Positions 1-35,347 of a stretch of DNA of 35,347 bases are shown piece after piece; position 1 is the stretch's first letter, and the number at the start of each line of letters is the position of its first letter. Where the stretch lies: contig JAYUUO010000166.1 in the NCBI GenBank assembly GCA_043754515.1, positions 1 through 35,347 on the forward strand. The letters run 5' to 3'. The notes beneath the pieces were generated by a model that had not been told where the DNA came from, ran no database searches, and saw only the letters and a program-made list of their open reading frames with translations. The DNA is from Armatimonadota bacterium. GTDB taxonomy: Bacteria; Armatimonadota; Armatimonadia; Armatimonadales; Armatimonadaceae. A program made the position numbers and the translations under genes.

Positions 1-27
1 CCTGCGGTCGGGGGGGCCGACCGCAGG
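1..27. repeat. Perfect 11-bp inverted repeat (hairpin; terminator- or REP-like)
   Basis: CCTGCGGTCGG (1-11) / GGGGG loop / CCGACCGCAGG (17-27). Confidence 0.6.
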
Positions 28-113
28 ACGCGACCGCCTATTATAACCAAGTCAGCGCATCGTAGACAAAGTCGGCGCACCCCGGATGGGCGCGGGTGCG
101 ATAGAATAAGGGC

Positions 114-434
114 ATGGAAACCGTGATTGAACCCCAGGAATCTGTGGCCCCCCCGGATATTTCGGGTGTCGCGCCGCGCCCCAATCTGGACCCGTCCGAC
201 TCGCTGACGCTGGTGCCGCGTCTGCTCGCGGGCTTCTTCTTAGGCGGCCTGGCGGTCATGTATGCCGTTGCGCAAAACTGGGGCATGGTCGCGTTTCTGG
301 CCGTCGCCTCCGCGCTAATGCTCTACTGGGGCTACCGACTGATCGCCAAAATGCGCGGCGAGAACCCCGAGTATATCGCCTACCTCGCTGCGGAAGAAGC
401 CGCTAAGCGCATGCAAAAGACGGGCGGCATCTGA
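114..434 (+). CDS. Hypothetical membrane protein (2 TM helices)
   Basis: 106-aa ORF with two hydrophobic segments; TAGAAT -10-like box 6 nt before ATG; first of three closely spaced + strand ORFs. Confidence 0.75.
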   Translation: METVIEPQESVAPPDISGVAPRPNLDPSDSLTLVPRLLAGFFLGGLAVMYAVAQNWGMVAFLAVASALMLYWGYRLIAKMRGENPEYIAYLAAEEAAKRMQKTGGI

Positions 435-438
435 CACC

Positions 439-747
439 ATGCTAGGCTCGCTCCTCTCCCGCCCCACCAACCGCAAACCACTCACGCCAGGCGACCCGCG
501 TTTGGTGGCGACGTACCGGTTTCAGTTCTTCGTCTACAGCGTCCGGCACCTCGGGGGGATCATCTTCTTCGCGTTTTTGACCGCGCAGGCGTTTAACCTG
601 TACGCCGCGCCGGTCGGCTACGCGCTCGCGGTGTTCGGGTTGGCATATACCGGGTTCGTATTCCTGAACCTGTTCAAACTGTTCCGCGCGTGGAAGCGGA
701 ACGAGGCCATCGGGCGTAGTAACCGCGCCGCGCGACCCGGATTATAA
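439..747 (+). CDS. Hypothetical membrane protein (2 TM helices)
   Basis: 102-aa ORF 4 nt after previous stop; two hydrophobic segments followed by basic tail. Confidence 0.7.
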   Translation: MLGSLLSRPTNRKPLTPGDPRLVATYRFQFFVYSVRHLGGIIFFAFLTAQAFNLYAAPVGYALAVFGLAYTGFVFLNLFKLFRAWKRNEAIGRSNRAARPGL

Positions 748-762
748 GGAACCCTCCCCCCA

Positions 763-1209
763 ATGCAAGTCATCACGGCTCTCTTAGTAGACGAAGTGAA
801 AAAACACCCTGAAGGGCGCGTTGATCTGCTCGGCTTGTTCGAGGACATCTATTTCGACGCGGTGCCGGTGAAGCTCGACGCGGTCAGTCTGTACGTGGAC
901 ATCGCGCTCGCGCCCGCCGATAAAGGCGTCACACATACGCTGGAGTTCCGCCTGATCGCGCCGGATGGTGCCGCGAAGGGCGAAGCGACAAAGATACGCT
1001 TCGGTGTGCCGACCGAGTCGGCGTTCCCTCGGGACGCGGCGCAACTCGATCTGGTACTCTTCGAGCAGACCTTTTACGAGTTCGGCACCCATCACGTCGA
1101 GATCCGGCACGGGGGCGAATTGCTACGCCGCATCCCTCTCCATGTCAGCGCGAAGGCGGATTTTGGCGCGGTCACGGGGGCAGAAACGCCGTTTCTTGTC
1201 TCGCCGTAG
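763..1209 (+). CDS. Hypothetical protein, DUF6941-like beta-sandwich
   Basis: N-terminal 'LLVDEV..HPEGRVDLLGLFEDI' and C-terminal 'FGTHHVEI..GGELL..IPLHV' pattern resemble DUF6941. Confidence 0.65.
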   Translation: MQVITALLVDEVKKHPEGRVDLLGLFEDIYFDAVPVKLDAVSLYVDIALAPADKGVTHTLEFRLIAPDGAAKGEATKIRFGVPTESAFPRDAAQLDLVLFEQTFYEFGTHHVEIRHGGELLRRIPLHVSAKADFGAVTGAETPFLVSP

Positions 1210-1233
1210 GCTCGTCGGTTCGGCGCGCGGCTC

Positions 1234-1977
1234 CTACCGCGTCTGGATCACGAAGTCGCGGCGTCGTAGCATCGGGAACGTCAGCCACTTCACGTGCCCG
1301 TCGCAGTAGAGCGCGTCGAACCCGCCCGCGTGATCCTCGCTCCAGTGCCCTTTGATCTCCTTCGGTCGTTCCGCGTCGCCGCCAGCCTGCCCGTTCTGAC
1401 ACTCACTCGCGTTATTATTGTGCTCCCAAACTAGGAGCGTGCTGGCAGGCCGGGGGACGTCGGCGTCGGACTGCCCCTGGGGCGACGTTTCGGAGAACCC
1501 CATGCTACTAGCGAAAAATGAATCCCACGCGTTCAGGACGTAACGCCCTTCCGCGTCCATCGTTTCGCCAGGGAGTGGCGGGCGGGTCCGGCGAGAGGGG
1601 CACAGGCGCACCCCGTCGTTCTTTAGATATGGTTCCAGCAGATACGGCGTACCCGGCACGGCGTTCGAGGCGGGGAGCCACTGCGGGAAGGGCGGGTCGA
1701 GCACTCCGCTTGGCAACAGGGCGGGCACGACGCAGTGATCAGGGTACGTCGTATCGAAGGTGACGCAGTTATATTTCGGCACATAAGTGTCGTCGGCGTC
1801 CTGCGCATATAAACGAATTGCGATTCCTATCTGTCGCAAGTTACTTTGGCACGTTGCTTGCCTACCCTTCTCACGGGCGGTGGCGAACACTGGAAAAAGG
1901 ATCGCGGCGAGTAGAGAGATTATCGCGATTACGACGAGCAACTCGATCAAAGTGAAAGCACATGGGGTGATTCGCAT
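1234..1977 (-). CDS. Prepilin-type N-terminal cleavage/methylation protein, DUF1559 / H-X9-DG family
   Basis: [45 protein letters not shown] and C-terminal [16 protein letters not shown]; start placed at ATG 1977 just before the cleavage motif (ORF track extends to 2172). Confidence 0.9.
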
Positions 1978-2165
1978 CCGTATAAAGCTGCCCGTCGCGT
2001 CGGGCACCCGCATGAACACGCGACTGGGGTTTCCCGGTTTGCGCCGCGCACCTGTGAGTACATCGGTGGCACGCGTGTTCCGCCCGGACCCGCTTCGAGG
2101 GATGATTGACAAAGCAAGACTGTGATTCGCCATACGCACGAGTATACCCGATCTAAAAAACACGC

Positions 2166-4103
2166 ATGACATTTAATCCCGTTAACAACCCGTTCGCGGA
2201 ACTCCAGGCACAAATCCTGTGGCGCATCGCGTCCGGCGTTCCGCTCCCCGAAACGCTGGAGGAGCTAGCCCGTGCCCTGGACGCGGCAACACCCGGAACG
2301 CGCGCGGCCGTGTTGCCCGTGGAGTACAATCCCGCCGCGGACGAAGCACCGCGACTCGGCAAGGGTGCCTCGCCCGGTATGGGCGACGCCTACCGCGACG
2401 GCATGGCGCGGACGTACTCCCCGCCGGATTCGCCGTGTTCGGTGGTGCTACGCGGCGGGGTAGCGATCCACATCCCGGACTGCGCGACCGACCCCCGCTA
2501 TTCGCCCGCGGCGCGGGAGTCGCACGCGCGGCACGGGATCGGGTCGTGCCATCTGCGGCCACTCCGGGATCGAAAGAACGGAGCCGTCATCGGCGTATTC
2601 TGCCTGTATGGGGAGCGGCAGGAATCGGTCGCGTCGGACGTTTCCCCGCTTCACGCGCTCGGCATGGAGCTTGCCGCGCTCGCGATCAGCCGCGCCAACG
2701 TCGAGAAGGCGCGGCAATGCTCCGAGGCCGAACTCGAAACGCTGTACGACAACCTGCGGGTGCAGGCGTGCGTGGACCCGCTGACCGGCCTCGCGAACCG
2801 GACACACTTCATGCAGCTCCTCGCGCGTGCCCTAGCGGACGCCGAGAACTTCCCGGCTCCCGCCCGCCCCGCCGTGCTATTCGTGGATCTCGACCGCTTC
2901 AAACTGGTGAACGACACGCTCGGGCACGCGGCGGGCGACCGGCTGTTGCAAGCGATGGCAGAGCGGTTCCTGTCCGTCGTCGGCGGTTCGGGCACCGTGG
3001 CGCGGCTCGGCGGCGACGAGTTCGTCATCCTGCTCCCGCGCGTCACCGAAGCCGACGCGCTCGGGGTCGCGGAACGCGTCCACGCCGCCGCCGCGAAACC
3101 GGCGGCTATCCACGGGCAGGAATCGTTCGTCGGCGCGAGCGTCGGGGTCGCGCTGTGGAAGCCTAGGGGAGTCTGCACCGCGGCGGCGTTGCTCCAGAAC
3201 GCGGACACGGCGATGTACCACGCAAAAAAAGAGGGCGGGAGAGGCTTCGCGCTGTTCACACGGGCGATGGGTGAGGCGGCACAGAGCCGCGCGAGCCTGG
3301 AAGCCGATTTGCACCGCGCCCTCGCCAACGGGGAACTCAGTCTCGTTTTTCAGCCACAATTCGACCTGGTGACCGGACGTATGATCGGGGCGGAGGTGCT
3401 GGCGCGCTGGCAACACCCGTCGCGCGGCTCCGTCCCGCCCGGTGATTTCATCCCGATCGCGGAGGAGTCAGGGCTGATCGAGCCGATCGGCGAGTGGATA
3501 CTACGCGAAGCGTGCAACCAGGGAGCCTTGTGGCAACGTTCCGGATGGCCATTGCGGCTTTCCGTCAATCTTTCAGCGCGGCAGTTCGCCCCGCGCAACC
3601 GGCTCGTTGACCAGGTAGAACGTGTGCTCGCCGAAACAGGATTCGCGCCGCAACTGCTCGATCTTGAGATCACGGAGAGTATCCTGCTCGCGCGAAACAT
3701 CCCTGTTCTGGAAACGCTGGCGGCGTTTAAGCGGCTGGGGGTGCGGCTCCTACTCGACGATTTCGGGACGGGGTACGGCTCGCTGATCTACCTGCGTCAA
3801 TTCCCGCTCGACGTGCTTAAGGTAGACCGTTCTTTTATCGCCGGGCTGTCGGAAACTCGCGAGGACGCCGCCATCGTCCGCGCCGTGATTGACCTCGCGC
3901 ACGCGCTCGGGATGCAGGTGATCGCGGAGGGCGTGGAAACAGACGACCAGCGCGCGGAACTGTCGCTGCTGGGTTGCGACGCGTTGCAGGGCTACCTGTG
4001 GTCGCCCCCTGTACCGGCCAGCGGGATCACAGCGATGCTGGCGCAAACGGCGGCACGGGCGGCGGTACCAGCCCTCGGGCGAGGGCCGGTGCCATTACTC
4101 TAG
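2166..4103 (+). CDS. GAF-GGDEF-EAL diguanylate cyclase/phosphodiesterase
   Basis: N-terminal GAF-like region; [46 protein letters not shown] motifs; no RxxD I-site before GGDEF. Confidence 0.95.
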
Positions 4104-4807
4104 GCCATATGTCCGTCAATCGAGAGTGACGAGTCATTTCTGCCTGCGTTCGCGTCCGGGCCCGGTTGCGGCTTCTCGCGCGGCGAAGTAGCCGCCATAT
4201 CCGGCGACGCGGGCGAATCGGCCGCGGTCAGCGCAAACAGCGCGAAGTCGTCGTCCCCCCTCGGCTTTTCGAGGGTGAACAACTTGCTCCAGAAACCGGC
4301 GGGGCGGGCCTCGTTAGCCGGTGCCGGCACCGAGGGCGTTGTCGCGCCCGCGACACTCACCGTTCTCAGGGTCTTACTCGTGCCTTCCTCGAATATCGCC
4401 TCCAGGCTACGCACGTATTCCTTGCGGATATGGGGGCGGGACGCGATGTCGTGTAGCAGGTCGCGCACCTCGGCGCGTATCCGCGTCTCGGTTTCCGCCT
4501 CCTCGCCCGCCGCGTGGGCGAGTTGCGCCTCCGCCGCCGCGAGCGCGACGCGGGCGTATTCCAACCGCTCTTGCGCGGCGGCACGCTCGCACATCACCTG
4601 CTGCATGGTAGCCTGCGCGTCGCGGGACTGGGACATTTCTTCGGGCTCTATTCCGAGGCGTTCGCCGATCTGCGCGAGCATCTCGTTCAGATAGCGTAAC
4701 TGTGTCCCGAAGGGCGAGGGGGGAGACGGATTGGTTTCGTTCGTGGCGATGTTCATGCTTCGCATTGTATTTTCTGTGGGAGTACGTGTAGCGTCACGCT
4801 TCTCCAT
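4100..4807 (-). CDS. Hypothetical protein with central coiled-coil and disordered C-terminus
   Basis: Long ORF with Ala/Glu/Arg-rich heptad-like segment; start uncertain (4807, 4765 or 4756); stop overlaps the convergent gene's stop in CTAG 4100-4103. Confidence 0.65.
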   Translation of the reverse strand: MEKRDATRTPTENTMRSMNIATNETNPSPPSPFGTQLRYLNEMLAQIGERLGIEPEEMSQSRDAQATMQQVMCERAAAQERLEYARVALAAAEAQLAHAAGEEAETETRIRAEVRDLLHDIASRPHIRKEYVRSLEAIFEEGTSKTLRTVSVAGATTPSVPAPANEARPAGFWSKLFTLEKPRGDDDFALFALTAADSPASPDMAATSPREKPQPGPDANAGRNDSSLSIDGHMA

Positions 4808-5097
4808 GATCCCTGGTTCTAACATATACCCACGTATGTTTCGCTTCCCGGCGAACCGTTTGGTAAGGACCCGCACCCAACTTCCGGTCGCGCGAAACAC
4901 GGGGCGCAACGATCCCACTAACGCGGATGCGCGGGTTGCACAGCCGCGCTATTGATATTGTGCGGTGAGTCGCGCCCGATGTCATGCCGGGAGTTAAATA
5001 TTTCACATCACGTCCGTAGGAAAAGTTAAAAAAGTCGGGAGAACTCAGAAACTTATCAGGGGGTGTTTTGTCGTATAGTATTGTGTAAGTCAATCGT

Positions 5098-7044
5098 ATG
5101 ACAAGATTTTCTCAGCCACGATACAGCCAGATTCCACTCGCCGCGCTACTCGCCTGCGTGACCGGTGTATCACTCGGTGCCGCCTACGCGCCGTGCCGGG
5201 CGCAGGACGCGATCACGCCCACCAACATCGCGCCACTCCCGACGGCGAGCGACCTGTTCGCGGGCGCGGATAAGCCGGGTCCCTACACGCTCAAGTGGAA
5301 GAAACTGCCGCCATACGCCCTTTTCAAGCCTTCGGTTATAGTTGACGGCAAGACACTTAACGAGTCCGAATACCAGTGGGACGGTGATAAGGGCACGATC
5401 ACGTTCGCCGCGCCGCTTAAAGCCGCCTCCATGGCGCATGTCGTCTACCCCTACGATCCCAAAGGCTCGGAACATAACGACACGCCCGCGTCCTCGCCCG
5501 TGACGGTTCCCCTGGTGAACGCGGGCGGGACGCAATTGCAACTCTCCGCGCTCCCCGGCGCGGCGAAGGGGCATGAGAGCGACACGCTTCTGATCTGGCG
5601 GCTTTCCGGCGCGCCGATGAACGCGTTGGGCGGCAAGGTGACCACGAGCGCGTTGCTCGCGCCGGACACCCGCGCCGACGCCCCGAACGGCTCTGCGCTG
5701 TGGGAGAGGGCGGGGTTCGCGGCGGGCTACCGGATGGGCAGTGACACGAGCGGGCTGGAAGCGAACTTCTCGCGGAGCGGCCGGGACTTCGCGCCGACCC
5801 TGGGTAAAACGTTCGCGATGAGCGATACTGCGTCGCAAACGCTCTCGCTCGCCGCCCGCTACGCCCTCGCCCCCTGGCTACGCGCCGAGTGGAAACAGAC
5901 CGGCACGGATCTCCTCGCCAAAGACGCGGGCACTACCGGGCTAGAAACGATGCTCCTGCGGCTCGGGGGCGCGGGCAACCAGCCGACACTGAACCTGTCG
6001 CGCACGGCGGACGGCCGCACGGACGGTAAGGGTGTTACAAACCGCAAAAGCACCGACCGCATGGAACTGACGGCGAAGATGGGGTCGCAAGTCGCGCTGA
6101 CCGGCAACGCGCAGACCACAAAGTCGGATGTGGACGGCAAGGTCGGCGACAAGACGACCGAGATGGCGATAGCGATCAAGGCACAGAGCACGGACAAGAC
6201 GCAGGCGGCCAGCGTCGCTGTTTCGGGACTCGAAAAGGAAGCGGGCGCGACGAATCAGGCGAACTCCTCGGTCACGGTCACGCTCCAGCCCTCGCCATCC
6301 GTCACCATCGTCGCCGAGCAGAAAAAAGAAGCGTCCACGACCACCGCCGCGACGGGCGACACGCATACCGAGAAGGATCTGGCGTCCGCGGGGGCGAAAA
6401 TCGCGCTCGCGCCCGGTGCCTCGCTCTCCGGTGGCGTGAGCGTGCAGTCGTCGGCGGACACGAAGACGCAAACCGGCGTGCAGGCGACGACACTGTCGGC
6501 AAAGTTCGGCGAGGGCAAGGGGGTCGAAGTCGCGCAGGCACTGGTCAACCGATCCGGGAATATGCCCGGCACGGCGACTCTGAACACGACCGACACCCGC
6601 TTCGCCCTGCGCCCCGTTCGCGGCCTGACGCTCTCCGGTGCCCTGGTCAACAACCCGGAGAAGGACGGCAATATTACGCAGGCGCAACGGCAGGAGATGG
6701 GCCTTTCCGCGCAGGTCGGCGCGCTGAAACTGGGCGGCGGCTACACACTGACCGAGACGGCGGCGCAGAACGGTTTGCAGAAGGGCGAGTTTTCGCTCTC
6801 GCTCGGTCTACGCTTCGATCGGTACACGCAGATGTCGGGCGAGTATAGGGACGGTCTACTGTGGGGGACCACGGAGAGCACGCAGGGCGTCGCGCACGGC
6901 TTGCGCGTGTATACGCTCGGTCTGACGCGCGACATGGGGGCGGCGTTCAACTTCGCGCTGGGCGGAACGATGTCGCAGGACAGGACGCCGGGCGCGACCC
7001 CTTCGGACTACAAAGCGGAAGCGAAACTCGGCGCGAAGTTCTGA
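5098..7044 (+). CDS. Secreted protein, probable outer-membrane beta-barrel with N-terminal Ig-like domain
   Basis: Signal peptide (..PCRA|QD); alternating hydrophobic beta-strand pattern over most of its length; ends YKAEAKLGAKF with terminal Phe. Confidence 0.7.
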   Translation: MTRFSQPRYSQIPLAALLACVTGVSLGAAYAPCRAQDAITPTNIAPLPTASDLFAGADKPGPYTLKWKKLPPYALFKPSVIVDGKTLNESEYQWDGDKGTITFAAPLKAASMAHVVYPYDPKGSEHNDTPASSPVTVPLVNAGGTQLQLSALPGAAKGHESDTLLIWRLSGAPMNALGGKVTTSALLAPDTRADAPNGSALWERAGFAAGYRMGSDTSGLEANFSRSGRDFAPTLGKTFAMSDTASQTLSLAARYALAPWLRAEWKQTGTDLLAKDAGTTGLETMLLRLGGAGNQPTLNLSRTADGRTDGKGVTNRKSTDRMELTAKMGSQVALTGNAQTTKSDVDGKVGDKTTEMAIAIKAQSTDKTQAASVAVSGLEKEAGATNQANSSVTVTLQPSPSVTIVAEQKKEASTTTAATGDTHTEKDLASAGAKIALAPGASLSGGVSVQSSADTKTQTGVQATTLSAKFGEGKGVEVAQALVNRSGNMPGTATLNTTDTRFALRPVRGLTLSGALVNNPEKDGNITQAQRQEMGLSAQVGALKLGGGYTLTETAAQNGLQKGEFSLSLGLRFDRYTQMSGEYRDGLLWGTTESTQGVAHGLRVYTLGLTRDMGAAFNFALGGTMSQDRTPGATPSDYKAEAKLGAKF

Positions 7045-7046
7045 GG

Positions 7047-8507
7047 TCAGGCGGAGGGGGCGGCGGGGGAGATGTACGCCCCCGCCGCTAGCAACCGCGC
7101 CCGCAACGCGTCCACGTTTATCGCCCGCACATCGCCGCGCCCGTTCCCGGACGCCGTAGCCGCCATCGTTGCCGCTTCGCCCGCCGCCTGTCCGAGCGCG
7201 AAACAGACCGGCATGACGCGTACCGCGCCCTGTACGGCGCGGTCGGCGGAAAGGCAACGGCCCGCGACGAGCAGGTTGCGTACCCCTCTCGGGATCAGGC
7301 AACGGAGCGGGATGCCGTGGCTTTCGCCCGGTGGGAGCTCGTAGTGCCGCCGCTCTGCCCGTTCGTTCTCCGCGTCCGAGATGCTCTTCGCCCGCGCTGC
7401 CGTTTCGGACGACGCGGCGTGCAGGTCAATAAAGTAGGCGTTCCTAGCGATGTCGTCGGGGAACGAGCGACACGCCAGGTAATCGTCCACGGTCAAGCGG
7501 TAGTCGCCGCCGACGCGCCGCGATTCGCGCACCCCGATGCGGGGACCGGTCGAGACGAGGTACAGGCTCTCCTGCCCCGGCACATACTTTCGCAGGAATG
7601 TCAGCACTTTCTGGACCACGCGCCGCCCCTCGCGCTCGGCAACCGACAGGCTTTCGGCGTTCGTCGCCCGGTGCCCGTAGACGTGCCCGAGGTTGCAACC
7701 CGCGACCGTCTCGGTTTTGAAGCCCATCCCGACTAGTGAGGCGTCCGGAAGATCGTAGTCATCCGCCGCCTTTGCGCGGGCGATCAGCCGCGTCAGGTAG
7801 CCGTCGCCGGTCGCGTTGACATACTCCAGGTAGCGGGTACGGCTCCCGCCCGCGACGGTGAAGCAGAGCGTCATCCCCTGCGTTTCGCCGTGTTCGTCCC
7901 CCTCCTCGAACGCGCACCCGGCACGCGCCGCGAGGTCGCCGTCGCCGCTCGCGTCAATAAACACGGTCGCGCTGGCGAGCGAGAGGCCGTTTTTGTTCGC
8001 CAGAAGCACGCGGGTCAGTTCCCGGCGGTCAGATTCACCCCGTGCCCCCGGTGCCATCACGACATCCGCGATCACGGTGTGGAACAAGACCGACACACCC
8101 GCCGCCTCGCAAAGATCGTCGTAAACCGCCTTCAGCGTTTCGGGGAAGATGGGCACCCAATCCATGCGCGCCTTGGTCGGGTCATCGGGATCGGGAACGG
8201 AACGTCCGTCGCGCCGCAACATTTCGGTCAGCACTTCCCAGCCGATGCCGCGCGTGACGGCCCGCTTCTTGTCGGAGAACGGGCAGAAGGCGGGCACCTG
8301 CGCGGCAGTCGCCGAGCCGCCGAGGAACCCCTGTTGCTCGACCAGAAGCACCGACGCGCCCGCGCGGGCGGCCGCGATCGCTGCCGCAACTCCGGCTGGC
8401 CCGCCGCCCGCTACGAGTATATCGGCACGATGCCGGACGGGGATGTCGAGCGACATGGGCAGGCTTTGGAGTAAAGGCGGGGAGGGGATGGGAGGGTTCT
8501 GTGTCAT
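7047..8507 (-). CDS. FAD-dependent oxidoreductase (PF12831-like)
   Basis: VAGGGPAG dinucleotide motif, FIDASGDGD, GVRESRR, LLVAGRCLS; start may be the second Met (MSLDIP). Confidence 0.9.
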   Translation of the reverse strand: MTQNPPIPSPPLLQSLPMSLDIPVRHRADILVAGGGPAGVAAAIAAARAGASVLLVEQQGFLGGSATAAQVPAFCPFSDKKRAVTRGIGWEVLTEMLRRDGRSVPDPDDPTKARMDWVPIFPETLKAVYDDLCEAAGVSVLFHTVIADVVMAPGARGESDRRELTRVLLANKNGLSLASATVFIDASGDGDLAARAGCAFEEGDEHGETQGMTLCFTVAGGSRTRYLEYVNATGDGYLTRLIARAKAADDYDLPDASLVGMGFKTETVAGCNLGHVYGHRATNAESLSVAEREGRRVVQKVLTFLRKYVPGQESLYLVSTGPRIGVRESRRVGGDYRLTVDDYLACRSFPDDIARNAYFIDLHAASSETAARAKSISDAENERAERRHYELPPGESHGIPLRCLIPRGVRNLLVAGRCLSADRAVQGAVRVMPVCFALGQAAGEAATMAATASGNGRGDVRAINVDALRARLLAAGAYISPAAPSA

Positions 8508-8639
8508 GATAGGCTACGTAAGGGTACCGCATTTCTTGGTTGGGGGTGCGGAGGGGAAAGCACTTGCCTCCCTATAGACTTCGAGATCCGATACAATCAA
8601 CCTGCCTAGCCAGTCCGATAGCCCAACACGCCATTCACG

Positions 8640-10508
8640 ATGAGTAGCAACACTGAGCCTACATGCCACGACCACGCTAGCATAGCGGTGGATGCCAAAC
8701 GCCTTAAGCGGAACACGGTTGGAGCGGTACCCCCGATCGCTTCTTCGCCGCATCAGCTATTTCTGCCGTTGCTCCCGACGCTCCAGGGGGATTCCGCGTC
8801 CTCCTCTGTCAATGATGAACCGTCGCCCGAAACGCGCGGCGCGGTGTTCACGCGACCCTGGGTAGTGCGTCTGCTCCTCGATCTCGCGGGATACGTTCCC
8901 GAGCGGGATCTCGGGTCTCGCGTCGCCGTCGAGCCTGCCGTGGGAGGCGGCGCGTTTCTGACCGAGATGGCACGCCGTCTCGTCACATCCTGCCGCCTCT
9001 TTAGCCGACCCCTCTCCGCTACCGCGCGGTCACTCGTCGCGTATGAGATTGACGCGCGGAGTGCCGAAGAGGTGCGCCGGGCGGTGGCACGCACGTTAAT
9101 GGATGAGGGAGCCGAAGATGGCGAGGCCGAACAACTAGCGTGTGGCTGGGTATTGCGCGAAGATTACCTCTGGGCGGCACCCACCATGAACCCGGTGGAC
9201 TTCGTGATAGGCAATCCCCCGTACGTCCGCCTGGAAAACATTGACCCTGCTACTGCCTCCCTCTACCGCGGTGCTTACCGAACGATGGCCGGGCGTGCCG
9301 ATTTATATGTCGCTTTCTTCGAGGCGGCTCTGCGGTCTCTAAAACCGGATGGCGTTTGCGCGTTCATCTGCGCCGACCGCTGGATGCGCAACCAGTACGG
9401 CGCGGAACTGCGCCGACTGATCACTTCGGGGGCATTCGCGGTAGAAACGGTACTGGAGATGCACGACGCGGATGCGTTCGAGGAGGAGGTGAGTGCCTAC
9501 CCCGCCATCACGGTCATTCGCAGAAGAATCGCCGGATCTGCTCCGTCGCCCGCGCGCACAGCCGTCGCCTGGGCGAGGAGCGGGCTGGAGGATGCCGACC
9601 GCTCCGACCTCGTCCGCGCCCTTTCGGAGGCACCAGATCACACGAGCCGGGTATCATCGCTGACGGTCGCGCATATCTCACCGTGGTTCGCGGGTTCGGA
9701 CCCTTGGCCGCATGTTCCGCCGGATCGTCTGGCACTCCTACGGCGGCTCGAGGCGGCGTTCGAGACGCTCGAATCGGCGGCGATGGGTACCTAGGTCGGT
9801 ATCGGCGTCGCGACCGGGCTGGACCGGGCGTTCATCTCGAGCGACCCGTCGGTGCTCGCGGCAGTCGAACCGGAGTGTCGTCTGCCGCTCGCGCTCGCTT
9901 CGGACGTCAACCGCGATAGCCACCTCCTCGATTGGTCGTGCAATTACCTGATTGATCCCTGGCACGCGGTAGATGAAGGGGACCTCACGTGTCGGTTCCC
10001 CGGCTTGCGCGCTCATCTGGGGCGGTACGAGCCAGGTTTGCGCACCCGACATATCGCGAAGTCTAACCCCGCGCGCTGGTTTCGGACTATAGACCGGGTA
10101 GATCACGCGATTACCGCGCGACGCAAACTGTACCTGCCCGACATAAAGGGGCGGATCACGCCGGTACTTGATGAGGGGAAGACCTATCCTCACCACAACC
10201 TATACGTCGTCACATCTGACACCTGGGACATGGAAGTGCTCGGAGGTCTGCTACTCTCGGACATGGCGCAGTTCTTCGTCGAGTGCTACGCGGTTCGGAT
10301 GCGAGGCGGCTACTTGCGGTTCCAGGCACAATATCTTCGCCGCATCCGCGTGCCACGTCCCCAGGATCTTTCCGCCTGGGAGCGGGAAGAACTAGCCGCC
10401 GCGTTCCGTTGCCGCGATTCAAAACGTGCCACCAGGGCCGCGCTGAACGCCTACGCAATTCGGGAGGATGAGGCACAGCTACTGTGCGAACGGAGCACAC
10501 ATGTCTGA
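8640..10508 (+). pseudogene. Type II N6-adenine DNA methyltransferase (M.XhoI/M.PaeR7I, Eco57I/TaqI-like gamma class) interrupted by an in-frame TAG at 9792-9794
   Basis: ORFs 8640-9794 and 9852-10508 share one frame separated only by TAG; motif X GAVFTR, motif I EPAVGGGAFL, motif IV NPPY, DLYVAF, ICADRW; after the stop VGIGVATG, WFRTIDR, LPDIKG, YPHHNLY, MRGGYLRFQAQYLRRI. Confidence 0.88.
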
Positions 10509-11277
10509 CTCAACAGTCTCGCCTCTCCCGACGCGTGGCGCGGGTCCCGGTCTGATGCCTGACCTTGATGTTCGCTTCGAAGCCGCCATCGCCCACTACT
10601 GGGAAGCGCGCCGCGCGCAGAAGAAAAAGCAGGAGGATGCGGGGACGATTGACACGGGCACGCGTAGCGCGGTGACCGGGAACACGCAGATGGGGGCATT
10701 GGAGGTGCTCGCTTCCGACATTCTGACAGGGGCGGGACTCGAAGGATCTCACGTTCGGATTCGCACGGCGTTGGAGTTGCCCAGCTATTACCGTCCGGAG
10801 AAGAGATGGGATCTTCTGGTTGTTGCGAATAAGACGCTGATATGCGCGGTGGAGTTCAAGTCTCAGGTGGGCCCATCGTTCGGCAATAACTTCAACAATC
10901 GGGTCGAGGAGGCAATCGGTAATGCTACCGATTTATGGACGGCGTTCCGCGAGGGATGGATGGGCACCTCGGCACCACGACCGATTCTTGGATACTTTTT
11001 CCTACTGGAGGACTGTCCCGCCGTCCATACCCCGGTGCGGAACACGGAGCCATTCTTCCCGGTTGACCCGGATCTCAAAGGCGTGTCCTACGCGAAACGG
11101 TACGAAATGTTCTGCCGCCGGTTGGTGTCGGAGCGTTTGTATGATGTGTCGTGCCTGACGCTCTCGAAAGCAACCGCCCCTCATGACGCCCGCTATCCCT
11201 CGCCCGACCTCACGTTCCGCCGGTTCGCCGCCGAACTGGACGCCGCGGCGCGCCGCTTCGTCAGCGGGAGTGGGTGA
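10501..11277 (+). CDS. Type II restriction endonuclease, XhoI/PaeR7I family (predicted site CTCGAG)
   Basis: YRPEKRWDLLV, EFKSQVGPSFGNNFNNRVEEAIG, DLWTAFREG, SYAKRY signatures; overlaps MTase end by 8 nt; GGAG before ATG 10501. Confidence 0.93.
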   Translation: MSDSTVSPLPTRGAGPGLMPDLDVRFEAAIAHYWEARRAQKKKQEDAGTIDTGTRSAVTGNTQMGALEVLASDILTGAGLEGSHVRIRTALELPSYYRPEKRWDLLVVANKTLICAVEFKSQVGPSFGNNFNNRVEEAIGNATDLWTAFREGWMGTSAPRPILGYFFLLEDCPAVHTPVRNTEPFFPVDPDLKGVSYAKRYEMFCRRLVSERLYDVSCLTLSKATAPHDARYPSPDLTFRRFAAELDAAARRFVSGSG

Positions 11278-11546
11278 TGGATGCCACGTTTGTCACGCCG
11301 GAACAGGGACCACTAACCGCATGGAGTCGAGCCTCGACCGCAACATCCTCGGTTGCGTGTACCCGGTGTTGCTGACAATCGGCGCGGCAGGTAAGAAAAC
11401 CGTCTCATGATAGGCGACGCAAGAGTGCGGCATTTCACGCGAGAGAGTGGTGTCGATTAGTGGTCGGCTACGCGTTGTTGCGGAGCTGGCTCCTGGGAGA
11501 GTGGTCTGACTAGGGTCACGCCGCGCCCCGCCATCCCGCGCGAATA

Positions 11547-11577
11547 ACCGAACACTGGCGCGACCGACCGAACACTG
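11547..11577. repeat. 11-bp direct repeat ACCGAACACTG with 20-bp period
   Basis: Copies at 11547-11557 and 11567-11577. Confidence 0.6.
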
Positions 11578-11619
11578 CTAAACTCGTTGAGAGGGTGCTG
11601 TTCGCCGGGGCGATTTTGT

Positions 11620-12318
11620 ATGGGAAGAACAAATACTATAATATCAACGCGGCATGAGCAGATTACGTTTGATCGAGCGCAATCAAACGTTAACTTGGGG
11701 GATCCGCAGGGCGTCGTGCTACCCAAGCCAACGTTTCCCATGCGAATGATCCCGATCGAGCTGTCAGACACTGTGCCCCGTTCGGTGCGGTATAGTCGTC
11801 GCGTCACTATTGGCCGCCACCTCTGGGTCAACGCTTTGTTGACGGTGCTCTTTTTTCGGATCTACCTCTTCAAGCTACACATACCTATGATGATGGATGA
11901 CAACCATATGCGGGAGATGTTTATGACTTCCACTACCGAGTTTCTGCTCTCCTTGACGTGGATGCTAGCCGTCCTGCTTATCCTCTACGCAATGGTGGAA
12001 TCGTCCTGGCGAAAGGAAGCAAAGCTCCTGCGGGCGGGTGTCGCATCGGTGGCTTATGTCGTCGAAGGAACAGTAGAAAAATCGCATCAGGTTCACACTT
12101 ACCCGGTAGTGTACGAATACCGATACCAGTACAGGAAACGAGAAAAGACTCACAGGGTCACTATGGAAGTGGGAAAGGACGAATACATGGACTTAACAGG
12201 AGACGGTCGTTTTTTCCCTGTGCTATACGATCCGGCTTATCCTAAAGATCATATGCTTTACAGGAGCATTGGCGCCGCGACAGTAACTTCCAGGTGCGGT
12301 GCCCGGATAACCTCATGA
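11620..12318 (+). CDS. Hypothetical membrane protein, DUF3592-like C-terminal domain
   Basis: Two TM segments then VYEYRYQY...FPVLYDPAYPKD; visibly lower GC than flanks; start uncertain (11620 or 11740); ATGA overlap with next gene. Confidence 0.65.
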   Translation: MGRTNTIISTRHEQITFDRAQSNVNLGDPQGVVLPKPTFPMRMIPIELSDTVPRSVRYSRRVTIGRHLWVNALLTVLFFRIYLFKLHIPMMMDDNHMREMFMTSTTEFLLSLTWMLAVLLILYAMVESSWRKEAKLLRAGVASVAYVVEGTVEKSHQVHTYPVVYEYRYQYRKREKTHRVTMEVGKDEYMDLTGDGRFFPVLYDPAYPKDHMLYRSIGAATVTSRCGARITS

Positions 12319-13616
12319 CCGACGAGCAGAACGGAACCTTTTTACCTGCCCCGCCGCTCGTGACTCCATCGGGGGCACAGTTACTAGCCGCGATGGAGAC
12401 GAGTCTGAGTCGCGACGTTCTCGGCGCGTGGTACCCCCGCGCCGTTGATACGCGGCGCGGCGGGTTTCATCAGAGCTTCGCGAGCGATTGGGCGTTACTC
12501 CCCGACGGCGAGCGCGGCGTGGTTTACCAATCACGCCTGACCTGGGTCGCGGCGCGGGCGGCACTTCGCGCCCCGGACGACTCGCGAGAGGCGCGCGACT
12601 GGCGGCGGATCGCGACGCACGGCTTCGATTACCTACGGGAGGTTCTCTGGGACGGCCCGAACGGCGGCTTCTTCTTCGAGGCGACGTCCGACGGCACCCC
12701 CGAAACCGGCCGCAGGGGCGAGAAGCACGCCTATGGGATCGCGTTCGGGATATACGCCGCGAGCGCGGTCTACGAAGCCACGCGGGACGAACGTGCGCTG
12801 GCACTCGCCCGTGACGCCTTCGACTATCTAGAACAGTACGCGCATGACGCCGAACACGGCGGGTACGTCGAGTCGCTGACGCGGGATAATCGCCCGGTAA
12901 CGAGTCTGACCGACCTCGGGCGTAGGGATCCCATCGGGACGCCGTACGGCTACAAGTCAATGAACACGCACATTCATCTGCTCGAAGCGTTCACCGCGCT
13001 TCACGGCGTGTGTCCAGCGCCGGAGGTTCGTGCGCGTCTGGAGGAGACATTCCTGCTCGTGCGCGATACCATCGCCGTCGCACCGGGCTGTCTCAACCTG
13101 CATTTCACCGCGGATTGGCGGGCGGTGCCGGGCTACGACTCGTTTGGCCACGACGTCGAGACTGCGTTCCTGCTGACGGAGGCCGCGTACGTCCTGGGGG
13201 AGGACAGCGGTAGGACGCGAGCCGTCGCACAGAGCCTGGTGGATCATGCCCTTCGCTACGGTTGGGACACGGTCAACGGCGGATTCTACTATGAGGGCAC
13301 GGCGTTCGGTAAGCCGACCCATACCGGTAAAGTCTGGTGGACGCAAGCCGAGGGCTTAAACGCGCTCCTCCTGATGCACCGTGAATATGGGCGCGAGACG
13401 ACGCGCTACTGGGAGGCGTTCGAGAAGCAATGGGACTTCATTGCCCGGTACCAGATTGACGCGGCGCACGGCGGCTGGCACAGGGAGGTCACGGCGGACG
13501 GCGACTCCGAACCCGGTGCGTGGATGAGCGGCTTCTGGCAGGATCCGTACCATCAGGCACGCACCCTGTTCACTGTTACGAACTCACTCCGCGAGAGTGG
13601 CGAGTCGGCGCGGTGA
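12315..13616 (+). CDS. AGE-family epimerase, cellobiose 2-epimerase-like
   Basis: YQSRLTW, MNTHIHLLEA, SFGHDVE, KVWWTQAE, PYH motifs with catalytic histidines present. Confidence 0.9.
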   Translation: MTDEQNGTFLPAPPLVTPSGAQLLAAMETSLSRDVLGAWYPRAVDTRRGGFHQSFASDWALLPDGERGVVYQSRLTWVAARAALRAPDDSREARDWRRIATHGFDYLREVLWDGPNGGFFFEATSDGTPETGRRGEKHAYGIAFGIYAASAVYEATRDERALALARDAFDYLEQYAHDAEHGGYVESLTRDNRPVTSLTDLGRRDPIGTPYGYKSMNTHIHLLEAFTALHGVCPAPEVRARLEETFLLVRDTIAVAPGCLNLHFTADWRAVPGYDSFGHDVETAFLLTEAAYVLGEDSGRTRAVAQSLVDHALRYGWDTVNGGFYYEGTAFGKPTHTGKVWWTQAEGLNALLLMHREYGRETTRYWEAFEKQWDFIARYQIDAAHGGWHREVTADGDSEPGAWMSGFWQDPYHQARTLFTVTNSLRESGESAR

Positions 13617-13765
13617 ACGACTCAGGCGCGGCCCCGTAGCCGGATGCGTAGGACGCCTTCGCCGCGCGGACGCAAAAACCGTACCGGGCCATCTGCGTTT
13701 ATGCCGTCCGGGGGTGTACAATACGCCAGATTATTTTCCGTTATCGTAAGGAGTCCATAATAACC

Positions 13766-14266
13766 ATGGCAAGTACCGAGAGTTCGTTCGATGTGGTGTC
13801 TAAAGTCGAGATGCCCGAAGTGGTCAACGCGGTGGATCAGGCGCGGCGCGAGATCGAGACGCGGTTCGACTTCAAAGGGTCCATCTCCGCCCTCGAACTG
13901 GACGAGAAGAAGGGCACCCTTCTGCTGACGTCCGACAACGAGGCGCGGCTGACCGCGCTCGTGGACGTTCTGGAAACGAAACTGCACAAGCGTGGCATTG
14001 ACATCCGGCAGTTGGACCTCGGCAAGGTCGAGGAGGCGACGAAGGGCACGGTGCGGCAGACCGCGACCATCAAGCAGGGGCTGGATTCCGACACGGCGAA
14101 AAAAATAGTGAAAGTGATCAAAGACTCCGGAATCAAGGTGCAGGCCGCGATTCAGGCGGATCAGGTACGCGTTTCGAGCAAGAAACTCGACGACTTGCAG
14201 GCGATGATGGCGAAACTGAAGGGCGAGGACTTCGGAACCCCGCTTCAGTTTATAAACTACCGGTGA
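13766..14266 (+). CDS. yajQ: YajQ family nucleotide (c-di-GMP)-binding protein
   Basis: SFDVVSKV..EVVNAVDQA..EI.TRFDFKGS, IQADQVRVSSKKLDDLQ, PLQFINYR; AGGAG SD upstream. Confidence 0.96.
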   Translation: MASTESSFDVVSKVEMPEVVNAVDQARREIETRFDFKGSISALELDEKKGTLLLTSDNEARLTALVDVLETKLHKRGIDIRQLDLGKVEEATKGTVRQTATIKQGLDSDTAKKIVKVIKDSGIKVQAAIQADQVRVSSKKLDDLQAMMAKLKGEDFGTPLQFINYR

Positions 14267-14311
14267 ATCGGCTTCTGACGCTCCGTGATAGATAAGAGCG
14301 CGTGTTGTGCT

Positions 14312-14340
14312 TTGACAGACGCCGTAACGCGCAGTATACT
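14312..14340 (+). promoter_or_regulatory. Sigma70-type promoter upstream of rimO
   Basis: TTGACA (14312-14317) - 17 bp - TATACT (14335-14340). Confidence 0.8.
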
Positions 14341-14352
14341 GAAATGTTGCCG

Positions 14353-14378
14353 AAGCCGCCGACAGGCGGCTTTTGTTT
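14353..14378 (+). terminator. Intrinsic terminator-like hairpin
   Basis: AAGCCGCC-GACA-GGCGGCTT followed by TTGTTT. Confidence 0.7.
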
Positions 14379-14414
14379 GCCTGCCTACAGTGGAAACGAG
14401 TTGTTAAAGTAAAT

Positions 14415-15809
14415 ATGACTGGCAAAACACGAATAGGGCTGGTATCGCTCGGCTGTCCCAAGAACCTGGTTGACAGCGAGGAGATGCTGGGAGCATTGTT
14501 CGCCTCCGGGCAGGCGGAATTAGTGGACGCGGATGCGCCCGACACCGACGTGATCGTGGTGAACACGTGCGCGTTTATCGAGTCGGCGAAGCAGGAGTCT
14601 ATCGAGGCGATCCTGCGGGCGATCCGCAAAAAACAGCGCGGCGGCACCGGCAAGGTGATCGTCACCGGCTGTCTCGCCCAACGGTATGGGGATGAACTCG
14701 CGGCCGAACTGCCGGAGGTGGACGCGTTCTTGGGCATCCAGTCCGCGCCGATGATCGCGGGTGTCCTGTTCGGTACGGCGTCCGCGCGGAAGGCTAGTTC
14801 GCCCGCCCTCGCTCTCCCGATGGCGGGTGATGCCGCGCCGTCGCGCAATTTCGTGCAGCCGCTGACCGAAAAGTATCCGCTGATCCCGCCGTCGCGCATC
14901 CGTGCCACCGCCCCGTGGACGGCGTACCTGAAGATTTCCGAGGGTTGTGACCACGGTTGCACCTTCTGCTCGATCCCGTCGTTCCGGGGGCGGCACCGCT
15001 CGAAGCCCGTAGAGTCGGTCGTGGAAGAAGCGCGGCGGCTCGTGGACGCTGGCGCGAGTGAGATAAACCTGATCGCGCAGGACGTGACCGCGTACGGCAT
15101 GGACCTGTATCAGGAACTCGCTCTGCCCCGGTTGCTGACCGAACTCGGCAAGGTTCCGGGTCTCAAGTGGGTCCGCCTTTTATATTGCTACCCGACCATG
15201 ATCACCGAGCGGCTGATCAAAACGATGGCGGACACGGCGAACGTCGCCCGCTACGTGGATGTCCCGCTCCAGCACGGCGACGACGCGATGCTGAAGCGAA
15301 TGAAACGCGGTGGGTCTCAGGCGTCGTACCTACGGATGCTAGACCGCTTGCGCGCGGCGATGCCCGATATCGCGGTGCGCACGACCTTTTTGGTCGGCTT
15401 TCCGGGCGAGGACGACGCCGCGTTCCGAAACCTGGTCGGGTTCGTCGAGGAAGCCCGTTTCGACCGTTTGGGCGTGTTCCCGTACTCGCCCGAGGACGGC
15501 ACTCCCGGCTTCGACATGACCCCCGTGGTGCCGAAGAAGGTGGCGAAGGAGCGGCGCGACGTGCTGATGCGGGCGCAACAGCCGATTTCGCTGGCGCGGA
15601 ACGAGCAGCTGTTGGGCGCGGAGATGGACGTGCTCATCGAAGGGCGCGCGCCGAACGGCACGCACCTGGCGCGGTCGTGGCGCGACGCGCCGGAGATTGA
15701 CGGCACTGTGCGGATAGTGAGCGCGCCGGACGCCGCGAGGGCGGGCGACTGGATGCGCGTGCGCGTCATCGGCGCGGAGTTTTACGACGTGACGGCGGTT
15801 CCGGCGTAA
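14415..15809 (+). CDS. rimO: Ribosomal protein S12 methylthiotransferase RimO
   Basis: SLGCPKNLVDSE, NTCAFIESA, GCLAQRY, radical SAM CDHGCTFC, YCYP, C-terminal TRAM with DAPEIDG. Confidence 0.96.
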   Translation: MTGKTRIGLVSLGCPKNLVDSEEMLGALFASGQAELVDADAPDTDVIVVNTCAFIESAKQESIEAILRAIRKKQRGGTGKVIVTGCLAQRYGDELAAELPEVDAFLGIQSAPMIAGVLFGTASARKASSPALALPMAGDAAPSRNFVQPLTEKYPLIPPSRIRATAPWTAYLKISEGCDHGCTFCSIPSFRGRHRSKPVESVVEEARRLVDAGASEINLIAQDVTAYGMDLYQELALPRLLTELGKVPGLKWVRLLYCYPTMITERLIKTMADTANVARYVDVPLQHGDDAMLKRMKRGGSQASYLRMLDRLRAAMPDIAVRTTFLVGFPGEDDAAFRNLVGFVEEARFDRLGVFPYSPEDGTPGFDMTPVVPKKVAKERRDVLMRAQQPISLARNEQLLGAEMDVLIEGRAPNGTHLARSWRDAPEIDGTVRIVSAPDAARAGDWMRVRVIGAEFYDVTAVPA

Positions 15810-15845
15810 CGAAAAAGTTTGCAATTCTAAATCGCGGCGTTTCGT

Positions 15846-15877
15846 GTCGCCCGTCCCCGGCTTCGGACGGGGGCGAC
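15846..15877. other. GC-rich hairpin between rimO and next gene
   Basis: GTCGCCCGTCC ... GGACGG(GG)GCGAC inverted repeat, no U-tract. Confidence 0.4.
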
Positions 15878-15911
15878 GGCGACCCGCCGCCCCTGACCCG
15901 TGGAGGCATAA

Positions 15912-17888
15912 TTGGCTACCCAACCGACGAGCGCGCTTAATGCCGCCGCCCTGACCCGTGACGCGGGTCTCGCTGACGAATATTTGACGAACCTGGTGTA
16001 CAACGCCCTGCTAGAGCGCGGCGAGGCGAGCAAGGTATCCGAGATCACGCTGGAGATTAACAACCCGCGCATCTCGGTCGCGCTGGTGCGCAAGGCCATC
16101 GGCGATTCCACCCGATTCTTGTCGGTGGATCGGCAGTGGAACCTCGCGTCCCGCTACCTCGACAAGGGGCGCCCGACCGAGCGAAACCTGATTGAGATCC
16201 TGCAAGCTGCCGGAGAACCACTTTCTAAATCACAGGTCGCCAGCGAACTCGGCGAGATTTACCACAAGCCGAGCGAAAGCTACTTCGGCCTGATTGACCG
16301 CGCCGCGACGAACCGGAACACCTACTTCCGCACCGGGCACGGCGAGCTGGGACTCGCGACCTGGCTCCCGCTCACGGATGGCGAGACCGAAGCCGATGTG
16401 CTCGCCGATAACGCCTACAAGGCGGAGTCGGTCGCCAAGTTCCGCGAACTACCGGCCCAGTCCGAGTGGACCACGAAGACGTACGCCGAAACGACCCGTA
16501 AGATCGTTATGGCGGCGAAACGCGACCTGCCGCACCGTTTCCTCGGCGTGCTGGCGTGGCTGAAGATGGGCACGGCATACGATCCGCAGGCGCATTTCAC
16601 CGCTTGCTTCACCGATCCCGGACTCGTCTGGGTTCCGGGGCGCGGCAAGTCTCCCGGACGCTGGATCACTCGCGCCCACGCCGAACGCTTGGAGCGGCTA
16701 CTTGAGGAACAGGCGGCGACGCTCTCGAACGGCGCGGACGCCGACGAGATGCCCGAGCCGCCGACCCCGGTGATCGTCGCGCCGCTGGCCGCCGCGACGC
16801 CCGCCGCTGATGCTTCCGCCGATGTCACCGCGGCAGGCAGCGAGGAGGCCGCGCCGGTGCCGGAAGCCGCGAAGCCGCTCAGTGTCACCGAGAGCGATCT
16901 GGCCGCGATGGCGCGTATCATCGCCGACCGGGGCGCTGGTGTGGAAGCCACCGAACTGCTTGGTTTGCGCTACGAAGTGTTGCCCGGCGATCCGTCGTAC
17001 CGCGCCGACGTCGAGACGCTACTTCAAGCACTTAAATCGAGCGACAAGTTCCTGTACGTCGGGGCGGGTCGGTTCCGCGAGCCGGACAGTCTGCCGGTGT
17101 TCGTGTACGACGTCCCGGACTTTCTGGCGTTCCCCGAACTCCAGTTTGTTTCGATGGACGGTGAGATCATGGACGAAGTGATTTCCGAGGAGGGCTACGC
17201 GGCGTCGCTCCGGCAGGACGCGCTTTTGCCACTCGCGCAGGATGTCGGCGACGACGAGGGCGCGTACACCGGTGCCCCGTACGAGGCCGGGTCGCCGCTA
17301 CGGCTCGTGGTCAAGAATCACCACAAAGAAATCGGGACGTTCCCGCTCTCTCAGGTTCCGGACGGGTTCTTCCCGAACGACGCGCCGGTGGTCGAAGTGA
17401 TCATCCGCGCCCAGGATGGTCCGACGCAGGAGGTCGTGGTCAACAACGAGAAGCGGCTCGCGTTCAACCTATTCGGTCTGTACGAAATGTTGCCGGTGGA
17501 CAGCGGCTCGGTGTTCCTACTCCACCCGACCGCGCGCCCCTTCGAGTTCCGGTTCGAGCCGCTTGCCGAGCCGGACCCGCAGGTGTACGTCACGCCGGAG
17601 CGACAGCAGGAGTTGTTCGGGTTGAAAGAGGCGATTGACGAGGGCGCGGAGATGGCGACGTTCGACATCACCTGCGAGGTGCTGGCGCACCACCAAAAGG
17701 GCCTTGACTTCGTGCAGGCCCTGACCGAGATCAACCTGATCCGTCGTGTGACTCGAGGCAAACTCGCGTCCATCCTGTCGAACTACCTGTGCTTCCTGCA
17801 AAAGGCAGGCACGCCGCAATGGCGGTTCGACCCCCGCAAACGTGACTATGGCACCGACCGCGACAAGCGCAAGTATCTGAAGCGGTAG
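15912..17888 (+). CDS. Hypothetical protein with several predicted winged-helix (HARE-HTH/RNAP delta-like) modules
   Basis: 658-aa ORF, GGAGG SD before TTG start; repeated 'ILxxxGxPLxxxEI ... LxxxxRF' segments; Ala/Pro linker. Confidence 0.75.
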   Translation: MATQPTSALNAAALTRDAGLADEYLTNLVYNALLERGEASKVSEITLEINNPRISVALVRKAIGDSTRFLSVDRQWNLASRYLDKGRPTERNLIEILQAAGEPLSKSQVASELGEIYHKPSESYFGLIDRAATNRNTYFRTGHGELGLATWLPLTDGETEADVLADNAYKAESVAKFRELPAQSEWTTKTYAETTRKIVMAAKRDLPHRFLGVLAWLKMGTAYDPQAHFTACFTDPGLVWVPGRGKSPGRWITRAHAERLERLLEEQAATLSNGADADEMPEPPTPVIVAPLAAATPAADASADVTAAGSEEAAPVPEAAKPLSVTESDLAAMARIIADRGAGVEATELLGLRYEVLPGDPSYRADVETLLQALKSSDKFLYVGAGRFREPDSLPVFVYDVPDFLAFPELQFVSMDGEIMDEVISEEGYAASLRQDALLPLAQDVGDDEGAYTGAPYEAGSPLRLVVKNHHKEIGTFPLSQVPDGFFPNDAPVVEVIIRAQDGPTQEVVVNNEKRLAFNLFGLYEMLPVDSGSVFLLHPTARPFEFRFEPLAEPDPQVYVTPERQQELFGLKEAIDEGAEMATFDITCEVLAHHQKGLDFVQALTEINLIRRVTRGKLASILSNYLCFLQKAGTPQWRFDPRKRDYGTDRDKRKYLKR

Positions 17889-17979
17889 AATGTGGACGGG
17901 GTGCCGGGTGAGGAAACGTCGGAGGGCGGGACGCTAAACGGCGGCATACATGACACGGGGACAGAAGGAGGACGCGGTA

Positions 17980-20289
17980 ATGGCGACCATCAGCAGAAAA
18001 GTCATCCAAGGCAATGTAGCGGCACGCGCCGTCGCGCGTCGCCCTTCCCACGTCCGCGCCTTTTTCCGCGGGGTCGGGGTGTTCCTCGGATTCCTGACCC
18101 TGCTCGGCCTGCTGATCGGGATCGCCGTCGCCGGGTACACCGCCTATCAGGTCCAGGAGGCATCGCGCTTCCTGCCGCAGAACGACAAGCTACTCGACTA
18201 CCAGAAGGGCGGCATTACAACGATCTATGCCACCGATAAAGACCCGAAGACTAGTCAACTAGTCGTGCTGGGGCGCATCTATTCGCAGTATAAAGAATTC
18301 GCGCCCATCACCGAGATGCCGGACATACTGCAAAAGGCGACGATTGCCATTGAGGACGAGCGTTTCTACAAGCACCGTGGCATTGACTTCGAGGCGATAG
18401 CGCGCGCCGTCTACAAAAACATCAAGTCGGGCGAGATGAGCGAAGGGGCGTCCACGCTGACCCAGCAACTGGCGCGTAACGTGTTCCTGACGCAGAAGAA
18501 GACGATGAGCCGCAAACTCCAGGAGATCCTGCTCGCGATCCTGCTGGAGAAAAACTTCTCCAAAGAGCAGATCCTGGAGATGTACCTGAACGAGGTGTGC
18601 TACGGCGTCAATACGTTCGGCGCGAAGGCGGCGGCGAAGGTCTACTTCGGGCGCGACCTCAAGAACCTGTCTCTGTCGCAAGCCGCGCTGATCGCGGGGC
18701 TTCCCCAATCTCCCACCCGACTAGAGCCGTTCCGCCACAAGGACGCCGCCATCAAGCGGCGTAACCTCGTGCTGAAAAAGATGGCCCAACTCGGCTATAT
18801 TACGCCCGAGAAGTGCAAAGAAGCGCAGGGCAACGGCGTGTTCCTGATCTCGGAGCGGCCCTCGATCCGCACCGAAATGAAGGCCCCGTTCTTCACGACG
18901 TACGTGATCCGTCAGCTAAAGAAGGAATACGGCGAGGAGAAGCTGAACACGGGCGGGCTACAGGTGTACACCACGCTCAACTACGCGATGCAGAAAGAGG
19001 CGGAGCGGGCGATCATCAACGGCGTGATGAAGGCGAGTGGCACGGGCGTGACGCAGGGTGCCATCGTGTCGCTTGAACCGCGCACCGGATACGTGCGCGC
19101 GATGGTCGGCGGCGTTGACTTCGGCAAGTACCAATACAACAACGCGGCGCAGGGCGGGCGGCAACCGGGTTCGTCGTTCAAACCGATCGTGTATGTCACC
19201 GCGATGGCACTCCACCCGAACCGGTACGGGCCGGACTCGGAAGTGGACAACTCCCACAAAACTTACGGCAAAGGCTACAGCCCGAACGGCTCGGGACCCT
19301 CCGGCTCGGTGCCGATGCGCACCGCCATCGCCTGGTCATACAACCGCGCGGCGGTAAACACGGCGAACGACATCGGGGTGAGTAATGTTATCGGCACCGC
19401 CCGCAAACTCGGCATCACGTCTGCGCTCGAGCCGAACCTGTCCCTCGCGCTGGGTTCGTACGAGGTGACGCCGCTGGAAATGGCGTCCGCCTACTCGGCG
19501 TTCGCGAACCACGGTAGCCATGCCGCCCCGATGGCGATCATCCGGGTCGTGGATCAGGACGGCGTGATCCTGGCGAATAACCAGCCGCGCGTGAACGCGG
19601 CGATGATCCCCGAGTCGGCGGTCGCTGGGATCGGCTCCGCGCTCCGCGACGTGGTGGAGTACGGCACCGCCGCGAAGGCGGAAGGCATCCATGATGTCAC
19701 CGACGCGCACGGCAAGACGGGCACCACCAACGACAACAAGGACGCGTGGTTCGTCGGCTATACCCCCGAACTCTCCACGGCAGTGTGGGTGTGCGGCTTG
19801 CACTACGTCAAGCGCGGGAAACTACTAGTGCCTGTCTACCAGCGGATGGCGGGCGCGGGCGGCGAGACGACGGGTGGCCATGTCTGCGCGCCGATCTGGG
19901 CGCGGTTTATGAAAGCCGCCGTCCCGATCCAGCGCGCCGCCAAACTGCCGCGCTTGGTGCCCGCGGAGAAGACCGTGAACGTGGGCGACCCCGAAGCGTC
20001 GCCGTCACCTACCCCGCGTCGGCACCGACGGCGTCGCCACGCGGACATATCCCCGGACGCCGAGCCGACGCCTCAGACAAATGCGACCCCGGATGCTAGA
20101 GTTTCAACCCCGACGCCGGAAGCGGTGCCGGAGGTCAAGCCCGACCCGCGGAAAGAGGACGCGAAGCCCGAAACGAAGCCCGCCGACCCGCCGAAAGAAG
20201 AAACGAAACCGGCGGAAAAGCCCGCCGACCCGCCGACGAAGCCCGACGCCCCCGTCGCGCCGGAAACTAAGCACGACGCGCCGCCGTAA
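17980..20289 (+). CDS. Class A penicillin-binding protein (PBP1A family, transglycosylase/transpeptidase)
   Basis: EDERFYKHRG, GASTLTQQL, RKLQE; SSFK, SYN, KTG; N-terminal TM; AAGGAGG SD before ATG 17980. Confidence 0.96.
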   Translation: MATISRKVIQGNVAARAVARRPSHVRAFFRGVGVFLGFLTLLGLLIGIAVAGYTAYQVQEASRFLPQNDKLLDYQKGGITTIYATDKDPKTSQLVVLGRIYSQYKEFAPITEMPDILQKATIAIEDERFYKHRGIDFEAIARAVYKNIKSGEMSEGASTLTQQLARNVFLTQKKTMSRKLQEILLAILLEKNFSKEQILEMYLNEVCYGVNTFGAKAAAKVYFGRDLKNLSLSQAALIAGLPQSPTRLEPFRHKDAAIKRRNLVLKKMAQLGYITPEKCKEAQGNGVFLISERPSIRTEMKAPFFTTYVIRQLKKEYGEEKLNTGGLQVYTTLNYAMQKEAERAIINGVMKASGTGVTQGAIVSLEPRTGYVRAMVGGVDFGKYQYNNAAQGGRQPGSSFKPIVYVTAMALHPNRYGPDSEVDNSHKTYGKGYSPNGSGPSGSVPMRTAIAWSYNRAAVNTANDIGVSNVIGTARKLGITSALEPNLSLALGSYEVTPLEMASAYSAFANHGSHAAPMAIIRVVDQDGVILANNQPRVNAAMIPESAVAGIGSALRDVVEYGTAAKAEGIHDVTDAHGKTGTTNDNKDAWFVGYTPELSTAVWVCGLHYVKRGKLLVPVYQRMAGAGGETTGGHVCAPIWARFMKAAVPIQRAAKLPRLVPAEKTVNVGDPEASPSPTPRRHRRRRHADISPDAEPTPQTNATPDARVSTPTPEAVPEVKPDPRKEDAKPETKPADPPKEETKPAEKPADPPTKPDAPVAPETKHDAPP
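20176..20236 (+). repeat. 19-bp direct repeat encoding KPADPP in the PBP1A tail
   Basis: AAGCCCGCCGACCCGCCGA at 20176-20194 and 20218-20236. Confidence 0.75.
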
Positions 20290-20297
20290 GCAACTGC

Positions 20298-22259
20298 ATG
20301 GGCACGGCGCGACGCGATCACTTTAACGGCTATGCGGGGCGGGCTTCCCTCACGCCTACCGACTCCCCCGAAACGTTCGCGCCTGTCGCGCGGGTGCGCT
20401 GGCTCGTCGCGGTCGTGATGGTGATGCTCGCAGGCCTCGCGGCGCGGCTGTATGTTCTACAGATCATTGGCGGCGAAACGAGCCAGGATAAGGCACGCGC
20501 TAACAGCTCGCGCCTTATCCGCTCTATCGCCCCGCGCGGCATAGTGACCGATTGCGACGGCGTGCCACTAGTCAACAACACCGCGCAGTTCACCGTTTTC
20601 GTTGACCCCGAAGAACTGCCCAAAGACCCGCGCGAGCGCGAGGATGTTCTGGATCGGCTCGCCCCGCTCGTGAACCTGGGCGAGAACGATCTCGACGAAT
20701 TGAAGGATCGGACCGGAACACAGAATACCGCCCGGAATATCAGCGCGAAGCAGGCCCACGCCTCGAAGCATCGCGCGCGCGAGCCGGTCGCTGTGGCCGA
20801 AGGCGTCTCGATGCACGTGCTTTCGGCGATTGACGAGAACGAATGGCATCTCCCTGGCGTAATCAAGTCGGTAGACCCGGTTCGCCGCTACGCCGAACAC
20901 AAACTGGCAGCGCACCTGCTCGGCTACATCGGGCCGGTGACCGAGGACGATCTCAAAGACGAGGGTCTGCGTAAGCGCGGCTACAAGTCGGGCGATTTCA
21001 TTGGTAAGGACGGGGTTGAGAAATCGTACGACGAACTGCTGAACGGTGAAGAAGGCGGTACGCGCTACGAGGTGGACGCGCGGGGTCGGCGCAAGAAGAC
21101 GGTGCTTGACGAGTTCCCGCCCACGGTCGGTGCTACCCTGAAACTGACGCTGGAGCGGCAGGTGCAGGTCGCGGCGGAAAACGCGCTCGCGGGACGCACC
21201 GGCGCGGCGGTCGCGATTGACTCGCGCACGGGCGCGATACTCGCGCTCGCGTCGGCACCGACCTTTGACCCGAACGTGCTGGCGCGCCGCCCGCTACTGG
21301 CGCGGACCTGGAAGGCGATCAACGATCCCAAAACCGCGCCGCTCCTGAACCGCGTGATCAGTGCCGCCGAGCCGCCCGGCTCGACATTCAAGATCGTCAC
21401 CTCCGCCGCCGGGCTGGGGTCGGGCAAACTCAGCCGGTCGGACTCCTTCCTTTGCCGTGGGGGATTGTCGTTCGGACGGACGTTCAAGCGGTGCCACGGC
21501 AATCACGGAAGTGTCAGTCTGGAGCGTGCCCTCGCGCAGTCGTGCGACGTGTACTACTACCAGGTGGGGCGCATAGTGGGGCCGACCGGACTCGCGGACT
21601 GGGCGAGCAAGTTCGGCATCGGCAAGGAGACCGGGATTGACCTGCCGCATGAGTCTACCGGGCGCATGCCGACCCCGGCGTGGAAGGCGAAGATGGCACC
21701 CAAGTTCGGCAACCCGGACACCGGCTGGTACCCCGGCGACACGGCGAATATCGCCATCGGGCAAGGCGACATCATCACGACCCCGCTCCAGATCGCGCAA
21801 CTCTCGGCGGCTATCGCGAACAACGGGGTGCTGTACAAGCCCTACGTCGTGGCGTCCGCGACGAACATCAACCGGGAAGTCGTCTACACCGCGAAGCCGG
21901 AAATCTTCTCCAAACTCCCGCTGACTCAGGGACATGTGACCGAGATCGCGAATGGGATGCGGGCGGTGGTAGTCAGCGGCACCAGTAAGATAGCCGCTAT
22001 TCCCGGAATCGCGGTCGCGGGTAAGTCGGGGACGGCAGAGAAGAAGTCGCGCCGGACGGGGCAGGACACCACGCTAGCCTGGTTTACCTGTTACGCGCCC
22101 TTCGAGAAGCCGGAAATTGCGATCTGTGTTCTGCTCTACTCCGACGCGCACGCGAAGCACTTACACGGCGGCGCGGACGCCGCGCCGATAGCGCGGGCGA
22201 TGATCCAGGCGCATATGGCGCGGCATAAAAAGCCGTTGCTGACGGCGTCGGCGCGGTAA
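20298..22259 (+). CDS. mrdA: Penicillin-binding protein 2 (class B)
   Basis: RLYVLQI, APRG, GKDGVEKSYD, PGSTFK, SCD, KSGTAE motifs. Confidence 0.94.
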   Translation: MGTARRDHFNGYAGRASLTPTDSPETFAPVARVRWLVAVVMVMLAGLAARLYVLQIIGGETSQDKARANSSRLIRSIAPRGIVTDCDGVPLVNNTAQFTVFVDPEELPKDPREREDVLDRLAPLVNLGENDLDELKDRTGTQNTARNISAKQAHASKHRAREPVAVAEGVSMHVLSAIDENEWHLPGVIKSVDPVRRYAEHKLAAHLLGYIGPVTEDDLKDEGLRKRGYKSGDFIGKDGVEKSYDELLNGEEGGTRYEVDARGRRKKTVLDEFPPTVGATLKLTLERQVQVAAENALAGRTGAAVAIDSRTGAILALASAPTFDPNVLARRPLLARTWKAINDPKTAPLLNRVISAAEPPGSTFKIVTSAAGLGSGKLSRSDSFLCRGGLSFGRTFKRCHGNHGSVSLERALAQSCDVYYYQVGRIVGPTGLADWASKFGIGKETGIDLPHESTGRMPTPAWKAKMAPKFGNPDTGWYPGDTANIAIGQGDIITTPLQIAQLSAAIANNGVLYKPYVVASATNINREVVYTAKPEIFSKLPLTQGHVTEIANGMRAVVVSGTSKIAAIPGIAVAGKSGTAEKKSRRTGQDTTLAWFTCYAPFEKPEIAICVLLYSDAHAKHLHGGADAAPIARAMIQAHMARHKKPLLTASAR

Positions 22260-22262
22260 GCA

Positions 22263-22838
22263 ATGGTGTGCGATGATTTCATACGCACGCTCGTCGGCAA
22301 GCCTTATTACGATCTTGTTCTCGAGCGTTTCGCCGGGAGAACTGCTCGCCGAAGCGGTATCCCCTACATGGCGCACATCAGCGAAGGCGCGTATTTACTT
22401 CACTGCCTTTTCGCCGCCGATGAAGACACGGTAGCTGCGTTCTGTGTCCACCCGTTGTTCCAGAGCGACCGCCACCTCATGCGTCTCATGGCAGAGCAGT
22501 CGGCGATTGATCTTTTACCACGGCGTGCGATTGTTCTTGCGATGGAGCACCGTCGCTACGCCACCGCGTACGGGATTTCAGATCCTGTGCGCGAACCGGA
22601 ACGAATCGAGATCGGCTTCCTCCCTGAAGCGTGGCAGATGCTCGCCGCCGACAAAATCCAAAACAAGAAGGATTTCATGCGGCATGTGTACAAGTCGAAC
22701 TCGCGTGACTCGTTCCTTCGCGTCTCCGAGCAGGGCGAGCGGTACTTTAATAGTTGGCTCATCCGCCTCGGGGTGACAGACGATCTTCATACGAAGTCGC
22801 TCGGTATTCTGAAAGCAGACGAAGAAGCGACGCAATGA
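22263..22838 (+). CDS. Hypothetical protein with degenerate HD (RelA/SpoT hydrolase-like) signatures
   Basis: RRSGIPYMAH, HPLFQSD, ADKIQN; 3 nt after mrdA and ATGA overlap with the next gene. Confidence 0.7.
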   Translation: MVCDDFIRTLVGKPYYDLVLERFAGRTARRSGIPYMAHISEGAYLLHCLFAADEDTVAAFCVHPLFQSDRHLMRLMAEQSAIDLLPRRAIVLAMEHRRYATAYGISDPVREPERIEIGFLPEAWQMLAADKIQNKKDFMRHVYKSNSRDSFLRVSEQGERYFNSWLIRLGVTDDLHTKSLGILKADEEATQ

Positions 22839-23767
22839 TGTGCCGGACAAGACTACCACTCGTCGCCCGAATCCTCCTCTATCTTTGCCTACTCTTCGTC
22901 GGCGCGGGGCTAGTGAAGGTCGCCTGGTGGAGGGCGCACGTCCGGATACCCGCGACGCGCTTCCGACGCCTCCCCGCGTTCGCCTCTGTTTACGTGCCGC
23001 CGCGCCAGGTGACCGTGCTCGTGCCGCCCGATTACGACGCGTCGCCCACCCGCCATTACCCTGTTTTGTATTTGCAGGACGGTGAGTCGGTGTTCGAGGA
23101 CGCCGCGCCGGTGCTGTTCAGTTCGTGGTCGGTGGATCGAACGGCGGATCGGCTGACGCGCGACGGGATGATTAATCCGATTATCATCGTCGCGGTATGT
23201 TCCTTACCTGGGAAGCGAGACGCCGAGTACACGTTCTCTCGGGGCGCGGACGGCAAAGGTGGCGGGGGCGAGGCGTACGCGCGGATGCTGATCACCGAAC
23301 TCAAGCCGTTCGTTGACGCGCACTACCGAACACTGCCGGATGCGTCGCATACCACTCTGGGCGGCGCGTCGCTCGGCGGTCTGTTCGCGCTGACGGCGGG
23401 ATTGCGTCACCCCGAAACGTTCGGGAACGTGATCGTGCTTTCACCGGCAACCTGGTGGGCGAACCACGCCGCTCTCCGCGAGGTCGCCGCGCTCCCACCC
23501 ATCTCGCCGTCCGTGACGCGCCGCCCTGTGATCTACCTCGGTGCGGGCACGGCGGAAGGGACGATTTACCCGGACGCGGTGCGTCTCGACGCGGCGTTGC
23601 GCGGACGCGGGTGGCGGGCTGGCACTACGCTATCATTCAACGTCGCGCCGGGTGCCGGTCACACGCGCCGCGCGTGGCGCGACCAGATGACGCCCGCGCT
23701 GAAATTCGTGAACGGTGCCCGTGTCGGCACGCGGGTTTCGCCCCCGCGTCGGCGGGGAGGCGCATAA
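22835..23767 (+). CDS. Alpha/beta hydrolase, putative esterase (enterochelin esterase-like)
   Basis: YPVLYLQDG, ELKPFVD..YRT, GASLGG nucleophile elbow, GAGH..AW; N-terminal hydrophobic anchor. Confidence 0.9.
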   Translation: MMCRTRLPLVARILLYLCLLFVGAGLVKVAWWRAHVRIPATRFRRLPAFASVYVPPRQVTVLVPPDYDASPTRHYPVLYLQDGESVFEDAAPVLFSSWSVDRTADRLTRDGMINPIIIVAVCSLPGKRDAEYTFSRGADGKGGGGEAYARMLITELKPFVDAHYRTLPDASHTTLGGASLGGLFALTAGLRHPETFGNVIVLSPATWWANHAALREVAALPPISPSVTRRPVIYLGAGTAEGTIYPDAVRLDAALRGRGWRAGTTLSFNVAPGAGHTRRAWRDQMTPALKFVNGARVGTRVSPPRRRGGA

Positions 23768-23816
23768 CCAACCAAACTATAATGCAATCGCCCTATCGCC
23801 ACAGGTCATCCACATT

Positions 23817-24734
23817 TCATAGCACGCTGAAGGTGAGCGCGTGCTGCCCCACGGCGGTTCCTTCGGCGCAGGGCGTCGTAAGCCGGCCCCACTGGAATGC
23901 GCGGCAACCGAGTTTACTTTGTGAGGTCGCCGACGTGGGCGGATTACCCCCCACGCTGACGCGCTTGCCCTGGAGCCAGACTGTGTGGCCGTCCGCGGCC
24001 AAGAAGCTCGCCCCGTTGGAATGACGCCCTTTGCCTTCGAGGTAGTCGGTGATTATCTGATCAGCCGTCCACTCGTAGTTGTCCAGATAACCCGTGGCGT
24101 ACTTCGTACCAACGATATTCGTGGTCGCCGGATGGGTGAGATCGAGTATTGTGCCGTCAACACCGTTCGTGGCCGGAGAGCATTGCAAGGGGGCGGCTCC
24201 CCCTTCCTCCGGCAGTGTGACCAGCGAGTGGTTGTCCCGCACCTCGATCGCAAGCACGGTTTGCGCGGGCGCAGTGAGCGCGGCGGATGAGGTGAGAAGC
24301 GACAGGTTCATGTTCAGCGCGTAGGAAACGGGGTACGCGGCTTCGGCGAAGCCGGGGTAGTGCGTCGCCTCGGTCGCGTCGGAAGGGCAATGGAGTATCT
24401 CGGGCACTTTCAGATACGGGAAGATGCGCCCGGCCCACCCCTTGTTGACACTGACCCCGTTGAGGAACCCGGTCGGGAAGGTGAAGTGCTGTTCATCGTT
24501 GTCGGAAACATACTGCGAAACGGCCACCCCAATCTGGCGCAGGTTGGAAAGGCAAGCGGTTTGTCGGCTCCTCTCGCGCGCCGTGGCGAGGGCCGGGAAC
24601 AGGAGAGCGGCCAGCAAAGCGATGATCCCAATGGTGGCCAGCACCTCGACCAGCGTAAATCCCCTATCCGAATTTACACTGTAGGGGTGGCGGCGCGGGG
24701 TGACGGCGGAAGGCATGGATGGTAATTTCCTCAT
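23817..24734 (-). CDS. Prepilin-type N-terminal cleavage/methylation protein, DUF1559 / H-X9-DG family
   Basis: RGFTLVEVL...LFPALATARERSRQTACLSNLRQIG; CPSD; RHSNGASFLAADGH. Confidence 0.92.
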   Translation of the reverse strand: MRKLPSMPSAVTPRRHPYSVNSDRGFTLVEVLATIGIIALLAALLFPALATARERSRQTACLSNLRQIGVAVSQYVSDNDEQHFTFPTGFLNGVSVNKGWAGRIFPYLKVPEILHCPSDATEATHYPGFAEAAYPVSYALNMNLSLLTSSAALTAPAQTVLAIEVRDNHSLVTLPEEGGAAPLQCSPATNGVDGTILDLTHPATTNIVGTKYATGYLDNYEWTADQIITDYLEGKGRHSNGASFLAADGHTVWLQGKRVSVGGNPPTSATSQSKLGCRAFQWGRLTTPCAEGTAVGQHALTFSVL

Positions 24735-24822
24735 ATGATTGCTCTGCTACACGGGCACGAACGGGGCGAAAGTTCGCTGGTAGAGAGCGGCCTGTTAAAT
24801 GCGTCAGTGCCCCACCAACCGC

Positions 24823-25779
24823 CTAGTTTGCCGTCGCCTCAAGCCACTCGCCGTCCGACTCTGTCGGGCCGCCCCGTGCCTCGTGTTCATTTTCGGAGGG
24901 CACGGCGGTGTCTGCGCGAAGTCCCGCTACCCTCAGCAATGCGTCCGCCCACGCCGCGTCGGCGGGCGATAATTGCGGATCCGGCGCGAGTCCGTAGTCC
25001 AGGCGTCGCCCGAGCCGGATGACGTCGTAGGTACGAGCAAATGTTTCCTGTAGATCAAGCGGCACCGGCTCTACATCCGTCGTCAGCGGCAACAGGAAGG
25101 TCGGCAGGGTATCGCGAACGTTGATACGCCAGAAGCGGTACTCCTCTGGCGCGTCGCGGTCACGTAACGTCACTAGATAATCCCAATCGCCGCACGTTGC
25201 GATTTCGCCTTCCGGCACGTAGGCGGCGTGTTCCCCGCCACGGAGTAGATCAATCTCGATCAAGTGAATGGGAGTACGCAGGAGTTGCGACTGCTTGGCC
25301 CGGTAAGCCTCCGAACCAGCACGCCCGTCTTTGTTCGTTGGCGACAGGATCTCGAACACGGCGACGACATTTTCTTGCCCGCTACGTCCGTCCACGATCC
25401 GCAGACTGCGTTGCGTTCCCCGCCGCGCGACGACCACCTCCGGCTCGCGGAGCGGGCGAGTCGCGGCTCCATTTTGCGCAGCGACTTGCGTGCGGTCCGC
25501 CACGGCGACCCCGCCCCCGTCGTTCCCGCCGCGCGGCGTATTTGGCGCGGTCGCGAACACGGCGACATCGGCCTGGCGTGCGCCGGTACGTAGTCCTTTG
25601 CCGGAAGGGCGCACCTCCGGGAAGATAATGCTCAGGTGTGCCTCGATTCGCGCGTCGAAACCGGGAGGCAACACATCGAACAGCTGCCCCAGCAGTTCCA
25701 CATAGAAGGCCGTGTGGAAACTCGACCAGTCGGTATGATTTTCGATGTACGGGTCGAAACCCGGAAACGGCGACGGCAT
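24823..25779 (-). CDS. DUF4058 family protein (PD-(D/E)XK nuclease-like fold)
   Basis: MPSPFPGFDPYIE N-terminus, EILSPTNK, HLIEIDLLRGG, LDLQ; GGAGG SD. Confidence 0.9.
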   Translation of the reverse strand: MPSPFPGFDPYIENHTDWSSFHTAFYVELLGQLFDVLPPGFDARIEAHLSIIFPEVRPSGKGLRTGARQADVAVFATAPNTPRGGNDGGGVAVADRTQVAAQNGAATRPLREPEVVVARRGTQRSLRIVDGRSGQENVVAVFEILSPTNKDGRAGSEAYRAKQSQLLRTPIHLIEIDLLRGGEHAAYVPEGEIATCGDWDYLVTLRDRDAPEEYRFWRINVRDTLPTFLLPLTTDVEPVPLDLQETFARTYDVIRLGRRLDYGLAPDPQLSPADAAWADALLRVAGLRADTAVPSENEHEARGGPTESDGEWLEATAN

Positions 25780-25781
25780 TG

Positions 25782-26291
25782 TTACTCCTCCCCCTCCCGA
25801 ATCGTCTCGTCATACGAACCGCGCCACGACCGCTCGACGATCATCCCACCCGTCTGCATTTTCGGTCGGCAGACGGGGAAACCTTTCGCGTTTTCATCAA
25901 GGGGCGCGCGATGCCAAAAGCCCCCGGAAGAGACATTATAATCTTTTATGTAACTGCCGAACACGATCTTTTCCGCGACGACATCCTCAAGGAAAAGTAC
26001 GATCCGCTCCGTGTAATACTCGGGAGGCGGGCGATACCACTCGACAATCGCGCTTGCCCAGCACACTGTGATAAGGTTTGGGTAGCGGTTGATGCGTAGC
26101 GGGTCGGCGACGGCGGGGTTCTCAGACGGGATCGCCACGTCCAGATAATACGCGCGATCGTCCGGCTCTCCGTCCTCGCGGTACGTGGCGTACTGTCTCC
26201 ACTGTGGGAAGCGGCGGAACAGGGCCTTGCCGAACTGCTCCGACACCGCCTCCATTTTGACGCCTTCCTCGGCGAACACGCTTTTTCCCAT
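25782..26291 (-). CDS. Hypothetical protein
   Basis: 169-aa ORF fitting tightly between ispG and the DUF4058 gene on the same strand. Confidence 0.7.
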   Translation of the reverse strand: MGKSVFAEEGVKMEAVSEQFGKALFRRFPQWRQYATYREDGEPDDRAYYLDVAIPSENPAVADPLRINRYPNLITVCWASAIVEWYRPPPEYYTERIVLFLEDVVAEKIVFGSYIKDYNVSSGGFWHRAPLDENAKGFPVCRPKMQTGGMIVERSWRGSYDETIREGEE

Positions 26292-26304
26292 TTGCGGCGC
26301 GCCT

Positions 26305-27543
26305 TTACAAAACCGGCACTTTCGGCTCCTGCCACTTGCCGTCGCTCTTAATCAGCGCGACCAACTCCTCGACCCCGCGCTCCTGCGGCACGGTTTTTAG
26401 CGGCTCGCGCTTGCGGTACAGCGTGATCAGGCCGCCCGCTTTTCCGACGTAGCCGTAGTCGGCATCTGCCATCTCGCCCGGCCCGTTCACAATGCACCCC
26501 ATGACCGCGATGTCGAGGCCGACGAGGTGATTCGTCGCGCCACGCACCTGGTTCAACACCGTAGGCAGGTCGAACTTCGTGCGGCCGCACGACGGACAGG
26601 CGATGTACTCGACCTGCGTTTTGCGCAGACCTAACGCCTGCAAAATCTCGTAGCAGACCGGCAGTTCGTTCACGGGGTCTTCGGACAGCGAGACGCGGAT
26701 CGTGTCGCCGATCCCCTCCGCGAGCAGGGTGCCGATGCCGGTCGTGGACTTCACGCGGGCGTATTGACCGTCCCCCGCCTCGGTAACGCCCAGGTGGAGC
26801 GGGTAGTCCATCCCTTCGGCATCCATCCGCTTCACCATCAGGCGGTTCGCGGCGAGCATTACCGGGACGCGGGACGCCTTGAGCGAGATGATCAGGTTCC
26901 GGTAGCCGTGCTTCTCACAGATGCGGACGTATTCGAGCGCGGACTCGACCATTCCCTGCGGCGTGTCTCCGTGCGTGACCAGCATCCGCTCCGCGAGCGA
27001 GCCGTGATTGACCCCGATGCGCATGGCGATGTCGCGCTGCTTGCAGACCGTGATCACCGGTAGCAGACTCACCTCAATGGCGGCCTGCTCCTCGGCGATT
27101 TCGTCGGCGGAGTACTCCTCCGCCCGCCCGCGCGGCTTGCGGAACACAAACAGGCCGGGGTTCAGGCGCACCTTGTCCACGAACTCGGCCACGGTTTGCG
27201 CGATTTCGGAGCCTTGATGGTGCACGTCGGCGACGAGCGGGACGTTCACGAGTCGTTTGCGCAGTTCGGTCTTGATCTCACCGAGGCAGTGCGCCTCCAT
27301 CAGGGACGGCGTGGTAACGCGCACGATTTCCGCGCCTTTGCGGTGCATCTCCATGATCTGCCGGACGCAATCCTTGACTTTGCGCGTCTCCTCGGTAATC
27401 ATACTCTGCACCACGACCGGATGATCGCCGCCGATGGTCACATTGCCGACGTGCACGGGCCGCGTTCGGCGGCGCGGGAAGGTGAGCGGGAGCAGTTCGT
27501 AGGGCGAAGGCGGTTGCGGTTCGGATGCGAGGGCGGTGTACAC
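26305..27543 (-). CDS. ispG: (E)-4-hydroxy-3-methylbut-2-enyl diphosphate synthase
   Basis: [52 protein letters not shown]. Confidence 0.97.
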
Positions 27544-27809
27544 GGGTCTGGTTCTCCGCGGTTAGTATACCGCTAGTCGTCGTTTGCTTTCAGCAACGCG
27601 CTGGAGACGATAAGGCGATCGCGTCCTAGTCATGTTGCTAAATCCAGGGATGTTCGCGGGTTGCGGGGAGCATTGGTCGCGGCGTTCCCGCCCGCTCGTG
27701 GGCACCCGGTCGCGCGCGGGGCGACCTAGCGGAGACGTTCACGTCCCGTGACTTTGACACACTCGCCCTACCTCAAAAGTCATACATCTAGCGCAACCAT
27801 ACGCAGGGG

Positions 27810-28319
27810 TTAATACAAACCTCTCCGACAAGCATCTATCAAGTTGACTATATCCCCTCCTTGTTCGACATGAGGCAATATATAGCTTCTTCCCTCTAAC
27901 TTGATATCATGGACGCGATCGTCCACCCTATCCAGTCGGCAGTTTTTTATGTCCTCTAGTTCTATGTACTCAATCTTGGTACTGTCACTAAATTGTATCA
28001 ACATTCTCCGATTCGTCAGGACGAAGTCGTTCACACATGTTGTGCCGCTAGCACCGGGACCACAGAGATTAACGGTGAAAATAAGCAGCAATGCAAAGGT
28101 GGAAAGAACCGGGACCAGAAACCACAAGTTGATATGTCGAAGGTTGAGCACCGCGTATGAAAACACAATTTTTGGATACACACAACATGTTATTTTCATT
28201 AGCTTCTGAAGACCTCTCACCTGGTAGAGTTTCACGGAGTGGAACACGTTGACAACCCGTTCGTTCCTCCGCAACTCCCCATCAACCCAGGCTGGGACAG
28301 TGGAGGCTAATTCTTTCAT
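27810..28319 (-). CDS. Low-GC hypothetical membrane protein with bacterial PH-like domain
   Basis: 'L..NERV' N-terminus, hydrophobic segments, FVLTNRRMLI motif; visibly AT-richer than flanks. Confidence 0.65.
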   Translation of the reverse strand: MKELASTVPAWVDGELRRNERVVNVFHSVKLYQVRGLQKLMKITCCVYPKIVFSYAVLNLRHINLWFLVPVLSTFALLLIFTVNLCGPGASGTTCVNDFVLTNRRMLIQFSDSTKIEYIELEDIKNCRLDRVDDRVHDIKLEGRSYILPHVEQGGDIVNLIDACRRGLY

Positions 28320-28570
28320 CAGGTGAGATCGTTCTCCCGACGGGACATCCGCATTTCGTCTGTAAATTATTGAGCCTCGCTTGGGGGTTACGCACGCGAT
28401 TTATCCGTTGGCAGGTGAAACTTACACGCCCCTATTCGTCGGCGAACTGGTCGGGCACAATCCCGTTGCCGTCCGGGAGAGTTGTTGTCGAGCCGAGGAC
28501 CTCTTACATTGTACCCTGAGCCTGCCCGACGCGTTCTTCTGAACCGGCTCAAATTCCCGGAGCGACGCGG

Positions 28571-28714
28571 CTATGGCCGCCCTGATTTCGCCTGACCGCT
28601 TCGGTGCTTCCTAACGCTCCTCCCTGGTGGCTTGACGAGCCAGATGCCGACAACGACGAACACGGCCATTACAGGAAAGAAAAGAACAGAGCCGAGCAGG
28701 TCAATAGGTCTCAT
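28571..28714 (-). CDS. Small single-pass membrane protein (47 aa), not in ORF track
   Basis: MRPIDLLGSVLFFPVMAVFVVVGIWLVKPPGRSVRKHRSGQAKSGRP*; AGGAG SD 7 nt before ATG; hydrophobic helix then basic tail. Confidence 0.6.
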   Translation of the reverse strand: MRPIDLLGSVLFFPVMAVFVVVGIWLVKPPGRSVRKHRSGQAKSGRP

Positions 28715-29085
28715 CAGTGACTCCTGTCCAAACTACCATAGTCGTTGTCCGCCGCTGTACTCTCGTCGTCGCAGTCAGAGCAGACGGGTGTCTCGATGGC
28801 CAACGCCCTCGATGTCTCAATTGACGATCTACAGCCCCGTGACTGCGTGTACCGCCCGGACCGTGCCTGCGGCGTGCTCAACTGCGCACGGCGTACTGAC
28901 ACGTCATGCCTTCCCACCACAACCGGAAAAGTTCGGGCCGAAGACGGGGACGGGGACGTGTTTCGTGATAAGAGTGCTCACGGGACTTGTGCTCGCTTTG
29001 TTGCATCGAGTATTTATACCATATCCCCATCAATAACTATGTCCCGCGCCCGCTTTCGGCCTGAGTTAAGTCGCTACCCCACTCG

Positions 29086-29180
29086 CTCTCCAACGCGAAC
29101 AATTCATCGCCCGCCCCCCGCCCTCCAACGCGAATAGCTCGTCGCCCGCTACCCGACGCAAACGCCCATCGCCCACACGC
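29086..29180. repeat. Degenerate ~35-bp tandem repeat (2 full units plus partial third)
   Basis: CTCCAACGCGAAcaattcaTCGCCCGC (29088) and CTCCAACGCGAAtagctcgTCGCCCGC (29123); ACGCAAACGCCCATCGCCC (29156). Confidence 0.7.
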
Positions 29181-29302
29181 CCTACACAGTACAGGCAGAA
29201 CAGTCTAGCCGGAGGAGCGGAAGCGGGCCGACAGCGCACGAGCGCGACTCAGCCCGCGCCGGAAACGCCGAACTTCCACCGCCAAAGGGGATACAATGCG
29301 GT

Positions 29303-31198
29303 ATGATGCGACGTTGCGTGATCACCGCGCTGTGCTTTTGGTGCCTTTTCCTTATGACTTCATCCGCCTTCTCCGAAACTCCTCCCGTTCCTCCGACCCC
29401 GGTCATTGCCGCGAACGCGCTAGAAACCGCCTCAGTCGGCGACCTCGCGAAAACCGGGGCCACCAGTAGCGTCGTCGCCGTGAGTGGGCAACCGTTTGTG
29501 AAGTCGCTTGTTGTCGTCCTCGCGAAAGCCGGGGAGATGCACAACGAGACGCAGATCCTGATCCCGACAACTGCCGTCGTGAAGAAGGGCGACCTGTTGC
29601 TGGCGTCCGCGTGGGTACGCGGCGCGGGCGCGGCGGTCGGCATCTCCGCCGAAGCGGAAATGCTGTTCATCCATTCCGCCGCCCCGTGGACTACCTCCGG
29701 CTCGGCATACCTGCGCTCCGTCGCCGGGAAGCCGGGTGAGTGGCGGCGGGTTTCCGTCCCCTTCCACGCCGCCGCCGATTACGCGCCCGGCGAGGCGAGC
29801 CTTTGTGTTCATCTCGCGTTCGCCGCGCAGACCATCGAACTCGGCGGCCTGGACGTGGTCAACTACGGCAAGACGCTGACCCTGGACGAACTGATCGGTG
29901 CCGAAGCCGCGAAAGAGCCGACCCGCGACATCCGCGTGATGCTAGACCGTAAGGCACTGAAGCAGACGATGACCGGGTTCGGAGGAAACTTCGCCATCGC
30001 CCGCTTCGGTGATCGTGAGGCGACCGATTCTGTCGGCGGCTACCTTCTGACCCACCTCCGCCCCGATCACGCGCGGATCGGAATCCCGCTTAAGACGTTC
30101 ATGAAGGCGAACGACAACTTCGACGCCGGGCACATGGCGGTGATGGATATTTACCGCCTCATGCAAACGTTGCAGGACCGCAAGATACCGTTCGTCGCCT
30201 CGGTTTGGGATGTGCCCGACTTCTGCGTCACGAACCCGGAGGCGCATGACGGCCGGCGGATCGCCCCCGACAAGCGCGACAAGGTGATCGCCGCCATCAC
30301 CGAGTGGCTACGGCTCGCGCGTCAGAAATACTCGGTCACGGTGCCGTATGTATCGTTCAACGAGGCGGAAGGCGGCTATTCCGTGTTACTGACGCCCGAG
30401 GACGCGCGGTACTTCATCACGCGGGGCGGCACGGCGTTCGCGGATCTCGCGCTCCCGACGAAGTGGATACTGGGCGACACCTCAATTGGCAAGTCATTCG
30501 TGCCATATGCGACCGCTATCGTATCTGACAAATCCGTTCTGCCGTTCCTGGGGCCTGCTTCGTTCCACGGGTGGGACGCAGCGTGGGCATCGGACGACGA
30601 CTACCGGGGCATAGCGGACTTCGCGCGCAAGTACAAGAAGCCGGTCTGGTGCCTAGAAGCGGGGTACGACCCGCAGTTGTGGCGATCCGATCCGCCGGTG
30701 TGGGGAACGTGGGGCAATGCGCTGACCCTCGCGCACGCCTACGTCCGGTACCTGACCCTCGCCGAGGCATCGCTCGTTGATTACTGGCAGTACCAGAACG
30801 ACTTCCCGCTCAGCGGCGGCGCGGACGGTACGACGCCGTATCCGTCGTTCTACATCGTGCAGACATTCGCGCATACCTTCCCGCCCCAGACGCGGATCGT
30901 CTCCACTAAAGTAATCGGGGACGGCGTGAGTATCGTCGCGGGCACCGAGGCGGGGATGGGCAAGGCGCGCTGTCTGCTCGTGAATATGGGCGGAGTGGCG
31001 ACGGTGACGATCCGGGGCGGGCGGCTGAACGCGGTCTACCAGACGGAGCGAATGGACGCCCGCGCCCTGCCGAAGAAGGACGCGCCCGCCGGGTCCGTGG
31101 CCGGACAGCACTCTGGCGGTGACACGACCGCCGACGACAAAGGGATGTTTACGATCACGCTGTCGCCGCGCTCCGTCACCACGCTCCGCGAGTTGTAG
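29303..31198 (+). CDS. Secreted clan GH-A glycoside hydrolase (GH30-like) with N-terminal CBM-like domain
   Basis: Signal peptide; QTMTGFGG, ASVWDVP, FNEA (acid/base), HGW, WCLEAG (nucleophile), YWQ, C-terminal LSPRSVTTL. Confidence 0.8.
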   Translation: MMRRCVITALCFWCLFLMTSSAFSETPPVPPTPVIAANALETASVGDLAKTGATSSVVAVSGQPFVKSLVVVLAKAGEMHNETQILIPTTAVVKKGDLLLASAWVRGAGAAVGISAEAEMLFIHSAAPWTTSGSAYLRSVAGKPGEWRRVSVPFHAAADYAPGEASLCVHLAFAAQTIELGGLDVVNYGKTLTLDELIGAEAAKEPTRDIRVMLDRKALKQTMTGFGGNFAIARFGDREATDSVGGYLLTHLRPDHARIGIPLKTFMKANDNFDAGHMAVMDIYRLMQTLQDRKIPFVASVWDVPDFCVTNPEAHDGRRIAPDKRDKVIAAITEWLRLARQKYSVTVPYVSFNEAEGGYSVLLTPEDARYFITRGGTAFADLALPTKWILGDTSIGKSFVPYATAIVSDKSVLPFLGPASFHGWDAAWASDDDYRGIADFARKYKKPVWCLEAGYDPQLWRSDPPVWGTWGNALTLAHAYVRYLTLAEASLVDYWQYQNDFPLSGGADGTTPYPSFYIVQTFAHTFPPQTRIVSTKVIGDGVSIVAGTEAGMGKARCLLVNMGGVATVTIRGGRLNAVYQTERMDARALPKKDAPAGSVAGQHSGGDTTADDKGMFTITLSPRSVTTLREL

Positions 31199-31215
31199 AA
31201 CCGGGCCGCGCCGGG

Positions 31216-32148
31216 CTACATCGCGCGGATCTCTTCGGGGGTCGGGTACTTGCCGGTGCGCTCGATCTCCAGCTGTTTGGCGCACGTGGGGTCGCGCGGG
31301 AAATGCTTCAATCCCTCCACGGCGGCCGCGTGCGCCTCCGGACGTTTGTCCTGATAGCGGTAGGAAAGAACGAGCCAGCGGTACGCGTTCTGCCACGCCT
31401 CATTCTCGTCGTCGGTCAGCGTGTGCGGGTCGCGCTTGGACGCGAGCGAGATAGCCTCAATAAGCGTGGGCGGTGCTTTTTCATACTGCCGCAACTTCGT
31501 GTCGTAAACGTGCCCGATCTCGGCCTTGATCTCGATGGACTCGGGGTTGTTGACCTCGCCCTCGCGCAGGAACGCCATCGCCTCGTCGTATTTCGAACGG
31601 TCGCGGGCGATCATGGTCGCGCCGGTGACATAGCCGGGGATGAAATGCGGGTTGCTCCGGGTCATCAGCCGGAACAGCGGCAGTGCCTCTTTCGGATCGC
31701 GGTGTGTGTGATCCGACATATCCTTGTACGGCTGTACCTCGCGTTCCACATCACCGAGCACCCCGCGCCAGTCGTCTTTCGCCGCTGGGACATCGGTGGT
31801 TTCCTGGGCGTGCTGTTTGGCACCCAGTGCTATCTCGCTCGCGTTGGTACGAACGAGAGTTACGTTGCGTTGCTTCTCGCGCGGCGTCAAGCCACGAAGC
31901 TCGATGCCGTTGTGCATATATTTGTCCACTTGTAGCCACAGGAAGTCGGCTATGGACGAACGGAATTGGCCGAAAAGCGAAGCGGCGGCTGACTTGTCCA
32001 CCTTTTCCTGGAGTTGGCCCGTCATCCCGGTCGGGCCTGACTCGATGACGGGGAGCGTGCGCGACGCGAGGCCACCGCCGATGAAGCCAGTCAGTAGCAC
32101 CGCGCCGATGCCGAGCGCGAAGTCACGGGCGACACTGTTCTGTCTCAT
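31216..32148 (-). CDS. Membrane-anchored TPR-like protein (PilG/XapA-like ABC accessory)
   Basis: N-terminal TM; LFGQFRSSIADFLWLQ; TPR-like helices (AMAFLREGEVNNPES); last gene of the ABC operon. Confidence 0.7.
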   Translation of the reverse strand: MRQNSVARDFALGIGAVLLTGFIGGGLASRTLPVIESGPTGMTGQLQEKVDKSAAASLFGQFRSSIADFLWLQVDKYMHNGIELRGLTPREKQRNVTLVRTNASEIALGAKQHAQETTDVPAAKDDWRGVLGDVEREVQPYKDMSDHTHRDPKEALPLFRLMTRSNPHFIPGYVTGATMIARDRSKYDEAMAFLREGEVNNPESIEIKAEIGHVYDTKLRQYEKAPPTLIEAISLASKRDPHTLTDDENEAWQNAYRWLVLSYRYQDKRPEAHAAAVEGLKHFPRDPTCAKQLEIERTGKYPTPEEIRAM

Positions 32149-32154
32149 GATCCT

Positions 32155-32943
32155 TTACAACGCCTGCCTTTGAAAGCGGAGGGTGCCGATGAACAGGAAC
32201 AGGACGCAATACATGGTCGCGTAAAGAAAAAGGAACCCTATCGTCCACAACGGAACCAGTGCCCAGCCGGACGCCACCTTGTTGCCCATGTCGAACAGGT
32301 TGAGTTGCGGGATGACGTAGTAGATCAGGGCGAGTAGCTTCTGCTGCGCCCCGACCGACCCGGGATACACCAGTTTAATCGCGCCCGCTAGCGTCGCCGA
32401 ACCTATCGCGAGGAGTAGCGCGATCGTGGTCGTCGCCTGGGGCGTCATGAACAGCGAGAGCATCAGGGTCATTGCGCACAGAATGCCCAGCGCGAAGGCG
32501 CGTAGCAGAAGGTACTGCACGAATATCAGCCCGAGCGAGACGTTATACACCCCGAGGCACAGGGCGCAGACGCCGCCGAACAGCAGAAGTGCCGCGACGG
32601 AAAGGGCGTAGGCACCGAGAAACTTGCCGATCACCAGGTCGGCCCGGCTGATCGGGCGCGCCAATAGCGGGTACACGGTGCGCCGCGATACCTCCTCGGC
32701 GATCTGACGCGCCGAGAACAGCACGGCGATCACGGTCGAGAGCATCCCGATAACGGTCAGCGCGACGTCCTTGTAAAATCGCTCCAACCCTTTGACGCCG
32801 AACGAACCTACGGTGGACGCGACGCCGAACAGCAGAACGCACAGGATCAGCGCGACGTAGATGTCTTTGCGCCGCACGCTTTCGAGAACAGACGCGTGCG
32901 CGAGCGCGCCCCATATTACTAGCCTGCGTTTAACGATTCCCAC
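32155..32943 (-). CDS. ABC-2 type permease (PilI-like)
   Basis: About 6 TM segments; EVSRRTVYPLLARPISRADLVIGKFLG. Confidence 0.9.
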   Translation of the reverse strand: MGIVKRRLVIWGALAHASVLESVRRKDIYVALILCVLLFGVASTVGSFGVKGLERFYKDVALTVIGMLSTVIAVLFSARQIAEEVSRRTVYPLLARPISRADLVIGKFLGAYALSVAALLLFGGVCALCLGVYNVSLGLIFVQYLLLRAFALGILCAMTLMLSLFMTPQATTTIALLLAIGSATLAGAIKLVYPGSVGAQQKLLALIYYVIPQLNLFDMGNKVASGWALVPLWTIGFLFLYATMYCVLFLFIGTLRFQRQAL

Positions 32944-33787
32944 GGTTCGCCTCCCCCGTAGTCTGCCCGGTTGACGCCCCGCCCGATTCTTCCACGACGC
33001 GGATGAAGTAGTCTTCGAGCGGCGACGTCGCCCCGGCGCGTAGTTCCTCGGTCATCACCCGTTCCTCAATCACGGTGCCGTTATTGAGAAGGATAATCCG
33101 GTCGCAGAGGAGCGCGACTTCGGACAACTCATGCGACGAGAAAAAGATCGTCGTGCCCCCCGTTTTGATCTCCTGAAGCAGCTCGCGCAGGTGCCGTCGT
33201 CCGACCGGATCAAGCCCCGACGTCACTTCGTCGAGTACCAACAGGTCCGGGGAGCCGAGCAGAGCCTGCGCGATGCCGAGCCGCTGTTGCATGCCTTTGG
33301 AGAACGTCTTGAGTTGCAGTCGCTCCTTGCCGGAAAGCCCGACGCGTCCCAGAAGGCTCATCGCTTCGGTGTCGAGCGACTTCCCGCCCAGCCCCTGTAG
33401 TTGCCCGTAAAGTCGCAGGGTTTCGAGCGGCGTCAGGAACGGATAGTAGAGGGCGACCTCGGGCAGGTACCCTATTTTGGCTTTGGCGAGGATGGACCCC
33501 GCCGGGTGCCCGAAAATGAACACGTCGCCGGATCGTGGCGTCAGGAACCCCATGACGGCCTTGATGGTGGACGATTTGCCCGCGCCGTTGGGTCCCAGGA
33601 ATCCGACCACTTCGCCGGGTGCCACCGACAGATCGAGGTTGTGGACTACCTGTCGAATCGGCGTGAACACGTCTTTCTTATAGCCGACGCACAGACTACG
33701 AATCGCGAGCGCGGGCGGTCCGCCCGAGGGGAGTGGGGGCACCAGCGGGTTCCCTTCCCCGCGCCCGGGTGTGTAAGCGGGTGTCAT
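32930..33787 (-). CDS. ABC transporter ATP-binding protein (PilH-like)
   Basis: GPNGAGKS, GYLPE, FSKGMQQRL, LVLDE, SSH; start placed at ATG 33787. Confidence 0.94.
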   Translation of the reverse strand: MTPAYTPGRGEGNPLVPPLPSGGPPALAIRSLCVGYKKDVFTPIRQVVHNLDLSVAPGEVVGFLGPNGAGKSSTIKAVMGFLTPRSGDVFIFGHPAGSILAKAKIGYLPEVALYYPFLTPLETLRLYGQLQGLGGKSLDTEAMSLLGRVGLSGKERLQLKTFSKGMQQRLGIAQALLGSPDLLVLDEVTSGLDPVGRRHLRELLQEIKTGGTTIFFSSHELSEVALLCDRIILLNNGTVIEERVMTEELRAGATSPLEDYFIRVVEESGGASTGQTTGEANRGNR

Positions 33788-33949
33788 GAGCAGATCCTCT
33801 CGGCGCGTCGGGGCCGCGTGCCAGAAATAACGTCGCACTTTCCCCGTCGCTCAGGTGTATATAGAGTGTTCATGTCGCAACTATCGTGCCACTATTTTAT
33901 CGCGCCTAACACAAGATTTTATTGACGCTGACCGGGGAGGACTTTCAGA

Positions 33950-34558
33950 ATGCGAATCACAAGGATCGGGACGGCGATTGTTACGGCAATCGTCGCGGCA
34001 GTCTCCGCCGGATGTGCCATGACGCCGGACGCCGTACAGGGGCCGCCGACCGCGCCGCCCCGAGACACACGCCCCGCCGCGACTACCATCTCCGCCAGCA
34101 CCGCCCCGCCGAAGGCGTATCCCCAGGCGAAACCGATCGGGTCTCTGGCGACGCTCGCCGGGGGCAAGGTCACCCTGGAGTCACTACGCGGCAAGGTCGT
34201 TATACTCGACTTCTGGGCGACGTGGTGCGGCCCGTGCCGGATGACGATCCCGGTGCTCGAGGAACTACACGAGAAGTACCACAACGACGGACTGACCGTG
34301 CTGGGGATCAGCGACGAGACGAAGGATGCGGTCGCGCCATTCGCCCGCCAGATAGGCATGAAGTACACGGTCGTCGCCGACCCCTTCGGCAAGGACGTTT
34401 GGGCCGTGAACTACGAGGTCGAATCGCTCCCGACCCTCGCGGTAGTTGACCGCAAAGGCAAGGTACGTCTATATGAGCAGGGCTTAGACATGACGCCCGG
34501 TGCCGGAACCCACGAGCGACTGAGCGAACTGATCCCGAAGCTACTGGCGGAGAAGTAG
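33950..34558 (+). CDS. TlpA-family thiol-disulfide oxidoreductase, lipoprotein
   Basis: Lipobox [29 protein letters not shown]. Confidence 0.93.
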
Positions 34559-34561
34559 GGA

Positions 34562-35254
34562 GTGTCGGGGCCTATGCGAACGGTGCCGCTCGACGCCGTG
34601 CTGTTCGACCTTGATGGCACGCTAGTACGGACATTCATAAACTTCCCCGCGTTACGGCTCGCGGTCGTGGAGCGGGCGCGATCCCGGTTCAACGCCCCTG
34701 ACGCCGTACTCGCGATGCCCGACTCCCTGGATATCGTCGCTGCGACTCTCGCCGCGCTTCCGGCACGCGAGCGCGGCGCGGCACGCTCCGATCTCTACAG
34801 GGTGCTGAAGGAACACGAGCGGCGCGGCTGTGGGCGTCCCGAGGCGATCCCCGGAGCGACCCATCTCCTGACCCGACTCGCGGACGCGGGTATACGCGTC
34901 GCCGTGGTGACACGTAACGCGCGGGAGATAGCCGTCTCCTTGTGCGACGACATGGGACTACGTCCCGACGCGCTCATCGGGCGGGAGGACACGGAGACGT
35001 ACAAGCCACATCCCGAGCCGGTTCTGGTCGCCTGCAAACAGTTGAATGTAATCCCCGCGCGGGCGGTGGTGGTCGGGGATCTATGGGCCGATGTCGCCTC
35101 GGGAAAGGCGGCGGGCTGTGCTTTCACGATCGGCATCCAATGGGCGTATGACCCACCGGATCGTTTCGCCGATTCAGAGCCGACTCACGTGGTCGGGAGC
35201 CTTCTGGAAGCAGGCGACATCCTGCGCCGTCACGTGCCTGCGGAAACAACGTGA
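34562..35254 (+). CDS. HAD-superfamily hydrolase (phosphoglycolate phosphatase-like)
   Basis: FDLDGTL, VVTRN, KPHPEP, VGD...D motifs. Confidence 0.92.
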   Translation: MSGPMRTVPLDAVLFDLDGTLVRTFINFPALRLAVVERARSRFNAPDAVLAMPDSLDIVAATLAALPARERGAARSDLYRVLKEHERRGCGRPEAIPGATHLLTRLADAGIRVAVVTRNAREIAVSLCDDMGLRPDALIGREDTETYKPHPEPVLVACKQLNVIPARAVVVGDLWADVASGKAAGCAFTIGIQWAYDPPDRFADSEPTHVVGSLLEAGDILRRHVPAETT

Positions 35255-35261
35255 AAACATT

Positions 35262-35335
35262 TCCAACAAAAAAGTAAAAAAGATATTGGGAAAGCCTTGA
35301 CAGGTGGTTGTGGGGGCGGTAACATACCCCTTGTC
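35262..35335 (+). promoter_or_regulatory. Strong sigma70 promoter with UP element (rRNA/tRNA operon-like)
   Basis: A-tracts 35266-35281, TTGACA 35297-35302, 17 bp, TAACAT 35320-35325, C-rich discriminator ACCCC. Confidence 0.7.
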
Positions 35336-35347
35336 GCCGGTCGGAAG

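Follow-up and report, generated by a model that had tools for sequence, protein, structure and literature searches.

The PaeR7I/XhoI-type restriction-modification (R-M) pair described here has most probably, at roughly 80%, undergone ordinary decay in which the nuclease went first and the methylase followed. In this course of events the nuclease would have been the first to lose selection and would have gathered missense damage, the departures in its sequence being observed and the loss of activity deduced from them. Because the nuclease was damaged earlier the methylase would have become dispensable, and equal branch lengths suggest that it was kept for a while as an orphan. A single A-to-T change would then have turned Lys385 into an amber stop (the codon is observed and the direction of the change is taken from the homologues), and this stop was probably fixed before the sampled strains parted, as judged from P0245, a protein of another strain. 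Release factor 1 (RF1) would terminate at codon 385 and leave a catalytic domain without the recognition domain, so that CTCGAG would be left unmethylated by the truncated enzyme, and the stop probably also lowers, through polarity, the expression of the overlapping downstream nuclease gene. The locus is thus best read as a decayed member of a known R-M family, with a small testable residue around a tRNA-like gene that has a CUA anticodon. The window, that is, the whole stretch of DNA that was analysed, is an entire contig (C166, 35,347 nt) of an assembly of 5.13 Mb that is 92.7% complete and whose named homologues indicate Armatimonadota.

Layout of the locus and the stop at codon 385

The features of the locus are as follows.

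8640 to 9791, + strand: 5' part of the methyltransferase (N6-adenine DNA methyltransferase, catalytic domain, 384 codons; Pfam Eco57I 71 bits, N6_Mtase)
8931 to 8957, + strand: SAM-binding motif I region, residues 98-106, intact in the translation (E98, P99, G102, G104 and F106 invariant)
9213 to 9224, + strand: catalytic motif IV NPPY, residues 192-195, intact (invariant; aligns with M.TaqI and M.BseCI)
9792 to 9794, + strand: premature TAG, codon 385, one base away from AAG (Lys), from the sequence and homologue comparison
9795 to 10508, + strand: 3' part of the methyltransferase (target-recognition domain, 237 codons; Pfam TaqI_C)
10501 to 11277, + strand: endonuclease gene of the PaeR7I/XhoI family with an open frame and erosion at conserved residues (Pfam XhoI, PF04555, 233 bits, cut-off 25)
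10654 to 10683, + strand: A52T, G56S and G61N in a conserved N-terminal nuclease motif, common to the strain protein P0242 (consensus A in 111, G in 117 and G in 118 of 119)
10783 to 10785, + strand: G95S, private to this strain (G in 118/119 homologues)
10810 to 10860, + strand: putative PD-(D/E)XK centre D104, E118 and K120, intact (invariant in 120 sequences; catalytic role judged from the pattern)

The preliminary description of this DNA had the methylase frame split by one amber codon, with more than 230 codons open beyond it, and had the break part the catalytic domain from the target-recognition domain. Both points were borne out, as the frame starts at 8640, is interrupted by the TAG at 9792-9794 and is then open for 237 codons up to the TGA at 10506-10508, with the Eco57I and N6_Mtase domains 5' of the TAG and the TaqI_C domain 3' of it. 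The 5' part is 70-72% identical to the full-length homologues P0122 and P0123, and when the methylase was translated with X at the stop it scored 558 bits on the PADLOC model PDLC03313. The nuclease also matches PADLOC REase_II PDLC03540 (235 bits), and its start, ATG 10501, overlaps the original methylase stop and is preceded 5 nt ahead by GGAG; a promoter and terminator scan found none of either. The locus therefore has an XhoI nuclease and an adjoining upstream N6-adenine methylase which, read with X, has motif I, NPPY and a recognition domain of the TaqI type, and it deviates from the family in that the methylase reading frame is interrupted at codon 385.

Because the third-position GC of the R-M pair is 0.70-0.72 versus 0.78-0.83 in the neighbour genes, because the pair is present in 2 of the 32 family genomes searched, and because a different gene occupies the slot adjoining the FAD oxidoreductase in the congener G002, the pair, which is chromosomal here, is regarded as an acquired cassette that appears from these sequence features to have come in horizontally. 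Most actinobacterial homologues of the methylase (L021-L039) have no XhoI nuclease within 3 kb and are apparent orphans or have other partners. Elsewhere in the window, 17950-22259 holds two tandem penicillin-binding protein genes and 5098-7044 a 648-codon ORF without a Pfam match that does have matches in congeners.

The TAG at 9792-9794 is real. Read-derived contigs were compared for 4 of the 20 listed runs (X1, X3, X5 and X6); those of X5 and X6 have no coverage at 9792, and those of X1 (depth 27) and X3 (depth 9), which were separately assembled, show 0 differences to the window across 9792. The proteins P0124 and P0245 also terminate at the window's residue although they differ from the window elsewhere. 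P0245, compared as a protein, differs from the window at 2 of 111 positions, and it has G330 in common with the glacier run X6, whose listed pieces are about 1% different from the window. What could be said for an assembly or consensus error, which had been offered earlier as one explanation of the stop, is that X1 and X3 are from one study and may be the source samples, that contigs conceal minor alleles, and that one 151-base X3 contig (depth 2.1) has A at 9792; but 10 of 67 letters in that contig differ, which marks it as another organism. In view of the agreement of X1, X3, P0124 and P0245 such an error is hardly credible and is rejected as far as contigs show. A JGI metagenome scan for same-species DNA over the TAG codon returned only relatives of 42-55%.

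The residue at codon 385 is K in 82, R in 25 and Q in 1 of 119 homologous proteins, and a sense codon was found at this position in 47/47 covering loci (26/26 and 21/21, with 1/22 loci lacking coverage). The TAG appears from this comparison to have taken the place of a Lys/Arg codon. The reading K-V-G-I-G-V-A-T-G that had been given for the homologues was confirmed in the protein comparison, and of the two codons proposed as replaced by one substitution Lys holds and Gln, with 1/119, does not.

The position of the break, close to the border between the catalytic and the recognition domains, together with the fact that the three between-strain differences beyond the TAG are all synonymous, would suit a two-chain methylase whose recognition half is translated anew from GTG 9852 and then joins the catalytic half. 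This had also been put forward earlier, and we find it highly improbable. There is no Shine-Dalgarno match upstream of GTG 9852, and a restart there would lose residues 386-404, including the V386-F398 motif, in which V386, G387, I388, G389, V390, A391, G393, D395 and F398 are invariant down to 38% identity. Moreover, none of the 47 covering loci is split at the codon-385 column.

Missense changes in the nuclease and the fate of CTCGAG

The endonuclease frame, described before as open, is indeed open from ATG 10501 to 11277, but the nuclease that it encodes is not intact. It departs from its 119 homologues at 8 of the 117 columns that are at least 90% conserved, the median being 2, and the departures are A52T, G56S, G61N, G95S, R153W, Y185F, F192L and L204F. 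At least 8 departures are reached by 7 of 120 sequences, this nuclease counted. F192L is common to the nuclease and its two closest relatives, and 6 of the departures are common to P0242; after the split G95S and R153W were gained here and L221P and T89P in P0242. G61 is retained in two plasmid homologues of 42-43% identity, G95 is retained in runs X5/X6, in P0242 and in both distant plasmid homologues, and positions 52, 56 and 153 vary in the distant plasmid homologues. A search for a solved structure related to the nuclease found none.

When the nuclease was set beside its closest relatives, 28 private changes were counted here versus 16 in P0004 and 7 in P0003, and the losses at conserved columns were 10 versus 3 and 1, respectively (binomial p 0.004). 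In the methylase of the three matching lineages the private changes were 46 versus 40 versus 46 and the losses at conserved columns were 8 versus 4 versus 5 (p 0.17). The difference between nuclease and methylase on the three lineages, which is an unrooted three-way count, gave a Fisher p of 0.018. This excess in the nuclease beside a balanced methylase, together with a stop that is common to P0245, argues for decay in the order proposed. The changes suggest that the nuclease has been damaged by missense changes and has probably lost activity, which supports the earlier option of a decaying system with a mutated REase. Against plain decay stand the intact D104, E118 and K120, if these are indeed the catalytic residues, and the 6 other homologues that equal this nuclease in departures.

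CTCGAG, the target expected of this pair from its family, occurs 6 times in the window, where such sites had been noted before, and 467 times in the genome, with an observed/expected ratio of 0.19. Many six-base sites are strongly avoided in the genome (GGCGCC 0.08, AGCGCY 0.10, RTCGAY 0.11-0.17, CCCGGG 0.12, TTCGAA 0.16), and this avoidance attests to numerous earlier R-M systems. CTCGGG shows little avoidance (0.82) and there is therefore no sign of a CYCGRG system; a search for the BsoBI/AvaI family gave no match anywhere, the controls being equally without match. A second CTCGAG methylase had been named as something to look for, and no other close copy of this gene was found in the genome, where 3 C5 methylases and several of the N6/N4 type are candidate cover for CTCGAG.

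These observations bear on the possibility that the methylase is dead and the nuclease is still partly active, being tolerated because its expression is low and its cuts are repaired, or because another methylase covers CTCGAG. The intact putative catalytic residues, the GGAG ahead of the nuclease start, the other methylases and the ratio of 0.19 would all agree with it, and according to PMC3488263, cells that have the PaeR7I nuclease gene, unmutated, and not the methylase gene survive. By this report the earlier assertion that an active and unprotected REase should be lethal is weaker than it was stated. Cells do suffer harm on losing PaeR7I plasmids, as described in PMC11324026 and, for PaeR7I loss, in PMC2685091. 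That harm speaks against a tolerated nuclease, as do the lack of a second close methylase copy and of any sign of a CYCGRG system. In addition, 4 of 6 amino-acid changes in the nuclease between strains fall at columns that are at least 80% conserved, where about 3 of 7 would be expected if the changes were neutral. We consider a tolerated, partly active nuclease improbable and decay of the nuclease the better reading.

Stop codons in the genome and the question of read-through

The stops at 1209, 4103 and 34558, cited before as evidence that TAG is a normal stop, are all TAG. In the genome TAG ends 1586 of 4123 called genes that have a stop and is the commonest stop, and prfA (release factor 1) is intact at 470 bits and without a stop, so the earlier judgement that global recoding is unlikely stands. 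The search for pyl genes that had been proposed gave at best 20 bits for PylS against a cut-off of 178, which a control genome passes, and 18.6 bits for PylB against 348, in a genome that is 92.7% complete, and pyrrolysine decoding was rejected on these values.

Of 198 candidate breaks, 26 have an intact paralogue, a few on weak alignments, and these comprise 12 TAG, 11 TGA and 3 TAA. Random point mutation is expected to give 57-58% TAG among new stops and there is thus no excess of TAG among the broken genes. Decay is supported by this absence of recoding machinery of a known kind and by breaks that are made by TAG, TGA and TAA alike. The residues opposite the TAG are not uniform, being K in the methylase, K in UvrB, E in Lon and mostly W or Q in two others. 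A Pfam domain spans the stop in 2 TAG and 4 TGA cases among 40 scanned, one of them borderline. A crude filter for broken genes gave 64 hits (32 TAG, 20 TGA and 12 TAA), which is not a pseudogene count, and on 744 kb from two relatives it gave 9 hits versus 8.9 expected, so that no unusual nonsense load is claimed. Fragments ended by TGA, TAA and TAG recur in Logan and ENA proteins, the TGA and TAA ones at equal length in another strain.

In three apparently single genes, in C23, C118 and C256, TAG is in frame with TGA or TAA (identity by eye except for C23). A TGA-broken amtB copy shows clear decay, and in a prepilin broken by TAG a motif has decayed. A 1071-codon gene at C255:10627-13839, single-copy and shared by 29 of the 31 family genomes, is interrupted by a TAA that is confined to this genome among close orthologues; it has no Pfam match in the scanned part, and with 9 private changes at deep columns versus 10 in G003 its decay is as small as that of uvrB. 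Two TAG-broken genes are without other decay. A TAG interrupts the frame of the sole full-length uvrB at C112:34990, where three congeners have AAG, so that uvrB shows the AAG-to-TAG change proposed for the methylase. Of the two lon genes, the one in C266 is interrupted at 21941 by an in-frame TAG opposite Glu, and its paralogue in C33 is intact. In both broken genes the private changes are conservative only. The TAG-ended fragments of uvrB and lon were matched in NCBI only, but the intact lon control behaved likewise, and the matches listed held no full-length UvrB of near identity. For further TAG genes only relatives of 46-50% were found. Two other methylase genes also look broken, one at C193:25-1308 with an N6 methylase domain and an in-frame TAG, and an N6/N4 methylase at C143:11709-12625 that lies in two frames.

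The search for a tRNA with a CUA anticodon, another check proposed earlier, did return a tRNA-like gene at C138:11927-11999 on the minus strand, which ARAGORN labels tRNA-Pyl. It scores 37.2 bits with the Rfam tRNA model, over the cut-off of 29, has a fold z of -2.33 and has the ordinary cloverleaf layout, but conserved positions are damaged, since there is an A-C mismatch in the anticodon stem and it is the only one of the 77 called tRNAs that lacks the T-loop TTC, purine 37 and pyrimidine 32 together. The gene sits in a prophage-like stretch, with phage-family matches in 9 of 28 proteins scanned, that adjoins a type I-E-like cas operon (so labelled by inspection). Recoding within this prophage-like region was rejected, TAG being a normal stop there that ends 11 of 40 genes. 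No match to the CUA gene was found in 40 relatives, three patterns did not find it in viral contigs, a comparison with annotated phages gave nothing beyond a 29-base chance match, and no close parent was found among the 76 other tRNAs of the genome. Upstream of the CUA gene, and likewise within the prophage-like region, a long near-perfect hairpin lies at L017:12646-12713.

It could be supposed that this prophage-borne tRNA is a leaky amber suppressor that gives some full-length methylase, UvrB and Lon. The gene exists and passes the Rfam cut-off, uvrB and one lon carry a TAG with no other decay, and there are weak signs of constraint in the methylase, at p about 0.01-0.06 and post hoc, that count against plain decay. 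None of the 9-10 differences that separate the strains in the core of the methylase falls at a conserved position (p 0.012-0.056 if neutral, post hoc), and the 3 differences beyond the TAG are all synonymous (p 0.016-0.026, post hoc). Furthermore, TAG-ended fragments differ from their ENA copies at 2 of 327 residues versus 15 of 430 for those ended by TGA or TAA (p 0.011), these being small post hoc counts that take the ENA copies to be those of a single further strain. However, a stop that arose late would leave nearly the same pattern. The suppressor is further opposed by the damaged positions of the tRNA, by its absence from the relatives and viral contigs searched, by the TAG-ended genes of the prophage-like region itself, by the lack of a TAG excess, by the genes in which TAG shares a frame with another stop, by the decayed prepilin and by the TAA-broken gene that has decayed as little as uvrB. 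We hold this suppression to be quite improbable, and still more so the specific form of it in which the odd tRNA is a natural amber suppressor of this Armatimonadota lineage, charged by an ordinary synthetase with no Pyl system, and has allowed AAG-to-TAG changes to become fixed in two genes still under selection, the methylase and the only uvrB.

The preliminary description had also pointed to a GGUCG/CGACC hairpin after the stop as a possible read-through signal. This hairpin folds no better than shuffled sequences (z -0.42, with 60 of 200 shuffles as good) and was rejected as a recoding signal. Of the read-through or recoding option as a whole there thus remains a degenerate CUA tRNA-like gene, and the option is unlikely in the absence of PylS and PylB, with RF1 intact, no TAG excess and a hairpin that is not significant.

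Comparison with known systems

A literature search found no paper on this locus, on this lineage or on residues of the PaeR7I/XhoI family. PF04555 is listed as a PD-(D/E)XK family in PMC3424549. In 1040 genomes, Ershova et al. 2012 (PMC3488263) counted 74 full-length nucleases beside corrupted methylase genes, and the explanations given in that paper are sequencing error, a distant methylase, and a silent or mutated nuclease. The present locus resembles these "solitary" nucleases in that a full-length nuclease adjoins a methylase with a premature stop, and it differs from them in that separate assemblies reject an error and other strains date the nuclease damage. If decay is the true course, the locus would offer a dated example, nuclease and then methylase, for cases of this type that the paper leaves open. 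In that event its main use would be as a caution. ORF calling misses missense decay, and so an uninterrupted nuclease gene next to a broken methylase gene is not necessarily paradoxical. If suppression were true instead, this would be a natural amber suppressor supplied by a prophage and propping up host genes, which would be surprising to specialists.

With pyrrolysine decoding and amber-recoded phages the locus shares an in-frame TAG at a Lys position and a CUA gene that ARAGORN calls tRNA-Pyl; unlike them, it has no PylS or PylB in its genome, the cloverleaf is an ordinary one with damaged positions, and TAG is the commonest stop. M.AquI is a two-chain methylase and a C5 enzyme. Like such two-chain enzymes the methylase here lies in two in-frame pieces that divide catalysis from recognition, whereas it has no ribosome-binding site for the second piece, would lose an invariant motif, and has a split that is not conserved. 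The closest likeness is to the type II R-M systems of the PaeR7I/XhoI kind (PF04555 nuclease with a TaqI-like N6-adenine methylase), with which the pair shares the order of M then R, the overlapping ends and the domain content, at identities to the named plasmid PaeR7I-family members of 42-43% for the nucleases and 38-40% for the methylases. What sets it apart from these systems is that it is chromosomal, that its methylase is cut by TAG at codon 385, and that its nuclease carries G61N, G95S and other changes.
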